Shown: positions 1-64,000 of the stretch, one piece after another | Layout: every line of letters starts with the position of its first letter | Numbering within the stretch: position 1 is the stretch's first letter | From: Nitrosomonas sp. | GTDB lineage: Bacteria > Pseudomonadota > Gammaproteobacteria > Burkholderiales > Nitrosomonadaceae | Direction of reading: 5' to 3' | Assembly: GCA_008015565.1 (NCBI GenBank) | Contig: SSFV01000009.1 | Location: forward strand, 2,916 to 66,915 | Length of the DNA stretch: 64,000 bases | Position numbers and translations under genes: made by a program | Notes under the pieces: generated by a model | Database searches by the model: none | What the model was told of the DNA's origin: nothing | The model's input: the letters and a program-made list of their open reading frames with translations, nothing else

Positions 1-2
1 AA

Positions 3-476
3 GAATCTGGCGCAGCTTATGTGGTTTTTGGTAAGGCATCCGGATTCGATGCGACCGTCAAGCTATCTGACTTAGAGGGTAATAATGGTTTTCGTCTGGA
101 AGGCGTGGCCGCTGGCAATAAGACTGGCAGATCGGTCAGCACTGCTGGGGATTTTAACGGTGATGGTTTTAGTGATCTGATTGTTGGGGCTTTTGGCGCC
201 GATTCGAATGGTGAAGATTCGGGAGCCAGTTATTTAATTTTCGGTAAATCTTCAGGATTCGGCGCATCAATAAACTTGGGCAATTTAAGTAGTGGTGAGG
301 GTTTTGTGTTAGATGGATTGGCAGCGGGTGATTCGTTTGGTAAATCTGTCAGTAGCGCAGGCGATATCAATAACGATGGTTTTGATGATCTGATCATTGG
401 CGCGCCATTTGGAGATGGTGTTATCCCAAATACCGGTGTCGGCTATGTCATATTTGGCGGCATTTTTGGTGGATAA
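3..476 (+). CDS. FG-GAP/integrin-alpha-like repeat protein, C-terminal part (5' truncated by window edge)
   Basis: Frame is open from base 3 (ESGAAYVVFGK). It has repeated AGDFNGDGFSDLIVGA / AGDINNDGFDDLIIGAP FG-GAP motifs. Confidence 0.88.
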   Translation, partial: ESGAAYVVFGKASGFDATVKLSDLEGNNGFRLEGVAAGNKTGRSVSTAGDFNGDGFSDLIVGAFGADSNGEDSGASYLIFGKSSGFGASINLGNLSSGEGFVLDGLAAGDSFGKSVSSAGDINNDGFDDLIIGAPFGDGVIPNTGVGYVIFGGIFGG

Positions 477-729
477 AACAATATTCCGGACTGCCACGCA
501 CAAGAGAGCATTATTTAGCAAGTTTTTTCTTCTTTAACCATACCAGGCGATTCGTTGGACCGCCTGTTTTTCAGAGCATAGATTTGGTTTGCATAATTTA
601 TCAGGTGCGCTAACAGCAAACTCTCGTTTAAGAACTTTAGGTGCAAGCGGTAATTGTTGATTAGAAACACTGTTACCTTGAATTTATGTCTTTGCTTATG
701 GCACAAAAATGAAAACCGCTCTCTAAAAC

Positions 730-766
730 ATATCCCGTACACGATTACATCCGTGTAGCGGGATAT
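730..766 (-). terminator. Hairpin downstream of the persulfide dioxygenase gene, probable terminator
   Basis: ATATCCCG-TACACG / CGTGTA-G-CGGGATAT inverted repeat with an 8-nt loop, about 60 bp past the stop at 826. Confidence 0.5.
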
Positions 767-825
767 TAACGTATCACGTAACGTAAGTTACCTGTGAGTT
801 TCCCGGCGTTATTTTCAAAGCTTTT

Positions 826-1686
826 TTAGATTGCATTAACCGGTATTTTAAAGTAAGTAACGCCGTTGTCTTCCGCCGGAGGCATTTGCCCCGCGCGCAC
901 ATTGACCTGTACTGAGGGCAGCAGCAGTACCGGCATTTCCAAAGTCGCATCGCGTTTGGTGCGCATGGCCACAAATTCATCTTCGCTCACGCCATCATGA
1001 ACATGGATATTGCTGGCACGTTCTTCCGCCACTGTGCTTTGCCACTGAGCAGGGCGATCGTTAGGGGGGTAATCGTGGCACATGAACAATCTAGTTTCCG
1101 CAGGAAAATCCAGCAGTTTGCGGATAGAACGGTACAATTGACGGGCATCGCCACCTGGGAAATCGGCGCGTGCAGTTCCGACATCGGGCATAAATAGCGT
1201 ATCGCCTATAAAAATTGCATCGTCGAATTGATAGGCCATATCGGCTGGCGTATGTCCATGAACTGGAATTGCCTTGGCGCTTAGTTTTCCTACCTGGAAT
1301 TCTTCACCGTCGGATAGTAGATGGTCAAATTGCGTGCCATCCGGTGAAAATTCGGATTCCATATTGAACAATTTTTTGAAAACTTTTTGAACTGCCGGGA
1401 TATGATCGCCAATGGCGGTTTTTCCACCCAATTTTTGCTTGAGGTAGTGTGCGGAAGAGAGATGGTCGGCATGGGCATGCGTTTCGAGAATCCAGCTAAC
1501 GGTTAATCGTTGTTCATTAACAAATGCAATTAATTTGTCCGCAGAATCGGTTTTCGTTCTGCCTGCTTTGGGATCGTAATCAAGCACAGGATCGATTATT
1601 GCGCAACTTCCTCCCGGTTCATCAAATACAATATAACTGACTGTCCAAGTTGCTGGGTCAAAAAATGCCTGAATATTCGGTTGCAT
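826..1686 (-). CDS. Persulfide dioxygenase (ETHE1/PDO-type MBL-fold metallo-hydrolase)
   Basis: ILETHAHADH metal motif, GHTPAD, GDTLFMPDVGTARADFPGG, MCHDY. Lies next to SQR, TauE and YeeE genes. Confidence 0.9.
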   Translation of the reverse strand: MQPNIQAFFDPATWTVSYIVFDEPGGSCAIIDPVLDYDPKAGRTKTDSADKLIAFVNEQRLTVSWILETHAHADHLSSAHYLKQKLGGKTAIGDHIPAVQKVFKKLFNMESEFSPDGTQFDHLLSDGEEFQVGKLSAKAIPVHGHTPADMAYQFDDAIFIGDTLFMPDVGTARADFPGGDARQLYRSIRKLLDFPAETRLFMCHDYPPNDRPAQWQSTVAEERASNIHVHDGVSEDEFVAMRTKRDATLEMPVLLLPSVQVNVRAGQMPPAEDNGVTYFKIPVNAI

Positions 1687-1730
1687 GGTTATCTCCTTTA
1701 TTGTAGAAGTTATTAAAAATATTCATTGAC

Positions 1731-1770
1731 TATAATATATAATAACATGTAATATAATTTTGTCTATAAC
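1731..1770. promoter_or_regulatory. AT-rich divergent promoter with four TATAA(T/C) repeats; candidate BigR operator
   Basis: TATAAT at 1731, 1738 and 1753 and TATAAC at 1765, in the 100-bp gap between pdo and the yeeE-bigR-sqr operon. The operator role is inferred. Confidence 0.4.
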
Positions 1771-1787
1771 TGACAGGAATAAAAACT

Positions 1788-2219
1788 ATGAACATTGACT
1801 GGATGCACTTTACACCTGAGTCTGCATTGGCTGGCGGCATGGTAATTGGCATTGCGACTGCAATGCTGTTGTTGCTTGGCGGGCGGATAGCTGGCATTTC
1901 CGGCATCGTCGGCGGCTTGTTCAAATGGCACAGTGGCGATAGGGGGTGGCGTATTGCGTTTGTTACAGGACTTATCATGGCGCCTATGATATGGCAATTG
2001 TTCAATGCGTTGCCGGTTATCCATATCGAAGCCGGCTATGGCACGCTGGCAGTAGCAGGGTTGATTGTGGGTATCGGCACGCGTTATGGCTCAGGTTGTA
2101 CCAGTGGCCATGGTGTCTGCGGGCTGTCGCGCATGTCGCCACGTTCAATTGTGGCTACCGCGATTTTTTTTACGGCCGGTATTGCCACGGTTTATGTCAT
2201 CAGACATTTATTAAGCTAA
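1788..2219 (+). CDS. YeeE/YedE family sulfur-transport membrane protein (PmpA-like)
   Basis: GRIAGISGI, and [24 protein letters not shown] motif; four hydrophobic segments. Confidence 0.9.
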
Positions 2220-2241
2220 TTACTTTACGCCGGGAGGATGC

Positions 2242-2685
2242 ATGATGATTAGTATTTTAATTGCCCTGATATCCGGCCTTGTTTTCGGTATCGGCTTGAT
2301 TTTATCGGAAATGGCCAATCCAGAAAAAGTCTTGTCTTTTCTCGATATGACCGGTTCATGGGATCCATCATTGGCATTTGTAATGCTAGGAGCAATCAGT
2401 ATCGGCGCGATCGCCTTTACACTGGCACGACGCCGGGGTCAAACCTATCTCGGTTCAACGATCAATTTACCCACATCGCGCGTTATTGATAAACGTTTGA
2501 TTCTGGGCAGCCTGGCATTTGGTATAGGCTGGGGCATAGCGGGTATTTGTCCGGGTCCCGGCCTGGTTCTGGTAGGAACTGGCAATCTCCACGGGGTAGT
2601 ATTCGTCCTGGCGATGCTGGCTGGAATGGGTATTTTTGAAATGTTGGAACGATACCGTGCACGTCAATCCAAAACGGATAAATGA
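2242..2685 (+). CDS. YeeE/YedE family membrane protein (PmpB-like)
   Basis: MANPEKVLSFLD..GSWDPSLAFVM and FGIGWGIAGICPGPG motifs. Confidence 0.9.
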   Translation: MMISILIALISGLVFGIGLILSEMANPEKVLSFLDMTGSWDPSLAFVMLGAISIGAIAFTLARRRGQTYLGSTINLPTSRVIDKRLILGSLAFGIGWGIAGICPGPGLVLVGTGNLHGVVFVLAMLAGMGIFEMLERYRARQSKTDK

Positions 2686-2744
2686 GCGGAAGGCGGTTTT
2701 GAACAAAATCGTGTGCAGGTTTTTTGGGAGATCAAGCGAGCATT

Positions 2745-3116
2745 ATGCTAAGTAATCGGTTAGGTACGGCAGAAGCGGTAAATGATGCGGATTGCAGTAT
2801 GGCTATGCCACACAAAAAATCTGTGGCTTCGGCGTGTATGCTGCTGAAAGCCCTATCCAATGAGAGCCGCTTATTGATTCTGTGTCAGCTTGTACAGGGT
2901 GAGAAAAATGTCTATGAGCTCGAGCAATCGCTTGGCATCCGGCAGGCTGCGCTCTCACAACAACTGACTGTTTTGCGAAAAGAAAAACTGGTGCAAAGTG
3001 AACGCAAGGGCAAACATATTTATTACAGCGTAGTTGATCCTACAGTATTACAAATCATGCAAACGCTATACTGCATTTATTGTGTAGAAAAAAAGCACGA
3101 ACTTTCACCGGAATGA
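2745..3116 (+). CDS. bigR: ArsR/SmtB-family persulfide-sensing repressor (BigR/SqrR-like)
   Basis: LKALSNESRLLILCQL...LSQQLTVLR..KLVQSERKGKHIYY winged HTH, with Cys in helix 2 (LILCQL) and at the C-terminus (LYCIYC) as in BigR. Start uncertain (2724/2745/2799). Confidence 0.8.
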   Translation: MLSNRLGTAEAVNDADCSMAMPHKKSVASACMLLKALSNESRLLILCQLVQGEKNVYELEQSLGIRQAALSQQLTVLRKEKLVQSERKGKHIYYSVVDPTVLQIMQTLYCIYCVEKKHELSPE

Positions 3117-3216
3117 GAAAGTTAAAGATGCAGTGCGCTTGTCATAAATCCCAGCAAACATTACTTTGTGCTGGTGCGAATTAAACCCTATTCCATTCTT
3201 ACAGGAGGAAAGCGCA

Positions 3217-4905
3217 ATGAGCATTGTTACGACTAAACTGGATGAGAAGTTATTTGTTACCGGTCAAATCCGTATCGATGATTTGGCGGAAATCGCCGCG
3301 GCAGGTTATAAAGCCATTATATGTAACCGTCCCGATTATGAAGAAGGTGCAACGCAACCCGCCAGCAACGAACTGGAACAAGCTGCGAATGCATTGGGAA
3401 TTAAATTTGTTTATTTGCCGGTAGTCATCGGTTCGCTTTCTGTAGAAAAAAGCCAAACATTTAACAAATTGCTGGCTGAGCTGCCCGGGCCCGTTCTCGC
3501 TTTTTGTAATACCGGTAATCGTTCCCGGAAGCTGTACGAGCTTGTCAGGCAAAACCAAGTGCCCGATGCCGGAGATGAAACGGTCACGGCCGCTTGCAGC
3601 TGGACTGGCGATGCGCTTGAGACCATTCATGTTCCCCATGCAGCCAGGGATCAGTCGATGCCGACGGTAGCTGCGTGCAACTGGGGCAATGCATTCGATG
3701 TTGTCGTAATCGGCGGCGGTGCAGCGGGAATCGGTGTTGCCGCCAGCCTTTTGCATCGCCGGTCTGCACTTCGCATTGCTATTATCGAACCCAGCGATAA
3801 GCATTATTATCAGCCGGCATGGACGCTGGTAGGCGGAGGTGCTTATGATATCGCGCAAACGGTGCGCAACATGGCGGATGTGATTCCTCCCAAAGCAGAA
3901 TGGATACAAGCGGCAGCGGCTGGTTTTGACCCGGAGAACAATTTAGTTAACTTGATTGATGGCCGTTCAATCGGCTACAGACAATTAATCGTCTGTCCGG
4001 GCGTACGTTTAGCCTGGGAAAAAATAGAAGGCTTGCCGGAAACACTCGGCAAGAATGGTGTGACATCAAACTATCATTTCGAGTTGGCACCGTATACCTG
4101 GTCGCTGACGAAAAATCTCAAAAGCGGTAAGGCGCTGTTTACGCAGCCGCCGATGCCGATTAAATGCGCCGGTGCGCCTCAAAAAGCACTGTATCTTTCA
4201 TCCGATTACTGGTTGCGCCACCATATGCTGGATAAAATCGATGTCGAATTCAATACCGCTGGGGCAGTTTTATTTGGCGTAGCTGATTTTGTGCCATCGT
4301 TAATGGAGTATGTGAAACGTTATCGTGCCAAGCTGGTTTTTAATTCGACCCTGGTGAAAGTCGATGGTGCCGGTAAAATCGCTTTTTTCGATATCAAGGA
4401 TAGCGATGGAAATATAACGCGGGTTGAAAAAACATTTGATATGCTGCATGTGGTTCCACCTCAGGTAGCGCCGGATTTTATTCGTCAAAGCCCGCTGGCC
4501 GATGCGGCGGGTTTTTGTGAAGTCAATCCAAAAACCTTACAACATCCGCGTTATGCCAATATTTTTTCGTTAGGTGATGCATGCTCCTCACCGAATGCTA
4601 AAACGGCTGCGGCTGCCAGAAAACAAATCGTCATCGTGGCGGAAAATTTACTTGCGGCCAAAGAAGGGCGGGAATGCTCTCATATTTATGATGGATATGG
4701 CGCTTGCCCGCTTACGGTGGAACATGGCAAAGTGATTCTGGCCGAGTTTGGTTTTGGCGGTAAGCTGCTACCTACTTTTCCGCTTGATCCGGTAGTACCC
4801 AGGCGCTTTTCTTGGCTGCTCAAAGCCAAGTTATTTCCCTGGCTATACTGGAATGGTATGTTGAAAGGCCGCGAATGGCTGACTGGTTCAACGGGTGTGA
4901 GTTAA
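3217..4905 (+). CDS. sqr: DUF442 (TIGR01244) sulfurtransferase fused to type II sulfide:quinone oxidoreductase
   Basis: N-terminal IICNRPDYE and LAFCNTGNRS; FAD motif VVIGGGAAG; YYQPAWTLVGGG; catalytic IKCAGAPQK and YDGYGACPL. RBS CAGGAGG precedes ATG 3217. Confidence 0.9.
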   Translation: MSIVTTKLDEKLFVTGQIRIDDLAEIAAAGYKAIICNRPDYEEGATQPASNELEQAANALGIKFVYLPVVIGSLSVEKSQTFNKLLAELPGPVLAFCNTGNRSRKLYELVRQNQVPDAGDETVTAACSWTGDALETIHVPHAARDQSMPTVAACNWGNAFDVVVIGGGAAGIGVAASLLHRRSALRIAIIEPSDKHYYQPAWTLVGGGAYDIAQTVRNMADVIPPKAEWIQAAAAGFDPENNLVNLIDGRSIGYRQLIVCPGVRLAWEKIEGLPETLGKNGVTSNYHFELAPYTWSLTKNLKSGKALFTQPPMPIKCAGAPQKALYLSSDYWLRHHMLDKIDVEFNTAGAVLFGVADFVPSLMEYVKRYRAKLVFNSTLVKVDGAGKIAFFDIKDSDGNITRVEKTFDMLHVVPPQVAPDFIRQSPLADAAGFCEVNPKTLQHPRYANIFSLGDACSSPNAKTAAAARKQIVIVAENLLAAKEGRECSHIYDGYGACPLTVEHGKVILAEFGFGGKLLPTFPLDPVVPRRFSWLLKAKLFPWLYWNGMLKGREWLTGSTGVS

Positions 4906-4910
4906 ATGGC

Positions 4911-5732
4911 ATGGATCCTATTCTAATCAGTATTTTTATAGGTGCATTGACTGGGATTGTGCTCGCGCTGACTGGAGCCGGTGGCACCATCGTTGCGGTG
5001 CCGTTACTCATGTTCAGCTTGCATCTGACAGTTGCCGAGGCCGCCCCCATCGGATTGTTCGCAGTGGGGCTATCCGCTGCTATTGGCGCAATACTGGGCT
5101 TAAGGCATAAAATTGTCCGGTACCGTGCCGCCAGCCTAATTGCTTTTGCAGGCGCATTGACTGCTCCGGCAGGAGTATGGCTTGCGCAGCGCTTGCCGAA
5201 TGCACCATTGAGTTTATTATTTGCTGCTGTGCTGATTTATGTAGCTGTTCGCATGTTTCGTCAAAGCCGGCAAGATCCTACTGATATTGTGCGTAGTACA
5301 GAAGAACCGCCTTGCCGTCTGGATGACATGGGAGGGCGCTTGATTTGGAATATTCCTTGCTTTAGAGCATTGGCCCTGTCCGGGACGGCGGCTGGCTTTT
5401 TGTCCGGCCTTCTGGGGGTGGGCGGCGGATTTGTCATTGTGCCGACACTCAGAAAGGTCACTGATTTGAGTGTGCCATCAATACTGGCTACATCGCTTGC
5501 CATTATTGCGCTGATTTCCCTGACGGGTGTTATATCAGCGATATTTATTGGCGCATTGAATTGGTCGATCGCAATACCTTTTTGTGGCGCCACGGCGGCC
5601 GGAATGCTTTTAGGCAGACTATTCGCAGGTCGTGTAGCTGGACATAGGTTGCAGCAAAGTTTTGCTATGCTGGCAATTTGTATTGCTATTGGTATGATTA
5701 TTAAAGTAATTTGGAATGTTTTCTTGCGCTAG
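4911..5732 (+). CDS. tauE: Sulfite exporter TauE/SafE family
   Basis: Twice-repeated GxxxGLxGxGGG motif (LALTGAGGTIVAVP; SGLLGVGGGFVIVP) and about 8 TM segments. ATG 4911 follows the sqr stop. Confidence 0.88.
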   Translation: MDPILISIFIGALTGIVLALTGAGGTIVAVPLLMFSLHLTVAEAAPIGLFAVGLSAAIGAILGLRHKIVRYRAASLIAFAGALTAPAGVWLAQRLPNAPLSLLFAAVLIYVAVRMFRQSRQDPTDIVRSTEEPPCRLDDMGGRLIWNIPCFRALALSGTAAGFLSGLLGVGGGFVIVPTLRKVTDLSVPSILATSLAIIALISLTGVISAIFIGALNWSIAIPFCGATAAGMLLGRLFAGRVAGHRLQQSFAMLAICIAIGMIIKVIWNVFLR

Positions 5733-5865
5733 AATATGCTCCAGGCCTTCGGAGATTTTGCTAGAAAACTTTTTCCCGGAGTTCTGCCAAAGTAGCATCT
5801 TGTATAACAGAAGTCAGGACATGCCGTGCAGCAAGTAGTTTGGATGCAGGCTAAACCTTAGCGGC

Positions 5866-8800
5866 TTAGATCACCATAATATCGGCATTAGTCATCGCTA
5901 ATCCTGAACCGGTCACGGCAAATTGTTTGGCTACTCCCGCTCCACTGCCATCTGCATCGTAAAACAATGCTCCAGCCGTTCTGTTGTAAATAATGAAATC
6001 ATTTGCATCGAGGGCCCTGTCTCCAATGATAAACTGACCCGGAGGTAACAGGCCATTTGTTATCAGCGAGGTGAAAACAGCATTTTCTAGCTGAATGGTG
6101 TCATTTACTACAATAAAATCAGAGATCGTATCGACATGCCCGGTTGTGGTGAATCTAAAAATATCATTGCCCGGTCCGCCGGTTAAAGTGTTGCTACCTG
6201 TGAGACCGTCAAGAATGTCATTACCGTTGCCCCCTTTCAATTGATTATTAGCGGGATTGCCGACTATGGAATTGGGAAGATTATTGCCGGTGCCGTTGAT
6301 AGGTGAAGTACCTGTTAATGTGAGATTTTCGATATTTGCTGCCAGCGAGTGGGTCACACTGCTGTTAACCCGGTCTATTCCCTCGTTGAGCAATTCAGTA
6401 ATGACGTTACCCGGATTATTGATAACAAAAATGTCGTTACCCAAACCACCGATAAGGGTATTCGTTCCGGCATTGCCATTGATCCAATCGTTACCGGCAT
6501 TACCATTCAGGGTATTATTCGCTGAATTTCCGATAAGCGTGTTGGCTAAACCGTTACCGGTGCCATTAATGGTTGACGTGCCGGTTAACTGAAGGTTCTC
6601 AACATTGGCGGCTAATGCGTAAGTGATCGTGCTGCTTACGTTGTCGGTGCCGCTATTGAGATTTTCAATGATAAGATCATTCGTATTATCAATAACATAA
6701 CTGTCATTGCCAAGCCCGCCAATTAATGTGTCTACACCGCTATTACCAATGAGCCTGTCATTGCCGGCATTTCCTCGCAGAATATTATTCTGGCTATTAC
6801 CCTTCAGAATGTCATCAAAGTTACTGCCCGTCAGATTTTCGATATTGATCAGTTGATCAAAACCTGCACCGATAGTGTTTTGTTGGCCGGTAATGGCAAG
6901 AGAAACTGAAACTGCAGCCGTTGAGTAGAGATAGGTTGCGGTGTCGTTGGTTGCCGCACCAGTTAGTATATCGTTGCCAGCTGTACTGGCGAGCAATCTC
7001 CCGGCAGATTCAACAACGCGGAAAAGCTGATCGGCGGGAATATTTTTTATGATTTGTACTATGCCGCTTGGCCAATGAATGGCTAATTCCTGCACGAGGG
7101 TATTGCTGGCAAGTCCGAAATGGATGCGCGAGTGGTTTTGTACCTGATTATGTGCGCCGCCGGCTTGCTCACGTAATTGCGTAGTTCCGCCAGCCGTTAG
7201 AAAAATTTGCGCACCGATCCCGTCGCGATTTGAAGTTATGCCCTGCAGGTCGATTTCAAACCAATGATTAGTATTACCCTCATTGTGAAAAAGTTCATAG
7301 GGCGCAAACGTATTGATCGGTGAAATTTGTCCTCTACCGTTTGCTACTAAAAGATCAAGAGAACCGTCAAGATTATAATCTGCCGTAGTTACAAAATCCC
7401 CTTCGCCAATTGTAGTTCCTGCGGCACCTCCTGCATCCGGAACGGCAACAAAGGTTCCATTGCCTTGATTCTCATAGAGTATATCGGGTGTATTGATGAC
7501 CGTACGCGAGGTGACAATAAAAATATCCTGATCCATGTCATTGTCGAAGTCACCGGCTACCACATTGTTACCATGAATTGGAATATGATTGATTCCCGCT
7601 TGTTGACTTTGATTAACGAATCCTGAGCCTGTATTCATCCATAGTTGATCATTAACTGCAGGAGGATCGGGTTGAAAGCCAATAGCGGTCAACTTGGATA
7701 TTGCATTGGCTGTTTCAATGAAAGTTAGAATTCTGTTTTCATCCAGGATGTTATTGTCAATGTCAATATGATCGGAGCTTGACAGCTTGAATTGCCAGCG
7801 TTGTAAGCTAGGATCATAGCCGACAAAAATTCCACGATCTACACCGGGTGTATGCGGAAAAATTCCATTAACCGAAGGATCTTGCGGTGATAAGGTAAAT
7901 TTCCAGCTGGCCGGGTGAATGCCTGCCGCTCCAATGTATACCTGATCGAGCGGTATGGAGTATTTGCCATTGAAGGTATTAAAAATATCGAAAGTTATTT
8001 GTTTTGTCGTGTCAATCTCGATCCCTTTTTCTTCTCGCTTAACCGATAATCCTACGATCGCTTCATTCGTATCATTCTGATAGAAGTCATTGCCGGCTCT
8101 GATTGCACCTTGTGTCAGATACACATCAGGCCGCAAATCACCATTGAAATCGGCAGTGACGGCATCTTCGGCGGCTATCGCATTGGGTATTGTAGACGCG
8201 GTAATATCCCTGAAAGTGGGCAGGGAAGTGTCATAAACCGTGAAATCGTTGGGATTAGTCCTTGCGATGAGGTCTAACTTGCCATCACCTGATAAATCCG
8301 ATAATAGAAAATACCTGGCATCGGTTAGATTAAAGCCAATACTTGCGGGCGCAGCCTCGAAAGAGTGATCGGCTTGTTGCAGAAAAACTCTTGGGGGAGC
8401 TTCCAAATCATCTTTTCTGGGCTGGACGCCAACAATCAAGTCTAATAAACCATCATGATTGGCATCAGCCCAGAGAGGATTTAATCCCACTGCCAGCGGA
8501 TAATCGACTCCGCGCTCACTGGCTTGATCATCCAACATGCCGTTTTCGTTGATATAGAACTGGTTGGACCATTGCGGGCCAATAGCAAGCCCATATGGCG
8601 CACCTACCAATTGTATGAAATCCTGATCTCCGTCATTATCAAAATCAGCCCATGCCGGTCCATGGTGATCCGATCGCGGTAATTCCGTAAATATTGTGGC
8701 GGTTATATTGGTAAAACTTCCATTGCGTTGGTTCAAATACAAAATGCCATGAGGGTTGTTGTTGAAGAGCTCATGATTGTTCACCCAAAGATCAGGATAG

Positions 8801-8916
8801 CTATCGTTATTAACGTCACCCCACGCCCCCCCCCATGTTCTGCCTAGAAAATCGATGCCGGTCTGAGTTGATGGGATTGCTCTAAAAGATATATTGCTCA
8901 TAGTGTTAGGCCCCAA
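5866..8916 (-). CDS. CRTAC1/ASPIC-UnbV family FG-GAP protein with C-terminal RTX (hemolysin-type Ca-binding) repeats; likely T1SS-secreted
   Basis: WGDVNNDSYPDL, WADFDNDGDQD, AGDFDNDMDQD, DYNLDGSLDL repeats; ASPIC-like SNRDGIGAQI...IHFGL...WPSG; GGLGND/GNAGND nonapeptides; no N-terminal signal peptide. Confidence 0.85.
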   Translation of the reverse strand: MGPNTMSNISFRAIPSTQTGIDFLGRTWGGAWGDVNNDSYPDLWVNNHELFNNNPHGILYLNQRNGSFTNITATIFTELPRSDHHGPAWADFDNDGDQDFIQLVGAPYGLAIGPQWSNQFYINENGMLDDQASERGVDYPLAVGLNPLWADANHDGLLDLIVGVQPRKDDLEAPPRVFLQQADHSFEAAPASIGFNLTDARYFLLSDLSGDGKLDLIARTNPNDFTVYDTSLPTFRDITASTIPNAIAAEDAVTADFNGDLRPDVYLTQGAIRAGNDFYQNDTNEAIVGLSVKREEKGIEIDTTKQITFDIFNTFNGKYSIPLDQVYIGAAGIHPASWKFTLSPQDPSVNGIFPHTPGVDRGIFVGYDPSLQRWQFKLSSSDHIDIDNNILDENRILTFIETANAISKLTAIGFQPDPPAVNDQLWMNTGSGFVNQSQQAGINHIPIHGNNVVAGDFDNDMDQDIFIVTSRTVINTPDILYENQGNGTFVAVPDAGGAAGTTIGEGDFVTTADYNLDGSLDLLVANGRGQISPINTFAPYELFHNEGNTNHWFEIDLQGITSNRDGIGAQIFLTAGGTTQLREQAGGAHNQVQNHSRIHFGLASNTLVQELAIHWPSGIVQIIKNIPADQLFRVVESAGRLLASTAGNDILTGAATNDTATYLYSTAAVSVSLAITGQQNTIGAGFDQLINIENLTGSNFDDILKGNSQNNILRGNAGNDRLIGNSGVDTLIGGLGNDSYVIDNTNDLIIENLNSGTDNVSSTITYALAANVENLQLTGTSTINGTGNGLANTLIGNSANNTLNGNAGNDWINGNAGTNTLIGGLGNDIFVINNPGNVITELLNEGIDRVNSSVTHSLAANIENLTLTGTSPINGTGNNLPNSIVGNPANNQLKGGNGNDILDGLTGSNTLTGGPGNDIFRFTTTGHVDTISDFIVVNDTIQLENAVFTSLITNGLLPPGQFIIGDRALDANDFIIYNRTAGALFYDADGSGAGVAKQFAVTGSGLAMTNADIMVI
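8826..8834 (-). repeat. G9 homopolymer in the 5' part of the RTX/ASPIC gene
   Basis: C9 at 8826-8834 on the + strand, read TGG GGG GGG GCG (W-G-G-A) on the coding strand. Confidence 0.9.
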
Positions 8917-9011
8917 AGTAGCTTGTCAGTTTTTCATCTATTTGAATTACTAAGCTTATTGATTGTTTTTAGCAAGTTAAGTGCTAATAATTGCGAGTCA
9001 ATTATAACGCC

Positions 9012-10418
9012 TTAATTTTTTAATAATGTATCCAACCACTTTTTCCAGCATTGATATTTCTCAAGTAATCCAGTATTGGTTTTATTGATGATTATTTGTC
9101 GCACTTCCCGGTGGAACTTTATTTTTAATTCGCAAGCAAGCATTGCGGCGCCCTGCAAGCTCGTTTCTTTTTGCTGCAACTGAAAAACCGGGAAGGTTAC
9201 GCACTGAGCGATACCTTGTTGCAGGCAAGATAACTGGGACAATCCTCCGGATAGATAAGCTCGCGTCAACGGTGAGGCCGTGTGAAAGTCTTCCAGGATA
9301 CGCGCAACTCTGAATATAACCGCTTCGAGCATTAATGCGGTGATTTGTTGTGGGGATAAATGAGCGGTCGATTGAGAAAAATAGATGCCCCACTCGTTAC
9401 GAAAATACGGTGCGCCTAAGCCGCTGGGTTCAGCCAAGCAAAAAATATTGCTGGTGGCTAAATCTTCGCTACAGCAGTTTTGTACCGGATAGGGTGCGAG
9501 GGCAGCGGCGATTGAATTGAGTGTGCCTTCAATGGCAAATTGAATCGACTGATTTTTATTTTGATAAAGCAATGTTTGCAAGTAACCGTCCGATGATAAT
9601 TGCGCCGTTTTGACAGGGCGGATCACAAAGCCGCCGGTGCCGAGATTGACCAAAGCTTGCGTATGATTACCTGCGAGACTACCTATCAAGGCCGCGGATT
9701 GATCGCCAATGCTGGCTTGTAACGTCAACCCGATATCCAGCGCTAAATTCAATCCGGTAGAAGGTTTGATAGCGGGCAGAATGGTGACCGGGATATCGAA
9801 TAGCTGGCATAAAGTATCCGACCATTGCATTTTATGAATATCCATCAATAAAGTACGCGCGGCCATTGAAGCATCGGTGACGAAATGTTGGCCGTGTGTC
9901 CAGCGCCAAATCAGAAAAGTATCCAATGTGCCCGTCAGCCATTCGCGGCAAATGAGCTTATCCCGCCAAGTTGGATGGTCATGTAGCAGGATACTGAGTT
10001 TTGGAGCAAAATAATAAGGGGTCAGGCGTAGACCGGTTAGTTCGTGAATAATCCCTGTCTCAGCTTGTAAGCCATGGCAGCAGCTTGTGCCCCGGTCATC
10101 TTGCCAGGAAATCAGAGGGGTTACCGGTTTGCCGCTGGCTTTGTTCCAGATCAGGAAAGATGAACGTTGGCTGCACAATCCCAAAGGAGGCCTGCTGCTT
10201 GTTTTTGCAGTGCATTCTTCAATCACTTGTTCCGCTACTTCAATATATTGGCGCGCATTACTTTCATAGCGCCCTTGTTGGTTGTCGATGGCGGGTGCCG
10301 GCCGTGACACGATATGCTGCAGATTGCCTTCTTTGTCCATCAAAGCGGCTTTAATGGAGGTTGTACCCAGATCCAGTGCGATTGCCGAAATTATTGAATG
10401 GCCCATTGTTGTTGGCAT
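9012..10418 (-). CDS. FGGY-family carbohydrate kinase, glycerol kinase-like
   Basis: ALDLGTTSIKA, SWQDDRG, GTLDTFLIWRWT, TDASMAARTLL, GDQSAAL, GTGGF, GLGAPY. Downstream of glpD. Start may be 10406. Confidence 0.85.
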   Translation of the reverse strand: MPTTMGHSIISAIALDLGTTSIKAALMDKEGNLQHIVSRPAPAIDNQQGRYESNARQYIEVAEQVIEECTAKTSSRPPLGLCSQRSSFLIWNKASGKPVTPLISWQDDRGTSCCHGLQAETGIIHELTGLRLTPYYFAPKLSILLHDHPTWRDKLICREWLTGTLDTFLIWRWTHGQHFVTDASMAARTLLMDIHKMQWSDTLCQLFDIPVTILPAIKPSTGLNLALDIGLTLQASIGDQSAALIGSLAGNHTQALVNLGTGGFVIRPVKTAQLSSDGYLQTLLYQNKNQSIQFAIEGTLNSIAAALAPYPVQNCCSEDLATSNIFCLAEPSGLGAPYFRNEWGIYFSQSTAHLSPQQITALMLEAVIFRVARILEDFHTASPLTRAYLSGGLSQLSCLQQGIAQCVTFPVFQLQQKETSLQGAAMLACELKIKFHREVRQIIINKTNTGLLEKYQCWKKWLDTLLKN

Positions 10419-11980
10419 TGCTCGATTTCCTGATCAATTCTGCTCTTGTCCCACTGCATCGTATTGGCTACGCGTAGAGCGATGTGCCGTAACTGGTCGC
10501 GAGTCAATCTGGCCAAAATGAGCAATGGCATGCGGCGGCGTAGCAAGTCGTCCAAATGAATAACCATTTCCGTAGCAGCGCAGTAGATCAAATCGGCATA
10601 AATAAATGGCAATGATGGAAGGATGCGTTGAGCAAGATCGGCTTGTGCTTCAATGGTGTGAAAAATTGCGGTGATACGCGTGCCATGCCGGTGCAGCAGC
10701 CAATGGGCGCTTTGTGCGTCAATACCCAGTTGCATCGCCTGGTTTTGCATGGCTGTTTTCCATTGCACAAAATTTTGCCGTGGCGCCCATGGGAATAATC
10801 TACCTGCCGTTGCACAAGGGGCTGCACTGCCAAGTTGTGAGCATACCGCATCGACAATACGGGCGGCATCTTGGCGCGACGACGTTATTTTTCCACCTAT
10901 GGCATAATGCACGGCATTCGAAGTGGATCGTAATTCCCAGTCGCGGCTTAATGCAGAAGGGGAGGCAGGCGTTGCATTTTGGGAAACTTGTTTAAAAACC
11001 CGCACACCGGCAAAACTGCCAATGATGTCAGCGCGCGACCAAGGTATTTTGAGATAATGATTGGCAGCGGCAAGAAGATAATCGATGTCGCTATCATCGA
11101 CGGCGGCCTTCGCTTCATCCCCTTTGAAATCCGTATCGGTTGTGCCCAGTAACGTCAATCCGTACCAAGGAATCATGAAAAATACCCGTCCATCTACTGG
11201 CGCTGTCAGCAACAGTGCTTCACTACCATGCGTAGCCGGCATGACCAGATGTACGCCTTTAGCAAGCCGGCACCATTCGCGGCCCGGTGCAGTGTTGGCT
11301 AGCCATTGGCCGGTGGTGAAAACAATTTGCTGGGCAGCGATTTTTTGCCGCGTCTGAGTAAGTTGATCTTGCACGATTGCTCCATCAACTTTGACATCCG
11401 TATGCAGCAATTCAAGGAATTTACAGTAATTAACGCAGACTGCACCGGAATCCACTGCGCCTGAGATGAGCTCAAGCACCAAGCGAGCATCATCGGTTTG
11501 CGCGTCAGCGTATGTAAAGCCGCCTTTTAGCGAATTCTCCCGGAGAAAAGGAAAGCGGGTGGTGAAATTTCCGGCATTGAAGTAACGATGAGACATGTGG
11601 GCATCGTTATCACCCGCAAAAAAATCGTACAGTGTTAATCCTAGCTTTAGCTGTAGCCGGTTAAGGCGTTGTTGCGCGTAGACCGGTACGCCAAAACGCA
11701 GCGGCCAAACGCGATGCGGCGCTGCATGCAGCAGCATTTTTCGTTCTTGAAGCGATTTGCTGACCATTTTAAAATCATAGGTCTCCAAATAACGCAAACC
11801 GCCATGGATGAGTTTGCTTGAGGCGGATGACGTGGCATTTGCCCAATCGCCTTGTTCAACGAGAGCTACTTTGAGACCGCGTAGAGAGGCATCATAAGCA
11901 GTCCAGGCGCCATAGATGCCGCCGCCGCAAACCAGCAGGTCAAATTGCCGGTCTTGCAATGCACTAAAATTTCTTTTCAT
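10391..11980 (-). CDS. glpD: FAD-dependent glycerol-3-phosphate dehydrogenase
   Basis: DLLVCGGGIYG, SSASSKLIHGGLRYLE, DAQTDDARL, AKGVHL, DGRVFFMIPW, GGKITS, LDDLLRRR. Confidence 0.9.
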   Translation of the reverse strand: MKRNFSALQDRQFDLLVCGGGIYGAWTAYDASLRGLKVALVEQGDWANATSSASSKLIHGGLRYLETYDFKMVSKSLQERKMLLHAAPHRVWPLRFGVPVYAQQRLNRLQLKLGLTLYDFFAGDNDAHMSHRYFNAGNFTTRFPFLRENSLKGGFTYADAQTDDARLVLELISGAVDSGAVCVNYCKFLELLHTDVKVDGAIVQDQLTQTRQKIAAQQIVFTTGQWLANTAPGREWCRLAKGVHLVMPATHGSEALLLTAPVDGRVFFMIPWYGLTLLGTTDTDFKGDEAKAAVDDSDIDYLLAAANHYLKIPWSRADIIGSFAGVRVFKQVSQNATPASPSALSRDWELRSTSNAVHYAIGGKITSSRQDAARIVDAVCSQLGSAAPCATAGRLFPWAPRQNFVQWKTAMQNQAMQLGIDAQSAHWLLHRHGTRITAIFHTIEAQADLAQRILPSLPFIYADLIYCAATEMVIHLDDLLRRRMPLLILARLTRDQLRHIALRVANTMQWDKSRIDQEIEQCQQQWAIQ

Positions 11981-12735
11981 TGATCGCGCAACATCAATGC
12001 TCTTTGGGGAAGGTCGCTAATGAGGATATCAACACCCAATCGCAGAGCTTTGTTGATTTCTAAGTCAGTGTTGCAAGTATAGACTGCGGCACATTTGTGA
12101 TGACTATGCAGCAAATCCACTATCGCCTGGTCAGCAGTGTCTATGGGTAAGCACAGACCATAGAGATAAGGATGGCTGTGCAGGAGCTGGCGCGCATCCG
12201 CGAGGCTTTGATGGGTTTCGAAATTGAAAATGAGTGGAAAGATCGCATTGTATTCATGCGCATAATCCAGGCTGGCCAGATTGAACGAGGACATAATAAT
12301 CCGGAACTGAGGGTTTTCGCCAATCAGATCAAGTGCCCGGCGGATTTTCAATTGGTGGCGGGTGATAGGTTCCCAATCGCGGTTTTTGATTTCGATCAAT
12401 AACTGGCAGCGGTCTCGATACGACATCAAAAAATCTTGCAGCATCATGATACCTTCGCTTGCGGATTCTGGATTAATCAGTTTCTGCAGTTCATAAAAGT
12501 CAAAATCGTCGATCCGCTTGCCGGGTAATCCGATTCTGTCGAGAGCGCGATCGTGCCATAGTACAGCCACTCCATCCCGGCTCAATTGCACATCGGTCTC
12601 GATACCATCGATGGCATAGCCAAGCGCTTTGTCAAACGCATGGCGCGTGTTTTCCATGGCTTCCCGGTTGGCGCCGCGGTGGGCGAACACCAAACATCGC
12701 TTAACAATTTGATTTTGGCTGGAAGATTCGTCCAT
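11977..12735 (-). CDS. Glycerophosphodiester phosphodiesterase (GDPD)
   Basis: FAHRGA, IETDVQLSRDG..VLWHD, IEIK, AVYTCN, GVDILISDLP. Start taken at ATG 12735; 4-bp overlap with glpD. Confidence 0.88.
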   Translation of the reverse strand: MDESSSQNQIVKRCLVFAHRGANREAMENTRHAFDKALGYAIDGIETDVQLSRDGVAVLWHDRALDRIGLPGKRIDDFDFYELQKLINPESASEGIMMLQDFLMSYRDRCQLLIEIKNRDWEPITRHQLKIRRALDLIGENPQFRIIMSSFNLASLDYAHEYNAIFPLIFNFETHQSLADARQLLHSHPYLYGLCLPIDTADQAIVDLLHSHHKCAAVYTCNTDLEINKALRLGVDILISDLPQRALMLRDQ

Positions 12736-12763
12736 GCGGAGAGAATTGGCTATACGGTTATAA

Positions 12764-13936
12764 TTATTTTGCTGCAACCTGCAGCATTTCGACGATAGCG
12801 GGATCCTTGGCAATTTCGGCAGCGGTCTTTCCCGTTTTGCTTTTGATTTTCGCGTTGGCGCCTCTGGTTAATAGTATTTTTACGGTCTCGGCGTGATCGT
12901 GCAAACCTGCCCACATCAGAGCGGTAATACCGTCATCGTTTTGCAGGTCGATTTTTGCGCGGTTATCCAGCAATAATTCGATGACGGCTGTATGGCCGTT
13001 TTGCGCCGCCAATATAAGCGGTGTGAAGCCTTTGGATGCTTTGTGATCGACCTGGGCGCCATGTTGAATTAATGCTTTGGCTACTCCGGTATTGCCAGTC
13101 AATGCCGCGAGTGTCAGCGGTGTTGCGTCGTTTTTATCCACTACATCAACTTTGGCACCTTTTGCCAGCAATGCGTTGACAATATCGGCATGGCCATTTT
13201 GAGCGGCAATATATAATGGCGTCGTTTCATTGATGGCTGTCAAATCAAACGCCGCATTTTTCGCTAGCAGCGTATCGACAATTGCGGTATGGCCATTTCT
13301 GGCAGCCATATAGAGGGCGGTAGTACGGTCAGCGGCTTGTGCATCAATTTGCGCATTGTTAGCCAATAATTTATCAACAATAGCTGTACGGCCTTCCATT
13401 GCCGCAATGATCAAAGCTGTCAGTTTATCTTTGGTTTGTAAATGGATATCTGCGCCTTTGGATATCAGTTCATCGACTATCGCTTCGTAGTCTTTTTGTA
13501 TAGCCAGCATCAGGGCAGTGATGCCGTCGACAGTTTGGGCGTTAATTTGCGCGCCTTTGGCTAGTAGTGCGCTGACGATACCGGCATGGCCATTTTTTGC
13601 AGCGAGAATCAATGCCGTCGCATCGCCCGCATTTTTTAAATCGACATTTGCATTTTTCTCCAGCAAAAGCTCAACGATATCGGTATGCCCATACTGAGAG
13701 GCAACCATCAATGCACTGAATCCTTTTTCATTTTGATAATTGACATCGATTCCTTGCGCCAATAATTGTTCAATTGCTTGATTGTTGCCGGAAAATGCAG
13801 ATTTGAGAAATTCGGTTTCTGTGTCCTCTTCGGCTAACGCGTGAGCTGAGAAAAAAAATAAAATGATTACGAACGATGAGATGAGAGATTTAAATGCAGT
13901 GCTAATCAATTTTTTTATATAATTCATGTAGTACAC
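12764..13936 (-). CDS. Exported ankyrin-repeat protein (about 10 repeats)
   Basis: Repeated (G)xTxL..AA.NGH..IV..LL..GA.VD units; signal peptide ending AHALA. Confidence 0.92.
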   Translation of the reverse strand: MYYMNYIKKLISTAFKSLISSFVIILFFFSAHALAEEDTETEFLKSAFSGNNQAIEQLLAQGIDVNYQNEKGFSALMVASQYGHTDIVELLLEKNANVDLKNAGDATALILAAKNGHAGIVSALLAKGAQINAQTVDGITALMLAIQKDYEAIVDELISKGADIHLQTKDKLTALIIAAMEGRTAIVDKLLANNAQIDAQAADRTTALYMAARNGHTAIVDTLLAKNAAFDLTAINETTPLYIAAQNGHADIVNALLAKGAKVDVVDKNDATPLTLAALTGNTGVAKALIQHGAQVDHKASKGFTPLILAAQNGHTAVIELLLDNRAKIDLQNDDGITALMWAGLHDHAETVKILLTRGANAKIKSKTGKTAAEIAKDPAIVEMLQVAAK

Positions 13937-14161
13937 CTATTTCTGACATTTTGTTAGAGTTTGTGGAGCTTACAGTTATCGATCCCCATGATTATTTGAT
14001 ATGTTATTGAATAATCAATATGGATAAAGAAATCTCAGTCTGGATTTGGATAATTCACTAAAAGCCTTATTTTAACCTATTGCTATCGATTTTAAGGTTT
14101 AATTGATCCGATACTCGATAAAGGCATTTATTTATAACCGCAATCTACTCGGCAAAATTAA

Positions 14162-14908
14162 ATGGATAATTGGATCATTCCCGAATGGCCCGCACCTGCT
14201 AATGTGAAGGCTCTGTTTACAACTCGTCAAGGCGGTGTGAGTTCTGGTGTGGCCGGCAGGTATGCGTCATTCAACTTAGCAATGCACGTCAATGATGATC
14301 AGTTAGATGTGGCACGCAATCGAACCCAGTTGCGCCGTTATTTGCCATCTGAACCTAAATGGTTGCAACAGGTGCATGGTACGCTGCCGGTCTGGATAGA
14401 TGGTACGGCAGAAGGCGTGCCGCAAGGCGACGCTGCGCTGTGCGGGACAAGAGGTCTTGTGTGTGTTGTGATGGTTGCGGATTGTTTGCCGGTGTTTTTG
14501 TGCGACACGGCTGGTACTAAAGTTGGCGTCATACATGCGGGTTGGCGTGGCTTGGCCGGAGGAATTATTGAACGTTCCATTGCTGCGATGCAAGTGAGCC
14601 CTGGTAATTTAATGGCGTGGCTTGGCCCGGCTATCGGACCGGATCATTTTGAAGTAGGTAGAGATGTATATGAAACTTTCGTTCAGCAGCAAATTTCTGC
14701 AGCGCAGGCTTTTGTAAGCAAGCATCATGATTATGAGAAGAAATGGCTTGCGGATATTTTCATGCTTGCTCGCCAGCGGCTGGAGATCAACGGCGTTACC
14801 CGCATTTATGGAGGCGGGTTTTGCACTTTTAGTGATTCCGGGCGCTTTTTTTCCTTTCGCCGCGACGGTGAGACAGGGCGCATGGCTGCATTAATTTGGC
14901 TGCAGTGA
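14162..14908 (+). CDS. pgeF: Purine nucleoside phosphorylase / peptidoglycan editing factor (YfiH)
   Basis: FTTRQGGVS, QVHG, VADCLPV, HAGWRG, GPAIGP..FEVG, FFSFRRDGETGRM. Confidence 0.93.
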   Translation: MDNWIIPEWPAPANVKALFTTRQGGVSSGVAGRYASFNLAMHVNDDQLDVARNRTQLRRYLPSEPKWLQQVHGTLPVWIDGTAEGVPQGDAALCGTRGLVCVVMVADCLPVFLCDTAGTKVGVIHAGWRGLAGGIIERSIAAMQVSPGNLMAWLGPAIGPDHFEVGRDVYETFVQQQISAAQAFVSKHHDYEKKWLADIFMLARQRLEINGVTRIYGGGFCTFSDSGRFFSFRRDGETGRMAALIWLQ

Positions 14909-14979
14909 TTGCTCTGCAATTTTTTAAAAGACTGGGCCGCAACAGCGTATAATCCGGCCTTTGTTTTTCACTTAACTTT

Positions 14980-15777
14980 ATGTCAACGCTTACCTGGATT
15001 ATTGCTGCGAGTCTGTTCGGGGGAATATTAAGTTTATTATTCGCGGCGATATTGACAATCAATGTCCGAATATCATGGCTTTCGATATTAATTTCTTATG
15101 CAATTGGCGCGCTGTTGGGCGCCGCTTTCCTTAATACCCTGCCAGAAGCGCTAGAACTTTCTGATAACCCGATGCAGGTGACGGTTACCGTGCTATTTGG
15201 CATTTTGCTATTTTTTGTTCTGGAAAAATTAGTATTGTGGCGTCATTGTCACTTGGAAGACTGCGAGGTGCACGATCCTTCCCATGGTACGGCTACACCT
15301 GCCAGCCATCCTATGCACGATCATGGCCGTAGCGGAACAATGGTGATTGTCGGCGACACTTTTCATAATTTCGTGGATGGTATTTTGATTGCCGCAGCGT
15401 TCATCGCAGATACGCAATTAGGCATCGTGACAGCGATCGCAATCATTGCACATGAAATTCCACAAGAAGCAGGGGATTTTATTATTCTCCTTAATTCAGG
15501 CTACAGCCGCCGTATGGCCTTTTTGATAAATTTATTATCGGGCCTTGCTACGTTAGTAGGTGGTGTGCTTGCCTATTTTATGTTGCATAGTATGGATTTT
15601 CTGATACAGCCGCTATTGGCTTTTGCATCCGCTAGTATGATTTATGTGGCGATGTCGGATTTAATCCCGGGTTTGCATAAGCGGCCAGAAATTAATGCGA
15701 CAATACAGCAAGTTACTCTTATTTTGTTGGGGATTTCTTCTATTTGGTTCATGGGTAATCTTTTTACTCATGGGTAG
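14980..15777 (+). CDS. ZIP family divalent metal transporter
   Basis: His-rich loop (HCH...HDPSH...HPMHDH), GDTFHNFVDG and AHEIPQEAGD signature motifs, 8 TM segments. Confidence 0.92.
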   Translation: MSTLTWIIAASLFGGILSLLFAAILTINVRISWLSILISYAIGALLGAAFLNTLPEALELSDNPMQVTVTVLFGILLFFVLEKLVLWRHCHLEDCEVHDPSHGTATPASHPMHDHGRSGTMVIVGDTFHNFVDGILIAAAFIADTQLGIVTAIAIIAHEIPQEAGDFIILLNSGYSRRMAFLINLLSGLATLVGGVLAYFMLHSMDFLIQPLLAFASASMIYVAMSDLIPGLHKRPEINATIQQVTLILLGISSIWFMGNLFTHG

Positions 15778-15824
15778 AGCTAAACATGAAAAAAATTAAA
15801 CTGCACGAACTCTAAGGATATGTA

Positions 15825-16241
15825 ATGAGAAAACAATTTTTGATAGTGTGCTTTTTGCTTTTTTACCTCAGTAACGTGTTTGCAAATGAGAAAAATATTC
15901 TTGAAATTGCTGAAGGCAGCGCCCGTTCATGGCTTGAACTCACTGATACCGGAAAATACCGGGAAAGCTGGGAACGGGCTTCAACTTTATTCAAAACGAA
16001 AACTGCTGAAGCTGAATGGGTACAGACAATAACTGCAAACAGAGCATCGCGCGGAGTAGTGACTGCGCGCTACATTGCGACGGCGAGTTCTGCAAAATCA
16101 TTGCCGGGCTTACCGGATGGAGAATATATAGTACTGCAGTTTTATACCACTTTCGAAGCTAAAGGCTTGGCTCTGGAGACGATAACATTAGCGAAATCCT
16201 CCGGTGACGCATGGATGGTTTCGCAGTATACAATCAAGTAA
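15825..16241 (+). CDS. DUF4019 domain exported protein
   Basis: Signal peptide; ARSWLELTD.GKY.ESWE.AS, PGLPDGEYIVLQF.T.F pattern recalled for DUF4019. Confidence 0.75.
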   Translation: MRKQFLIVCFLLFYLSNVFANEKNILEIAEGSARSWLELTDTGKYRESWERASTLFKTKTAEAEWVQTITANRASRGVVTARYIATASSAKSLPGLPDGEYIVLQFYTTFEAKGLALETITLAKSSGDAWMVSQYTIK

Positions 16242-16322
16242 AAAACTAATGATTGGGTGAGCATGCCATCTCATTGGCCTATTGTGCGTACTAATAATTT
16301 CTGACTTCCCTCTAGAATTTAA

Positions 16323-16346
16323 TTCCCCGCAACAAGCCGCGGGGAT
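16323..16346. repeat. GC-rich hairpin between convergent genes (REP-like / bidirectional terminator candidate)
   Basis: CCCCGC-AACAAGCC-GCGGGG. Confidence 0.4.
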
Positions 16347-16402
16347 GTTCTATCGATCGAATAACTTTTTACAACAATCAAGCAGGCCAATGGACCGGTT
16401 GA

Positions 16403-17998
16403 TTAAGGCTTGGGCGGCCAATGTTTTTTCCGGCCGTGTTCATCCACTACCAGGTACTTGCTGTCTTTAGGTAAGATTTTCAACGTCTTGAGAAACTCTA
16501 TGACGGTATCTTTTTCTCCCTCACTTAGTGAGGTCCAATTATTATACGAGTCCATTGCTTCACCCCGATGCGCCTCGATTGCTTGACGAATCGTGGTAAA
16601 TTTACCGTGATGAAAATAAGGCGGTTCGTTGGCTACCCCCCATAGCTTACGAGTGATGAAGCGTGAATTACCATTAAAGAATGCCGGGCCGGAAGCATTT
16701 TGATCAACCGGCTCTGTGTTAGGATCCGATGGGCCGCCGGTAATATCATGTAATTTTAGGTCGGTAAAGGCAGGAACCCAGACGGTATCATTTTCAACCG
16801 CTAATCTGGGGTTATCCAGTGTTTGGTCTGTTAAATCCATTTTATATTCATGTACTTGACCCAGTTGCAAGTTGCCTTCCGGATTGTAAGGATTGGGTTC
16901 AGTGAATATCCATCCTTTATTATCCAGAGGCAGCTTGGGGATATGGCAACTGGCGCAACCAATTGTTTGGAAAACTTGTTCGCCTTGCAGTACTGCCGCT
17001 TCGATAGCAGGATTATTGGGAATAACTCGTCCTGGAACTGCAAGCTGTGCTTGAAATAACGTAGCGGCGGTAATATCGGCGCGTGTGAGTTCGTCCACAA
17101 AACCATCGCCGTCGGAATCAACGCCAGCGCCAAAACGTTCCGTCGATTGAATACCGTGATGCTGATTGAAAGCCGTATTAGTGAATTCGCGCAATGAAAC
17201 TTTTCCGCCCGCTTGATGGAAAGGTTTAATGACCAGGCTGGGAGGATTGTCTGGACTATCGCTGGCCAAGCTAGATGCCAGTAATCCGGTTACCTGGCTG
17301 GTATCCCATCTGCCATCGTTATCTCTGGTTAGAGTGCCAAAAGAAATGCCTTTACTTTCAAGTTTTGCGCTGCTACCCGCGGAAATTGAATCGCGTATTT
17401 TTCTTAATTCAGCAGTCATTTGCCTGCTCAGCATTTCAATATATCCGGAGCCGAATAATCCGAGCGTGTTGCGGAAATTTGCAAAATTATCCAGATGGAT
17501 AAATTTACCTTCTTCATCGACTGCTCCGCGTAAGGGAACGCTATCGTTGTGATCAAAGGTGACAAAATCAAAGCGTTCTCCAGTGATGAATACATTGGTA
17601 ACGATGTCGCCTCCGCCGCCTGTGCGTGGCTTATTATGGCAACCAGCGCATGAGTTACTATCGGGTGCCGAGAGCCGGTTGAAATTTCTTGGGAAATGCA
17701 AAGGTGAAGTAGGATCAGATAACGCTTCGCCGGTTCCTTTGGTCAATGGACGGCCACCGCCTTCTTCTATAGTCCAATTAGCTCGAAACAGCTTTTTACC
17801 GTGCTTGATCAATTCATGCATAGTAATAGTGAATTCGGTTCCATCTTTTAGATGATGATGGATTGCTTGTTCTTTACCGATCGTTGTGACGGGCTCAGGT
17901 TGGGTTTTATTTTCACTGGCTAAAGAAATGGCGGAGGAGAAAACAATAGGTGTAGTGAATAGAATGCAAAATCCGATGCTGCGGTATTTTCTGTTCAT
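16403..17998 (-). CDS. Exported di-haem c-type protein, DHOR / thiol oxidoreductase-like (bCcP/MauG-related)
   Basis: Signal peptide; two CxxCH (SCAGCH, GCASCH); RNTLGLFGSG, FTDLKLHD, TRKLWGV..EPPYFHHG...IEAHRGEA. Confidence 0.8.
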   Translation of the reverse strand: MNRKYRSIGFCILFTTPIVFSSAISLASENKTQPEPVTTIGKEQAIHHHLKDGTEFTITMHELIKHGKKLFRANWTIEEGGGRPLTKGTGEALSDPTSPLHFPRNFNRLSAPDSNSCAGCHNKPRTGGGGDIVTNVFITGERFDFVTFDHNDSVPLRGAVDEEGKFIHLDNFANFRNTLGLFGSGYIEMLSRQMTAELRKIRDSISAGSSAKLESKGISFGTLTRDNDGRWDTSQVTGLLASSLASDSPDNPPSLVIKPFHQAGGKVSLREFTNTAFNQHHGIQSTERFGAGVDSDGDGFVDELTRADITAATLFQAQLAVPGRVIPNNPAIEAAVLQGEQVFQTIGCASCHIPKLPLDNKGWIFTEPNPYNPEGNLQLGQVHEYKMDLTDQTLDNPRLAVENDTVWVPAFTDLKLHDITGGPSDPNTEPVDQNASGPAFFNGNSRFITRKLWGVANEPPYFHHGKFTTIRQAIEAHRGEAMDSYNNWTSLSEGEKDTVIEFLKTLKILPKDSKYLVVDEHGRKKHWPPKP

Positions 17999-18618
17999 AT
18001 TATGATTCCTTTAATCTATATCAAAAAAATCCCGGTGGCTTTTATGACTAGGATTGGAATGAATACACTCAGGGATTTTCAATGCAATCAATGTGAATGA
18101 CTTTTTGTGATGAAAACCGGAGTGCTCGATCAATTACAAATAGTGGACATCTGGAAAATGCGAATGCATGAATATCTTATTGTTGACCACAGGGCGGGAT
18201 ATCGTTATAACTTCTCCAGAATCTTCACTGCTCATCAATTATCAGCAATCGAGCGCCATGAATCTTAATAGTTGTTTACATGGAAAGGGGAGTTATCCAA
18301 TGGTGGCAATTAAAAAGAATCAGCTAGATTGCTGATAATTGGTTTAATCGTAACAGTCAGTTCTATATAAAAAATTTAACTAGGTTATAAATTGTTTAGA
18401 AAGGCCGAATTAATTGACTGCGCAGACAAATTGCCGTGTTAATTGATACGTGAAAAACCCATATGGCTATGCGGTGTTATGTTTCTTGCACTTTTTCCGG
18501 TTTGCGTCATGCTTGCTCCAAGAATGAGTCAGCACTTATTTGATTTTTTCATAAACCAAATAGCGTAGGCATAGTAGAGCAAAGGTGGACGCTGGCTTTG
18601 ATCTATATGATTTTCGCG

Positions 18619-19449
18619 CTAACCATATAATTGCCGTTTCAACCCGCATCGGTCCAGTATGGTGGCGCTGATTTCTTCGATTGAGATGCGTGTCGTGTCC
18701 AAATAAGGGATATTGAATAAGCGAAATAGTGATTCCTGCCACAGTATTTCTTGTTGGCATTGTTGCAGCGAAGCGTACTCGCTATTCGGGTGACGTTCTT
18801 GACGAATAAAATGAAGTTGTGATGGATTGAGCGTTAGCCCAAATAATTTATTTCTAACTTTTTCCAATATTTTGGGTAGATTTAAGGCAGGCATATCTTC
18901 CTGCGTCAATGGATAATTGGCTGCTGCAATACCGTACTGCAATCCCAAGTATAGGCAGGTGGGGGTTTTTCCGCAGCGGGAAACGCCGATCAAGACGATA
19001 TCCGCCTCGGTAAAATTTTTTGGATTAACGCCATCGTCGTGTGCCAATACATAATTGATGGCGGCGATCCGCTTGAAATATGACAAATGATGCTGTAAGC
19101 CATGCGAACGGCCAGCCATGCGTGCAAATGGCTGCTGTAGCTCGTTTTCGATTGAGCGGATAAAAGTTTCAAAAAAATCAAATATGCAACAATCTGCTTG
19201 TTTAATGACAGCTAGAATTTCCGGGTTCAGCAGAGTGCTAAATACCAGCGGGCGATGACCGTCGCAGGCAAGAGCCTGGTTAATTTGTGCCAGGACAGTC
19301 CGCGCTTTGTCAATATCATCCAAAAAGGGTACGTTGATAATTTTCCATTCTATGCCGTCAAATTGGGTCAAGAGGCTATGACCTAACGTTTCCGCAGTGA
19401 TGCCGGTGCGATCGGACAAATAGAAAACGGTGCGTTGCTGCCTGCTCAT
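18619..19449 (-). CDS. ppsR: PEP synthase regulatory protein (kinase/pyrophosphorylase)
   Basis: FYLSDRTGITAE, DDG, DIVLIGVSRCGKTPTCLYL, ANYPL, SIEEIS. Confidence 0.93.
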   Translation of the reverse strand: MSRQQRTVFYLSDRTGITAETLGHSLLTQFDGIEWKIINVPFLDDIDKARTVLAQINQALACDGHRPLVFSTLLNPEILAVIKQADCCIFDFFETFIRSIENELQQPFARMAGRSHGLQHHLSYFKRIAAINYVLAHDDGVNPKNFTEADIVLIGVSRCGKTPTCLYLGLQYGIAAANYPLTQEDMPALNLPKILEKVRNKLFGLTLNPSQLHFIRQERHPNSEYASLQQCQQEILWQESLFRLFNIPYLDTTRISIEEISATILDRCGLKRQLYG

Positions 19450-21827
19450 TATTTATTCAGACTAGCGAGATAGAGCCATGTTTCCATTACCGAGTCGGGA
19501 TTGAGCGATAAGCTGCTGATGCCTTGTTCGTAAAGCCAGGCCGCAAAATCCGGATAGTCCGAAGGCCCCTGTCCGCAAATTCCAATATATTTTCCTTGTT
19601 TGTGACAGGCGTCGATGGCCATTTTAAGCAACTTCTTGACAGCGGGATTACGCTCGTCGAATAGGTGTGCAACTAAAGCAGAGTCTCGATCGATACCAAG
19701 CGATAGTTGAGTCATATCATTGGAACCGATGGAGAAGCCATCAAAATACTGTAAAAATTCTTCAGCGAGTAAAGCATTACATGGGATCTCGCACATCATG
19801 ATTACACGTAAACCGTTTTTGCCACGCTCCAGCCCATACGATGCAAGCAGTGCTACGACTTGCTCGGCTTCTTCGATTGTTCGGCAGAATGGCAGCATAA
19901 TCTCAACATTGTTCAAGCCCATGTTATCGCGTACATTGTGCAGTGCTCTGCATTCAAGTTCAAAACAATCGCGGAAAGCAGTCGATAAGTAGCGCGATAC
20001 GCCGCGAAACCCGATCATTGGGTTTTCCTCATCGGGTTCATAACGGCTTCCACCGATCAAATTGGCGTATTCATTTGATTTGAAATCGGATGTCCGTACG
20101 ATTACAGGATTGGGATAGAATGCTGCCGCAAGCGTTGAGATGCCTTCGGTTAGCTTCTCGACGTAGAAACTGATTGGATCTTCATAACCTGCGATCCGTC
20201 TGCTGATCTGATTTTTTAAGTCATTGGGCAAGCTATTGAATTGCAGCAGTGCCATAGGGTGAATGCCAATCATATTGTTGATGATGAATTCCAGACGCGC
20301 AAGACCGATGCCATGATTAGGCGTGCCGGAAAACGAAAAAGCGTGCGACGGATTGCCGACATTCATCATGATTTTAATAGGTAAATCAGGGAGATTGCCG
20401 GTCTCGGCGGTAATATGTTCAAAAGGCAGCAAACCTTCATATATAAATCCGGTATCGCCTTCAGCGCAGGAAACTGTCACTTCTGAATTGTCTCTGATGA
20501 GCATGGTTGCATCGCCGCAACCGACAACGGCGGGAATACCCATTTCCCTTGCGATGATGGCGGCATGGCAAGTCCGTCCCCCGCGATTGGTAACAATCGC
20601 GGCGGCACGTTTCATAATAGGCTCCCAATCCGGATCGGTCATGTCGGTTACCAGCACATCGCCTGACTGAATTTTGTGCATTTGCTCAATACTCATGATT
20701 ATGCGCGCTGTTCCCCGGCCAATCTTATTTCCGATGGCACGCCCCTCAATTAATATTTTTCCTTTGTTATTGAGTTTGTAGCGCTCCATTACCGTTTTTG
20801 TACGGCTTTCCACAGTTTCCGGACGTGCTTGCACGATATAAAGTTGTCCATCCCGGCCATCCAGCGCCCATTCGATATCCATGGGACGGCCGTAATGTTG
20901 CTCAATGATGAGGGCTTGCTGTGCCAGCATCTCAACCTGCTCATTCGTCAAGGAAAAACGCATGCGCCGCTTAGTGTCGACATCACGTGTAATTGTGGAT
21001 CCGCTCATGTCTTTTTTGCTATCGGCGTAGATCATTTCGATAGCCTTAGTGCCTAACCGGCGCGACAAAATTGCATGTTTTCCCGCTCCCAATCCACGCT
21101 TATAAACATAGAATTCATCGGGGTTGACAATTCCTTGTACAATGGTTTCACCCAGGCCGTATGCAGAAGTTATGAAAATGGCATCGCGAAAACCCGATTC
21201 AGTATCCAGTGTAAACATGACGCCGCTGGCGCCAAGATCGCTGCGCACCATTTTCTGTATTCCTGCTGACAAATAGACTTTGTCGTGCGGAAATTTTTGA
21301 TGAACGCGATAAGCGATGGCGCGATCATTATAAAGCGAGGCAAAAACCACTTTGATTGCTGCAATGATCTGATCGATTCCGCGTACATTTAACAATGTTT
21401 CCTGCTGACCAGCAAATGAAGCATCTGCGAGATCCTCAGCGGTGGCTGAGGAACGCACTGCAAATGAAACTTCTTCAGATGTATGGTCATTGGCCACAAG
21501 CTGTTCATACGCATGCGCAATTGCATTTAAGATAACGTCCGGCAATGTAGCATTAAGAATCCATTCCCGTATAGTCTGGCCCGTTACAGTCAATGCATTG
21601 ATATCGTTGACATTCAGCTTATTTAATAATTGGTTGATGCGATCGGTCAGGCCGTTGCTGGCCAAGAAATCCCGGTATGCTTTTGTCGTGGTTGCAAAAC
21701 CCGTTGGTACTTTGACACCAGCTCTGGAAAGATGACTGATCATTTCTCCCAGCGAAGCGTTTTTCCCGCCAACAAGGTTGATATCATCCATAGTCAATTG
21801 ATCCAACCAGGCTATGTATTCAGTCAT
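19449..21827 (-). CDS. ppsA: Phosphoenolpyruvate synthase
   Basis: VGGKNASLGEM, AVRSSATAED...SFAGQQET, phospho-His GGRTCHAAIIARE, FSIGSNDMTQ, GICGQGPSD. RBS GCAGGAG before ATG 21827. Confidence 0.97.
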   Translation of the reverse strand: MTEYIAWLDQLTMDDINLVGGKNASLGEMISHLSRAGVKVPTGFATTTKAYRDFLASNGLTDRINQLLNKLNVNDINALTVTGQTIREWILNATLPDVILNAIAHAYEQLVANDHTSEEVSFAVRSSATAEDLADASFAGQQETLLNVRGIDQIIAAIKVVFASLYNDRAIAYRVHQKFPHDKVYLSAGIQKMVRSDLGASGVMFTLDTESGFRDAIFITSAYGLGETIVQGIVNPDEFYVYKRGLGAGKHAILSRRLGTKAIEMIYADSKKDMSGSTITRDVDTKRRMRFSLTNEQVEMLAQQALIIEQHYGRPMDIEWALDGRDGQLYIVQARPETVESRTKTVMERYKLNNKGKILIEGRAIGNKIGRGTARIIMSIEQMHKIQSGDVLVTDMTDPDWEPIMKRAAAIVTNRGGRTCHAAIIAREMGIPAVVGCGDATMLIRDNSEVTVSCAEGDTGFIYEGLLPFEHITAETGNLPDLPIKIMMNVGNPSHAFSFSGTPNHGIGLARLEFIINNMIGIHPMALLQFNSLPNDLKNQISRRIAGYEDPISFYVEKLTEGISTLAAAFYPNPVIVRTSDFKSNEYANLIGGSRYEPDEENPMIGFRGVSRYLSTAFRDCFELECRALHNVRDNMGLNNVEIMLPFCRTIEEAEQVVALLASYGLERGKNGLRVIMMCEIPCNALLAEEFLQYFDGFSIGSNDMTQLSLGIDRDSALVAHLFDERNPAVKKLLKMAIDACHKQGKYIGICGQGPSDYPDFAAWLYEQGISSLSLNPDSVMETWLYLASLNK

Positions 21828-22012
21828 CGAAAACTCCTGCAAACTTAAATTTTGTCTTATTATAGCGCCCGGTTATAAGAATTACTGATGAAGATTCGTA
21901 ATTTTAAACTCGAAAAAATGGTGACGCATAATCGGAAAAGCAAAGCCTGCGAGTTTGTGCCGGTTGCGACGAATTTCGCATTGCATACAAAGAATACATT
22001 TTGCTTGAGTTT

Positions 22013-23371
22013 TTAGAATGGCAAGATGAAATCCAAGGAAAATAAAATTTGATCCTTGTTGCCGTCAAATGGCCGGTAGGAGGCTGCTTTGTAGGCATCT
22101 ACCCTATCGTAACGGATATTCGGGCGAATATTGAGCTTCTTCAAATAATCCCACTTCAGTTTGAGTGTCTTGGCTATTTTCCAGTTCATGCCTAATGTCA
22201 GGGCATAATAATCTGCCGGCGTAATGGTGACACTGCTAAGATTGCCTGCATAGCTCACAGCTGAGCCATTAACGTCCTGAGTTGCCGCAGCTATCCGGAA
22301 AGGGGAGGGGTTACGGAAACCATCTTCATCGCGATACCATTCGCCGCGAATACCAACTGACAGATTCTCCGTTAGATCATAGTACAAATGAGCTATGGCA
22401 CTGAACCACTCGGCATCCTTAATGGTATTCGTATATTTTAAATTATTCAGCAAAACGCCGCCGGCATGGCCATATACTTGATGCAAAACAAGAAGCATTT
22501 TTGAAGTGATTCGATGTTTCAATACTATGTTATAGAATCCCCAAGGCTCATTACTTCGTGCTGAGGTGTTACCGTAAGTGCCAGAAATGTGGAAAGATGT
22601 CGCGCGATTGTCACTGGTCCAGGTGAAACCGGCGAGCGCATTCCAGTTTTCAAGTTGTTTATCCCATCCTGCATCCCACCCACCTGTGGCGCTGCCGGTT
22701 ATAGGGCCTGCCAACAGCATCCAATTTTTATTAACAGTATAGTTGGCGAGTAATCCTGTATGCGTAAAGGGCTCCCCGACGTTTAAGGTATAAGCGCGGG
22801 TGTAAAAGAAATTATCAGGTGCTGGTACGGTTTCAAAGCCGGTGGGGGTATAGAAGTGCCCTGCCTTGATATTGAGACCACCTCCTAAAGGTAAATACGT
22901 TTCCAGATAAGCTTGTGGCAGCGCAATGCCGTAGGTTTTCGAAGAAGCGCAACATAAATCGAGATCCCAGTTGCTTCTTTTTAAAGGCTCTCCGGAATTG
23001 ACATCATAAGCTGGAACGCCAAATGCCTGCGTAAATATCGAGTCTGTTCCAAACATAAAATCGAAACGCCCCCCAAGGTCCCACTTTCTGCCTTCCGAAG
23101 CAACCGGGCGCCGCATAAACAGATTTAATTGATTCAATTGAAACTGGTTGGCTTGATCAGCAAAGATGACTGGACCATTAAATCCGCTAGTCTGGCTAGG
23201 GTTGAAAGTTGCTCCTCCGTGAATCCAGCCGCCGAAATCTAATTTGCTAGTATGAAGAAATTTTCTAAAATTGTTGGCATACGAGTCATCGGACGGTATT
23301 GCTATAAAAATCAGAATGCTGCCAGTGATGGCCGATAACAGCCATCCTATGAATTTTAAAATGTAGTGCAT
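22013..23371 (-). CDS. Outer-membrane beta-barrel porin, BBP2/OmpL-like family (copy A)
   Basis: Signal peptide; QLNQLNLF, RFDFMFGTD, LPQAYLE, IKAGHFYTPTGFE...DNFFYTRAY...EPFTHTG; NIRPNIRYD; C-terminal Phe. Confidence 0.8.
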   Translation of the reverse strand: MHYILKFIGWLLSAITGSILIFIAIPSDDSYANNFRKFLHTSKLDFGGWIHGGATFNPSQTSGFNGPVIFADQANQFQLNQLNLFMRRPVASEGRKWDLGGRFDFMFGTDSIFTQAFGVPAYDVNSGEPLKRSNWDLDLCCASSKTYGIALPQAYLETYLPLGGGLNIKAGHFYTPTGFETVPAPDNFFYTRAYTLNVGEPFTHTGLLANYTVNKNWMLLAGPITGSATGGWDAGWDKQLENWNALAGFTWTSDNRATSFHISGTYGNTSARSNEPWGFYNIVLKHRITSKMLLVLHQVYGHAGGVLLNNLKYTNTIKDAEWFSAIAHLYYDLTENLSVGIRGEWYRDEDGFRNPSPFRIAAATQDVNGSAVSYAGNLSSVTITPADYYALTLGMNWKIAKTLKLKWDYLKKLNIRPNIRYDRVDAYKAASYRPFDGNKDQILFSLDFILPF

Positions 23372-23693
23372 TAAGAGGTTTAGAATGATTGGGAAAGAAA
23401 AATATAATCGCTGGCCTGCACGGGATTTGAGCGTGTGAGGTACTTCATTTTAATGATAGAGTGATTTAGTAAGAAAAATATGTGAATGCAATTATAAACA
23501 CTTTAACGAATAATTCCAATTATCGCTTTTTAATCAAGGCACAACGCAAAAAAATTAACTTTAATTCCAGCTTAAGCGTACTAATCCATATTGCAAGATT
23601 AATAGCATTAACATTCAGTATTTTTCATTTCTTCAATGAAAATTTGCACTTACCATAAATGGCTTAGATATCTTAATCTTACCTGCAAAATGG

Positions 23694-23738
23694 TTAATGG
23701 TTTCTATTAGTGAAAAACAATGGTTTCCCCAATGTACG
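23694..23738 (+). promoter_or_regulatory. Conserved 45-bp upstream element, copy 1
   Basis: TTAATGGTTTCTATTAGTGAAAAACAATGGTTTCCCCAATGTACG; 35/45 ungapped identity (hand count) to the reverse complement of 26476-26520; ends 60 bp before ATG 23798. Confidence 0.75.
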
Positions 23739-23797
23739 GATGATGTTGATCAAATTAAGATGGCACCATTCGATGAAATGTTTGGAGGATATTCATC

Positions 23798-24217
23798 ATG
23801 AGAACACTAAAATTATTAATTTCGCTGTTTGCGCTGACTATGTTGGTTGCTTGCGCTCAAATGAATTCATCGTTAGTTGCGCCAACCGGAATTGCTAATA
23901 ATGATCATAGAGCATTGATAAAGCATTATGAAGGCTTAGCTAGGGAAGCAAAAATTAAATTAGAGGAAAATAAAGCGATACTTGAAGCTTATGAAGCACG
24001 GCCATATTACTATGGCAGGCAAGGTTTGGATTTGCAATCGCACGCTTCAGCCAATATTCGTGAGCATACAAGAACTTTGAAACAAAGTCTTGAGTTTGCA
24101 AATCTACATCGAAGATTAGCTATGGAGCAACAAAAGAAATTAAATCAAACGGCTGATGCTAATGATCGTAATCTAACCGTCGAAAACTCGGAGTATTTTG
24201 ATAACAAAGGGCTTTAG
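23798..24217 (+). CDS. Uncharacterised helical lipoprotein (paralog 1 of a DH...YYYGRQG...SH...LH family)
   Basis: Lipobox LVAC; RBS GGAGG; clear paralogy to 26033-26419 and 26737-27117. Confidence 0.85.
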   Translation: MRTLKLLISLFALTMLVACAQMNSSLVAPTGIANNDHRALIKHYEGLAREAKIKLEENKAILEAYEARPYYYGRQGLDLQSHASANIREHTRTLKQSLEFANLHRRLAMEQQKKLNQTADANDRNLTVENSEYFDNKGL

Positions 24218-24236
24218 TGATAAGGCAGCAGGTACA

Positions 24237-24269
24237 CTGGCATTCACTGATTTTTTCAGTGAATGCCAG
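24237..24269. terminator. Bidirectional terminator between lipoprotein and porin B
   Basis: Perfect 14-bp stem CTGGCATTCACTGA-TTTTT-TCAGTGAATGCCAG between convergent genes. Confidence 0.7.
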
Positions 24270-24287
24270 ATGTATGTCAGTTTTTCA

Positions 24288-25637
24288 TTAAAAGGGCAAT
24301 ATAAAATCCAAGGAAAATAAAATTTGATCCTTATTGCCGGCGAATGGTCTATATGCAGCCGCTTGATAAGCATCTACTCTGTCATAACGTATATTGGGTC
24401 GAATGGTTAGTTTCTTGAGCGAGTCCCATTGGAGCTTTAAAGTTTTTGCCGCTTTCCAATTTAAACCAACAGTCGCTGCGTAATAATCTGCCGGAGTAAT
24501 CGTAACGCTACTAAGATTGCCTGCGTAACTGACCGGTACCCCGTTAACGACATTTGTGGCTGCTGCGATTCGGAATGGTGATGGATTGCGAAAGCCATCT
24601 CTATCTCGAAACCATTCTCCGCGCACACCTACTGATACATTTTGCGTAAGATCGTAATATAAATGTGTGACGAAGCCCATCCATTCGGCATCTTTGATAA
24701 CATTGGTGTATTTCAGATTATTCAATAAAACACCATCAGCAAAACCGTGTACATGGTGTAAAACTAACAGGGTTTTCGGATTAAATTTATGTTGAAACAC
24801 AATGTTATACATTGCCCATATCCCACTGTTCCGGGTTGAGATTTCCCCATAGGTGCCGGTAACGTTGAGCGAGGTTGCATGATTGTCGCTGGTCCAAGTG
24901 ATACCGCCAACACCGCCCCAATTACCTAGCTGCCTGTCCCATCCACCATCCCAGCCGCCGGTAGCGCTTCCTGTGACGGCACTCCCGGATACTGACCAGT
25001 TCTTGTTAATCACGTAATTTGCCTGTAAGCCGGTGTGCGTGAATGGCTCGCCTGCATTAAATGAATAAGCGCGTGTGTAGAAAAAGTTATCCGGTGCCGG
25101 AATTGTTTCAAAACCTGTGGGAGAATAAAAATGTCCGATTTTGATATTTAATCCGTTCTTTCCAACCGGAACGTGAGCTTCTAAGAAAGCTTGTGGTAAT
25201 GCAATGCCATAAGTGCGAGAGGATGAGCAGCATATATTAAGATCCCAATTGTTTCTATTCAGTACCTCGCCTGAATTTACATCAAAAGTTGGTACACCAA
25301 ACGCTTGTGTAAAAATGGCATCTGTTCCAAACAAAAAATCAAAACGTCCACCAAAATCCCATTTATTAGTTTCTGAAATAACCGGGCGTTGCAGGAATAA
25401 ATTAAGTTGATTTAACTGGAAACGATTGGCCTGATCGGCGAAAGCAACTGGTCCATTAAAGCCATTGGTTTGGCTCGGGTTAAAAGTTGCGCCACCGTGA
25501 ATCCAGCCACCGAATTCTAATCTGCTGTCTTTCGCAAAATTTTTTAGAGTATTAGCATGAAGTGTGCCGGAAGCTCCGGCAAAGAAAAGAAGTGAATAGA
25601 AAATTGTTCCAAATAACAGCCATTTCGAGGAATTCAT
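24288..25637 (-). CDS. Outer-membrane beta-barrel porin, BBP2/OmpL-like family (copy B)
   Basis: Long identical stretches with copy A (GGWIHGGATFNPSQT, GFRNPSPFRIAAAT, NKDQILFSLDFILPF); signal peptide ending TLHA. Confidence 0.8.
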   Translation of the reverse strand: MNSSKWLLFGTIFYSLLFFAGASGTLHANTLKNFAKDSRLEFGGWIHGGATFNPSQTNGFNGPVAFADQANRFQLNQLNLFLQRPVISETNKWDFGGRFDFLFGTDAIFTQAFGVPTFDVNSGEVLNRNNWDLNICCSSSRTYGIALPQAFLEAHVPVGKNGLNIKIGHFYSPTGFETIPAPDNFFYTRAYSFNAGEPFTHTGLQANYVINKNWSVSGSAVTGSATGGWDGGWDRQLGNWGGVGGITWTSDNHATSLNVTGTYGEISTRNSGIWAMYNIVFQHKFNPKTLLVLHHVHGFADGVLLNNLKYTNVIKDAEWMGFVTHLYYDLTQNVSVGVRGEWFRDRDGFRNPSPFRIAAATNVVNGVPVSYAGNLSSVTITPADYYAATVGLNWKAAKTLKLQWDSLKKLTIRPNIRYDRVDAYQAAAYRPFAGNKDQILFSLDFILPF

Positions 25638-25981
25638 TTATCAATGACAAGTAAAAAATGTGTTGAGTATTTATAAATCAAATGCCAATATAAACTGTCG
25701 CGTTATGTGTAAATCATAGTCTACCAAGTAATTGTGCGATGTCATCGCTTTAATTTTTGTTGCATTAAGACATTATCTTTTTTGTACAACTTGTTCATAT
25801 CCATTATTTTCTTTTTATTAGTTCGTACGGTACAACATCTTATTTGGTTTTGAAATGCATTTCATTTTAATGAATAGCAGAACAAATATCATTGTTCCAG
25901 CAGAAATGGAAAGAATGTAATGAGATAGGTGGTGAAATAATAGTAAATCGGAAATTATTTTCTACCTTCGGAAATAAAAAA

Positions 25982-26007
25982 ACAACCACAGGCAAGCCTG
26001 TGGTTGT
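25982..26007 (-). terminator. Rho-independent terminator of paralog 2
   Basis: ACAACCACAGG-CAAG-CCTGTGGTTGT 11-bp stem followed by a T tract on the - strand. Confidence 0.85.
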
Positions 26008-26032
26008 CCGCTTACTACCCTTAAGCGTTTTC

Positions 26033-26419
26033 TTATTGTACTGTCATAGAATTATCCGTAGTAAGTTTGGCTTTATTAATGACATCGCCATTTTGTTGTT
26101 CCATCGCAATGCGCTGATGTAAATTAGCGTTACTTAAACTTTCAGCCAGCAATTTTTCATATTCACGGATATTTGCAGTTGTGTGCGATTTAACATCTTG
26201 GCCCTGACGTCCATAGTAATAGCTATGGTTCTCATATTCTTCTAATACTGCTTTATTTTCTTGTAATTTGGATTTTGCTTCTTTGGCCAGAACTTCGTAG
26301 TGTTTTGCTAAAGCGGCATGATCGTTATCATCAATCCCGTCAACTTCTACTGCAAATGCTGAAGAAACAATTAGACTTAGTGCGAAAGCTAAAGCTACTA
26401 GAATTGCTGATTTTTTCAT
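26033..26419 (-). CDS. Uncharacterised periplasmic helical protein (paralog 2)
   Basis: Sec signal ending SAFA; NDHAALAKHYE...YYYGRQG...SHTTANIRE...LH. Confidence 0.88.
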   Translation of the reverse strand: MKKSAILVALAFALSLIVSSAFAVEVDGIDDNDHAALAKHYEVLAKEAKSKLQENKAVLEEYENHSYYYGRQGQDVKSHTTANIREYEKLLAESLSNANLHQRIAMEQQNGDVINKAKLTTDNSMTVQ

Positions 26420-26475
26420 GATTACTTTCTCCGGGTAATAAATTATGTTGACATATTAATTCGCTCAGCATCTTT

Positions 26476-26520
26476 AGTATATTGGGGAAACCCTGGTTTT
26501 CTTCTAAGGGAAACCATTAG
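26476..26520 (-). promoter_or_regulatory. Conserved 45-bp upstream element, copy 2
   Basis: + strand AGTATATTGGGGAAACCCTGGTTTTCTTCTAAGGGAAACCATTAG, 57 bp from ATG 26419; ends in TATACT on the coding strand. Confidence 0.8.
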
Positions 26521-26690
26521 ATGCTAAGTGCTTGGTTTAGATGCGTGAAAAAGATGTTTTCGAAGTTCGAGAATTTAATGATTGATGATAATTCTTGCTT
26601 TGCATTGAATGCAAAAATGGAGAGAAGCAGGCGTTTTAATTTGCTGGAAATAGCATAATCAGGGGTTTGATGTTAAGTCCAAATAAAAAA

Positions 26691-26716
26691 ACAACCACAG
26701 GCAATCCTGTGGTTGT
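26691..26716 (-). terminator. Rho-independent terminator of paralog 3
   Basis: ACAACCACAGG-CAAT-CCTGTGGTTGT plus T tract; same stem as at 25982. Confidence 0.85.
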
Positions 26717-26736
26717 TCGCATACTACCTTCAAGGG

Positions 26737-27117
26737 TTATCTTATTTCCGTGGAATCATCGAAATTTAACTTAGCTTTACTGATTACACTGTTGTTTTGT
26801 TGTTCCAATGCGATTCGATGATGCAAGTCAGCGTTGCTTAAGCTTTCAGCTAACTGTTTTTCGTATTCGCGAATATTTGCAGTTGTATGGGATTTAAGAT
26901 CCTGACCTTGGCGTCCATAATAGTAACTATGATTCTCATATTCTTCCAAAACTGCTTTATTTTCTTGTAACTTGACTTCCGCTTCTTTGGCAAGTAGCTC
27001 ATAGTATTTTGCTAAAGCGGCGTGATCGTTATCATCAATTCCATCCACTGCAAACGCTGAAGTTACTGTCAAGCTCAGTGCTAAGAAGAGAGCTACTAAT
27101 AGTGTTGGTGTTTTCAT
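26737..27117 (-). CDS. Uncharacterised periplasmic helical protein (paralog 3)
   Basis: Sec signal ending SAFA; mature part nearly identical to paralog 2. Confidence 0.88.
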   Translation of the reverse strand: MKTPTLLVALFLALSLTVTSAFAVDGIDDNDHAALAKYYELLAKEAEVKLQENKAVLEEYENHSYYYGRQGQDLKSHTTANIREYEKQLAESLSNADLHHRIALEQQNNSVISKAKLNFDDSTEIR

Positions 27118-27173
27118 GGCAATTTCCTCAAGTGATGAATGAATGGTGCCATAATAATTATGTCAACCTGCTA

Positions 27174-27218
27174 AGTATATTGGGGAAACCCTGGTTTTTT
27201 TATAAGGGAATCCATTAG
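27174..27218 (-). promoter_or_regulatory. Conserved 45-bp upstream element, copy 3
   Basis: + strand AGTATATTGGGGAAACCCTGGTTTTTTTATAAGGGAATCCATTAG; 42/45 identical to copy 2; also 57 bp from its ATG (27117). Confidence 0.8.
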
Positions 27219-27386
27219 TTGATGACGCTTAGCACTTGAAGTTGAATGGGAACCTTGTCTTGAATGTGTGATTATAGTGTCTGCAGGTTGTTAGATAATC
27301 GACGCAATGAAAAACCGGAGTAATCGATATGACAGATGCAATAATCCATAATTGAGCGATCAACTTTATTGCCGGTATCGTCGGAT

Positions 27387-28211
27387 TTATTTCCTGCGCG
27401 ATTTGTGCTCAGTATGATTTCGTGGTTTATTGCTTTTGCGGCCGGACCACATGAGTACAATTATTCCTGCCAAAATCATTGGAATGGACAACCATTGTCC
27501 CATGGTTATTCCTAAAGTCAGTATACCCATAAAGCCTTCTTCAGGTTCCCGGTAAAATTCCGCAATTGAACGTAAAATTCCGTAACTAATCATGAATATG
27601 CCGGTAATTGCACCGGTTGCCCGTGGTTTGGCTGAATACACCCAAAGAATGGTGAATAACACTATACCTTCGAGTACTGCCTGATAGAGTTGAGAAGGGT
27701 GACGAGGGAGTTCGTCGACATATGGAAAAACCATACCCCAAGGCACGTCGGTAGAGCGCCCCCATAATTCCGCATTAATAAAGTTGCCAATACGGCCCGC
27801 ACCTAATCCAGGTGGAATGAGCGGGGAAATGAAATCAGTAACAGTAAGCCATGATATGCGGTATTTACGCGCGAGCAGAACCATTGCGATAAAAACACCA
27901 AGGAATCCGCCATGAAATGACATGCCACCTTCCCAGATTGCAAATATTTTCAGTGGATGCTCCAGATAATATCCAAATTGATAAAATAAGACATGGCCAA
28001 GGCGTCCACCTATTATTACGCCAAACATGCCATAAAACAGAGCATCATCAAGCATTTCATGGGTAAATCCCGATTGTGGATAGTGCTTGATACGATAGCG
28101 TCCGAGCAAAATGAACGCTATAAAACCGAGCAAGTACATCAATCCATACCAGTGAATGGAAAGTGGCCCTACGGATATGGCAACGGGATCAATTTGCGGA
28201 TGGACGAGCAT
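27387..28211 (-). CDS. lgt: Prolipoprotein diacylglyceryl transferase
   Basis: [49 protein letters not shown]. Confidence 0.97.
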
Positions 28212-28311
28212 AGTTTATGGCCTTATTTACGGTAAAATGGTTGCCATTATACCAAGTGCGACAATGCACGCCGGGATATAAGCCGAATTTTTATTTCACT
28301 CAGGAGTCAGC

Positions 28312-29985
28312 ATGCCAGACAATAAACGCAGTCAAGCCATTACCCAGGGAGCGCAGCGTACGCCAAACCGAGCTATGTTACGTGCGGTTGGGTTTAGTGA
28401 TGGGGATTTTAACAAGCCAATTGTTGGCGTAGCCAATGGCTATTCAACCATTACGCCATGCAATAAGGGATTGAATGATTTGTCATTAAAAGCGGAATCA
28501 GCATTGAGGCAAGCTGGTGCCATGCCCCAAATGTTCGGCACTATCACGGTCTCGGATGGCATTTCAATGGGTACGGAAGGTATGAAGTATTCTCTGGTTT
28601 CGCGCGAGGTCATTGCCGATTCGATTGAAACTTGTGTTCAGGCGGAAAGCATGGATGGTGTGATAGCGATTGGCGGCTGCGACAAAAATATGCCCGGTGC
28701 AATGATTGCGATTGCGCGTATGAATGTACCTGCAATTTTTGTCTACGGTGGTACGATCAAACCCGGACACTACAAGGGTCAGGATTTGACCATAGTGAGT
28801 GCATTTGAAGCAGTGGGGCAGTACAGCGCTCATAAAATCGACAGTGAAGAATTGTTGCAAGTTGAGCGCCATGCATGCCCAGGTGCCGGTTCCTGTGGTG
28901 GTATGTTTACCGCGAATACGATGTCATCGGCTTTTGAAGCGATGGGAATGAGTTTGCCCTATTCTTCAACGATGTCTGCCGAAGATGATGAAAAATTGCT
29001 GAGTGCGGGACAATCCGCCGAAGTGTTGGTGGATGCCATCAGAAAACAAATTTTGCCACGCGACATCATTACGCGTAAATCAATTGAGAACGCCATAGCC
29101 GTGATCATGGCGGTTGGCGGTTCGACCAATGCAGTACTGCATTTTCTGGCGATTGCACATGCAGCAGACGTCGAATTGACGATAGATGACTTTGAGCATA
29201 TTCGCGGAAAAGTACCGGTATTGTGCGATCTGAAACCATCCGGACGCTATGTTACAGCCGATCTGCATCGTGCGGGCGGTATTCCGCAGGTGATGAAAAT
29301 GTTGCTGAATCATGGTTTGTTGCACGGTGACTGTATCACCATCAGCGGATTAACTATCGCTGAGATTTTAAAAAATATTCCCGATTCACCGCGTCCCGGC
29401 CAAAGTGTGATTCGTTCATGGGATCAGCCGATGTATAAGCAGGGTCATTTGGCAATTTTAAAAGGTAATCTGTCTCCCGAAGGTAGTGTGGCAAAAATTT
29501 CCGGTATCAAAAATCCGAAAATTACCGGTCCTGCACGCGTTTTTGAATCGGAAGAATCCTGTATGGCCGCAATCTTAGAGCGCAAAATTCAAGCGGGTGA
29601 TGTGGTGGTTATACGTTACGAAGGTCCGAAAGGGGGTCCGGGTATGCGCGAAATGCTTTCGCCAACTTCTGCGTTAATTGGCGAAGGTTTGGGGGATTCC
29701 GTCGGATTGATAACGGATGGCCGTTTTTCCGGAGGCACTTATGGCATGGTGGTAGGACATGTTGCGCCGGAAGCCTATGCGGGCGGAACAATTGCACTGG
29801 TGCAAGAGGGTGACTCGATTACTATTGATGCGGAACAGCGGTTATTGCAATTGAATGTGCCGGATGATGTCCTGTCTCAGCGCCGCGCAGCGTGGCAACC
29901 GCCGCAGCCGCGTTATAAGCGTGGCGTACTGGCCAAATACGCGAAATTGGTATCCAGTGCGAGTAGAGGCGCGATCACGGACTAA
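28312..29985 (+). CDS. ilvD: Dihydroxy-acid dehydratase
   Basis: [67 protein letters not shown]. Confidence 0.97.
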
Positions 29986-29999
29986 TCTTAGCTTTTCTT

Positions 30000-32096
30000 A
30001 TGGATTCTGAAATGGCCAATCATCTTAGCAGTGAAACCAGCCCATATTTGTTACAGCATTGCGGCAATCCGGTGGATTGGTATCCCTGGGGTGAGCAGGC
30101 GCTTAATTTGGCTCGTACGCAAAATAAACCGATTTTGCTGTCGATCGGTTATTCCGCTTGCCACTGGTGCCACGTTATGGCACATGAATCGTTCGAGAAT
30201 GTTGAAGTGGCTGCCGTGATGAACAAGCATTTCATCAACATCAAAGTGGATCGGGAAGAACGTCCGGACATTGATCAGATTTATCAAACCGCGCATTACA
30301 TTATGAATCATCGTAATGGCGGCTGGCCGCTGACGATGTTTTTGACACCGGAGCAGAAACCTTATTTCGGCGGAACATATTTTCCGCTGCAGCCGCGTTA
30401 TGGTTTGCCTGGTTTTTTGGAATTGTTGCCTCGGGTTGCCGAGGCCTATTACACGCGCAGCGAAGATATTGAGAAACAAGGCAAGGTATTGTTGAAGTTA
30501 ATGAATCAAACGCTGCCTGATAGTAAAAGCTCATCACACGAGCAATTCTCAGCAGCGTTATTAACACAAGCGATCAAGCATCTGGAAGAACAATTTGATC
30601 CGGTTTATGGTGGTTTTGGGGGGGCTCCAAAATTCCTTCATCCCGCCGAGTTGGCTTTTTGCTTGCACCAGTATTTTAAGACTCAAAACACTCAGGCCTT
30701 GCAGATGGTGGTTTTTACCTTGGAAAAGATGGCCAAAGGCGGTATCTACGATCATTTGGGCGGCGGATTCTATCGTTATAGTACCGACGCTTATTGGCGT
30801 ATTCCGCATTTTGAAAAAATGCTGTATGACAATGGCCCATTGCTGCAACTGTTTACTATTTCATGGTTAGCTTCGGACAATCCGCTATTCAAACGAATTG
30901 TCGAGGATACCGCGCAATGGGTGATGCGTGAAATGCAGTCCGGTTCGCCGAATGAAGGTGGTTATTATTCAACACTGGATGCCGATTCAGAACACGAGGA
31001 AGGCAAATATTATGTGTGGGATCGCGATGAGGTTACGCAAATTTTAACTGCGGAGGAGTTTGCACTGATTGCGCCTTATTACGGATTATCTCAGGCACCT
31101 AATTTTGAACAGAAATTATGGAACCTGGAAATTACAACTGATCTTGCAGAAATTGCACAACGTCTTGGTATGACGTTGGATCATGCGCAGAAAACCTTAT
31201 TGTCTGCACACACCAAGTTGCAAGCAATCCGTGCGTGTCGTGTTCGTCCGGGGCGCGATGAGAAAATTCTGGTCAGTTGGAATGGCTTGATGATCAAGGG
31301 AATGGCGCATGCCGGGCGTACATTCGGTCAAGCGGCATGGATCCAATCGGCGCAACGTTCAGCCGATTTTATTCGTACAGTGCTATGGAAAAATAACCGT
31401 TTGCTGGCAACATATAAAGATGGGAAAGCGCATTTAAATGCCTATCTTGACGATTACGTATTTTTGTTAGATGGGTTACTAGAGTTAATGCAAACTGAGT
31501 TTCGTGAAGTTGATCTGGAATTTGCTATTATGTTAGCGGAAGTTGTGTTGGATCAATTCGAAGATCGAGAAGATGGCGGTTTCTATTTTACCAGCCACGA
31601 TCATGAGCAACTGATTCATCGTCCCAAACCTGTTTATGACAATGCTATAGCATCTGGAAATGGTATGGCGGCAATGGTATTGCAGCGCTTAGGTCTTATT
31701 TTGAGTGAACCTCGTTATCTTCAGGCGGCCGAACGGACGATCCGTTTGTTTTATCCCATGATGTCGACACAATTGAGCGGTTATTGCAGTTTACTGACTG
31801 CAATGGATGAAACGTTGTTTCCTCCGGTAATGATTATTCTACGAGGTCATTCCGATGAATTGAAAATATGGCAACATACAATACAACGACAATTTCCGCA
31901 TATGCTTGTCTTGGCACTTTCGCAGGAACTATTTAATTTGCCGCCCAGTCTTAGCAAAGCCGTTTCTACAGTGGCTGCAGTTTGTTCTGTAAGTGCTTGG
32001 GTATGTACGGTGGCTGGTTGTATGCCGGAAATAACAAATTTGCAGGATTTGCTGCAGATATGTAAAGTTCAAGGTAGAATAAGTAACCTTTTATAA
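30000..32096 (+). CDS. Thioredoxin-domain protein YyaL/DUF255 (SSP411-like)
   Basis: [79 protein letters not shown]. Confidence 0.93.
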
Positions 32097-32117
32097 TTTT
32101 AATAAGGAAAAAAATTT

Positions 32118-32438
32118 ATGAGAAAAGTACTAATAGGAGCATTTGCAGCATCAGCCATTTTATTAGCCGGTGGTGCACAAGCAAGCGCAGAACTTGCGAA
32201 AAATAGTGGTTGCCTGAACTGCCACAATGTAGATACCAAATTAGTAGGGCCAGCCCTGAAAGATATCGCTGCTAAATATGCCGATCAGGCTGATGCTTCT
32301 GATTATCTGACTGACAAAATCATTAAAGGAAGTAATGGTGTTTGGGGTCAGGTGCCAATGCCACCAAAAGGCGGCAGTGCGACTTTAACGGATGCTGATG
32401 CTAAAGTATTGGCAGACTTTATTCTGACACTGAAGTAA
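32118..32438 (+). CDS. Class I monohaem cytochrome c552/c551
   Basis: Signal peptide; CLNCH haem site; TKLVGPALKDIAAKYA and GVWGQVPMPP (axial Met). Closely resembles the N. europaea cytochrome c552 sequence as I recall it. Confidence 0.92.
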   Translation: MRKVLIGAFAASAILLAGGAQASAELAKNSGCLNCHNVDTKLVGPALKDIAAKYADQADASDYLTDKIIKGSNGVWGQVPMPPKGGSATLTDADAKVLADFILTLK

Positions 32439-32454
32439 TTCGCAATCATTGCAG

Positions 32455-32486
32455 AAAAGCCGACGTCTAATAACGTCGGCTTTTTT
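32455..32486 (+). terminator. Rho-independent terminator after cytochrome c
   Basis: AAAAGCCGACGT-CTAATA-ACGTCGGCTTTTTT. Confidence 0.88.
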
Positions 32487-32535
32487 ATTGACGTAATGTT
32501 TTGGCAATGACGACTTATGGTTTACCGGAGAAAGA

Positions 32536-32952
32536 ATGAAAACACGTATCACTTGGAAAGGAAATGTCAGTTTTTTAGCTGAATCCGGCAGCGGCCACTC
32601 GGTTCTGATGGATGGCGCGCCGGAAGCAGGCGGACAAAACCTCGGGCCGCGTCCGATGGAAATGATGTTGATAGGGCTAGGAGGCTGCACCAGTTTTGAT
32701 GTCGTGCATATTCTTAAAAAAGGCCGTCAGGATATTCAAGATTGCGTGGTTGAAATCGAAGCCGAGCGTGCGCCGGTGGATCCGAAAGTTTTTACCCATA
32801 TTCATCTGCACTTCATCATCACCGGAAATAACTTGAGTGCACAGCAAGTTGAACGTGCAATAAATCTTTCGTCAGAAAAATATTGCTCCGCATCAATCAT
32901 GCTTAAAAATACCGTTAAGATCACTCACGATTTTGAAATCGTTAACTTATAG
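32536..32952 (+). CDS. OsmC family protein (YhfA-like)
   Basis: GPRPMEMMLIGLGGCTSFDVV, KVFTHIHLHF, LSSEKYCSAS. Confidence 0.92.
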   Translation: MKTRITWKGNVSFLAESGSGHSVLMDGAPEAGGQNLGPRPMEMMLIGLGGCTSFDVVHILKKGRQDIQDCVVEIEAERAPVDPKVFTHIHLHFIITGNNLSAQQVERAINLSSEKYCSASIMLKNTVKITHDFEIVNL

Positions 32953-33500
32953 ATTTAAGAAAAATTCCAGAATATTTATTACATCAAGTAAATTTGTTGA
33001 CGGCAAAAGAAAAAATGAAAGATAAGTGCAAGTAGTAAATGTAATAAAATGTGTGTGCAACAATTGGATCAGCTTGCTGCCTATAAAACGCTGAACCTAT
33101 CAGTGATTTTTCAGTACCATGCCGTATGGTCATATTTCCTGCGCATCTGTTTATCAATTTCAGTATTGCTGTAGTGCATGTTCTGTTAGCTTTAAACGCT
33201 ACATCCGGTATCTTTTAGCCTTGGCCGGTTGATTGTGCGTCATATGGCATTTTTATTTAGCAAGTTAAGTGATCAAAAGATAACGGTAGACAACACAACT
33301 CAGAAAATTGGGCTTATTGGAGAATTCTGCATAATCAGTTTTTTGGTTAATTTATGATTTCTAAGTTATTGATCTTGTAAATATCACAAAAATTGAATAA
33401 TGCTAAAAAACAGAGCGATGCAGGAAAATTTATTATGAAAGTCAGCTACCGGTAATCGAGCCGGTCTTCCAGGAACGTTATATTTTTATCATGATGTCAG

Positions 33501-35030
33501 TTAGTTTGCTGCATAAATCCACTCATTCAACAGCAATCGCGCTACGTCAATGATATCTGCCGCGGCCATACCTACCATCCCACGATACTGTTGTACCCAC
33601 CGGTCCGCCGCTGCGCCATGCAGATAAACCGCCAGTAATAACGCTTGATCCGGCTTCAGGCCTTGCGCGATCAATGCCCCGATAATGCCGGCTAGTACAT
33701 CGCCGGTTCCGGCGGTGCTGAGTGCGGGGTTGCCGCTGGTGTTGAGATAGCGTTTACCATCCGGAAAGCAGCAGATGCTGCCTGCGCCTTTTAATATTAC
33801 ATAGCTGTTGAATTGCTGCGCGAGTTGCAAGGCGGCATTCATGCGATTGTGTTGCACGGCGGCGGTATCGGTTTTTAGCAGGCGAGCGGCTTCGGCGGGG
33901 TGAGGCGTCAGAATGGCTGGGGTCTTCCGTTGACTTAGTTTCTTGGCCAGATACGAGTGTTGCGCGATCAAATTGAGCGCGTCGGCATCAAGTACTAAGG
34001 GGTATTCGCTAATCAGCGCGACTTCCAGCCACGACAATGCGACTGCGGATTGCCCTAAACCGGGGCCTATTACGAGGCAATTCAAGGGCTTTAACGTGAA
34101 TATCTCGGATGGCGCGCGTAACATTAATTCCGGTTGTGAAAAATCAACTGCGGGTGCATTGTCTGCCAATAAACCCAAATATACGCGTCCAGCCCCCAAA
34201 TGTAAGGCCGATCGGCCGGCCAGCAATGCTGCTCCAACCATGCCGGTAGAGCCGCCCAGTATTGCAACGTTCCCAAAAGAACCTTTGTGGCTGTTAGCGA
34301 AGCGGGGAGGCGGAAGCAATGCATAGGCCAGCGTTTCGTTTATTAGCCAGGCTCGTGGTTCAGGCGGTGCGGGTAAGCGGATATCAAGGCCGCATAGTAC
34401 GACTGTGCCGCAGCATTCGGGTCCGTAGTTGGTAAATAGACCGGCTTTATAGCCAATGAAAGTTATGGTTGCCGTCGCGTGAATAGCAATGCCATATATG
34501 CAACCGTCGTCACTGCCCAATCCGGAGGGAATATCGAGTGCTGCAATCGGCACATGCATCTGATTGACGGTTTCGATCCATTCGCGGTATTTGCCTGCAA
34601 TGGGACGATTTTGCGATTGATCCAAGCCGATGCCAAATAGGCCGTCAACGATCATATCCCAGTTTTTATCGCCATTGGGTATATCAACAGAAATTTCGCC
34701 GCCGATATGAAGCCAGGATTGTATGGCGTGTTTCGCATCTTGTGGCGCGTGCTGAGAATCTCCGCTGAACACTACTGTTACGGCATTGCCCCATTCCTTC
34801 AGATAGCGCGCCGCGACGAAGGCATCGCCTCCGTTATTGCCAGGCCCGGCAAGCACTAAAATGCAGCGATTAGACTTTCTAAGTAACTGGTCACGGATAA
34901 TCTGGGCTGCTGCCAATCCTGCTTTTTCCATTAAACGTGGAGGCTTGGGTAGCATGGTGGCCGCTTGGTGTTCAATTTCACGTATCTCCGAAGTCAGATA
35001 AACGGGATTGGAAGTCATGATAATACTCAC
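33501..35030 (-). CDS. nnr: Bifunctional NAD(P)H-hydrate epimerase/dehydratase
   Basis: LMEKAG, GPGNNGGD, DGLFGIG, LDIPSG, HKGSFG, IGPGLG, LDADALN, LTPHPAEAARL, GTGDVLAG. Start may be 35018. Confidence 0.93.
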   Translation of the reverse strand: MSIIMTSNPVYLTSEIREIEHQAATMLPKPPRLMEKAGLAAAQIIRDQLLRKSNRCILVLAGPGNNGGDAFVAARYLKEWGNAVTVVFSGDSQHAPQDAKHAIQSWLHIGGEISVDIPNGDKNWDMIVDGLFGIGLDQSQNRPIAGKYREWIETVNQMHVPIAALDIPSGLGSDDGCIYGIAIHATATITFIGYKAGLFTNYGPECCGTVVLCGLDIRLPAPPEPRAWLINETLAYALLPPPRFANSHKGSFGNVAILGGSTGMVGAALLAGRSALHLGAGRVYLGLLADNAPAVDFSQPELMLRAPSEIFTLKPLNCLVIGPGLGQSAVALSWLEVALISEYPLVLDADALNLIAQHSYLAKKLSQRKTPAILTPHPAEAARLLKTDTAAVQHNRMNAALQLAQQFNSYVILKGAGSICCFPDGKRYLNTSGNPALSTAGTGDVLAGIIGALIAQGLKPDQALLLAVYLHGAAADRWVQQYRGMVGMAAADIIDVARLLLNEWIYAAN

Positions 35031-35106
35031 ATTGGTGGGATGATCGGTGATAAGTACATCTTCTCGTGTAAAATTGCAATCTTTACTAATCGCTTTATTT
35101 CTTCTG

Positions 35107-38100
35107 ATGCTTCAATTTTGTGGTGGACGTGCGCTTTCTCCGTTTCGTCTGGAAAAATTAATCAAACAAATTAAAATGTTGGGTTTGCCGGTGTCGCACC
35201 TTACGGCGGACTATTGGCATTTCTGCGCGGTTACGCAGGACTTGCAGGCCCCAGGTATGATAGCGTTGCGCAAGCTCCTCAATCACGATGAAACACTGGA
35301 AAATATACATCATCCAGGTGAGCTTTTTTTAGTGTTGCCGCGGCCTGGCACGATTTCTCCATGGTCGACAAAAGCTACCGATATTGCGCATCACTGTGGA
35401 TTATTGGCTGTGGAGCGCATCGAGCGCGGAATTGCATATCACATTCAATCTAATAATAAACTGTCAAGTGCAGACAAAACACGGATCAAATCGTTGCTGC
35501 ATGACCGCATGACCGAAGCGGTTTTTGCAACATTCGAGGATGCCAGGCAATTGTTTCTGCATTTCAAGCCCAAACCGCTCAATACCATCGATGTGATGGA
35601 AGGGGGCGTTGAAGCGTTGCAGCAAGCGAATGAAGCGATGGGATTAGCGCTATCGGTGGATGAAATCAGCTATCTGGTTTTTCATTTTCAGCAAATGGCT
35701 CGCAATCCAACCGATGTTGAATTGATGATGTTCGCGCAAGCCAATTCCGAGCATTGCCGTCATAAAATCTTCAATGCGGATTGGATAGTGGATGGCAAGC
35801 CGCAGGATAAGTCGCTGTTTGCGATGATCCGCAATACGCATCAAATGCACCCGCAAGGCACGCTGGTGGCGTATGCCGACAATGCCAGTATCATAGAAGG
35901 TACGGATATCGACAGGTTTTACGCAAGTGACGGACAGATTTATGGTTACGAGCGAGAAAAAACACATATCTTGATGAAAGTGGAAACGCATAATCATCCA
36001 ACGGCTATTTCGCCATTCCCTGGTGCGGCAACCGGTGTTGGCGGCGAAATCCGTGATGAAGGCGCAACCGGACGTGGCGCGAAACCGAAAGCCGGATTAT
36101 GTGGTTTCTCGGTATCCAATCTGAACATTCCACTTTTTGTGCAACCGTGGGAATACGATCGGGCCGATGGTCAATCGAACTATGGCAAGCCAGGGCGTAT
36201 TGCGTCCGCATTACAAATCATGCTGGAAGGCCCGATAGGCGGCGCGGCATTCAATAATGAATTCGGGCGCCCGAATCTGGCAGGGTATTTTCGTACATTT
36301 GAAGAGTGTGTGGCTGGAGAAATGCGCGGTTATCACAAGCCGATTATGCTGGCTGGCGGTATCGGGCAAATTTCAGATGTCCATGTTCGTAAGCAAAAAA
36401 TTCCTGCAGGTGCGCTGCTGATTCAATTGGGCGGACCGGGGATGTTGATTGGACTGGGAGGTGGCGCCGCGTCCAGTATGGATACCGGCAGCAATCTCGA
36501 AGCACTGGATTATGATTCGGTGCAGCGTGGTAATCCGGAAATGCAGCGGCGCGCGCAGGAAGTTATCGATCGATGCTGGCAGTTACAAAGAAGCGGAGTT
36601 GAGAACCCGATTTTATCCATTCACGATGTGGGTGCGGGCGGCTTGTCCAATGCGCTTCCAGAGTTGGTGTATGACTCCGGATGTGGCGGACATTTCAATT
36701 TGCGCGATGTTCCGTCGGAAGAAACCAGCATGTCGCCGATGCAAATTTGGAGTAATGAAGCACAGGAACGTTACGTGTTGGCGATTAAACCGGAATCTCT
36801 TTCGCTGTTTCAACGTATTTGCGAGCGCGAGCGTTGTCCATTCGCCGTGGTCGGTGAAGCCACCGGCGATGAGCAATTGCTGGTGATTGATCAGCAATCA
36901 GCAATACCGCCTGTGGATATGCCGTTGCCGGTACTGCTCGGCAAACCGCCGAAAATGACGCGCGATGTAACCCGTATCGGCCGAATATTGCCAGCACTCG
37001 ATTGGTCCGGAGTGAACTTGACAGAAGCTGCTTATCGGGTATTACAGTTACCCGCAGTGGCTGACAAGACTTTTTTGATAACAATTGGTGATCGTAGCGT
37101 TGGCGGTTTGTCGGTGCGCGATCAAATGGTTGGGCCTTGGCAAATCCCGGTTGCCGATACCGCGGTGACGAGCATGGGATATCGAACGTATTCAGGTGAG
37201 GCATTCGCCATTGGCGAACGTACGCCGTTAGCGCTCATTGATCCGAAAGCCGCTGCCCGCATGGCAGTGGGGGAGGCTATTACCAATATTGCTGCGGCAG
37301 CGATCGAGCGGATTGAAGCGATTAAATTGTCGGCAAATTGGATGGCAGCAGCCGGACATACGGGTGAAGATGCCGGATTATACGATGCGGTGCATACCGT
37401 TGGCATGGAATTATGCCCGCAATTGGGTATCAGCATTCCGGTCGGTAAAGATTCGATGTCGATGAAAACTGCTTGGGAGCAGTCGGGAATATGCAAGCAA
37501 GTTACCGCGCCGTTATCGCTGATCATCTCGGCTTTTGCCGCGGTGACGGATGTGCGCAATTCGTTAACGCCGCAGCTTCGTACCGATTGCGGCGATACCG
37601 AGTTGGTTTTGATCGATTTGGGATTGGGGCAGAATCGCTTGGGTGGATCGGCGTTGGCGCAAGTGTACAAGCAAGTCGGCAATCATGCGCCGAACATCGA
37701 TGGTGAGACGGGAGCGCAGAAACTCAAAGCATTTTTTACTGCAATTCAGCATCTTAATCAGGAAAATAAACTGTTGGCTTACCATGATCGTTCTGATGGC
37801 GGCTTATTTGTGACGATATGCGAAATGGCATTTGCCGGACATACCGGCATCACTGTGAATTTAGATCAATTGTGTTTTGATACGCAGGGTAGTGATATTG
37901 ACGGTGCGGAATTGCGGCCTGAACAACTGAGCGGCCGTTTTCTGGAACGTTTGCTCGCAGTCTTGTTCAATGAGGAATTAGGCGCAGTGGTGCAAATCAA
38001 GACCCAACATCGTCAGGCGACGATGCAAATTTTAGCGCAAGCAGGTTTGCGCGATCACAGTTTTATCATCGGAAAGCCTAACGCAACCGATGACATTCGT

Positions 38101-39096
38101 TTAATGCGCAATAACAAGACTGTGTTGGCGGAAAAACGCGTGGCTTTGCAGCGTGCCTGGTCAGAAACCACCTTTCACATGCAATCTTTGCGCGACAATC
38201 CGGAATGTGCGCAGCAGGAATTTGATCGCATTCTGGATGCTGCAGATCCCGGTTTGCAGGTTGAGTTGAGTTATGATGCGCATGACGATATCGCTAGGCC
38301 TTTCATTCAAACCGGTGCACATCCCCGCATGGCCATATTGCGCGAACAGGGTGTGAATGGCCATATGGAAATGGCGGCAGCTTTCGATCATGCCGGGTTT
38401 TTCACTGTTGATGTGCATATGAGCGATATTATCGCAGGACGTGTTTCCTTAAAGGATTTTAAAGGTTTTGCCGCTTGCGGCGGATTTTCTTATGGGGATG
38501 TGTTGGGTGCGGGTGAAGGTTGGGCCAAGTCGATTTTGTTTAATCCACGCGCACGGGATGAATTTGCAGCATTCTTTCAGCGTGGCGATACCTTCGCACT
38601 GGGCGTATGCAATGGCTGCCAGATGATGAGTAATTTGCATGAGATCATACCAGGCGCAGAGCGGTGGCCACGCTTTAGACGCAATGTTTCGGAGCAGTTT
38701 GAAGCGCGATTGGTCATGGTGGAGGTACAACAGAGTCCATCACTGTTTTTTGATGGCATGGCGGGCAGCCGTATGCCGATAACGGTTGCACATGGTGAAG
38801 GCAGGGTTGAATTTTCTTCCGTTCAACCTGACAATGCGGCTGCGCTGGTTACGTTGCGATACGTCGATAACTACGGGCAAGTGACTGAGAAATATCCCTA
38901 TAATCCGAATGGATCGTTGTCGGGTATAACCGGACTGACCACTCCGGATGGGCGTTTTAATGTGTTAATGCCGCACCCGGAGCGTTTGTTCCGCATGACA
39001 CAGCATTCCTGGCATCCCCTGAAATCAAGAGCCGATGCAATGGAAGACGGCCCCTGGGTACGCCTGTTCCGGAATGCGCGCAAATGGGTGGGGTAA
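35107..39096 (+). CDS. purL: Phosphoribosylformylglycinamidine synthase (large type)
   Basis: [34 protein letters not shown], GATase GVCNGCQ and MPHPER. Start taken at ATG 35107 ([11 protein letters not shown]). Confidence 0.98.
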
Positions 39097-39132
39097 TTTG
39101 TCGACTAATTGATTTCTAAGGGTATGATTGAA

Positions 39133-40362
39133 ATGACAAACTATAGTAAAAGCCGAACGAACAGGATTGCCAGTGTAGTGTTACTGTTGTTGAGCATGAG
39201 TTATTGCTACGGTGCATGGGCAAGTATCATACCCGCGAAAAAACCGGAGCCTAAGCATTGCGTGGCATTAGGAAGCTGGGTGATCCCCGGCGTTGGTGAA
39301 ACGGCACAACAAGAAGTGATAGCGCAGGCCAGTAAAGCATCAGTCGTATTGTTGGGTGAAACGCATGTCAATGCGGATCATCATCGCTGGCAATTGCAGA
39401 CGCTGGCAGCATTACATGCCATACGCCCCAAGATGGTGATCGGTTTTGAAATGTTTCCTCGCCGGGTACAGGCAGTACTGGATAAATGGGTTGCGGGAGA
39501 ATTGTCTGAAAGCGAATTTCTACGCGCTTCCGAATGGAATTCTGTTTGGAATACCGATGCCAATCTGTATTTGCCGCTATTCCATTTTGCACGTATGAAT
39601 CGCATACCAATGCGGGCGCTAAATATCGAAACGAGTTTGCGTCGGCAAGTGGCAGAAAAAGGGTTTTATGGTATCCCTGTGGAAGAGCGGGAAGGGTTAA
39701 CTTATCCTGCAGAACCGAGCCAGGCGTACATCGAATATCTATTACCGATTTACAAGCAGCATGACCGGAAAGACAAGAAAGCGGGTGAAATTGCATACGA
39801 TGATCCGGATTTCAGACGATTTATAGCGGGGCAGCAATTATGGGATCGTGCCATGGCGCAAATCCTGCAACAAGCTGCGGCTGAATCCGTGGCAGATAAA
39901 CCGCTGATTGTTGGCATCATGGGTACCGGCCATGTATTGCATGGTTTTGGCGTAACGCATCAGTTGCATGATCTGGGAATTAAGAAAGTCGCCGCATTGC
40001 TGCCGTGGGATAGCGACAAATCGTGCAAGCAACTTGTAGCAGGCGTGGCTGACGCAGTGTTTGGTGTATTGCCTCATGTATCCGGGGCAAGCCGGCCACA
40101 GTTCCAACGGCTGGGCATACGCTATGAAATGGGCAGGGGCGGGGCTGTGATACTGCAAGTGGAAAAAAACAGCATAGCGGAACAAGCCCAATTGAAGGAT
40201 TCGGATGTGATTGTCGAAATGGCGGGCGTGCCGATCAAGACAATGGAGGATGTAATCACGATCGTGAAGCGTCAAGCACCCGGTACCTGGTTGCCTATCA
40301 AAATCAAGAGAGAAGCTGCGGAAATGGAGATTATCGCTAAGTTTCCTGCAATAAAAACTTAA
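39133..40362 (+). CDS. ChaN/PhuW-like (cofactor/haem-binding) exported protein with C-terminal PDZ domain
   Basis: VVLLGETHVNADHHRWQL, GFEMFPR..Q.VLDKW, Y.PLFHFAR, Q.LWDRAMA, GIMGTGHV; PDZ RLGI...VEKNSIAEQAQLKDSDVI. Start uncertain (39109-39133). Confidence 0.8.
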   Translation: MTNYSKSRTNRIASVVLLLLSMSYCYGAWASIIPAKKPEPKHCVALGSWVIPGVGETAQQEVIAQASKASVVLLGETHVNADHHRWQLQTLAALHAIRPKMVIGFEMFPRRVQAVLDKWVAGELSESEFLRASEWNSVWNTDANLYLPLFHFARMNRIPMRALNIETSLRRQVAEKGFYGIPVEEREGLTYPAEPSQAYIEYLLPIYKQHDRKDKKAGEIAYDDPDFRRFIAGQQLWDRAMAQILQQAAAESVADKPLIVGIMGTGHVLHGFGVTHQLHDLGIKKVAALLPWDSDKSCKQLVAGVADAVFGVLPHVSGASRPQFQRLGIRYEMGRGGAVILQVEKNSIAEQAQLKDSDVIVEMAGVPIKTMEDVITIVKRQAPGTWLPIKIKREAAEMEIIAKFPAIKT

Positions 40363-40385
40363 ATATTGGATGTAAACCGGTAACC

Positions 40386-42422
40386 ATGTTTATTCTTATA
40401 AGGCATTGTTTATTTTTTGCATTGCTGTGCCTGGTTAGCGGGCCAGCATTTTCGGTCCCGATGCAAGTCCGGTTCAACGATGTCGAATACGATATGGTCG
40501 TGATCATTGATCCGATCAACCGGACGCTGGCAGGCAAAAGCACCATCACTGTCAAGCAACCGAGGGAATTGCAATTGATGCTTGGCGCTGCTTTTGAGGT
40601 GACGCAAGCAATATCCAATGACGGATCAATGGGAATTGGCCGTGAGGCATCGGACCAGCCGCATGTTTGGAATATACCCGTTCCTTTCAGGCAACAAGTA
40701 GAATTTGTGATTCATTGGCAAGGACCGTTGGCACCGTTGGATACTTCGTTGGACCATCAACAAACATTAGGCAGACCGATTGCGGTAAGCGGGGAGGGCG
40801 GAACCTTTTTGCCAGATGGATCGAATTGGTATCCGCGCGTGGTTGGCCATCTGGTGCGCTATAAAATCAATATCGAATTGCCAGCAGGCCAGAAGGGCCT
40901 GGTGGCGGGGAGATTGGTTGCAGAACAGGAATCACAACAAGGCTATCAGGCATCGTTTGAGTTTCTTAATCCTGCTGAAGGTATCGATTTGATGGCGGGA
41001 CCTTACGTGGTTGAAACGCAAATACATGAAGGTGCGAAGAATCGGCCAATCCAGTTACGCACGTATTTTCACCCGCAAATTAGTGATCTGTCGCGTGATT
41101 ATTTGGCTTCCGTGAAGCGCTACTTGGATAAATATGAATCCTGGATTGGCGAGTATCCCTATACTGAATTTAGCATTGTATCGAGTCCGACACCCACAGG
41201 ATTTGGTATGCCAACGCTGACATACCTGGGGATCGATGTACTCAAATTGCCATTTATTCGTGATACTTCGCTTGGTCATGAAATATTGCATAACTGGTGG
41301 GGGAACGGCGTCTATCCGGATTATCAGCATGGTAACTGGTCGGAAGGGCTGACTACTTTCATGGCCGATTATGCCTATAAAGAACAAGAGAGCGATGAGG
41401 CAGCGCGCGAGATGCGTCTGGGGTGGTTGCGCGATTTTGCCGCATTGCAATCTGGGCAGGATAGACCATTGACAAAATTTACATCGCGAACGCATGGGGC
41501 GTCAAAAATTGTTGGTTACAACAAAGCAGCTATGTTTTTCTTCATGCTGCGGGATCAGTTGGGAGAAGCGGTTTTTCAACGTGCGGTGCAAGGATTATGG
41601 AGTACCCGGCGGTTTAAAATTACTTCTTGGCAAGATATACAAAAAGTGTTTGAAATCATTTCCGGGCAGCATTTGGATACATTCTTTACGCAATGGTTGA
41701 ATCGCAGCGGTGCACCTTATATAGTCATCAACGAAGCGAAAAGCACAGTGACTGAATCAGGTTATCAATTAACTATTACGCTTAAGCAGAGTGAGCCTGT
41801 TTATGAGTTGCCTGTGCCAATTGCGATTGAAAGCGGACAAGGTACGCAAATTCACCGGCTTGATTTGCAAAAGGCGCAACAGAGCTTTACGCTGACATTA
41901 CCTGAAAGACCTTTGTCCGTTTCGTTGGACCCTGATTTACATCTGTTCCGGCAATTGGAATCGGGTGAGGTGCCGCCTATTTTACGAGAAGTGATGGTTA
42001 ATTCCGCGACGCAAACGGTTATATTGCCGCAACAAGTAGAAGTGCGAAAACTAGCTGAAATGCTTGCTAGTAGATTGCAGGATCGAGCACTGCAAATGAT
42101 TCCATTGGCTCAACAGCTATCCACTACGGCTCCGTTACTGGTCATCGGCCTCCAATCCGATGTCGACACATGGCTTGCAAATCAGCAATTGCCGGCCCGG
42201 CCTCATGAATTCAAGGGTAAAGGTAGCGCGCAAGCTTGGATCATAAGCCGTCCACAGGGTGGTTCGCTAGCGATCGTATCGGCTCAGGATGCGGCTGCGA
42301 TGGAAGCCTTGCTGCGTCCATTGCCGCATTACGGCAAGCAAAGCTATATCGTTTTTGAAGGCCGCCAGGTTGTTGAAAAAGGAATTTGGCCGATACAAAT
42401 GCTGAAGGTTTCCGTTAAGTGA
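40386..42422 (+). CDS. Exported M1-like zinc metallopeptidase
   Basis: Signal peptide; HEILHNWWGN...WSEGLT (HExxH-X17-E); GYNKAAM; YPYTEFSIV; LDPDLHLFR. Confidence 0.85.
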   Translation: MFILIRHCLFFALLCLVSGPAFSVPMQVRFNDVEYDMVVIIDPINRTLAGKSTITVKQPRELQLMLGAAFEVTQAISNDGSMGIGREASDQPHVWNIPVPFRQQVEFVIHWQGPLAPLDTSLDHQQTLGRPIAVSGEGGTFLPDGSNWYPRVVGHLVRYKINIELPAGQKGLVAGRLVAEQESQQGYQASFEFLNPAEGIDLMAGPYVVETQIHEGAKNRPIQLRTYFHPQISDLSRDYLASVKRYLDKYESWIGEYPYTEFSIVSSPTPTGFGMPTLTYLGIDVLKLPFIRDTSLGHEILHNWWGNGVYPDYQHGNWSEGLTTFMADYAYKEQESDEAAREMRLGWLRDFAALQSGQDRPLTKFTSRTHGASKIVGYNKAAMFFFMLRDQLGEAVFQRAVQGLWSTRRFKITSWQDIQKVFEIISGQHLDTFFTQWLNRSGAPYIVINEAKSTVTESGYQLTITLKQSEPVYELPVPIAIESGQGTQIHRLDLQKAQQSFTLTLPERPLSVSLDPDLHLFRQLESGEVPPILREVMVNSATQTVILPQQVEVRKLAEMLASRLQDRALQMIPLAQQLSTTAPLLVIGLQSDVDTWLANQQLPARPHEFKGKGSAQAWIISRPQGGSLAIVSAQDAAAMEALLRPLPHYGKQSYIVFEGRQVVEKGIWPIQMLKVSVK

Positions 42423-42533
42423 TTGTTGTGTGGAGTGTGATTGCTTGATATTTTGTTGTATTGTTTAGGTGGATGGTAAAGTGCCATTAACGGTTTTTTC
42501 ATTTACTGGATTACACTGAATAAAGTTTCCGCT

Positions 42534-42908
42534 ATGAAAAAAAGAATATTGATTATGTTTTTGATGATGTTGATGATTGCGATCTCGCTTCAAGGATGCG
42601 GGATAGCGCGGGAACATAGAATCCGTCAGGAAGTATTGGCTGACGCCAGCATGCCGGAAGAAATCCGTAGAGCAATCGATCAAAAGGAATTGATTGCTGG
42701 TATGACACGAGAGCAGGTAATCGCGTCTTGGGGACTTCCTTGCAAATGGTGTTTTGGGACACGTAAAAGTCCGGGTGGAGATACGTGGGAATATAATCTG
42801 TTTGGTTCAGATCTCTGGGTAACCGGATCCGATTTCATTGGTAGTGCCACGGCGATTTATTTGTACTTTGACAGGCATGGATTGCTTAAACACTGGTCCA
42901 ACAAATAA
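42534..42908 (+). CDS. Small lipoprotein with SmpA/OmlA-like motif
   Basis: Lipobox LQGC; GMTREQVIASWG.P, WEY, LYFD..G.L..W. Confidence 0.7.
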   Translation: MKKRILIMFLMMLMIAISLQGCGIAREHRIRQEVLADASMPEEIRRAIDQKELIAGMTREQVIASWGLPCKWCFGTRKSPGGDTWEYNLFGSDLWVTGSDFIGSATAIYLYFDRHGLLKHWSNK

Positions 42909-42923
42909 GGGTTCAACCGATAT

Positions 42924-44222
42924 TTAACTAGATTTACGTAATAGTTTCTTACTATCGTCTGATATAACGCTAATTGCTTTATTTCTTAATCGTGCTTTGG
43001 TGAAGAATTTATAAAAGGTTGGTTCATTGGCTTTTGCCAGTAATTTGAAAATTTCTTGTTGAGTCATACTGCGTTTTAATTGCAACAGTAAAGCGGTGAG
43101 CCCGGAAACATGCGCTGTAGCCAGAGAATTGCCTGATACGAAGTCATATGCCCCATCAGGTAACGTAGTTAATATGGCTTCACCCGGTGCAGATAGGACA
43201 AGGACGGGATCCTCATGACCGGGCTGCACAAATTTTTCACTGATGCTGCGAACGCCGATAACCCCGGGTTGCTGAGCAGGGAAGCCGGATTTCTCGTCAT
43301 GACTGTCAGCTTGCGAAGCCACGATGATAATTCCCTGTTGAATGGCCTTTTCGATTAATCTGGCTAAAAGGGGGTCGTAAGGTCCGGTTAAACTTAAATT
43401 AAGAATGTCGACTTTCTTTTCAATTGCTGTATTAATGGCTAAAGCTAGTGTAAAGCTATTACAAACTGCTTCCAGACTATTTGCTTTTACACTCCAGCAT
43501 GCTTTCAGTGAAACGACACGGCTATCCGGTGCAATGCCTACGATACCGTGCCCGTTATTTGGTTTTGCCGCAATCACACCGGCTATGGCAGTTCCATGGA
43601 TATCAACGGAATCAGCTGGTTTCTGCATGACAAAATCTTTGCTTTGATAGATTTGTCCTTTTAAATCAGGATGATTGATGTCTACTCCGGTATCGACAAT
43701 CGCAATGCTGATATTTTTGCCTGTAGATTGGCTGTGTATTTCGGCTAAGTTGATTGAATGTATATTAGTCTGTAGACGATAGTAAGGATCGTTATATGTA
43801 TCGGCCATCACTTTGAAGGTATTCATCGCCTGGACATTTCCGATTCTCTCGTCTTGTGACAGTGCAGTAATGATGTCAGTCAACGATTCTTCTTCATCTA
43901 CTAAATAAACAACACAATGTTCACCAATTTCTTTAATGGGCCATTGGGAAAGAATTTTTAGGTTGTAATCCGTTTCTATACTGGACGCAATTCTTTTACT
44001 CCAAGTAGAACTGCCGTAATCGCCCCGACGGCGATATATCTGATTAGTCATTCCAATTGGAACTTGGTTTATGTGATTGTCAGTGTAGGTTACTAAAATA
44101 ATACGTTCTGCGTGCCCGCTATCAAACACCTTGGGATCAACCGATAACTTTTCTTCCGCTTTGACAGGAAAGGCAGCAAACGTTATCAAGAGCAAAAAGA
44201 GGTAAGAGAAATGTGCTCTCAT
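42924..44222 (-). CDS. Exported S8 subtilisin-like serine peptidase
   Basis: IAIVDTG (Asp), IHGTAIAGVI (His), SGNSLATAHVSG (Ser), ILNLSLTGP. Signal peptide from ATG 44222. Confidence 0.88.
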   Translation of the reverse strand: MRAHFSYLFLLLITFAAFPVKAEEKLSVDPKVFDSGHAERIILVTYTDNHINQVPIGMTNQIYRRRGDYGSSTWSKRIASSIETDYNLKILSQWPIKEIGEHCVVYLVDEEESLTDIITALSQDERIGNVQAMNTFKVMADTYNDPYYRLQTNIHSINLAEIHSQSTGKNISIAIVDTGVDINHPDLKGQIYQSKDFVMQKPADSVDIHGTAIAGVIAAKPNNGHGIVGIAPDSRVVSLKACWSVKANSLEAVCNSFTLALAINTAIEKKVDILNLSLTGPYDPLLARLIEKAIQQGIIIVASQADSHDEKSGFPAQQPGVIGVRSISEKFVQPGHEDPVLVLSAPGEAILTTLPDGAYDFVSGNSLATAHVSGLTALLLQLKRSMTQQEIFKLLAKANEPTFYKFFTKARLRNKAISVISDDSKKLLRKSS

Positions 44223-44256
44223 TGAAAAGTGAAGTATTCGGTAATTAAATATCATT

Positions 44257-44967
44257 TTAATCAGCAGTGGATAGTCCGTGAGCCAGTTCTGCAAAAACTA
44301 CTATCTTGTTGTTACGCAAATTTGAGATAGCAGTCTTGACTTCCTGTAAACCGGTTTGTTCATTACCAATCTGAACTTCATAAACGCCATTTTGTAAAGG
44401 GCCTTTAATAATTTGACCCGATACGCTATGTAAAGCTGCAGATATTTGCTTTGGATTAGCGTGCTCGGAAAAAACGATACGAAGCATATTGTTTTTTTGT
44501 TCACCGTGAACAGGATTGGCAAGCGTTCTATATTCCCCTGTCAAATTAACTTGTTCGATCGTGGAGTTAGATAAAAAAGGCAACGCTAATAATACTAAGC
44601 TTGCAGCCAGCGCAGAAAATTGTATAGCACTCCAAAATTGCGGGGCAAAAAGTTTGCCTACATTTTTTGACTGAGCAGATTTGTCTTCCTGCGAATTGGA
44701 AAGAAACGGATGTTGATTCTCTATCCGTTTCTTCAATTGAGCGAAAGAAACTTGCGATACTTGTTGCAGTAGATCGGCTTGCTGCATTTTTGCAAGCAGC
44801 AATTGCTGTTGATTGAGCTCGAGTCTGCAGGCGATACAATGCCTAAGATGCGCTTTCACGATATCCTGCTCGTTAGGATCTAAAGAGTGATTGACATACC
44901 AAGGTAAAAGCTTCCAAATTTTTTGATGTTCGCTTTCGTTGCTTGTATTGATATTTGTGGATAACAT
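44257..44967 (-). CDS. Transmembrane anti-sigma factor, zf-HC2 type
   Basis: LLPWYVNHSL...HLRHCIAC zinc motif; single TM helix; periplasmic C-terminal domain; directly downstream of the ECF sigma. Confidence 0.87.
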   Translation of the reverse strand: MLSTNINTSNESEHQKIWKLLPWYVNHSLDPNEQDIVKAHLRHCIACRLELNQQQLLLAKMQQADLLQQVSQVSFAQLKKRIENQHPFLSNSQEDKSAQSKNVGKLFAPQFWSAIQFSALAASLVLLALPFLSNSTIEQVNLTGEYRTLANPVHGEQKNNMLRIVFSEHANPKQISAALHSVSGQIIKGPLQNGVYEVQIGNEQTGLQEVKTAISNLRNNKIVVFAELAHGLSTAD

Positions 44968-44971
44968 CTAA

Positions 44972-45583
44972 TTAACCTTTGCCATTATGTTCATGTAAAA
45001 ATTGCGCCAAAATTTTCCGTGCGTGAAACATTCTAGTTTTAACAGTATTCTCGGGACATTGCATGATTTCCGAGATTTCATTGTAATGCAGGCCTTGGAA
45101 GTATGTCATTTCTACAACAGCTCGCTGTTCAGTTGAAAGTTTGTTAAATGCTACGTGCAACCAATTGCTGACTTCCAATTCCGATACCCAGTTGGTGTTG
45201 CTGCTTGGAAAATAATCCAGGTTGTCGTCAAATTCATCCGAACGGTCTTCTCTTGTCGAATTTTGTTCGAAACTTTTAATTGATTTCAAATATGCAATAC
45301 CTAAAATCCATGTCGACGGGCGGCATACTTGGTTATAAGTAGAGGCTTTTTCCCAAACAACAAACATCACGTCATTTATAATTTCTTCAATGCAGTCATG
45401 ATGCCTAACTATATGAAATATAAATTGATAGAGACGATTATAATAGAGTTGATAAAGTTCTTCAAAAGCTTTGCCATCGCCTTCCGCCGTGTTAGCGATT
45501 AAACTTCGCTCTTTCTCGTGTTGTTGTTGAGAGCTAAAAAGATTTCGCATTTTCAGCCCTGCCGATTCATGATTTTGTTTCAT
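44972..45583 (-). CDS. ECF RNA polymerase sigma-70 factor
   Basis: AFEELYQLYYNRLY, region 2 STWILGIAY, region 4 LSTEQRAVV...GLHYNEISEIM.CPENTVKTRMFHAR. Confidence 0.93.
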   Translation of the reverse strand: MKQNHESAGLKMRNLFSSQQQHEKERSLIANTAEGDGKAFEELYQLYYNRLYQFIFHIVRHHDCIEEIINDVMFVVWEKASTYNQVCRPSTWILGIAYLKSIKSFEQNSTREDRSDEFDDNLDYFPSSNTNWVSELEVSNWLHVAFNKLSTEQRAVVEMTYFQGLHYNEISEIMQCPENTVKTRMFHARKILAQFLHEHNGKG

Positions 45584-45620
45584 AAAAAGCTAATGTATCC
45601 ATTTTTTCGTGTCTGCCTGT

Positions 45621-45648
45621 TTATTCCTGATAGGGAGAAAAAGGTTCA
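45621..45648 (-). promoter_or_regulatory. Candidate ECF autoregulatory promoter TGAACC-N16-GAATAA
   Basis: Coding strand TGAACCTTTTTCTCCCTATCAGGAATAA just upstream of the sigma ATG; a twin lies at 46628. Confidence 0.5.
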
Positions 45649-45670
45649 TAGTTTGGATAAAACTAAAGCA

Positions 45671-46393
45671 TTAAAATCCGACCGTAATGGAAAATAGCAC
45701 GCGATTGTCGACAATATGGGGATGAAATCCCCAGGGCTGATAGAGCTCTTCGTTTTTGTGTGCTGTCGCTGTATGAATGCCGTCATAGTAACGTACGTCG
45801 ACACCGATATGACGGGAAAGGTGAACGGTTAATCCCGAAGTCCAATAAAGATAGTTATATTGTAAAACTTGCTTTTGATTGTTATAACCCAACGTGCTTG
45901 AAAATTCGATAGATTGAGTAATCGGGTAACGGCCAGTGACTTCGAATCCGTATGCCATATGTTTTTGCTGGTAGCTATCCTCAGATACAAAGGCAATGGC
46001 TGTAATCAAATCCCGAAAATGGCTGTAGAAATAGAACTCATTGTAATCAGCATGTTGACCAAAAATTTTGCCATTATAAATATAGCGGGTTGCTTCGATA
46101 TTAAATCGCCAATCTTCGGACAGCTTGTAGGCATAACCTAAATATGGTCTGAATTCCAAGGTTGAGCGATTTTCGAATCCATGATCACCGAAGTTAACCG
46201 TTGATCCAAATGAACCAAAGTAAATGCCCGATTTAAATTCATAATCGATATTGGCTTGTGCTGCGGGCTTTTCATCACTTCTCGAGTAGCCTCGCCAGAA
46301 GTAATCCGTTGTGCCTGTCAAACTGCCGCGCAGCTCCGCATGACTAAGAAGCGGAAATGTAAAAATTAGTACGGCACACCAAAAAAATTTCAT
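45671..46393 (-). CDS. TorF-family / TIGR02001 putative outer-membrane protein
   Basis: Signal peptide from ATG 46393; TTDYFWRGYSRSDEKPAAQ..IDY, YxYxG..DYNEFY, C-terminal SITVGF. Confidence 0.82.
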   Translation of the reverse strand: MKFFWCAVLIFTFPLLSHAELRGSLTGTTDYFWRGYSRSDEKPAAQANIDYEFKSGIYFGSFGSTVNFGDHGFENRSTLEFRPYLGYAYKLSEDWRFNIEATRYIYNGKIFGQHADYNEFYFYSHFRDLITAIAFVSEDSYQQKHMAYGFEVTGRYPITQSIEFSSTLGYNNQKQVLQYNYLYWTSGLTVHLSRHIGVDVRYYDGIHTATAHKNEELYQPWGFHPHIVDNRVLFSITVGF

Positions 46394-46627
46394 GCTCCAG
46401 CAAGCACCGCATGGATTTGTTTCCCGCCAATACAAGTAATGAATAATCATTAATAAATTTTTACAGTAATGAGTAAAAATAGAGAGGTCATTGATAATTA
46501 ATAGGATTTATTTTTCTTGCTATATATATAATGTAGCTGTTCTAAAATTTTAATACCGGTATAAGAACAAAGTTTTTAATCAATTGCTAAAAAAATATAA
46601 TAACTATCAGTAGGACACTTTAACTGT

Positions 46628-46655
46628 TGAACCTTTTGTCATTCTGACAGAATTT
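46628..46655 (+). promoter_or_regulatory. Second candidate ECF promoter TGAACC-N16-GAATTT
   Basis: TGAACCTTTTGTCATTCTGACAGAATTT; shares TGAACCTTTT-N12-GAAT with the copy at 45648-45621. Confidence 0.45.
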
Positions 46656-46712
46656 ACTTGCAGCTATTTTGAAAATAGAAACACTAAAATTGCTTATAAA
46701 GGGGATATAGAA

Positions 46713-46808
46713 ATGAAGAAGTTATATGTCAAACTGCAGGTAAATGTTTATCTTGTTTCATCAGTTGTTAGGTTAGAATCAGAAAGTGGATTAGGCGGAA
46801 CGGGCTGA
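46713..46808 (+). CDS. Candidate 31-aa small ORF (MKKLYVKLQVNVYLVSSVVRLESESGLGGTG)
   Basis: AAGGGG RBS-like sequence before ATG 46713, downstream of the ECF-like promoter; no recognisable family. Confidence 0.25.
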   Translation: MKKLYVKLQVNVYLVSSVVRLESESGLGGTG

Positions 46809-46999
46809 GTGTAGTTGATAAAAATAACCATTGTCAACGTTGTGGGATTAATCGGTGAGGTTAAAATAATTTTATAGAAGCAATTTGTGTATCCATATTA
46901 CTCATTCTGATATGTGGCTTGGTGATTAAATCAATTGATTTTTGCGTCATAAAGTATATATTTTGATTATCGCTGAAATTTTCAGAGTGAATTGAAATC

Positions 47000-47782
47000 A
47001 TGGAAACCTACGATGCTTTAATTGCAACACTTGCTTTAATGATGGGAGTCTCCTGGGCCAGTGGCATCAATCTCTATGCTGCATTGTTTGTGTTGGGGTG
47101 GGGCGGAGCGGCAGGTCACATCGTTTTACCCGATGAGCTGACAGTATTGCAAGATCCATTGGTAATTGGCGCGGCTGCTATCATGTATTTGATAGAATTC
47201 TTTGTCGATAAGATACCGGGTATGGATTCATTATGGGATTCCATACATACCTTTATTCGCATCCCGGCAGGAGCGATGCTGGCAGCGGGGGCGGTAGGCG
47301 ATGTGACGCCAGCATTGGAGATTGCCGCCGGCGTTTTGGGTGGCGGTATCGCAGCGGCGAGTCATGCCACAAAAGCCGGAACGCGGTTGCTGATTAATAC
47401 ATCTCCTGAGCCCGTCACAAATTGGTCAGCATCTCTCAGTGGAGATCTGCTAGTGCTTTCCGGGCTATGGGCGGCGTTAAAATATCCTGAAATTTTTCTG
47501 GTGTTATTTATCGTTTTTATCGGGATTGCAATCTGGGTACTTCCAAAATTATGGCTTTTAATCAAAGGAATGATAGCGCGAATAGGCAGATTCTTCGGCA
47601 TTGCGCAAACTTATCCCAGTTCGATTCAGAATGCTCCGGTTGCTGATATCGCGGGTTTGAACGAAAATCCTCAAATAACGGCTCTCGAAAGATTGCAGCA
47701 ACTGCGTGATAAGGGAGTACTGACAGAACATGAGTTCGAACAGCAAAAAAACCAAATTTTGAAGAACAATCAGTCGCAATAA
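47000..47782 (+). CDS. DUF4126 membrane protein with C-terminal SHOCT-like domain
   Basis: WASGINLYA, EFFVDKIPG.DSLWDSIHTFIRIPAGA, NTSPEP..NW..S; C-terminal LERLQQLRDKGVLTEHEFEQQKNQIL. Confidence 0.85.
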   Translation: METYDALIATLALMMGVSWASGINLYAALFVLGWGGAAGHIVLPDELTVLQDPLVIGAAAIMYLIEFFVDKIPGMDSLWDSIHTFIRIPAGAMLAAGAVGDVTPALEIAAGVLGGGIAAASHATKAGTRLLINTSPEPVTNWSASLSGDLLVLSGLWAALKYPEIFLVLFIVFIGIAIWVLPKLWLLIKGMIARIGRFFGIAQTYPSSIQNAPVADIAGLNENPQITALERLQQLRDKGVLTEHEFEQQKNQILKNNQSQ

Positions 47783-47784
47783 AT

Positions 47785-48804
47785 TCAGGTTTTACTGGAT
47801 AACGTATCGAGTTTCTTCAAGATTGCGGTTTGTAATTTATCATTTACCCACGCTTCTCTGGGCATCGCCCAAAGTGTTGGTTGGGCAAAAGAATAGCACT
47901 GCAATGCGTTTTCTTCCGGCATGATAATGATTTCAGTATCCACTGTTTGGAAATCCTTTGCATGGAATTGATGATTTTCGGAAAAAGATTGAAATTGCGC
48001 ATTTAACCCTGATTTTTGTATCAAATCAAAGAACCAGTATGTGTTTTCTTCGCTCGCCATTGCATGAATACGGTCATTAATAAAATCTTTAAGTGGACGG
48101 CGGATTTCCGGATTAAGCACGTTATAGGCAACTTCATTCGCTAACATCATATTGTAGGTCCTTGTCCACTTACTCACATCGATCTGATGATTTTGCTTCC
48201 CGCTCGTGACAATAAGCTCAATTTTATTCAAATGTCGCAAAGGAGTTCTAAGCGGACCGGCAGGCACTAACAAGCCATTGCCCAGATTGTGTTCATTAAA
48301 ATCGACAATTGCTATCTCAACGTCGCGTTCGAGGCGATAATATTGCATGCCATCATTACATAGGATGATATTGCAGGCCGGATGCGCATCCAACAGCGCT
48401 TGGGCAACCGCAATCCGATCACTGCCAACCCAAACAGGACACGTTTGTTGATAATGATGGGCGAGCAAGAATATTTTTCCGCCGACCATATTGGGGCTGG
48501 TGCTCGGAGTTACCTCAGCAGGTGATCCTGGGTTATCAAAATTGCCACGAGTAATGATTCCCGGGTGATAGCCATTTCTGAGCAGGCAATTGATAAGCCA
48601 AAACATAAAAGGTGTTTTGCCGTCATCATCGATGCTGATACTGTCTATCACAATGACAGGAACTGTCAGTTTGACCGATGGGAAAATTTCTAACCAGTAG
48701 CATAGTTTTTTGATTGTTAAATAACAACCATAGATTACACTCAACGGCCACAGTAAAACATGAAGGGGCGTAATGCGGTGCCAGTAGAGCTCAGATAGTT
48801 TCAT
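47785..48804 (-). CDS. LpxK (tetraacyldisaccharide 4'-kinase)-like protein with degenerate catalytic motifs
   Basis: LpxK scaffold (LLWPLS.IYG, PVIVI...GKTP, RLERD.EI, GNG.L.PAGPLR) but motif substitutions throughout; see findings. Confidence 0.8.
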   Translation of the reverse strand: MKLSELYWHRITPLHVLLWPLSVIYGCYLTIKKLCYWLEIFPSVKLTVPVIVIDSISIDDDGKTPFMFWLINCLLRNGYHPGIITRGNFDNPGSPAEVTPSTSPNMVGGKIFLLAHHYQQTCPVWVGSDRIAVAQALLDAHPACNIILCNDGMQYYRLERDVEIAIVDFNEHNLGNGLLVPAGPLRTPLRHLNKIELIVTSGKQNHQIDVSKWTRTYNMMLANEVAYNVLNPEIRRPLKDFINDRIHAMASEENTYWFFDLIQKSGLNAQFQSFSENHQFHAKDFQTVDTEIIIMPEENALQCYSFAQPTLWAMPREAWVNDKLQTAILKKLDTLSSKT

Positions 48805-49011
48805 ATTTCACAGCTATTCAAGATATAGTTACAAGACTTTACACATTTTTTGGATCAAAGTCGCTTTTTCTCGCGTGAAAGTTGCCTATTTAAAATTTGA
48901 TTTATGTATCATCCGGTTGAATATTTTATATATTTCCATTAAAAGCAACTGGAATTGATGCCATCATTTAAATGCGAATTCGATTGTAATGGCAGTAAAA
49001 ATGAAAAAATT

Positions 49012-49902
49012 ATGAAAATATCTGTTAAACGGCTACTTGTACCTACCCCGTCTGGCGATGGCCAACAAAAAAATCCTCGTTATATCGCCTATACCGACTG
49101 GGGAAGCTCAGATAACTCGCATGTCGTTATTTGTGTTCATGGAATGACGCGAAATTGCCGCGATTTTGACTATTTGGCACGTGCATTACAACACAGTTGC
49201 CGAGTGATTGCAGTGGATATTGTAGGGCGAGGCCAAAGTGATTGGCTGGAGCATGAACGGGATTATGACTACTACCCTTTATATCTTTCAGATGCCATAA
49301 CATTAATCGCGCATATTCAATCGCAATATCAAACGGTAGTTACGTTCGATTGGGTGGGTATTTCCCTGGGTGGCCTAATTGGAATGATTCTAGCGATTCA
49401 ACCTGATCTTCCGGTGCCGGTTAACAAGTTGGTTATGAGCGATATTGGGCCCTTAATTCCTGAAGCTGCGCTTAGGCGTATTGCCGACTATGTAGGCAGA
49501 GATCCTCGTTTCAATAACTTTACTGAATTTAAGCAGTACATGAAAGCAATTTCGGCTTCCTTTGGGCCGCTGACCGAAGAGCAGTGGGATCATATGGCAA
49601 TCCACAGTGCTCGCGATTATGAAGATGGTTCCTATGGATTCCGTTATGACCCAAGAATTGCGATAAGCTTCAAAATTCACGAAATCAGAGATATTTTGCT
49701 ATGGGAGCAGTGGGATCAAGTAACAATTCCTACATTAGTATTGCGCGGCGCAGAATCAGATGTGCTATCGGCGGATACTGCAAAGCAGATGCAAGTTCGT
49801 GGAGCTAAAGCGCACGTTGTCGAATTGGCTGGTGTTGGTCATGCACCGATGTTAATGGAAGAAAAGCAGATAAAAATTGTCCAGGATTTTATTCTTGGCT
49901 AG
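49012..49902 (+). CDS. Alpha/beta hydrolase
   Basis: CVHGMTRNCRDFD, D..GRGQSDW, nucleophile GISLGG, LRGAESD, GVGHAP. Confidence 0.9.
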   Translation: MKISVKRLLVPTPSGDGQQKNPRYIAYTDWGSSDNSHVVICVHGMTRNCRDFDYLARALQHSCRVIAVDIVGRGQSDWLEHERDYDYYPLYLSDAITLIAHIQSQYQTVVTFDWVGISLGGLIGMILAIQPDLPVPVNKLVMSDIGPLIPEAALRRIADYVGRDPRFNNFTEFKQYMKAISASFGPLTEEQWDHMAIHSARDYEDGSYGFRYDPRIAISFKIHEIRDILLWEQWDQVTIPTLVLRGAESDVLSADTAKQMQVRGAKAHVVELAGVGHAPMLMEEKQIKIVQDFILG

Positions 49903-50154
49903 GTGGTTTATCCGATCAGCCAAGCTTGCTAAGCGATGGATGTCTGTTTTGATTGTAAATTAATAGCGCAACGCCATCGAATTCGTAGCATGTAATGACA
50001 GGAGAAGTAAATGACTTAAACGTTCACTGTATCCCGAAATGAGCGATGATTCATTCAAGACGTATTGATTAATTCGTTATCTGATGTAAGTCGTTTTCTT
50101 GCCGGAATATATGTTTTTTACTTAATTGCAAGCTTTATTTAGGGCCTGCTTTTC

Positions 50155-50182
50155 TTGACAAAAGATACAACATCACTATAAT
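50155..50182 (+). promoter_or_regulatory. Consensus sigma70 promoter of the tRNA pair
   Basis: TTGACA-16 nt-TATAAT, about 50 bp before tRNA-Gly. Confidence 0.85.
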
Positions 50183-50230
50183 CCACCCTTTGTTTCTAAA
50201 GCGTTATAAGTCGCGCAGAAACCTCATATT

Positions 50231-50305
50231 GCGGGAATAGCTCAGTGGTAGAGCACAACCTTGCCAAGGTTGGGGTCGCGAGTTCGAGCCTCGTTTCCCG
50301 CTCCA
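50231..50305 (+). tRNA. tRNA-Gly (GCC)
   Basis: GCGGGAA acceptor stem, anticodon arm CAACC-TTGCCAA-GGTTG, GTTCGAG T-loop, encoded CCA. Confidence 0.97.
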
Positions 50306-50415
50306 TTTTCAATAGCAAAATGGTTCTTATGAAATATCGAGTGATTCCGGAACATTGTTTTTTAGAATAATTCCGTACATTCGTTGTCATACATAAGTTG
50401 TTTTAGCATATTTAT

Positions 50416-50489
50416 GGCGGGGTGGCAGAGTGGTCATGCAGCGGCCTGCAAAGCCGTCTACGCCGGTTCGATTCCGACCCCCGCCTCCA
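50416..50489 (+). tRNA. tRNA-Cys (GCA)
   Basis: GGCGGGG acceptor stem, anticodon arm GCGGC-CTGCAAA-GCCGT, GGTTCGATTCC, encoded CCA. Confidence 0.97.
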
Positions 50490-50919
50490 TATACCACCAT
50501 CATCGATAGAGATTCAGAGTAATCTGCAAAACACATTAGTCAAGCTGATCTTATATCAATCGCATTCCCTGGTAATCCAGTTGTTTCACTAGCAGTCATT
50601 AAAAAGATGTATAAAGAATCGTGGTTCTTCGATCGCATAGAGAGTTATCACAGTATGATCCAGAGCGCTTTTGGCTGATCTGGTTTGTAAGACTGCAGCC
50701 TGTGAAAGTGCCTGAACCATTAAGATATAGGACATCCAAGAGACATATATTCATTCTCTTTTATTCGCTGGTTTTAGTGGATGATAGCGACGAATCGAAT
50801 AAGTTAAGGAAGATTGAAATTAATTTTAACGGATTCTGCAATGCTATTGGAAAATCTGGACTGAATGTTCACGTGATCAGATAGAATATTACAATAACGA
50901 TTTCTAACGAGCGCTAATT

Positions 50920-52341
50920 ATGGTATTGCGTAAAATTCTAATTGCTAACCGTGGCGAAATTGCGGTTCGTATCATCCGCGCATGTGCCGAAATGGGCATT
51001 CGCTCCGTTGCTATTTATTCAGAAGCGGATCGTTTTGCTCTGCATATCAAAAAAGCGGATGAATCTTACTGTATTGGCAGCGATCCGATGGCTTGTTATT
51101 TAAACATCCACGCACTGGTTGACTTGGCGCTTGCAACCGGTTGTGATGCGATACATCCGGGTTATGGATTTCTGTCAGAAAATGCTCAATTTGCTCGGGC
51201 ATGTAAGGAACGTGGCTTGATTTTCATAGGACCCGAACCGGAAGTGATCCATCGCATGGGTGATAAAACTGAGGCCCGCAATGCAATGATTGCCGCTGGA
51301 ATTCCTGTAACACCCGGTTCGGATGGTAATCTGCACACACTCGATGAAGCGATAAGCGTTGCGGAGAAAATTGGCTATCCGATCATGCTTAAAGCAACTT
51401 CAGGTGGTGGCGGCCGGGGTATTCGCCGTTGCGACAGTGCTGAAGAGCTGCGTCGTAATTATGCTCGTGTAATTTCAGAGGCGACCAAAGCGTTTGGCAG
51501 CGCCAATGTGTTTCTAGAAAAATGTATAGTCAATCCGCGCCACATTGAAGTGCAAATTCTGGCAGATCACCACGGTAACGTGATTCATCTCTTTGAGCGC
51601 GATTGTTCGATTCAGCGCCGCAATCAAAAACTCGTTGAAATTGCACCATCACCGCAACTCGATGAAGCGCAGCGCCAGTACATCGGCGGTCTTGCAGTAA
51701 TTGCCGCCAAATCGGTCGGTTATACCAATGCGGGTACAATCGAGTTTCTACTGGACGATAGCGGCCGGTTTTATTTCATGGAAATGAATACGCGTGTTCA
51801 AGTCGAGCACACTATCACCGAAACTATTACCGGTGTTGATATTGTCGAGGAGCAAATCTGCGTGGCAGCCGGATTGCCGTTGCGCTACAAGCAAGAAGAA
51901 ATCGTGCGGCGAGGTTACGCGATTCAGTTTCGTATCAATGCCGAAGATCCGAAAAATAATTTTCTCCCCAGTTTTGGCCGTATCTCGCGGTATTATGCGC
52001 CTGGTGGCCCTGGCGTTCGTACTGATACCGCGATTTACACCGGCTATGAAGTCCCCCCTTTTTACGACTCGATGGTGGCGAAGGTAATAGTCAGCGCGCT
52101 CACCTGGGAAGATGTCATCAAGCGCGGTCAGCGTACGTTGCGCGATATGGGATTGTTTGGCATCAAAACAACCATTCCGTTTTATTTGAAGATTCTGAAA
52201 CATCCCCAATTTCGCAGTGGAAAATTCAATACCGGATTCGTCGAGCAAAATCCGAATCTGATCAATTATTCCGATAAACCCCGGCCTGAAGTGCTGGCTA
52301 GCGTGATTGCCGCGGTAGTCGCTTCGCACACCGGCTTATAG
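50920..52341 (+). CDS. pycA: Pyruvate carboxylase subunit A (biotin carboxylase)
   Basis: KILIANRGEIAVR, HPGYGFLSEN, GGGGRG, ERDCSIQRRNQK, EMNTRVQVEH, RINAEDP; paired with a carboxyltransferase-biotin subunit. Confidence 0.88.
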   Translation: MVLRKILIANRGEIAVRIIRACAEMGIRSVAIYSEADRFALHIKKADESYCIGSDPMACYLNIHALVDLALATGCDAIHPGYGFLSENAQFARACKERGLIFIGPEPEVIHRMGDKTEARNAMIAAGIPVTPGSDGNLHTLDEAISVAEKIGYPIMLKATSGGGGRGIRRCDSAEELRRNYARVISEATKAFGSANVFLEKCIVNPRHIEVQILADHHGNVIHLFERDCSIQRRNQKLVEIAPSPQLDEAQRQYIGGLAVIAAKSVGYTNAGTIEFLLDDSGRFYFMEMNTRVQVEHTITETITGVDIVEEQICVAAGLPLRYKQEEIVRRGYAIQFRINAEDPKNNFLPSFGRISRYYAPGGPGVRTDTAIYTGYEVPPFYDSMVAKVIVSALTWEDVIKRGQRTLRDMGLFGIKTTIPFYLKILKHPQFRSGKFNTGFVEQNPNLINYSDKPRPEVLASVIAAVVASHTGL

Positions 52342-52369
52342 TTACCGAATTGGTTCAGTAAGGAAAATC

Positions 52370-54193
52370 ATGCAAAAAGTTCATATCACTGATGTTATTC
52401 TGCGCGATGCGCACCAATCTCTGATTGCTACCCGGTTGCGTACCGAAGACATGCTGCCGGCTTGTCAGATGCTTGATAACATCGGCTATTGGTCGTTGGA
52501 ATGCTGGGGCGGCGCAACCTTTGACGCATGCTTGCGTTTTCTGAAAGAAGACCCATGGGAGCGCCTGAGTAAACTAAAAGCCGCATTACCAAATACGCCA
52601 TTGCAAATGCTGCTGCGTGGCCAGAATTTACTCGGCTATCGTCATTATTCCGACGATGTAGTACGAGCGTTTGTAAGCCGTGCAGCCACGAATGGCATGG
52701 ATGTTTTCCGTATCTTTGATGCTTTAAACGATGTGCGCAATCTTAAAACCGCGATTGAGGCCACTAAGGAATCGGGTAAACATGCACAAGGCACGATCTG
52801 TTACACCACCAGCCCAGTACATAATGTCAGCAGTTTCGTCGCATTGGCAAAAGAGCTGGCTGATATGGGTTGCGACTCGATAGCGATCAAAGATATGGCC
52901 GGATTGTTAACGCCTTATGTCACGAGTGAGCTGGTTAAAGCATTGCAAGATACCGTCGATGTGCCGATCCATTTGCATTGTCACGCCACCGCCGGTTTGG
53001 CGGAAATGTGCCAACTCAAGGCTATTGAGGCAGGTTGCCGCCATATCGATACAGCATTGTCGTCCTGGTCGGGTGGCACCAGTCATCCGCCAACCGAAAG
53101 CCTGGTAATGGCATTACAAAGCACGGATTATGATTCGGGTTTAGATTTGCAAAAACTTCAGGCAGTGAATGATTACTTCGCTCAGATGCGTAAAAAATAC
53201 CACCGCTTCGAGAGCGAATTTACCGGGGTCGATACCCGTGTGCATATCTTTCAAGTACCTGGCGGTATGATTTCCAATCTGGCTAACCAATTGCAAGAAC
53301 GTAACGCGCTGGATCGCATCAACGAGGTTTACGCAGAAATCCCTCGTGTGCGCAAGGACTTGGGTTATCCGCCATTGGTCACGCCGACATCGCAAATTGT
53401 TGGCACACAAGCCGTGCTTAATGTGCTGACCGGTAAGCGTTATGAAACCATAACCAACGAAGTCAAACGCTACCTTCAAGGTGGCTACGGTAAAGCGCCG
53501 GCACCGATCGATATCGATTTACAGAAACGTGCCATTGGTAAAGAAGATGTCATCGATTGCCGTCCTGCCGATTTGCTGAAACCGGAATTCGAGCATCTGC
53601 GCCGTGAAATTGGCCATTTGGCGTTGAGCGACGAAGATGTATTGAGTTACGCGATGTTTCCGGAAGTCGGTAAGCAATTCTTAGAATTACGTTCAATCGG
53701 CCACTTAGTGCCAGAACCGCTTGAACTTGCAGTTGCGAGTGGGGGAGTGCAAAAAGCACCAACCGAATTCAACGTCGCGCTACATGGCGAGTCATATCAT
53801 ATTAAAGTCACCGGTACTGGCCCGAAGAATGACACGCTTCGCCATTTTTATTTCATGGTCGACGGAATTCCCGAAGAAATCGTAGTCGAGACGCTTGATG
53901 AAATCGTGTTGGATGGCGGTACACAAGGCCCGGTCAAAAGCGCTATTGGCAGCAAACGCCGCCGCCCCGCTGATGAGGGTGACATTGTTGTCAGCATGCC
54001 TTGCAACATTCTGGATGTGCTGGTCAAAGTCGACCAAAAAGTTACTGCAGGGCAATCGGTGCTGATTACAGAAGCTATGAAAATGGAAACCGAAATTACC
54101 GCACCCATATCTGGCATTGTCAAAGCCGTACACGTCATTAAAGGCGAATCGGTGAATCCGAACGAGGTATTGATTGAGATTGTGGCAGCGTGA
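52370..54193 (+). CDS. pycB: Pyruvate carboxylase subunit B (carboxyltransferase + biotin carrier; OadA-like)
   Basis: LRDAHQS, WGGATFD, IKDMAG, HCH, PGGMISN, VTPTSQIVG, biotinyl EAMKME; no oadB/oadG adjacent. Confidence 0.88.
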   Translation: MQKVHITDVILRDAHQSLIATRLRTEDMLPACQMLDNIGYWSLECWGGATFDACLRFLKEDPWERLSKLKAALPNTPLQMLLRGQNLLGYRHYSDDVVRAFVSRAATNGMDVFRIFDALNDVRNLKTAIEATKESGKHAQGTICYTTSPVHNVSSFVALAKELADMGCDSIAIKDMAGLLTPYVTSELVKALQDTVDVPIHLHCHATAGLAEMCQLKAIEAGCRHIDTALSSWSGGTSHPPTESLVMALQSTDYDSGLDLQKLQAVNDYFAQMRKKYHRFESEFTGVDTRVHIFQVPGGMISNLANQLQERNALDRINEVYAEIPRVRKDLGYPPLVTPTSQIVGTQAVLNVLTGKRYETITNEVKRYLQGGYGKAPAPIDIDLQKRAIGKEDVIDCRPADLLKPEFEHLRREIGHLALSDEDVLSYAMFPEVGKQFLELRSIGHLVPEPLELAVASGGVQKAPTEFNVALHGESYHIKVTGTGPKNDTLRHFYFMVDGIPEEIVVETLDEIVLDGGTQGPVKSAIGSKRRRPADEGDIVVSMPCNILDVLVKVDQKVTAGQSVLITEAMKMETEITAPISGIVKAVHVIKGESVNPNEVLIEIVAA

Positions 54194-54309
54194 TGATTCG
54201 ATTCTGCCGCCCCGGTCCCGTCAAGTACTAATTGCCAAGAGCAATTTTAAGTAGCTAATCCTGGATTGCCGTCAACTAATTGATAATACGTTATAAATAT
54301 AATTTATCA

Positions 54310-54756
54310 TCACCATGCGGCTGGCGCCTTATTCAATCCATGAACCTGTACACCGGGATGAATTTTTCTCGCTGAAAACCAGCCTCGCTTCATTTCCAGG
54401 GCATATCTAGCTAAACCTGAGGAAGTGTGAGCAATTTGGGTTTGCGGTTGCATATTTGCAATATTGAGAATGATGCCGCGTTCATCGATGAATGCCACGC
54501 TCAAAGGAATGTAAGTATCTTTCATCCACATACTATGAAAACCAGATTCAGGAAAAATAAATAACATACCGGTATTTTCATCCAATTCTTTGCGATGCAT
54601 TAACCCTCGAGAGCGTGAGAGCGGTGTATGCGCCACTTCAACCGAAATCAAATAGCCTGATATTGTCAATGAAATGATACGTTCTTTTGAAGAATGCACA
54701 TCAATTGGTACCATTATCAGTACAGCAAAAACTGTCACAAAGAAACGCATTGTCAA
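54310..54756 (-). CDS. DUF192 domain protein
   Basis: VEVAHT...RGLMHR.EL....[27 protein letters not shown]. Confidence 0.9.
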
Positions 54757-55202
54757 TGTTTACCTGTACTGCCGAAGCCACCTTCACCTCGATGACTTAA
54801 AACAAAATCATCCACCAGATTGAATTCAACCTGAATAATTGGCACTATCACCAGTTGAGCAATTCGCTCAAGCGGATTAAGTTGAAAGGGGTTATGACTA
54901 CGATTCCAGCAAGACACTAAGATCTGTCCTTGATAATCCGAGTCTATCAAACCGACCAAATTCCCTAATACGATACCATGTTTGTGGCCAAGCCCAGAAC
55001 GCGGCAATACCAATGCTGCCATTCCTGTATCGGTGAGATGTACAGCTATGCCTGTAGGAATAAGGTTGGTTTCCCCTGGATTGATTGTAAGGGACTGTTC
55101 AATGCAAGCACGTAAATCTAATCCTGCTGAACCCGGTGTTGCATAGGCAGGCGGTTGTTCTTTTAGGCGCTTGTCTAAAATTTTGATATCAATTTTTTTC
55201 AT
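54753..55202 (-). CDS. dut: dUTP diphosphatase
   Basis: [41 protein letters not shown]. Confidence 0.98.
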
Positions 55203-55216
55203 TTATTATGGTCAGA

Positions 55217-56425
55217 TTATTTATTTTGCTTATAAAGCAAATAAATATGGTTTATCAATTGCCTAGCCTGCTCAATTTTTGATGCTTTCGGTAGTACATG
55301 TTTTCCGTTATCATCAAATACTATAAGTTCAACCCCGTCCGAACCAATGGCATATTGGGCAAGATTTGCAACTAAGAGGGGTAATTTCTTTTTTTGCCGC
55401 TTCATTTGGGCATTTTTATCGAGATTCTCCGTTTCTGCAGCAAAGCCAACGCAAAATGGCGGCTCAGGTAGATTGGATACCGTCATCAAAATATCAGGAT
55501 TGGGAATCAGTTCGATAGAGATTTTTTTATTAGCTTTTTTTAGCTTATGCGAACTAACTTCTGCGACACGGTAATCAGCAACCGCTGCCACGCTAATGAA
55601 AATGTCTACTTCAGATATTCCGGCTTGCACAGCGCGTAACATTTCGTTTGCACTCACAACCGGAATGAATTTATTTACTGCGGGTGCATTTAAACACACG
55701 GGACCTGAAACAAGCGTAACCTTCGCACCTGCCTCTGTGGCTGCTTGCGCAATAGCGTATCCCATTTTTCCAGAACTTTTGTTCGTTATTCCGCGCACAG
55801 GGTCCATTGCTTCAAAAGTTGGTCCTGCTGTCACCATTACATGCTTATTTTGCAACAATTTCCCAGCCTGCAAGGCAAACCGTACCGCTTCTGCCAATTC
55901 ATGTGCTTCTAGCATTCGCCCCATCCCGGTTTCGCCGCATGCCTGCTCACCGCTAGCAGGACCGATAATTTTGATGCCATCCCGTTGCAATGCCATTAAA
56001 TTTCGCTGCGTTGCAGGATTCTCCCACATCTGCCGGTTCATTGCAGGAGCTATCAAGAGTTGACAATCACGCGCCAAACAGAGTGTTGTTAATAAGTTGT
56101 CTGCTATACCATTGGCAAGTTTCGCAATAAAATTAGCACTCGCTGGCGCTACCAGAATCATTTCCGCATTACGGGATAAATTAATATGAGCCATATTAGT
56201 TTCTGTATTGGTTTCCCACATATCAATATGAACCGGATTTCCAGTTAACGATTGAAAGGTTACTGGTCCTACAAAGCGGCGCGCAGATTCGGTCATGACT
56301 ACATGCACATCAGATCCGTTCTGGGTTAACAGGCGAGCCAATTCTGCAACTTTATAAACAGCAATCCCTCCGGTTATACCCAGTAACAAGCGCTCTTTCG
56401 AGAGAGAATTTACATATGTCGTCAT
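55217..56425 (-). CDS. coaBC: Phosphopantothenoylcysteine decarboxylase/ligase
   Basis: GITGGIAVYK, APASANFIAK, PAMNRQMW, QACGETG.GRM, TAGPT.E..DPVR.I.N.SSGKMG, GFAAET. Start taken at 56425. Confidence 0.96.
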   Translation of the reverse strand: MTTYVNSLSKERLLLGITGGIAVYKVAELARLLTQNGSDVHVVMTESARRFVGPVTFQSLTGNPVHIDMWETNTETNMAHINLSRNAEMILVAPASANFIAKLANGIADNLLTTLCLARDCQLLIAPAMNRQMWENPATQRNLMALQRDGIKIIGPASGEQACGETGMGRMLEAHELAEAVRFALQAGKLLQNKHVMVTAGPTFEAMDPVRGITNKSSGKMGYAIAQAATEAGAKVTLVSGPVCLNAPAVNKFIPVVSANEMLRAVQAGISEVDIFISVAAVADYRVAEVSSHKLKKANKKISIELIPNPDILMTVSNLPEPPFCVGFAAETENLDKNAQMKRQKKKLPLLVANLAQYAIGSDGVELIVFDDNGKHVLPKASKIEQARQLINHIYLLYKQNK

Positions 56426-56634
56426 AGCGGAATATTTTCCTGAATAAGTTACTGAATAAGCTGTGTCTTCAGAATGAATCGAATCATACAAGAATTAATC
56501 GCAATAAAACGATTGATTTGCTCGCTTGTTTTAAAAGAGTTGCGTTATCTGCCGTTATTAGCATAATAAAAATGCTAATCAAATAGTCATTATTAAGCTA
56601 ATACTTTATATAACTCAGCTATCAACAATCTTCC

Positions 56635-57309
56635 ATGGCAATTCCAGACTGGCCATTATCCGATAGACCACGTGAAAAGCTGCTTATGAAAGGTGCTGCG
56701 GCCCTTTCAGACACTGAATTACTCGCCATCTTTCTACGTACTGGTATCACAGGAAAAAGCGCTGTGGATCTTGCGAGAGAGTTGCTTTTACATTTTGGCA
56801 GCTTAACTAATATTTTCTCAGCCAGTCAAGCCAGCTTTTGTCAAATACCCGGTCTGGGTGTAGCCAAATACTCACAGCTGCAGGCTGTGCTAGAAATGGC
56901 TCGCCGTGCACTAGGAGAAGAATTGAAAAAAAGCGATGCCATGAATTCTCCACAACTTGCCCGAGATTTTCTATGCTTGAGTTTGGCAAATAAAGAGCAT
57001 GAAGTATTCGTGGGTGTTTTTCTTGATACACAAAATCGCACTATTGCAATAGAAGAATTATTTAAGGGTACATTGACACAGACTAGCGTATATCCTCGAG
57101 AAATAATCAAACGCGCTTTATATCACAATGCCGCGGCAATGATTTTTGCTCACAACCATCCATCGGGTACGACCACACCAAGTCATGCCGACAAGGTGTT
57201 AACCCAATCTTTAAAACAAGCTCTGGCAATGATTGATATTAAAGTACTTGATCATTTTATAATTGGCAGCGGTACCGCTATGTCTTTTTCTGAACATAAT
57301 CTAATTTAA
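56635..57309 (+). CDS. radC: RadC/YicR JAB-domain protein
   Basis: [41 protein letters not shown]. Confidence 0.95.
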
Positions 57310-57433
57310 ATCTATACGATACGTTAGACGATATTTCCGTTTTATTTGATCTGGATAATTAATTCATTGTATTTGAACAAGTACAGTAAAACAGGATAAA
57401 ATATGCGTTTTTAGAATTTTGGAGTGCGATAAA

Positions 57434-57670
57434 ATGGCACGAGTATGTCAAGTAACTGGCAAAAAACCAATGTCAGGTCATAATGTTTCTCATGCAAATA
57501 ATAAAACTAAAAGGCGATTTTTGCCTAATTTGCAACGTCGTAGATTTTGGGTTGAAAGTGAAAATCGCTGGATTAGTTTACGCTTATCAAATGCTGCTTT
57601 ACGCACGATAGATAAAAATGGTATTGATGCAGTGCTGGCTCAATTGCGCCTGCAAAACAAAAACATTTAG
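57434..57670 (+). CDS. rpmB: 50S ribosomal protein L28
   Basis: [33 protein letters not shown]. Confidence 0.98.
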
Positions 57671-57717
57671 AATTCAAAAAACTTGCAATTGCATAGTTAA
57701 ATTAAGGAGTAATCAGA

Positions 57718-57873
57718 ATGCGTGAAAAGATTAAGCTTGAATCTTCAGCAGGAACGGGTCATTTTTATACAACTACTAAGAATAAGCGCGCGCACCCCGA
57801 AAAAATGGAATTGAAAAAATATGATCCTGTTGTTCGCAAGCACGTAATCTATAAAGAAACCAAATTAAAATAA
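57718..57873 (+). CDS. rpmG: 50S ribosomal protein L33 (51 aa, not in ORF track)
   Basis: [51 protein letters not shown]; RBS AAGGAG. Confidence 0.98.
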
Positions 57874-57875
57874 AA

Positions 57876-57908
57876 AAGCCCGCAATACATTAACATTATT
57901 GCGGGCTT
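57876..57908. terminator. Bidirectional terminator between rpmG and the desaturase
   Basis: AAGCCCGCAATA-9 nt-TATTGCGGGCTT; A tract on the left gives a U tract for the - strand. Confidence 0.8.
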
Positions 57909-57950
57909 ATAAGATTAGGAGTCAGTCTTAAGGTTTTAATTTATAAGCTG

Positions 57951-59147
57951 CTATGCATAGCAGCGTAGTCTTTGTGAGAAAGTTCTCAATACTTCAATTC
58001 CACTTTCTTCTGCACGCCGACACCAATCTTCGAGTTGCTTCACCAATTCCTCTGTTGAGGCTGTAGAGCGCTGCCAGATTTCTGCTAACTCCTCACGCAT
58101 GGTATAGAGTTTGTCAAGTGTTTTAGCATTGCTATTACTTAATACTTGACTTAATTTTTCGCGCTCATGTTGTTGCAGCGTTTTGGAATCAGCCAAGATC
58201 CAGTGCTTTAAAGTGGACTTATCTATACCATACTGCGCACCGACTTCTTTCAAGTGAGTAATTTCGTTCGCAAATGTGGTCTTAAGCGATTGGGTATACT
58301 TTGCCAATATTTCATAGCGATGAGAAATCACTGCCTGTAACGTATCTAGGTCACATTCTGTTTTCTTTTTATCGATACGTAATTTCGGTGCAGTTTTCTT
58401 CACTTTTGCAAGTCCCATCATTTCTAAGATACGAATATATAACCATCCGATATCAAATTCATACCATTTATTGGATAATCGTGCTGATGTTGCATAAGCG
58501 TGGTGATTATTATGCAGCTCCTCACCACCGATTAAGATGCCCCACGGAACTATATTTCTACTGGCGTCTTCCGCTTGGAAATTCCGATAACCCCAGTAAT
58601 GGCCAACACCATTGATCACTCCTGCGGCAAAAACAGGTGCCCATAGCATTTGAATTGCCCATATCGTTATCCCGATCGGACCAAACAAAAGTACATTAAT
58701 AATCAGCATTAGTGAAACTCCTTTTGCACTATGCTTGCTATATATATTTCTCTCTAGCCAATCGTCGGGGGTGCCGTATCCGTACCTTTTGAGAGTTTCT
58801 TCATTTTTTGCTTCAGTCCTATAAAGCTCGGAGCCTTCAGCTAAAACTTTCTTGATGCCATAAATAACAGGGCTATGCGGATCATCCTTGGTTTCACATT
58901 TTGCATGGTGTTTACGATGCACCGCAGTCCATTGCTTTGTCACCATTCCGGTAGTAAGCCACAACCAGAAACGAAAGAAATGACTAGCAATTGGATGTAA
59001 TTCCAATGCACGGTGTGCTGAATGCCGGTGAAGATAGATAGTAATTGAAGCAATTGTAATATGCGTCAGCACCAAGGTAACAACGACATATCCCCACCAT
59101 GGCAAGTCAATTGCACCTGAAACTAAAATAAGAAAATCAGAAATCAT
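57951..59147 (-). CDS. Membrane fatty-acid (delta-9-type) desaturase with C-terminal extension
   Basis: Three His boxes HRHSAH, HRKHH and HNNHH; W.EFDIGW. Start taken at ATG 59147. Confidence 0.92.
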   Translation of the reverse strand: MISDFLILVSGAIDLPWWGYVVVTLVLTHITIASITIYLHRHSAHRALELHPIASHFFRFWLWLTTGMVTKQWTAVHRKHHAKCETKDDPHSPVIYGIKKVLAEGSELYRTEAKNEETLKRYGYGTPDDWLERNIYSKHSAKGVSLMLIINVLLFGPIGITIWAIQMLWAPVFAAGVINGVGHYWGYRNFQAEDASRNIVPWGILIGGEELHNNHHAYATSARLSNKWYEFDIGWLYIRILEMMGLAKVKKTAPKLRIDKKKTECDLDTLQAVISHRYEILAKYTQSLKTTFANEITHLKEVGAQYGIDKSTLKHWILADSKTLQQHEREKLSQVLSNSNAKTLDKLYTMREELAEIWQRSTASTEELVKQLEDWCRRAEESGIEVLRTFSQRLRCYA

Positions 59148-59607
59148 AAAATTATCATCCTTTTGTAAGTCTACTAAAAGCAAACTCGGGAGCTAAGAAA
59201 AACTACGCAAACAACTAAACCAAATTTTAAATTAAATGCTTATAAAAAAATTGTTCATTTAACAGCAGATTTTTTTAACCTGCGCTTTTTGGTAAAACTA
59301 AACTATTATATTAACTTATAAAAAAAATCAAGTATTAATCTGTATCAATAAAATACCCTAAATAATATCTTGGAAAATCTGATTAAAAAACGTATCTATC
59401 AATGTTACTTTCCAAAACAATTTTTTATTTCAAATTAAGATGCACGAATTAGTATAATACTTTTTTTTTAGCTAAAAGAAATAATCTAGCCTCAAAATTA
59501 TTGTTTAGGGAAATGTTAATGTTAATTTAGTTATCAAGTATAAAAAGTATAAACTGTTCGAAACGTGGTTGGCGCGACATATCAAATGAACAAGTTAAGT
59601 TAATCAA

Positions 59608-60060
59608 TCACACCATTTCAGGATAGATTACTGTATGCAATATTGATTCAATCTCATCACAGTCTTTCTTGCACTTTATCCACCATACAGATCCTTTTTT
59701 TACGCTCAACCCCGGCGGAATTGCCGGAATTAAATGATTGGCAACTTCACCCAATGTTGGCTGATGGCCTATGATCAAAACTGGACGCTGAGAATATGGC
59801 CAATTTGCGGCAGTAAGAATGTCACTAAAGCTTGCGCCAGGTCCAATCTCAATATTTGTCATAAAGTTAGTTGTTAGTGCAGAGGCGGTTTGCTGGGTAC
59901 GTAGCGCGGGACTCGCTATTACCAGCGTATTTTCCGGTAACTTTGATTTAAGCCAGCTTGCCATGCGACTCGCTTGATCGATTCCTTTCTTCGTCAATTT
60001 ACGTGACATATCCGGAAAACTATCCTCTGCTTCGGCGTGACGCCATAAGATCAAATCCAT
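59608..60060 (-). CDS. sixA: Phosphohistidine phosphatase
   Basis: LILWRHAEAE, R.LT.KG, ASPALRTQQTA, IGHQP. Confidence 0.9.
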   Translation of the reverse strand: MDLILWRHAEAEDSFPDMSRKLTKKGIDQASRMASWLKSKLPENTLVIASPALRTQQTASALTTNFMTNIEIGPGASFSDILTAANWPYSQRPVLIIGHQPTLGEVANHLIPAIPPGLSVKKGSVWWIKCKKDCDEIESILHTVIYPEMV

Positions 60061-60095
60061 ATTGCTACCATTTTATAAAAAAATTTTGTTGACAT

Positions 60096-60392
60096 TCAAT
60101 TTTGCAATTCACATAGCAATGTTTCTGGGTGATATCTAGGATGCTGAATAATTATAATTTTCTGCCTGGATTTATCGCCCCGCTTTAATGCAACCCTCGA
60201 ACTGGGTACGCCGAAGCATTCGGCAATAAACTTAATCAGTGCAGAGTTTGCTTTACCTTCTATAGGTGCCGCTGCTAATCTGATTTTAAGAGATTTGCCA
60301 TGCAATCCTGCAATTACGTTATTTTTTGCGCCTGTTTGAACATATATGTTTAGAATAAGATTATTCGCATTGTCATAGTAATACCAATTCAT
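60096..60392 (-). CDS. yggU: DUF167/YggU family protein
   Basis: LKIRLAAAPIEGKANSALIKF, G..SRQK. Confidence 0.9.
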   Translation of the reverse strand: MNWYYYDNANNLILNIYVQTGAKNNVIAGLHGKSLKIRLAAAPIEGKANSALIKFIAECFGVPSSRVALKRGDKSRQKIIIIQHPRYHPETLLCELQN

Positions 60393-60403
60393 ATATTTAA
60401 AAC

Positions 60404-60979
60404 TTACTGCAACATTGCAGCAATTTCCATATGTACTCCGGCTACTATCATGAGCAGCAATTGTATGATGATCAATACAAACAGCGGCGAAAGATCAACG
60501 TTAGCTATGGGGGGAATATATTTGCGGAAAACCCTTAAAAAGGGGCGTGTAAAGCTATCAAGTAGAGGCGCTAATGGGCTATTTGGATTAATCCATGATA
60601 GTACAGCCTGTAAGATGATCATCATCATTACGATATAAAGCGTCGTTTTGATAATCTCAATAATTCCGAGCAATCCCATCACGCCGGATGCGGTACCGAT
60701 ATTGGCACCAAAGTTATAGTCCTGCATCATAAAAACGCTTGTTACAATCACGCATTCCAATAACCATGCCAAAATCAGAGTCGATAGATCAAGCCCGCCC
60801 CAACCGGGAACAAATCGCCGGGTCGGACGTACAATAAAATCAGTAATCGCAATCAGAAACTGGGATATTGGATTGTAATAAGGAACGCGCAATAATTGAA
60901 AATAAAAGCGTAACAACAATGCTAGCGAGAATAAACCCAGGATTGTATCGAGAAGAAAAAGTAGAATCTGATTGGACAT
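60404..60979 (-). CDS. yggT: YggT family membrane protein
   Basis: Two YGGT repeats: NPISQF...TDFIVRP.RR...GGLDLS and LSWINP...TRPFL...IPPIANVDLSP. Confidence 0.92.
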   Translation of the reverse strand: MSNQILLFLLDTILGLFSLALLLRFYFQLLRVPYYNPISQFLIAITDFIVRPTRRFVPGWGGLDLSTLILAWLLECVIVTSVFMMQDYNFGANIGTASGVMGLLGIIEIIKTTLYIVMMMIILQAVLSWINPNSPLAPLLDSFTRPFLRVFRKYIPPIANVDLSPLFVLIIIQLLLMIVAGVHMEIAAMLQ

Positions 60980-61042
60980 AACAATTTTCCAAAAAACTAT
61001 AATTAGTCAAAACCTGCAATTTGTCCATTCGCCATACTGCAA

Positions 61043-61864
61043 TTAAATTTTGCTAAATTCATCACTCATCTGGCGTGAACGTTGGTTTGCCGCATGAATA
61101 GCCGATATAATCTTACACTTAATATCATTTTTTTCCATCATCAGAATTGCTTGCTCGGTTGTGCCGCCTTTCGATGTCACTCTGGCCCGTAAGATTGCCG
61201 CGTCTTCAGCACTTTCGCTAGCCAGCTTACTGGCACCTAGAAACGTTTGCAAACTTAGTTGCCTAGCTTGTTCTGCGGTTAGGCCCAGCTCTACTCCTGC
61301 TTGTTGCATGGATTCAATAAAATAAAAAACATAAGCGGGGCCACTTCCAGAAATCGCAGTTACAGCATGAAGCATTTCCTCACTTTCCAGCCACAATGTC
61401 GAACCTACCGCAGCGAGAATTGATTCGGCATTTATTTTATCCTGTTCGCTGACACATGCCGCAGCAAACAGCCCGGTAACACCTGCGCGCACTAGCGAAG
61501 GTGTGTTGGGCATCGCTCGAACTACTTTTTGATAGCCTTCTAGCCAGCGACTAATATCGACAGTTGATATGCCAGCTGCAATTGAGATTACTAACTGATC
61601 AGCCAGTATTGGCGCAAGCTTCTGAGCCAACTGAAAAAGCTGCTGAGGCTTCACCGATAACACAATGACATCACTCGTTATTGCTTCATTGGTAAGTTCT
61701 GCAAATACAGAAATCCTGAATGCTTGTTTTATTTTTTCACGTTTTTCCGCATTAATTTCTATTGCGCTAAGCTGCCGAGCACTAAAACCTTGCTGTAGCA
61801 ACCCTCCGATTAATGCTGACGCCATATTGCCGCCGCCAATAAATGTTATATTCATAGTATTCAA
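61043..61864 (-). CDS. proC: Pyrroline-5-carboxylate reductase
   Basis: FIGGGNMA, LSVKPQ, SIAAGI, RAMPNTP, SGSGPAY, VTSKGGTT. Confidence 0.97.
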   Translation of the reverse strand: MNTMNITFIGGGNMASALIGGLLQQGFSARQLSAIEINAEKREKIKQAFRISVFAELTNEAITSDVIVLSVKPQQLFQLAQKLAPILADQLVISIAAGISTVDISRWLEGYQKVVRAMPNTPSLVRAGVTGLFAAACVSEQDKINAESILAAVGSTLWLESEEMLHAVTAISGSGPAYVFYFIESMQQAGVELGLTAEQARQLSLQTFLGASKLASESAEDAAILRARVTSKGGTTEQAILMMEKNDIKCKIISAIHAANQRSRQMSDEFSKI

Positions 61865-61924
61865 GCCATAACGTATTATTTGAAATCTTTAAATATCATA
61901 ATCAATTTAGAAACATTATCCTGA

Positions 61925-62755
61925 CTAACGTTGACAATTCGGGCAAAAGAAACTAGATCGCTGATTCTGCTTGAATTGCTTAATCGTATGACTGCACTGC
62001 ATGCAGCGTTGCCCTTCGCGTCCATAAACTGCATAGTGCTGTTGAAAATATCCCGGATTACCATCGCTCTTAACAAAATCTCGCAGACTACTCCCTCCAG
62101 CTTGGATTGCGCGTTGCAGGATTTGTTTAATTGCCTGTACCAACCTTTCATAACGCATAATACCAATTTTACCGGCAGCTATCTTAGGGTTAATACCCGC
62201 CAAGAACAAAGCTTCATTTGCATAAATATTGCCCATACCCGCAACCATCCGGCCATTCAACAATGTCTGTTTGATACTTGCAAGACTATTTCTCGTTTTT
62301 TTCCAAAACCATTGCGCATTAAAATCGGCTGTCAACGGCTCCGGCCCTAAATTTGTAAGCAGTGGATGCTGAAAAACATTGCCCGGGTGCCATAATACAG
62401 CTCCAAAACGGCGGGGGTCTCGCAATCTTAAAATGGTTCGATCCATTAAGATCAAATCGAAATGATCATGCTTTCCCGGTGATTCAGAAACGCCGCCGGA
62501 TCCTCTCGGTTGTATTATTAAACTCCCCGACATACCCAAATGAAAAATCAGTGTGCCCCCATTACAATCAATTAATAAATACTTGGCTCGTCTGGCTACA
62601 TTCTGGATTGTCAAACCTGATAATGTTTCCGGTAAATTATCGGGTATGGGCCAACGTAGGCTGGAATTACGGATAATTGCACCGGCGATTGTTTTTCCTT
62701 CAAGATAAGGCGCTATCCCTCGCCGTGTTGTCTCGACTTCTGGCAGTTCAGGCAT
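61925..62755 (-). CDS. mutM: Formamidopyrimidine-DNA glycosylase
   Basis: [43 protein letters not shown]-terminal zinc finger CMQC...CPNCQ. Confidence 0.98.
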
Positions 62756-63615
62756 TATTGGGCAGATTTGCTTGCAGCTGGAGCCAGCAATCGCTCGCCC
62801 GTACCCTTAGCAAAATGATAGTGTATTCCGGTATCGGCACGAAATAATACTATTTCATTATCATTTTGCATGATTTTTACATTGATTCCTTGTCCGTTTT
62901 GCAGACTGATTGTCAAATTATTGATCTCGGCAAAATCATCACTTAGCTCCTGTTCTTGTGCGATGGTCACTTCTCTCGCATTTGCTGTCCGCCAGAATTG
63001 AACCCAATGCTCCAATTCTGCATCTCGCAGATTTTCGCCATTCTGGATAATACCGTTCCAGCTTCCATTACTATGCGCTACGATCAGATGATTAAATTCG
63101 AACTTAACTGGAATTTCATTATCCGCCAGTAACTGTGTGCTGATCAGACTGCCGGCCTTTATTGGCAGAAAAAGCGCGTAATGTGGTGAAATTAAATAAA
63201 CATAATCCCTTGTCAGTACATATTGTTGATTGGTAATAGGCGCATACCCGCCAAAACCCAAATAGTCTTCATCAAAATATAAATGCAGATTGGGCCGGTC
63301 CAAACCAAACCGCGCAAGGTCTTGCAGCGGGAATCGGTGATTACTTTTAGCCGATAAAATTTTTAGAATCTCTTTAACTTTTTTTTCGTTAGCACGAGTA
63401 CGCACGGGACCGATTAGATGCCAATGATTGGCTTGCCGTTGCAATACAATCTCCCCCTGTTGCCTGACAATACGGATAGTCTGTATAGCTTCAATTGAAT
63501 TCGATGTAATGGGATATTCCTGAATATTGTCAGGTTGTGGCTTGAAATACAAAAACATTAGCAAGCCGGCTATCGTGACAAGCATAATGAGATTGAGACG
63601 GGCGTGATGTGTCAT
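62755..63615 (-). CDS. DUF4340-like exported protein
   Basis: N-terminal TM anchor, W.LIGPV..RAN, L.RFGLD.P; follows a GldG-like gene; stop overlaps the mutM start (TAATG). Confidence 0.65.
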
Positions 63616-63622
63616 GATTTTC

Positions 63623-64000
63623 TTATATTTTTCTTCTGCGAAGCCACCAAATGGCCAGACCGCTCACCAAAAACAGCATCGGTAATAAAATGAGAAAAAT
63701 CACAACCATCAAAGTCAATTCAAATTCGCTGAATATCAAGCTACTGTCGAGCGTCGCGCGGGGTTGAATCACGATCAGCTCTTCGTCTCCTGTCAACCAA
63801 TTGATTAAATTAATACCAAAATCCAAATTACTGCCATTACCCAGATAGGAATTTGCCAGAAAGTGACCATTCCCAACAACCACAATGCGTTGCTCACGAT
63901 CTTCAATATTGCGCGTCAGTGCCGCAGCGATACCAATCGGGCCTGCCACATCAACCGCCTGATCATAAATGATTTCACCATCAAGTTCTCCATTTTCCAC
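63623..64000 (-). CDS. GldG / ABC-type uncharacterised transport auxiliary protein, C-terminal part (truncated by window edge)
   Basis: GP..IAAA, RIVVVGNGHF..N, N.DFGINLINWL, IQPR, C-terminal TM ending WWLRRRKI. Confidence 0.78.
   Translation of the reverse strand: MENGELDGEIIYDQAVDVAGPIGIAAALTRNIEDREQRIVVVGNGHFLANSYLGNGSNLDFGINLINWLTGDEELIVIQPRATLDSSLIFSEFELTLMVVIFLILLPMLFLVSGLAIWWLRRRKI

Follow-up and report, generated by a model that had tools for sequence, protein, structure and literature searches.

The closest described relatives in kind are the Spy, CpxP, ZraP and CnrX proteins, which are small exported helical hairpins that oligomerise and are strongly induced by envelope- or metal-responsive regulators; in ZraP and CnrX, His residues coordinate Zn, Ni or Co. 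The proteins considered here, P1, P2 and P3, belong to one family and are encoded beside two porins in the 64-kb stretch of Nitrosomonas DNA that was analysed (the window). The family is similar to the Spy group in size, location, fold class, high expression of an inducible type and in having metal systems in its neighbourhood, and P1–P3 have export signals and a predicted hairpin fold. However, the LTXXQ motif is absent from their sequences, and the Pfam models of the group (PF07813, PF13801) match neither P1–P3 at E ≤ 1 nor any of 86 family members at E ≤ 0.01. No Spy, CpxP, ZraP or CnrX protein is found among the PDB sequence matches at E ≤ 10 or among the top 50 Foldseek matches (none at E ≤ 0.001) of the hairpin model, which retrieves generic hairpins only, none of them at E ≤ 0.001. 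We know of no conserved adjacency to BBP2 porins in the Spy group.

SmbP of the ammonia oxidiser N. europaea resembles P1–P3 in being small, periplasmic and helical, and UniRef gives the name 'Small metal-binding protein' to one family member from N. ureae. However, SmbP is very rich in His, whereas P1–P3 have five His each in a two-helix hairpin. The PDB entry of SmbP is 3U8V, a four-helix protein (PMC12955753), and the SmbP label was rejected because this entry is absent from phmmer and family-profile searches of the PDB at E ≤ 10. Distant members of the family hold the same operon positions as CusF and CzcI, just upstream of an outer-membrane factor or beside CusF. CusF is a beta-barrel, whereas the model of the P1–P3 family is all-helical; PF11604 (CusF_Ec) does not match P1–P3, and CusF is a separate gene beside one distant member (P0294). 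The CzcI model NF045614 of NCBIfam (cut-off 100 bits) matches none of eight family members at E ≤ 1.

Two further assignments come from database labels. DUF4398 proteins (PF14346) are also small helical lipoproteins of unknown function, and UniRef labels three N. ureae members 'DUF4398 domain-containing'. This assignment was rejected: at a cut-off of 27.9 bits, P1–P3 give no match at E ≤ 1 and the labelled N. ureae members none at E ≤ 10; in this genome the model finds C84 only (54.7 bits), the five family members being missed at E ≤ 10, and hhalign relates DUF4398 to the family with a probability of 2.7%. The Skp/OmpH model PF03938 (cut-off 32.4 bits) does not match P1–P3, and the best relative, P0300, reaches 10.3 bits (E 0.85). 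As the preliminary description had supposed, the family is uncharacterised in Pfam, NCBIfam and the PDB, where searches gave no match; it is undescribed.

Nitrification in soils and wastewater plants is the work of ammonia oxidisers, which have a heavy demand for copper and iron; to our knowledge, little is established about metal passage through their envelope and metal handling within it. Genes of the family rank with the most strongly transcribed ones in a common activated-sludge Nitrosomonas. The family reaches up to 24 copies per genome in Nitrosomonadaceae, is rare elsewhere and is without annotation in the libraries tested. A conserved porin partnership, a sharp promoter element and an evolutionary tie to Cus/Czc accessory genes offer handles for experiment.

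Gene organization and linkage to porins

All five open reading frames were found as they had been described, in the same order and on the same strands (table 1). P3 is a recent tandem duplicate of P2, promoter and terminator included. The order porin A (−), lipoprotein (+), porin B (−), small gene (−) is found again in many Nitrosomonas species, the same module being present in N. ureae Nm10, and because of this recurrence the arrangement cannot be ascribed to chance. An Rfam scan of positions 21800–33200 gave no RNA families.

Table 1. Features of the porin and small-protein locus, with positions counted in the window.
Feature	Position	Strand	Description
Porin A	22013..23371	-	452 aa, BBP2 family, 'upstream, divergent' orthologous group
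P1 bipartite promoter element	23694..23739	+	TTAATGGTTTCTATTAG-N-AATGGTTTCCCCAATGTAC; weight-matrix score 60.7
P1	23798..24217	+	139 aa lipoprotein, lipobox LVAC, Ala at +2, helical-hairpin family
Porin B	24288..25637	-	449 aa, BBP2 family, 'downstream, convergent' orthologous group
P2 intrinsic terminator	25980..26009	-	13-bp stem, T tract
P2	26033..26419	-	128 aa, Sec-exported (AFA/V cleavage), helical-hairpin protein
P2 bipartite promoter element	26475..26520	-	weight-matrix score 67.7
P3 intrinsic terminator	26689..26718	-	near-copy of P2 terminator, part of tandem duplication
P3	26737..27117	-	126 aa, Sec-exported paralog
P3 bipartite promoter element	27173..27218	-	weight-matrix score 67.1

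The identification of both porins as BBP2 is borne out by full-length matches to PF07642 (model 1–339 covered) well above the gathering score of 26.2 bits, with E 1e-84 and 285.1 bits for porin A and E 8e-83 and 278.9 bits for porin B. The two are 72% identical. In the tree, porin A falls with porins that lie upstream and divergent of the lipoprotein gene in N. ureae, N. supralitoralis, Nm84, Nm166 and MAGs, and the A-type and B-type porins form two separate orthologous groups, each keeping its own position; therefore, the module is old.

Linkage between the family and BBP2 porins is conserved: in the loci of 55 species, BBP2 genes make up 35 of the 106 nearest neighbours, and within the genus linkage is seen in 11 of 16 genomes. 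In these 16 genomes 18 of 84 family members and 18 of 46 porins are linked, and the other 66 members (78%) have no porin nearby. The porin-linked subfamily is restricted to the low-ammonium N. ureae/oligotropha-type lineage, N. ureae Nm10 has one family copy at the lgt locus without a porin, and some complete Nitrosomonas genomes lack the family.

Sequence and predicted fold of the small proteins

The three small proteins are paralogs; P2 and P3 are 77–79% identical to each other and either is 50–54% identical to P1. The motifs NDH, YE, YYYGRQG, SH, ANIRE and LH are indeed invariant among the three, and the lipobox of P1 and the AFA signal-peptidase sites of P2 and P3 are confirmed. The size of about 110 residues given for the mature proteins is a fair one, since they measure approximately 103, 105 and 121 aa. 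The all-helical character proposed for them is reproduced by an AlphaFold model of two long helices (mean pLDDT 87), which in P2 span residues 34–64 and 70–126 and form a confident two-helix hairpin.

Across the family the signature reads DH..LA..YE ... YYYGRQGQD..SH..ANIREYE ... LH. Three His residues had been regarded as invariant; this is upheld family-wide for H34, kept in 80 of 86 diverse members (93%), and for H101, kept in 82 of 86 (95%), but not for H79, which is kept in only 74% of the 86. According to the heptad phasing derived from the sequence, H34 and H101 occupy core positions about 33 residues on each side of the turn. Judged by the register of the hairpin, these two residues should meet, with H79 elsewhere. 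Efflux-linked members carry a His-Cys dyad at positions 79–80, the Cys of which has been lost in the porin-linked subfamily.

Metal-efflux context of distant members

Five independent contexts were found in which a distant member adjoins CusF, an RND pump of the CusB/CusA type or a CzcC-like factor. In this genome the paralog on C43, for which an exact-sequence look-up gave no record, lies between a 123-aa ORF that is weakly CzcI-like (18 bits against NF045614) and an OEP efflux factor. P0294, 72% identical to that paralog, is followed, about 50 bp downstream, by a CusF gene in the same direction, and the pair lies within an ars/mer/P-type ATPase/CzcB island. Six genomes from other families were positive, and in three of them a member abuts OEP-CusB-CDF-CusA, CusB(HMBD)-CusA or CusB(YtkA)-CusA. 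Since distant relatives reside in heavy-metal efflux operons, P1–P3 are candidates for periplasmic metal handling. The metal-context paralogs are 33–45% identical to the proteins of the locus, and the link to metal is one of association, made through the neighbours of distant members, which lends it indirect support.

Promoter element and expression

An upstream DNA element common to P1–P3 had been noted, and it was recovered: the window contains three copies of GGTTTCCCCAATRTAC, where 0.05 would be expected, and the bipartite form is found in the 2.6-Mb genome at the P1, P2 and P3 sites only, with no occurrence of a control pattern. The element consists of the direct repeats GGTTTCC and GTTTCCCCAAT, 22 bp apart (GGTTTCC-N15-GTTTCCCCAAT), and the −35 region of the promoters is weak; a weak −35 with conserved repeats just upstream fits what is expected of an activator-dependent promoter. 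The element marks the promoters of the small-protein family genus-wide, with 51 matches in 25 of 61 genomes (control pattern 0), and 25 of the 28 sites that were fetched lie 55–67 nt upstream of the ATG of a family member. The other conserved target is a P-II-like gene, which has the element upstream in at least three genomes; it stands alone, and its product is atypical, with a C-x4-C tail. Of the five motif sites in this genome, none lies ahead of a gene recognisable as metal-related. The P1 element sits in the intergenic region common to P1 and the divergent porin A, and the sequence conserved upstream of A-type porins is the reverse complement of the element; upstream of B-type porin genes the conserved element is absent.

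Two known types of promoter were considered and rejected. A sigma-54 promoter was suggested by TGGCAC in P1 and P3, but the GG-N10-GC spacing is not kept and P2 lacks TGGCAC. As to the Pho regulon, pstS-like promoters are without the element, and that of the C67 gene contains a canonical Pho box (TTGTCAC-N4-TTGTAAC), whereas the promoters of P1–P3 have GGTTTCC repeats 22 bp apart and no Pho box (CTGTCAT-type repeats, 11 bp apart). A Pho regulon had been suggested by the phoR-phoB pair that adjoins the locus in N. ureae and other species; this adjacency is synteny at the lgt locus.

Evidence for transcription comes from the contigs of six sludge metatranscriptome assemblies (X25, X27–X30 and X35). 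Contigs over P2 have depths of 23–102 (X27, X29, X30 and X35) and end at 26000–26037; the longest extends to 26436, and the P2 element is therefore upstream of the transcript. P3 contigs, which extend to 27133, have depths of 9–43 (3.5 in X25), and those of P1 (23713–24230 and 23794–24203) depths of 5–17. For comparison, fragments of neighbouring genes have depths of 2–5 and the cytochrome c gene at 32118–32438 has 25–53; RNA levels of P1–P3 match those of cytochrome c-552 in these sludge metatranscriptomes. Two raw-read metatranscriptomes, X45 and X46, were used for transcript ends and only 10 reads mapped. P1–P3 are separate, terminated monocistronic units.

In the same six assemblies the contig depth over the gene bodies of porins A and B is zero, and only the last 200 nt or so at the 3′ end of porin B (24241–24494), beside the P1 stop, are covered, at low depth. 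The co-regulation proposed for the whole locus stands for the three small genes and is not supported for the porins, whose bodies show no RNA where that of P1–P3 is abundant and whose B-type genes lack the element. A third porin, on C10, bears the motif; it was rejected as a co-expressed member of the regulon, since it has no RNA contigs.

Functional interpretation

What could these proteins do beside the porins? We tentatively favour, at a probability of about 0.45, that P1–P3 are abundant periplasmic metal-binding or metal-stress proteins beside dedicated porins. P1 would be lipid-anchored to the outer membrane and P2 and P3 free in the periplasm, each as an antiparallel hairpin of about 100 residues that probably pairs into a dimeric four-helix bundle. 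They may act as metal-binding or buffering proteins or as metal-stress chaperones of the Spy/ZraP kind, with H34 and H101, at the same height of the two helices, as the predicted metal ligands. Handling of metal ions such as Cu or Zn would take place at the inner face of the outer membrane, with the two porins as possible ways in or out for the ions and possibly in contact with the small proteins. Each small gene, with a transcription unit, terminator and activator-type promoter of its own, would respond to a putative activator; its RNA reaches or exceeds the level of cytochrome c-552.

In the history that we propose, the scattered members outside Nitrosomonadaceae and one paralog of this genome serve as accessories to Cus/Czc-type heavy-metal efflux systems or to CusF. 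Within Nitrosomonadaceae the family would have expanded to its present copy numbers of as many as 24 per genome. In the N. ureae/oligotropha-type lineage one branch would have become fixed next to two BBP2 porins that arose by an ancient duplication, giving the order A(−), lipoprotein(+), B(−), soluble copy(−), and at the present locus the soluble copy would later have been duplicated in tandem to give P2 and P3. If the metal role is true, BBP2 porins gain a function and a new class of periplasmic metal-handling proteins is added; if it is false, an abundant envelope family of a key environmental guild is still in need of one.

Several observations weigh against a metal role. Five His per protein are far fewer than in SmbP-type binders, the Cys of the dyad has been lost, and the two-helix hairpin is a generic fold. 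The efflux context belongs to distant paralogs, and function may have shifted after the expansion; no recognisable metal gene follows the five motif sites, the other target being the P-II-like gene. A stoichiometric machine of channel plus binder is further opposed by the porin bodies (A, B and C10), which are undetected where P1–P3 RNA is abundant. A more ambitious form of the metal reading is doubtful, namely that the module is a new outer-membrane route by which oligotrophic Nitrosomonas acquire or buffer metal, most plausibly copper for AMO, with two specialised BBP2 channels, anchored and soluble His-pair binders derived from efflux accessory proteins, and one activator at GGTTTCC-N15-GTTTCCCCAAT that also controls the P-II-like protein.

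The hairpin fold, the periplasmic location, the very high expression from activator-type promoters and the multiple independent copies per genome would also suit general envelope-stress chaperones, abundant Spy/CpxP-like ATP-independent holdases that an envelope-stress regulator induces and in which the His are structural or pH-sensing, and some sources label relatives 'Skp family chaperone'. The metal-efflux association would then follow from the damage that metals cause to periplasmic proteins. We regard this as a less probable explanation, because P1–P3 have no LTXXQ, Metal_resist or OmpH match in Pfam at E ≤ 1, the best OmpH match being the marginal one of P0300 (E 0.85), and because it accounts neither for the pairing with two particular porin orthologs nor for the His-Cys dyad of efflux-linked members. 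The small proteins could instead be plugs, gates, tethers or dedicated assembly factors on the periplasmic face of porins A and B, with P1 holding the complex at the outer membrane: the synteny is seen in one species after another, its two porin orthogroups are stable, no other neighbour is nearly as frequent as BBP2, and P1 has its element in a region that it shares with porin A. However, 78% of the members in the genus are away from any porin, as is the lgt-locus copy of Nm10, the partners outside Nitrosomonadaceae are efflux pumps and not porins, and the small genes have at least ten times as much RNA as the porins, which is unlike a 1:1 partner. Such an accessory role is unlikely.

The confinement of the porin-linked subfamily to a low-ammonium lineage and the element ahead of the P-II-like gene suggest a nitrogen or substrate supply module, in which the porins would let in ammonium or urea when these are scarce, and the small proteins would share with the P-II-like protein a regulon for nutrient limitation. 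We know of no means by which a helical hairpin bearing His and Tyr could bind ammonium or urea. A precedent on the porin side is a BBP2 porin of Kuenenia that is strongly induced under ammonium limitation (PMC7438415). This explanation is nevertheless improbable: the P-II-like protein is atypical and alone, the canonical Pho box at pstS indicates that the adjacent PhoBR pair is not the regulator, and the metal-efflux context of distant members is left unexplained. Small, helical, partly lipidated products of extremely abundant transcripts could also be Lpp-like coiled coils that space or tether the outer membrane, the porin adjacency being inherited synteny with no common function. This is very improbable, since two of the three copies are not lipidated, the C-terminal Lys of Lpp is absent, a spacer would not usually have highly conserved polar and His residues or a conserved Tyr-rich turn, and some complete Nitrosomonas genomes lack the family, which is thus not essential architecture.

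Three abundant uncharacterised N. ureae proteins reported by Zorz et al. 2018 (ATY38_06535, ATY38_01080 and ATY38_10635) were considered as members of the family, an identification that was set aside when the one testable case failed. The Nm10 family copy at 2,129 kb is not ATY38_10635, because the TonB receptor that flanks ATY38_10635 is missing there; it is flanked instead by FG-GAP-like proteins and a transporter of the bile-acid/Na+ symporter type.

Conservation of the module

P1, P2 and P3 represent a real, conserved and unannotated protein family that is highly expressed, has its own defined promoter element and is conserved in its partnership with porins; its function we infer. The five-gene layout proposed in the preliminary description was confirmed in coordinates and strands, as was the assignment of porins A and B to BBP2 (table). 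The porins, which share 72% identity, are ordinary BBP2 members, and we know of no established function for that family. P1-P3 do form one family, P2 and P3 being 77-79% identical and P1 50-54% identical to them, with NDH, YE, YYYGRQG, SH, ANIRE and LH all invariant in the three; the export signals claimed for them, a lipobox in P1 and Sec signals in P2 and P3, are present in the sequences.

Table. Genes of the module in the window
Gene	Position	Strand	Features
Porin A	22013-23371	-	full-length BBP2, PF07642, E 1e-84
P1	23798-24217	+	lipobox LVAC, Ala at +2
Porin B	24288-25637	-	full-length BBP2, PF07642, E 8e-83
P2	26033-26419	-	signal-peptidase site AFA|V
P3	26737-27117	-	signal-peptidase site AFA|V

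Among 16 genomes of the same genus, 18 of 84 family members have a BBP2 gene, and 18 of 46 BBP2 genes a family member, no more than 3 kb away, against a chance expectation of about 0.03 pairs per genome. The close subfamily, defined by the patterns YYYGR and ANIREY and searched in species-representative genomes, comprises 55 loci, whose nearest non-family neighbours are BBP2 (35 of 106), LGT (12) and PhoR (7), the latter two counts reflecting synteny. Linkage of homologs to BBP2 porins is thus seen in 11 of the 16 genomes and among these neighbours, but 78% of the genus members are located away from porins. At the same lgt locus, the small gene stands without any porin in N. ureae Nm10, and a further species combines two small genes with a single porin.

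In the maximum-likelihood tree the porins form two orthologous groups: the A type, which in every case lies upstream of the lipoprotein gene and diverges from it (support 96/98), and the B type, which lies downstream and converges on it. Both occur in N. ureae, N. supralitoralis, Nm84, Nm166 and several MAGs, and the unlinked porins of the window's own genome (on contigs C10 and C88) fall outside both. The order in N. ureae Nm10, 451(-) F(+) 458(-) F(-), is that of the window. The arrangement A(-)/lipoprotein(+)/B(-)/small(-) thus represents a conserved module of old standing, in which P3 is a recent tandem copy of P2, promoter and terminator included.

Small-protein family

No Pfam or NCBIfam model matched P1-P3 or 86 diverse family members, neither phmmer nor the family profile matched a PDB sequence, and a literature search found no paper on the family or the module, in agreement with the earlier view that the family is uncharacterised. 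An exhaustive search of 1.8 billion cluster representatives gave 183 matching clusters (E <= 1e-3), 86 of which were aligned; residues follow P2 numbering. Only H34, G70, A98 and H101 are nearly invariant, and a lipobox is present in about 44% of the members. The claim of three invariant His residues thus holds for H34 (80/86) and H101 (82/86) but not for H79 (64/86). The all-helical character is supported by a confident AlphaFold2 model from this alignment (mean pLDDT 87, >95 over residues 31-110), in which long helices 34-64 and 70-126, with the YYYG turn between them, form an antiparallel hairpin; Foldseek against the PDB returned generic hairpins only, none at E <= 0.001. In this register H34 would lie opposite approximately residue 100, and since the hydrophobic periodicity of the helices sets both His residues at core positions, H34 and H101 most likely come together towards the hairpin's open end, with H79 predicted near the turn, facing N55.

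In UniRef, three N. ureae members are labelled 'DUF4398 domain-containing' and a fourth is called 'Small metal-binding protein'. Neither label stood up to testing: the SmbP structure 3U8V, a four-helix protein (PMC12955753), was not retrieved from the PDB at E <= 10 by phmmer or the family profile; the labelled N. ureae proteins have no DUF4398 match at E <= 10; that model, run over the window's genome, matches a different gene (on C84) and none of the five family members; and hhalign gives 2.7% probability. Membership by sequence failed equally for Skp, CzcI and CusF, and the latter two identities were rejected.

The five members of the own genome are P1-P3, a copy beside dsbB on C137 and a lipoprotein on C43. 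Within the GTDB family, 43 of 61 genomes have a member; copy number per genome is 1-12 in the window's genus and reaches 24 in a second genus, and a fourth genus lacks the family altogether. Of the close-subfamily loci, 52 come from records titled Nitrosomonas, which without exception are of N. ureae/oligotropha type (N. ureae, N. supralitoralis, Nm84, Nm166 and JL21 among them), and three belong to an unclassified Nitrosomonadaceae, a Nitrosospira and a Methylococcaceae MAG. The last, the sole 'methanotroph' locus (L134, UBA7658), has the gene order of two Nitrosomonas contigs (L130, L131), and the one neighbour protein compared is near-identical (branch lengths 0-0.003); the contig is therefore probably mis-binned. 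In N. ureae Nm10, near-identical copies at 2,129 kb (L170) and 1,360 kb (L173) have large FG-GAP/integrin-like repeat proteins as neighbours, suggestive of a recent segmental duplication.

Promoter element and expression

The shared upstream element of P1-P3 was borne out: GGTTTCCCCAATRTAC occurs three times in the window (0.05 expected) and is the proximal half of bipartite TAATGGTTTCCYTTAG-N-AAAACMAnnGTTTCCCCAAT, with repeats 22 bp apart, a form found in the whole 2.6-Mb genome only upstream of these genes. The element extends across the genus: its exact pattern, identically spaced throughout, has 51 matches distributed over 25 of 61 genomes, and a control pattern has none. Among 28 sites fetched, 25 are placed 55-67 nt before the ATG of a family gene, whether of lipoprotein or Sec type; of the remaining three, one is in front of a truncated member and two are in front of a P-II-like gene. 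The element lies upstream of the P2 and P3 RNA contig ends, from which we infer the transcript starts and the -10 assignment, and on its downstream side come a conserved TTGA and a box resembling TAAGAT/TAATAT; whichever plausible spacing is taken, the -35 region is poor, as in activator-dependent promoters.

A weight-matrix scan of the own genome added two weaker sites. The one on C76 (66307-66352) precedes a stand-alone P-II-like gene (C76:65844-66146, -; 100-104 aa, PF00543, E 4e-11 to 7e-14, conserved C-terminal C-x4-C), followed by an ORF-free gap of ~940 bp and cysD/cysNC; this gene is preceded by the element in at least three genomes (own, L053, L054), with a leader of ~160-300 nt. The other, degenerate (C10:2816-2861), belongs to a third BBP2 porin (C10:2924-4249, +), 62 nt before its ATG, and the promoter has the TTGCAATTAAGAT box and the downstream boxes of P1-P3; the 652-aa ORF upstream resembles, on inspection by eye, a GAF/GGDEF-type signalling protein.

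Six sludge or reactor metatranscriptome assemblies (X25, X27-X30, X35) were searched, with contig depths from X27, X29, X30 and X35. P2 and P3, each ending at a strong intrinsic-type hairpin terminator (the two nearly identical), appear as discrete contigs that start at the terminator and extend past the ATG by ~16-17 nt, to 26436 and 27133 respectively; full-length coverage of P1 is seen in X27 and X35 (23713-24230, 23794-24203) and partial coverage in X30. Depths are 23-102 for P2, 9-43 for P3 and 5-17 for P1, scattered fragments of the neighbouring genes ppsA, ilvD and lgt have 2-5, and a c-type cytochrome used as yardstick (32118-32438, +) has 25-53 in four metatranscriptomes. The latter (106 aa, CLNCH, OsmC-like ORF next) is c-552-like; cytochrome c-552 ranks among the top ten proteins of N. 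europaea (PMC5960693). A 353-nt X25 contig of depth 683 (placed at 23797-23819; 5' leader GAGGGTACTTAG, then ATGAGAACACTAAAA) matches the small gene of an L039-type Nitrosomonas, and the homolog of this co-resident species is expressed even more strongly than P1-P3.

Co-regulation of porins and small genes, as implied earlier, was not supported. The porin A and B gene bodies have depth 0 in all six assemblies, the C10 porin was likewise not detected in RNA contigs where P1-P3 are abundant, upstream regions of B-type porins hold no conserved element, and upstream conservation of A-type porins is the P1 element in the shared intergenic region, nothing more. In RNA the porins fall short of P1-P3 by an order of magnitude or more, contigs being unable to prove absence. 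Only the last ~200 nt of porin B, beside the P1 stop, are covered, at low depth; contigs at 24212-24494 extend ~170-280 nt beyond that stop into the convergent 3' end and, being strandless, may represent P1 read-through antisense to porin B. Ten raw reads were sense on P1-P3, except one at the porin A 3' end.

Possible function

Family members were found in five independent metal-efflux neighbourhoods. The C43 paralog (C43:1271-2290, L005) lies between a His/Cys-rich 123-aa ORF, weakly matching NCBIfam CzcI (18 bits, E 0.0035), and an OEP efflux factor whose gene runs off the contig. Its relative P0294 (72% identical) is ~50 bp upstream of a co-directional CusF gene, in an island that also contains ars and mer genes, MerR regulators, a CzcB/CusB gene and a P-type ATPase for heavy metals. 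Class-wide, 6 of 200 genomes from other families carry a member, which in three abuts OEP-CusB-CDF-CusA, CusB(HMBD)-CusA or CusB(YtkA)-CusA. Efflux-linked members retain DH and H(R), and in them a His-Cys dyad replaces the SH(T/A) of P1-P3. Most parsimoniously, the family began as a periplasmic accessory of Cus/Czc-type systems, expanded in Nitrosomonadaceae and had one of its branches recruited to a place next to the porin pair. The C43 paralog itself is a lipoprotein with Met-Cys for His-Cys at positions 79-80, and a CHASE2-domain gene is its other flank.

We tentatively regard P1-P3 as candidate abundant periplasmic metal-binding or buffering proteins, or metal-stress chaperones, beside two dedicated porins (probability about 0.45). 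The H34/H101 pair in a dimeric bundle would be the working site, close to the porins on the inner face of the outer membrane, P1 presumably being the anchored form and P2/P3 the soluble ones. In working, the proteins most resemble the small periplasmic helical proteins Spy, CpxP, ZraP and CnrX, and like SmbP they are abundant, small and periplasmic in an ammonia oxidiser, but they fail every sequence-membership test for these. A general Spy-like chaperone is a rival, though an unlikely one. Somewhat less likely still is a porin plug, gate or assembly factor, and a structural Lpp-like role is very improbable.

Membership in a nitrogen-supply regulon is consistent with the element before the P-II-like gene and with the response of a Kuenenia BBP2 porin to ammonium limitation (PMC7438415); we consider it improbable. 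The Pho regulon was tested because phoR-phoB adjoins the locus in several species, and was rejected: a pstS-like gene has a canonical Pho box, and no pstS-like gene has the GGTTTCC element. This canonical-looking box on C67, TTGTCAC-N4-TTGTAAC, lies ~80 nt upstream of a pstS-like ORF starting at 10219, one of four PBP_like_2 genes.

Follow-up and report, generated by a model that had tools for sequence, protein, structure and literature searches.

A predicted 45-bp promoter element conserved in a family of ammonia-oxidising bacteria and a candidate NarL-type two-component system for its control

Introduction

In E. coli, promoters under nitrate control carry heptamer sites for NarL and NarP, arranged as inverted repeats (7-2-7). 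At the fha-type promoters bound by BvgA and at the uhpT promoter bound by UhpA, a strong upstream inverted repeat is combined with a weaker site that abuts a poor -35 hexamer. Here we describe a 45-bp element from a 64-kb stretch of Nitrosomonas DNA (the whole stretch analysed, hereafter the window), for which the candidate activator is a response regulator of the same family as BvgA and UhpA. The element shares with these systems the layout of a strong and a weak site, the occupancy of which extends cooperatively to RNA polymerase in the case of BvgA and UhpA. Its strong site, however, is centred at about -66 rather than at -88 as in BvgA-type promoters, and is known here from sequence.

The likeness to NarL/NarP lies in the candidate regulator, which is nearest to NarL and has a HisKA_3 partner, in the two 7-bp arms and in the weaker sites towards -35. 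The arms, however, read CTAATGG rather than TACYYMT and are separated by 3 bp rather than 2, which sets these sites apart from the NarL regulon; the sensor part of the kinase is unrelated to that of NarX and consists of tandem repeats, and the targets here are envelope proteins. As in the lux box, where LuxR is centred at -42.5, the second site (about -43) lies beside or replaces a weak -35 hexamer, and the candidate has a LuxR/GerE-type DNA-binding domain. Unlike the lux box, there are two sites here, and the candidate would be controlled by phosphorylation rather than being an autoinducer receptor. Relative to the predicted start, both site positions also match those of LysR-type promoters, which likewise pair a symmetric upstream site with a degenerate downstream one, but the T-N11-A dyad and a divergent LysR gene are lacking, and a nearby LysR gene co-occurs poorly with the element. 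Literature searches returned no description of the element or of the two-component system.

Results and Discussion

Three copies of the element and their genes

The window contains three ungapped copies of the element, each 57-60 bp upstream of a gene for a small protein (Table 1), with pairwise identities of 35/45, 34/45 and 42/45. The repeat had been proposed in a sequence-only reading of the window, and the consensus given there matches exactly three window sites with no mismatches, compared with no matches in 100 shuffles. The distances counted in that reading were also borne out, the ATG lying 60 nt from the last element base in copy 1 and 57 nt from it in the other two copies. Its description of the intervening 56 bp as diverged applies in part, as a second conserved block, TTGAnnnAnnTAAGATGGCAnC, is present between the element and the ATG. 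Its statement that the element precedes all three small-protein genes holds for the window but does not give the full set: this genome has five sites, and related genomes have as many as 11. The two additional copies of this genome score lower and are found outside the window, upstream of a P-II-like gene (contig C76) and of a BBP2 porin gene (contig C10).

Table 1. Coordinates of the element copies, predicted promoter parts, genes and terminators in the window
Feature	Position	Strand	Remarks
Element copy 1	23694..23738	+	palindrome 23694-23710, A-tract, second site 23717-23733, -35-position hexamer TGTACG 23733-23738; model R1 51 bits
Predicted -10 of copy 1, TAAGAT	23756..23761	+	start predicted at A ~23768, preceded by C; hexamer and start signature as in most sites of the genus
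Small exported protein 1	23798..24217	+	139 aa, lipoprotein-type signal LVAC
Intrinsic terminator after gene 2	25980..26009	-	13-bp stem; RNA contigs end ~26000
Small exported protein 2	26033..26419	-	128 aa, predicted helical hairpin
Predicted -10 of copy 2, TAATAT	26453..26458	-	start predicted ~26446; RNA contigs end 26418-26436 in 12 runs
Element copy 2	26476..26520	-	palindrome 26520-26504, second site 26497-26481, TATACT 26481-26476; model R1 57 bits
Intrinsic terminator after gene 3	26689..26718	-	nearly identical to the gene 2 terminator
Small exported protein 3	26737..27117	-	126 aa
Predicted -10 of copy 3, TATTAT	27151..27156	-	start predicted ~27144; RNA contigs end 27098-27128
Element copy 3	27174..27218	-	palindrome 27218-27202, second site 27195-27179, TATACT 27179-27174; model R1 54.5 bits

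The small proteins gave no sequence matches in Pfam, NCBIfam or the PDB. A structure model predicts a helical hairpin (pLDDT 78) with generic fold matches only (E>0.5). One source labels a homologue as a 'small metal-binding protein', but comparison with solved structures revealed none that is similar. The cassettes that the element would control are monocistronic, each with promoter, gene and terminator, and code for exported helical-hairpin proteins; elsewhere its putative targets are BBP2 porins, a lipoprotein of about 50 aa and a P-II-like protein.

Conservation of the element across the family

In 40 of the 61 genomes of the genus, a sequence-model scan detected the element, at 101 distinct sites overall, and it was found in three of the four genera of the family, two of them beyond the Nitrosomonas genus set. 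These further sites, in this genome and in relatives and before several types of gene, support the earlier proposal that the element defines a multi-gene regulon. Conservation is far above that of the surroundings: over 71 sites, the element columns carry 1-2 bits of information, compared with 0-0.2 bit in the flank and about 0-0.3 bit in the spacer. The orientation is always that expected of a promoter, 55-210 nt upstream of a gene start, which rules out a mobile repeat. Comparison of these sites identifies the element as the upstream half of a promoter shared across this family of ammonia-oxidising bacteria.

Proteins 2 and 3 are 80% identical and their terminators almost so, marking copies 2 and 3 as recent duplicates, as would be expected if the similarity were a functionless remnant of a recent tandem cassette duplication. 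We give this explanation next to no credence, because conservation sets in abruptly with the first element position and leaves out the spacer, and the element persists before proteins that are only 30-40% identical, before unrelated genes (porin, P-II-like) and in other genera.

Predicted position of the core promoter

The sequence-only reading took the terminal TATACT as the -10 hexamer, expected the start 6-7 nt after it, and regarded AAACC-N2-GGTTT together with an upstream GGTTT as a composite operator overlapping the core promoter. By our count, TATACT matches TATAAT at 4/6 positions in copies 2 and 3. Over the 101 sites, however, element position 45 is A in 39, T in 34, G in 18 and C in 10, and as the final T of a sigma70 -10 hexamer should be near-invariant, we reject TATACT as the -10. 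Much better conserved is a TAnnAT hexamer 17-18 bp downstream: TANNNT occurs at element position 63 or 64 in 99/101 sites (TAAGAT, TAATAT, TAGTAT, TAGGAT and others), its fifth base being A in 93/99 of them, with G at +6 in 70/99. It is followed by C at hexamer +11 (80/99 sites) and A or G at +12 (74/99). Element positions 63-68 therefore show the features of a sigma70 -10, namely T1, A2, T6, a spacer within 16-18 bp and a pyrimidine/purine start pair about 7 nt on. TATACN accordingly falls at the -35 position, and the start about 23 nt downstream of where it had been expected. We predict that transcription begins with a purine near element position 75, directly after a C.

The RNA data are metatranscriptome contigs only, from 13 runs. 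In 12 of these runs the contigs terminate between 0 and 17 nt ahead of the ATG, which leaves a gap of 10-21 nt to the start predicted here and of 33-44 nt to the position 6-7 nt after TATACT. In run X25, one contig spans nearly the whole element, in keeping with the upstream start. The 10-21 nt shortfall and the X25 contig together leave the start not pinned down. Given the free variation at position 45, the 12 runs and the loss of the inverted repeat in relatives (see below), the promoter model built on TATACT appears very improbable. Many wastewater metatranscriptomes show strong expression of the small-protein genes; no RNA contigs were found in the metatranscriptome data for the two weaker-scoring sites of this genome, a point against the explanation we prefer.

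The hexamer at the -35 position is poor (3-4/6 matches in 84/99 sites), which argues for activation, and a promoter scan found no canonical sigma70 promoter at these sites, as expected under activator dependence. The earlier notion of an activator-type promoter element that lacks a good -35 is thereby supported. A conserved TTGAYT block inside the spacer is not accounted for by the explanation we prefer and is counted against it.

Several other interpretations of the upstream regions were rejected. An alternative promoter with TTGACA at positions 53-58 and a -10 at 75-81 would have A2 and T6 in 14% of sites only. A sigma54 promoter at TGGCAC is disfavoured by the missing GC at -12 and, in copy 2, by the missing GG. 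The frames of a leader peptide starting at the conserved ATGGCA stop after 3-13 codons or differ among relatives, and such a peptide is also disfavoured because this ATGGCA lies upstream of the predicted transcription start. No Rfam model matched in the upstream regions, which speaks against a riboswitch or other RNA family; the sole Rfam match, a weak one to psRNA14 (31 bits, threshold 60), falls outside them at the terminator (25942-26016).

A palindrome and a weaker second site

The inverted repeat AAACC-N2-GGTTT of the sequence-only reading is not conserved in relatives, where positions 25-29 vary. It was discarded both as operator and as hairpin. A terminator scan flagged it on the opposite strand, and there in no copies but 2 and 3. 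The conserved symmetry is instead a 17-bp 7-3-7 palindrome at the 5' end of the element, CTAATGG-N3-CCATTAG, with arms CTAATGG and CC(A/C)TTAG. These are symmetric at 5-7 of the seven positions in 72/101 sites, the mode of the background being 1-2. The centre is TTT or AAA, an alternation equivalent to a flipped orientation, and a perfect variant, CTAAGGG-TTT-CCCTTAG, occurs in another genus. Variants of the palindrome have T or G at position 5 and A or C at position 13. An inverted repeat that would suit a dimer of GerE-type domains is thus present, with a centre that tolerates either triplet. The second site, at element positions 24-40, is a degenerate direct copy of the 23-bp unit AAnnGTTTCCCCAAT, and one genome carries four such units in tandem. 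The palindrome and the second site are centred at about -66 and -43, respectively, relative to the predicted, unmapped start.

These features can be combined in a sigma70, activator-dependent promoter of about 75 bp with the element as its upstream part. Positions 1-17 hold the palindrome CTAATGG-(TTT or AAA)-CC(A/C)TTAG, positions 20-24 an A-tract, positions 24-40 the degenerate unit, positions 40-45 the weak TATACN hexamer, positions 46-62 a variable spacer of 17-18 bp, and positions 63-68 the predicted -10, TA(A/G)(G/T)AT. A phosphorylated response regulator of the NarL/LuxR family, paired with a HisKA_3 sensor kinase, would bind the palindrome as a dimer, and a second dimer on the weaker site beside the -35 position would then recruit RNA polymerase.

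A candidate two-component system

Within the window, no regulator is encoded near the element, as had been noted earlier. Across genomes, neighbour clustering showed that the recurrent neighbours of the element other than its targets are a response regulator and a kinase only. REC and GerE domains are present in the regulator, for which NarL is the nearest relative of solved structure (E 1e-27). In the kinase, HisKA_3 and HATPase domains are combined with a sensor part of 1-3 tandem repeats that matches no Pfam model. In 15 genomes of the genus (16 loci) the regulator gene ends 12-209 bp upstream of an element on the same strand, and in seven genomes of two other genera this distance is 18-157 bp. 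The regulator is directly upstream of an element in at least 23 genomes from three genera, with the order kinase, regulator, element, target maintained across all three. In one strain, with a chromosome of 3,184,243 bp, kinase, regulator, element and small-protein gene lie side by side. In this genome the pair is unlinked to the window (contig C3:1626-5170, with the regulator gene at 1626-2279) and followed by an insertion sequence, and the regulator adjoins no element here or in several other genomes.

Among the 61 genomes, 38 have both element and regulator, two the element only, seven the regulator only and 14 neither (Fisher p = 4.6e-7, in a test that ignores phylogeny). The two genomes with the element only are drafts, 67% and 82% complete; two of the seven with the regulator and no detectable element are complete assemblies. 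This co-occurrence might simply reflect joint gain and loss of the small proteins, the element and the two-component system.

A LysR-type regulator would fit the geometry, which is classical for such promoters, with the palindrome as recognition site at about -65 and the second site as activation site at about -43. A LysR gene (contig C76:67638-68366) moreover adjoins the cluster of DUF488, element and P-II-like gene, in synteny here and in genomes G026 and G005. It is, however, missing from 11 element-bearing genomes, six of them at least 99% complete, and its association with the element (29/11/7/14, p=0.006) is weaker than that of the response regulator. The gene is not divergent from an element, none lies in the window, and the symmetry of the palindrome is T-N13-A (T2-A16) and A-N11-T (A3-T15) instead of T-N11-A. 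LysR was rejected as the regulator for its poor co-occurrence, and we regard it as improbable.

Another unlinked regulator could also act here, as an activator or as a repressor or architectural protein at a self-sufficient promoter, the link to the two-component system then reflecting shared inheritance of a gene island. The seven genomes in which the response regulator lacks an element, its separation from the element in several others, the strong wastewater expression and the leftover TTGAYT block are all compatible with this. Against it, neighbour clustering found no second recurrent regulator gene beside the elements, the poor -35 hexamer speaks for activation, and the gene order is retained in three genera; we therefore consider such a regulator unlikely, though less so than LysR.

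We thus favour, as the probable explanation, a sigma70 promoter that depends on an activator and has the 45-bp element as the half to which this activator binds, with the NarL/LuxR-type response regulator and its HisKA_3 kinase as the candidate; binding, activation and a sensed signal are what we infer for this pair. More tentatively, and with slightly less than even confidence, the data point to an undescribed family-wide two-component regulon, comprising the kinase with a new type of tandem-repeat sensor, the NarL-type regulator, an operator with 23-bp periodicity, multi-copy hairpin proteins, BBP2 porins and the P-II-like protein.

Implications

Gene regulation in ammonia oxidisers is poorly mapped and genetic tools are scarce, although these bacteria drive nitrification in soils and wastewater plants. 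For the wider field, the system would be another instance of a familiar regulatory design. For this family, it yields a sharply defined operator and promoter with about 100 natural variants, a short list of targets and a specific candidate sensor-regulator pair, and hence a testable regulon. Knowing the trigger could reveal a signal that these bacteria monitor and could supply a native inducible promoter. In wastewater reactors the small-protein genes rank with the most strongly transcribed of these organisms; if the proposal is true, what the system reports may therefore be a signal central to nitrifier physiology, from the envelope, a metal or a substrate.

Distribution and conservation of the element

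In the window, three small exported-protein genes are interleaved with two BBP2 porin genes, and each is preceded by a copy of a 45-bp element (table). The consensus proposed in the sequence-only reading matched these three sites and no others in the window, dinucleotide shuffles gave zero matches, and the copies share pairwise identities of 35/45, 34/45 and 42/45. The near-fixed distance to the ATG claimed there was reproduced by measurement, whereas the stretch in between, described as diverged, is not simply so, because it holds a second conserved block. A matrix built from relatives detected two weaker copies elsewhere in the 2.6-Mb draft genome, on contigs C10 and C76.

Coordinates of the features in the window and on other contigs of the same genome (C3, C10, C76)
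Feature	Position	Strand	Remark
Small exported-protein gene 1	23798-24217	+	
Small exported-protein gene 2	26033-26419	-	
Small exported-protein gene 3	26737-27117	-	
Element copy 1	23694-23738	+	last base 60 nt from ATG
Element copy 2	26476-26520	-	last base 57 nt from ATG
Element copy 3	27174-27218	-	last base 57 nt from ATG
TTGAYT block	23746-23751, 26468-26463, 27166-27161		window
RNA contig 5' limits, gene 1	23789-23807		
RNA contig 5' limits, gene 2	26418-26436		
RNA contig 5' limits, gene 3	27098-27128		
Weaker element copy	C76:66357	-	before P-II-like gene
Weaker element copy	C10:2811	+	before BBP2 porin
Candidate regulator	C3:1626-2279		this genome
Paired kinase	C3:2282-5170		this genome

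The small-protein family is multi-copy, a single genome having as many as 11 members, and is present in 27 of the 37 genus genomes sampled; the element also precedes family members in other genomes at an unchanged distance. With R1, a model of the element based on sequence only, hits were obtained in 40 of the 61 genus genomes and in three of the family's four genera. Over 71 unique sites, information content is about 0.1 bit per column in the flank preceding position 1 and 1-2 bits within the element. Conservation thus exceeds that of the flanks, contrary to the refuting outcome named in the sequence-only reading, which argues that the element is under selection; information is near zero at positions 46-62 and rises again in a conserved block at positions 63-74.

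Putative target genes

Genes downstream of elements encode small exported proteins and lipoproteins, BBP2 porins, a P-II-like protein (leader of ~165 nt) and a ~50-aa lipoprotein (leader of ~170 nt). The gene for the latter is unannotated (MFVKIFVIVSLIILGLIGCATNG...) and lies behind elements at L065 2117 and 4053 (+) and at L075 3014 and 7883 (-), both loci of relatives. The P-II-like gene (C76:65300-66800, locus L107; L065 8714-9631; L075; Pfam P-II, 4e-11) has an unusually long leader; in three genomes, genes for DUF488 and LysR proteins lie beside it.

Searches of Pfam, NCBIfam and PDB returned no relatives of the small protein. Its structural model is a two-helix hairpin with generic fold matches, and its conserved residues are D33, H34, Y41, Y62, H65, Y68, G70, R71, S78, H79 and N83. 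Two strong terminators with nearly identical 13-bp-stem hairpins follow genes 2 and 3; RNA 3' ends coincide with them, so that each small gene forms a self-contained promoter-gene-terminator cassette. A weak Rfam match to the proteobacterial sRNA psRNA14 (window 25942-26016, minus strand; 31 bits against a threshold of 60, E = 0.02) overlaps the terminator after gene 2.

Operator and core promoter

The anatomy of the element was read from 101 unique sites. The first 17 positions are a 7-3-7 palindrome, CTAATGG-TTT-CC(A/C)TTAG, with complementary bases at arm pairs 2/16, 3/15, 4/14 and 7/11 in 87-95 sites. At its centre, 85 sites have TTT and eight have AAA; the AAA form is the palindrome in reverse orientation, an argument for binding by a symmetric dimer. 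A perfect version, CTAAGGG-TTT-CCCTTAG, occurs in another genus. In positions 24-40 the left arm, the centre and the CCC recur as a direct repeat (AAnnGTTTCCC), 23 bp downstream of the first unit, with a different right arm and a symmetry of only 2-4/7. The inverted repeat AAACC-N2-GGTTT of the earlier reading falls on positions 25-29, which are freely variable. One genome has four tandem 23-bp core units (CAATnGTTTCCC...; L027 1337-1430, G011:C11, about 62790-62880), immediately following one of a pair of adjacent regulator genes.

TATACT had been taken as the -10 hexamer, but its last base (position 45) is A39/T34/G18/C10, a composition at odds with the final T of a sigma70 -10. Instead, 99 of the 101 sites have a TANNNT hexamer at element position 63 or 64. 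Its middle bases vary (TAAGAT, TAATAT, TAGTAT, TAGGAT, TATTAT, TACGAT); in hexamer-anchored alignment the fifth position is A in 93 of 99 sites, the following base is G in 70, hexamer +11 is C in 80 and the next base is A or G in 74. A pyrimidine/purine pair is usual at a start 7 nt downstream of a -10, and the C followed by A/G reads as this signature. With TANNNT as the -10, TATACN stands at the -35 position, with a spacer of 17-18 bp and 3-4/6 matches to TTGACA. Transcription is thus predicted to start at 23768, 26446 and 27144, which puts the palindrome at about -66 and the second site at about -43. Scanning with consensus motifs revealed no canonical sigma70 promoter at the three window sites, and this fits activator dependence. 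A conserved TTGAYT block lies in the -35/-10 spacer (element positions 53-58), 4-5 bp upstream of the -10, and is followed by no -10 of its own.

RNA evidence

Assembled metatranscriptome contigs from 13 runs were compared with these positions. In 12 of the runs the contigs over the three small genes end 0-17 nt before the ATG, falling short of our predicted starts by 10-21 nt and of a start just after TATACT by 33-44 nt. Standard libraries usually lose some of the extreme 5' end. The contigs are therefore compatible with the predicted starts without fixing them, and the start after TATACT is disfavoured. Run X25, an oligo-dT library, yielded a contig at window 26041-26517 that spans gene 2 and almost all of the element, which the 12 other runs lack; it could reflect an upstream start, antisense RNA or contaminating DNA.

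Word depth over the three small genes is 10-126, with little or none over the porins nearby or over the two genes behind weaker sites. Across many wastewater and sludge metatranscriptomes the small genes are strongly represented, and the interleaved BBP2 porins give little or no signal. No RNA contigs over the element-bearing P-II-like gene were found in four runs.

A candidate regulator

Open reading frames around the elements were clustered at 18 loci, of which 16 belong to genomes without the LysR gene. Apart from targets, just two neighbours recurred: a response regulator (REC and GerE, LuxR-type; nearest solved relative NarL) and a histidine kinase (HisKA_3 and HATPase). The sensor part of the kinase contains one to three tandem repeats with no Pfam match; orthologs with one, two or three repeats have 693, 813 and 955-962 aa, and the kinase of this genome (locus L109) has three of ~120 aa (LKEITCLYEIRR...GKVCG.LSVFYPED.PF...EEQRLIDAI).

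A same-strand element follows the end of the regulator gene by 12-209 bp at 16 loci of the genus and by 18-157 bp in seven genomes from two further genera, where kinase, regulator, element and small protein stand in conserved order. Among 61 genomes, the element and regulator are both present in 38, only the element in 2, only the regulator in 7 and neither in 14 (Fisher p = 4.6e-7, phylogeny ignored); both element-bearing genomes without the regulator are incomplete drafts. The positional linkage over three genera is a stronger argument than this co-occurrence. The LysR protein is an unlikely alternative. Its gene is close to the P-II-like gene with the element, both here and in two complete genomes, but its orthologs are absent from 11 element-bearing genomes and its co-occurrence with the element is weaker (p = 0.006, same test and genomes). 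The element shows neither the T-N11-A feature nor the divergent gene of LysR systems.

The sequence-only reading saw no regulator near the element because the response regulator and its kinase are on contig C3. There, an insertion sequence whose transposase frames are disrupted (C3:1-1600, L109) lies directly downstream of the regulator gene, where relatives have an element and target gene. We consider it fairly probable that the NarL-type regulator acts on the element; the assignment is provisional, since seven genomes have the regulator with no detectable element and in several the regulator is unlinked.

The phosphorylated regulator would bind the palindrome as a dimer, and a second dimer on the weaker site beside the poor -35 would recruit RNA polymerase, as do other regulators of the NarL family. 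The NarL, UhpA and BvgA promoters are well known to combine a strong upstream inverted repeat with a weak site next to a poor -35, under the control of a NarL-family regulator. The element shares this overall design, but its palindrome differs from NarL sites in sequence and spacing. No description of the element or of this two-component system was found in the searchable literature. The element should be of real use to researchers working on nitrifiers, and its general interest is moderate.

Follow-up and report, generated by a model that had tools for sequence, protein, structure and literature searches.

Does the lpxK homologue carried by this stretch of a Nitrosomonas genome still encode a kinase and, if it does not, what keeps it there? 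In Gram-negative bacteria, LpxK counts as an essential kinase and as a drug target. Within the window, by which we mean the whole 64,000-nucleotide stretch analysed, the open reading frame list gives the gene as follows:

47785..48804, minus strand: pseudo-LpxK open reading frame, 339 aa, with no other LpxK homologue in the genome (Pfam/NCBIfam, AF2, Foldseek)

A first-pass annotation made from the sequence had taken this frame for a full-length LpxK homologue, and profile and fold comparisons agree. The Pfam LpxK family (PF02606) matches residues 15–332 along profile positions 2–327 of 328 at 229 bits (E 1e-67; curated cut-off, 27 bits), and NCBIfam TIGR00682 matches at 124.8 bits, above its cut-off of 92; the family score lies far under the 330–377 bits of active relatives. 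The AF2 model (pLDDT 82, pTM 0.81) has the two-domain fold and N-terminal membrane helix expected of an LpxK, and its best Foldseek matches are the A. aeolicus LpxK structures 4ehy and 4lkv (TM 0.75–0.85, E 4e-20). Homology to an active enzyme family, one mark of a pseudoenzyme, is clear from Pfam, the tree and Foldseek alike. Public database records label the Nitrosomonas proteins "tetraacyldisaccharide 4′-kinase".

To assess the active site, we aligned the window protein with 13 canonical LpxKs from the same order, with 69 Nitrosomonas orthologues serving as the clade sample. The seven motif changes described in the first-pass annotation are all exact: the canonical GN[IV]T.GG.GKTP, SRGY, GDE, DDG[LM]QH, AGIGNP, FPDH and TEKDA[VI]K correspond in the window to DSISIDDDGKTP, TRGNF, GGK, NDGMQY, ASEENT, FSENH and PEENALQ. 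These changes are not a matter of chance, because the Nitrosomonas clade has lost or relaxed 27 of the 44 window positions that never vary in the canonical set, all of the catalytic ones included. The altered sites lie at:

48610..48645, minus strand: degenerate Walker A/P-loop, DSISIDDDGKTP, residues 54–65, from alignment with canonical LpxKs
48538..48552, minus strand: TRGNF, residues 85–89, remnant of the SRGY lipid-binding motif, with R86 (= R72) kept and Y74 replaced by N
48475..48483, minus strand: GGK in place of GDE, residues 108–110, with D99 and E100 both lost
48340..48357, minus strand: NDGMQY, residues 150–155, remnant of the Walker B DDGxQH, with D138 replaced by N and H143 by Y
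47971..47982, minus strand: SENH in place of PDHH, residues 275–278, with the catalytic base His261 replaced by Asn277
47896..47919, minus strand: PEENALQC in place of TEKDAVKC, residues 296–303, with K280 replaced by E298

Where an intact Walker A motif would read GN.(S/T).GG.GKT, the window reads DSISIDDDGKT. The substitutions are G42D, N43S, G47D, G48D and S49D in A. aeolicus numbering, leaving only G50, K51 and T52, with K63 and T64 of the window protein kept. Across the clade, D54 is found in 69/69 sequences and S55 in 66/69, G48 survives in 0/69, the Walker A Lys is kept in 65/69 (Arg in 4 species) and the Thr in 59/69 (lost in 9). In the SRGY remnant, 47/69 sequences retain the R and 18/69 the Y. 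D99, which tunes the catalytic His, and E100, a Mg/gamma-phosphate ligand (PMC6286764), persist in 5/69 and 2/69 sequences, the latter position being K in 56. Walker B has decayed as well: D138 is kept in 15/69, H143, the ligand of the 1-phosphate, in 3/69, and the second Asp in 54/69. In the window D139 stands, with D138 replaced by N150 and E100 by K110, so the Walker B Asp pair and E100 are no longer complete. The catalytic His261–Asp99 dyad is likewise gone (H261 to N277, D99 to G109), with H261 kept in 6/69 orthologues and D260 in 8/69. K280, whose contacts are with the ribose and phosphates of the nucleotide, is kept in 5/69 and is E in 62/69; in 58/69 sequences this K-to-E change is paired with the reciprocal E100-to-K/R swap.

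Mutation of any of seven LpxK residues cuts kcat 850- to 8100-fold (PMC6286764). The window protein keeps three of the seven (K51, T52 and D139), and no protein among the 69 orthologues keeps more than five, a loss of experimentally essential residues of the kind that defines pseudoenzymes. Mean entropy at the former catalytic sites is 1.37–1.42 bits, against 1.54 bits protein-wide and 0 in canonical LpxKs; former ATP/Mg-binding and phosphoryl-transfer positions vary among orthologues as freely as average sites. The mostly retained Walker A Lys and Thr and second Walker B Asp could allow some residual binding of nucleotide or phosphate.

We next considered whether the gene is simply decaying. 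Pairwise dN/dS ranges from 0.07 to 0.24 with a median of 0.14 (79 pairs), and the pooled value over 22 independent pairs is 0.163. Values fall between 0.12 and 0.19 in every protein region, for fused and unfused forms alike; the neighbouring hydrolase gene gives 0.05–0.13 in the same genome pairs. Of 52 Nitrosomonas species, 51 have an intact, full-length frame, in pairs that span saturated dS. A neutral pseudogene left behind after the loss of LPS would fit the missing lipid A pathway (below), the loss of the gene from sister genera and a W69* nonsense codon in one species (G141). Set against this are the intact frame across such divergence, a dN/dS of about 0.15, 39 positions that are at least 97% conserved and a confidently predicted fold, and we regard neutral decay as very improbable. 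The first-pass annotation had proposed catalytic loss under selection and without frameshifts, which holds; the strain-specific, dN/dS-near-1 pseudogene that it offered as the alternative does not match a gene constrained across the genus. Because the catalytic apparatus was lost without frameshifts and under purifying selection, reading the protein as a pseudoenzyme is reasonable.

A non-catalytic paralog would be expected to sit beside a working kinase, as the first-pass annotation supposed. Searches with the Pfam model, a set of five canonical betaproteobacterial LpxKs and a clade-specific profile turned up no second lpxK in this genome, and there was none in the about 75 Nitrosomonas genomes searched. 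The window gene is the only LpxK homologue of its genome, and the same is true in 51 of the 52 Nitrosomonas species sampled; the window genome is 91% complete, yet closed genomes of the genus give the same picture. Three sister genera of Nitrosomonadaceae have no trace of LpxK, and the gene is also missing from a Nitrosomonas genome that is 99% complete (G080).

The rest of the pathway is missing too. With positive controls in place, LpxC and LpxB were found in 0/81 Nitrosomonadaceae genomes and WaaA in 1/81. Of 16 neighbouring families, 15 have LpxC, against 0/25 Nitrosomonas; a permissive tblastn for it against the window genome returned nothing, and LpxA is absent from all Nitrosomonas searched. 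With LpxC, LpxB and LpxA absent from genome and genus, no supply of the substrate DSMP is apparent. The single WaaA match, an odd one, lies in genome G011.

These absences are in line with Opiyo et al. 2010 (PMC3087551), whose account of the nine Kdo2-lipid A genes reports lpxK as the only one in N. europaea, LpxD and LpxH being absent there, and lpxA as the only one in Nitrosospira multiformis. That orphan lpxK belongs to the same gene family and is the same phenomenon, which the account reads as a sign of ongoing genome reduction. Relative to that part of the study, the present analysis adds the dismantled active site, genus-wide purifying selection, the loss from sister genera, the YcaR fusion series and the retention of LptD.

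Two claims of the first-pass annotation therefore have to be revised. A role in sensing lipid A precursors or regulating LPS flux is impossible in a family that lacks LpxC, LpxB and WaaA and, in Nitrosomonas, LpxA as well. The catalytic losses and intact frame would suit a paralog that binds such precursors beside a canonical lpxK, but neither the second gene nor the precursors are there, even in closed genomes, which makes this model barely credible. The annotation had also tied single-copy status to an active divergent kinase. The gene is indeed the only lpxK of its genome, but activity does not follow from that, because the substrate pathway is absent.

Set beside A. aeolicus LpxK (4EHX, 4EHY, 4ITL and 4LKV; PF02606), pseudo-LpxK shares full-length homology, the same two-domain fold, the N-terminal membrane helix, the PAGPLR loop and, in part, R72, R119 and R171, and it descends from the same lpxK–ycaR locus. 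It differs in carrying Asp for P-loop glycines, in having lost D99, E100, D138, H143, H261 and K280, in a nucleotide-binding C-domain that evolves freely, and in belonging to an organism without the pathway that produces DSMP.

To locate what selection has preserved, we mapped conservation along the protein. Constraint is strongest in two regions:

48691..48804, minus strand: N-terminal membrane-association helix, residues 1–38, MKLSELYWHRITPLHVLLWPLS..., the most conserved part within Nitrosomonas, with a predicted helix at 13–37
48247..48279, minus strand: NGLLVPAGPLR loop, residues 176–186, invariant in the clade and common to active LpxK, including R186 (= R171)

Among Nitrosomonas orthologues, 13 of the 39 positions that are at least 97% conserved fall in residues 1–22. 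The N-terminal helix has an entropy of 0.88 bits, against 1.54 for the whole protein, and the lowest regional dN/dS, 0.117; in canonical LpxKs the same helix is the most variable region, at 2.01 bits. At the PAGPLR loop, G175, N176, G177, P181, A182, G183, P184 and L185 are at least 97% conserved and R186 is kept in 66/69 orthologues; pLDDT is low here in the AF2 model. Judged from the effect of R171A, the corresponding R171 is a determinant of the KM for the lipid substrate (PMC6286764). Among the clade proteins, conservation is lowest in the C-terminal, adenine-binding domain. Purifying selection across the genus upholds the open reading frame and the LpxK fold, as well as the N-terminal helix and the PAGPLR loop.

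Could this pattern reflect a retooled enzyme, whose new active site modifies another membrane lipid, of ceramide type or another glycolipid, that is exported by Lpt in place of LPS? LptD is present in 61/61 family genomes, which makes it probable that a large lipid of the outer leaflet is still produced. Orthologues of ceramide/CPG2 (phosphosphingolipid) genes occur in N. eutropha (PMC11324152). Retention of K63 and T64 in most orthologues, the near-complete fixation of D54 and S55 after they replaced G and N, and the invariant lipid loop point the same way. Beyond D54 and S55, however, no new invariant polar cluster has taken over from what was lost; the former general-base, Mg-ligand, Walker B and P-loop glycine sites each admit 5–8 residue types, and Arg stands in for the Walker Lys in 4 species. 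By established P-loop chemistry, acidic side chains in the loop are expected to repel phosphate. The adenine-binding domain is the least constrained part of the protein, and the three sister genera retain LptD with no trace of the gene. On this evidence a retooled enzyme is unlikely.

We then examined where the gene came from. In the tree, the Nitrosomonas clade is monophyletic (100/100, stem 0.58) and nested among betaproteobacterial LpxKs, and fused orthologues preserve the ancestral link to ycaR, on which grounds horizontal acquisition was rejected. The gene is, as its phylogeny and linkage read, a vertically inherited relic of the ancestral lpxK–ycaR locus. In 13/13 relatives ycaR overlaps the 3′ end of lpxK, within the canonical betaproteobacterial order exbB-exbD-lpxK-ycaR-kdsB-adk. 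That context is gone from the window genome, where these genes are scattered over different contigs. In-frame LpxK–Trm112 fusions make up 24 of the 69 orthologues; they belong to basal lineages, truncated intermediates exist, and a fused AF2 model is well defined (pTM 0.81; Trm112 domain pLDDT 80–90). N. europaea has the fused form, whereas N. ureae/oligotropha-type strains are an example of the unfused one. Both the tree and the truncated tails point to an ancestral fusion. The window lineage no longer has the fused domain, and the helix that corresponds to its linker lies at:

47788..47847, minus strand: C-terminal helix ending ...LQTAILKKLDTLSSKT, homologous to the linker before the fused Trm112/YcaR domain in other Nitrosomonas lineages

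Such an origin raises another explanation, in which the frame persists as a vehicle for the fused YcaR/Trm112 domain or through overlapping regulatory sequence, the unfused copies being too young to have decayed. The ancestral fusion favours it, as does the finding that basal fused lineages (e.g. G053, G095 and G049) have no YcaR other than the C-terminal domain of pseudo-LpxK. The unfused clade speaks against it: its more than 35 species, the window's included, carry a standalone ycaR elsewhere in the genome (contig C50:109-291 in that of the window, G000) and yet show the same dN/dS (0.10–0.17) and no frameshifts despite saturated synonymous divergence. Moreover, constraint peaks at the N-terminal helix and PAGPLR loop and not at the 3′ end. 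We judge that a mere carrier role is quite improbable. YcaR is found family-wide, even in the genera that lack pseudo-LpxK, so a partnership between the two proteins is not obligatory.

The present neighbourhood gives few clues to function. The window gene is flanked by a DUF4126 gene and a hydrolase gene, and no conserved functional neighbourhood surrounds 45 orthologues (aspartokinase, ValRS, Pgi, SMC/ZipA, Lnt and others). The sole conserved neighbour, in the unfused clade, is the divergently oriented alpha/beta hydrolase; a functional link to it was dropped, as it occurs in genera without pseudo-LpxK and is missing in some with it. The promoter presumably lies in the region between these two genes:

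48805..48954, no strand assigned: intergenic region of 150 bp that separates the divergently oriented genes for pseudo-LpxK and the alpha/beta hydrolase, from the gene layout

A consensus scan of its minus strand found no convincing sigma-70 site, the gene has no strong Shine-Dalgarno sequence, and a search of supplements to a three-AOB proteome study gave no mention of the protein.

To ask whether comparable proteins occur elsewhere, we searched 1.84 billion representatives. No further pseudo-LpxK clade was seen among the best 150 matches, where 141 of the 148 newly returned sequences screened had canonical motifs, in a ranking by similarity to the Nitrosomonas profile that could miss distant independent cases. 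The degenerate sequences in that search were of the Nitrosomonas type, plus one metagenome protein, P0217.

Taken together, these results make it probable that the window gene encodes an orphan LpxK that is catalytically dead and is retained for some non-catalytic role at the membrane. Nitrosomonadaceae have lost the Raetz lipid A pathway, with lpxK persisting in Nitrosomonas as a relic whose product presumably no longer phosphorylates anything. We picture a peripheral inner-membrane pseudoenzyme anchored by the strongly conserved N-terminal helix. Combining the sequence with the published Aquifex contacts, the former nucleotide cleft may be filled and closed by the protein's own side chains: the acidic P-loop residues D59, D60 and D61 would face K63, and the swap of E100 to K110 with K280 to E298 would create a putative K110–E298 bridge. 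The conserved loop and cleft might bind a protein partner or the head group of a lipid. A candidate for the ancestral partner is YcaR/Trm112, a small zinc-ribbon protein, given the lpxK overlap in relatives and the fusion in basal Nitrosomonas. The role would be useful and not indispensable, in view of the gene's loss from sister genera, from one Nitrosomonas species and possibly from a second. More specifically, pseudo-LpxK might be a cytoplasmic-face lipid-binding adaptor that passes a sphingolipid-type or other glycolipid replacing LPS to a flippase or the Lpt route; we hold this version to be a long shot. If true, it would make pseudo-LpxK the first known pseudoenzyme of envelope lipid trafficking.

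Like pseudokinases and dead P-loop NTPase homologues that act as scaffolds or regulators, pseudo-LpxK has lost its catalytic residues and kept its fold under purifying selection. In most described cases an active paralog or pathway is still present for the pseudoenzyme to regulate, whereas the Nitrosomonas protein is an orphan whose pathway is gone. An outer membrane without lipid A also has parallels in LPS-lacking diderms, namely Sphingomonas with its sphingolipids and Caulobacter fur mutants that can lose lipid A and have anionic sphingolipids; we know of no LpxK relic described in either system. The literature searched contained no report of a dead active site, of selection on pseudo-LpxK or of its fusion history, and nothing on YcaR function, an LpxK–YcaR link or an LpxK pseudoenzyme.

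The kinase label in public records may lead metabolic reconstructions to infer lipid A synthesis, and that annotation needs correcting. The graded series, from active with an overlapping ycaR, through fused and dead, fused with a decaying tail, and standalone and dead, to lost, offers a clean natural example of one enzyme's fate after the loss of its pathway. It also raises testable questions: which cargo Lpt carries in the family, and whether LpxK makes physical contact with YcaR in ordinary bacteria. On the reading that we consider probable, a whole genus of environmentally important nitrifiers would retain LpxK only as a dead, orphan scaffold.

The first-pass annotation had placed an LpxK homologue with altered motifs in the window, and sequence and structure searches established that the ORF is real and that every motif change it quoted was exact. 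The feature is:

47785-48804, minus strand: pseudo-LpxK, 339 aa

The Pfam LpxK model covers the whole protein (229 bits, profile 2-327/328), and the NCBIfam lpxK equivalog model scores it at 124.8, above the cut-off of 92. AlphaFold2, given 117 clade members as input, returned a confident model (pLDDT 82, pTM 0.81), whose top matches in a structural search were A. aeolicus LpxK crystal structures (E 4e-20, TM 0.75-0.85). By sequence and fold, pseudo-LpxK belongs to the LpxK homology family. For the motif changes, pseudo-LpxK was aligned to 13 canonical LpxKs drawn from the order's other families.

Motifs of canonical LpxK and their counterparts in pseudo-LpxK
P-loop: GN.T.GG.GKTP becomes DSISIDDDGKTP
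SRGY becomes TRGN
GDE becomes GGK
DDGxQH becomes NDGMQY
AGIGNP becomes ASEENT
PDH becomes SEN
TEKDAVK becomes PEENALQ

These motifs hold residues of known importance. In A. aeolicus LpxK, K51A and T52A lower kcat about 3000-fold, H261A lowers it 850-fold, and D138 and D139 mutants lower it 4700- and 8100-fold, respectively; D99 tunes H261, and E100 is a ligand of Mg and the gamma-phosphate (PMC6286764). Such positions, in A. aeolicus numbering, were compared between the 13 canonical LpxKs and 69 distinct orthologues from Nitrosomonas.

Active-site positions in the 69 Nitrosomonas orthologues
G42: D in 69/69
N43: S in 66/69
G48: kept in 0/69
K51: kept in 65/69, R in 4
T52: kept in 59/69
D99: kept in 5/69
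E100: kept in 2/69, K in 56
D138: kept in 15/69
H143: kept in 3/69
H261: kept in 6/69
K280: kept in 5/69, E in 62

No orthologue keeps more than 5/7 essential residues, and the window protein keeps 3/7. The former catalytic positions, invariant in active LpxKs, hold 5-8 residue types each among the orthologues, with a mean entropy of 1.37-1.42 bits against a protein average of 1.54. Such variability is more in keeping with a defunct site under relaxed constraint than with a new active site, and the alignment points to an active site that was dismantled, not remodelled. That the LpxK scaffold has been retooled into an active enzyme is, in our judgement, unlikely. Of the 44 positions that are invariant across the canonical LpxKs, the Nitrosomonas clade has lost or relaxed 27; the 17 kept are structural or lipid-face residues (R119, Q142, R160, E163 and G175/the PAGPLR loop with R171).

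Set against active LpxK (tetraacyldisaccharide 4'-kinase), pseudo-LpxK fails at Walker A, Walker B and the E100 ligand, and it lacks the His-Asp dyad, an available substrate and the canonical genomic context. It fails on every functional count tested and should not carry the name tetraacyldisaccharide 4'-kinase, under which NCBI, UniRef and JGI records list these proteins.

The annotation had also proposed a paralog, with a canonical lpxK elsewhere. In the genome carrying the window (2.61 Mb, 91% complete), the Pfam LpxK model found only the window locus and a 12-bit noise match, and tblastn with five canonical betaproteobacterial LpxKs found the window locus only. Exactly one Pfam LpxK match was present in 23/24, and then in 51/52, Nitrosomonas species, and closed Nitrosomonas genomes agree. 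Because this genome and 51/52 species each have one match, pseudo-LpxK is not a paralog but a single orthologue across the genus, and the paralog model retains almost no probability. Nitrosomonas scores are all low (173-278 bits). Most of the order's other families reach 330-377 bits, and two divergent LpxKs from other families, with canonical motifs, score 251-273 bits. Related contigs bear Nitrosomonas names, with 89% identity to an 'uncultured beta proteobacterium AOB' and 58-68% to N. ureae, N. supralitoralis and Nitrosomonas sp. Nm84. In a maximum-likelihood tree, all Nitrosomonas sequences form one clade (100/100), which has a long stem (0.58 substitutions per site) and branches within the betaproteobacterial LpxKs.

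In the three sister genera, neither the Pfam model nor a Nitrosomonas-specific profile (E ≤ 0.01) finds any LpxK. Within Nitrosomonas, a 99% complete genome (G080) shows no trace of the gene, and another (G141, locus L046 = G141:C14) carries a lone TGG-to-TAG nonsense codon at conserved W69 (W69*) in an otherwise intact copy; either case may reflect a recent loss or an assembly error. When 1.84 billion representative proteins were searched by profile, the best 150 matches, ranked by similarity to the Nitrosomonas profile, showed the degenerate type only in Nitrosomonas-like sequences, plus P0217. This metagenome LpxK (P0217/P0270, 336 aa) is partly degenerate and lies on Logan contigs of 1.9-3.3 kb. 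Its P-loop is almost intact (GSATIGGKGKTP) and TEKDAVQC is kept, with SRGY, GDE, DDG, AGIGNP and PDH all lost; its degeneration is independent of the Nitrosomonas type.

We surveyed the lipid A pathway across 81 genomes of the GTDB family Nitrosomonadaceae, in four genera, with E. coli, Caulobacter and others as positive controls. LpxB and LpxC were each found in 0/81 genomes and WaaA in 1/81. As a closer control, LpxC was present in 15/16 neighbouring families of the order versus 0/25 Nitrosomonas. Raetz-pathway searches of the window's genome took in LpxA, LpxB, LpxC and WaaA; permissive tblastn with four neighbour LpxCs gave no match there. LpxA was absent from all Nitrosomonas sampled. With LpxC, LpxB, WaaA and LpxA missing, an LpxK kinase therefore has no substrate, which excludes the annotation's proposal that the protein senses lipid A precursors or regulates LPS flux.

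An LpxA homologue does occur in one sister genus (8 of about 19 genomes), and the rest of the family lacks it. This orphan LpxA (~92 bits on PF13720; genus g19, probably Nitrosospira; for example loci L115 and L116) is another remnant of the Raetz pathway, independent of the first. The only WaaA-type Glycos_transf_N match in the 81 genomes (L066 = G011:C72:4308-4838, 181 bits) sits inside a 744-aa open frame of a Nitrosomonas genome whose close relative G084 has no match; it could reflect horizontal transfer, a fusion protein or contamination. According to Opiyo et al. 2010 (PMC3087551), N. europaea has lpxK only and Nitrosospira multiformis lpxA only, and our family-wide results are consistent with that finding. 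The orphan lpxK of N. europaea has thus been on record since 2010; our literature search found no description of the dead active site, selection or fusion series of Nitrosomonas LpxK.

The ancestral locus has dispersed in the window's genome. Canonical relatives share the order exbB-exbD-lpxK-ycaR-kdsB-adk, and the Trm112/YcaR gene overlaps the lpxK 3' end in 13/13. LpxK and Trm112 form a single ORF of 387-399 aa in 24/69 Nitrosomonas orthologues (Pfam Trm112p domain, 65.8 bits). Basal branches carry fused forms, the Trm112 tail is divergent or truncated in intermediate lineages, and the window lineage has lost the tail. It is improbable that pseudo-LpxK persists merely to carry the YcaR domain or because of cis effects. 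The model of a fused orthologue (pTM still 0.81, Trm112 domain pLDDT 80-90) hints that the two domains may pack together. In the window's genome, a standalone ycaR (C50:109-291, minus strand, 60 aa) lies on another contig, directly 3' of gidA-gidB-parA-parB, and its product is 69% identical to the domain fused with pseudo-LpxK in other Nitrosomonas. Because YcaR is near-universal in the family (79/81 genomes, including genera without any LpxK), its function is independent of LPS. The remaining genes are scattered, with exbB, exbD and adk 46-80% identical to neighbours'. The sole KdsB-like (CMP-Kdo synthetase family) gene, C100:9128-9949, is 32-35% identical to neighbours' KdsB and is probably a paralogous cytidylyltransferase rather than a Kdo enzyme.

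Pseudo-LpxK nevertheless remains under selection. Pairwise Nei-Gojobori dN/dS was 0.07-0.24 (median 0.14) over 79 pairs with dS 0.05-1.2, 0.147 for the window protein against its closest relative, and 0.163 pooled over 22 non-overlapping pairs, with each region within 0.12-0.19. Since the adjacent hydrolase gene gave 0.05-0.13 in the same genome pairs, constraint is somewhat below that of an ordinary enzyme and far from neutral; neutral decay is accordingly very improbable. In canonical LpxKs the N-terminal 30 residues vary most (2.01 bits), whereas in pseudo-LpxK they are the best-conserved stretch (0.88 bits), with the lowest regional dN/dS and 13/39 of the positions conserved at 97% or above. 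Conservation is lowest in the C-terminal domain, which contacts the nucleotide in active LpxK. Constraint has shifted to the N-terminal helix region.

Pseudo-LpxK is an orphan of vertical descent that has lost its catalytic residues, kept its fold and stayed under selection. We consider it probable that this dead relic is kept for a non-catalytic, membrane-associated role. The protein would sit at the inner membrane, on the cytoplasmic side, via its conserved N-terminal helix. Its nucleotide cleft appears neutralised and is probably closed by its own residues. The P-loop carries one to three acidic residues in 62/69 orthologues, and 58/69 show a reciprocal charge swap, E100 to K/R with K280 to E; in Aquifex LpxK these two residues approach the ATP phosphates from opposite domains (PMC6286764). 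A lipid head group or a partner protein would be bound by the PAGPLR loop, which is invariant and flexible, together with the partly kept R86, R130 and R186; for the partner, no candidate other than YcaR has any evidence behind it. The function is most likely advantageous yet dispensable, with no intact copy in the sister genera, G080 and possibly G141.

Two neighbouring groups of genes lie in the window:

42924-46450, minus strand: Gcw_chp outer-membrane beta-barrel gene (259 aa), preceding codirectional genes for an ECF sigma factor (203 aa), a putative anti-sigma factor (236 aa) and a subtilisin-like S8 peptidase (456 aa)
47000-47782, plus strand: DUF4126 membrane protein with a C-terminal SHOCT domain, convergent with pseudo-LpxK

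Except for Gcw_chp, identities in the first group were assigned by eye from translations; the ECF sigma-to-Gcw_chp arrangement is kept in the closest relative, L032. Two bases separate the stop codons of the DUF4126 and pseudo-LpxK genes, no terminator-like hairpin was found, and the arrangement recurs in 7 of about 45 loci.

LptD (PF04453, about 300-385 bits) is present in 61/61 Nitrosomonadaceae genomes; the copy in the window's genome lies at C115:26760-27905. The family retains the LPS translocon despite missing LpxC, LpxB, WaaA and mostly LpxA. Because N. eutropha carries orthologues of ceramide/CPG2 genes (PMC11324152), a sphingolipid-type lipid is one candidate for the cargo of the translocon in Nitrosomonadaceae.
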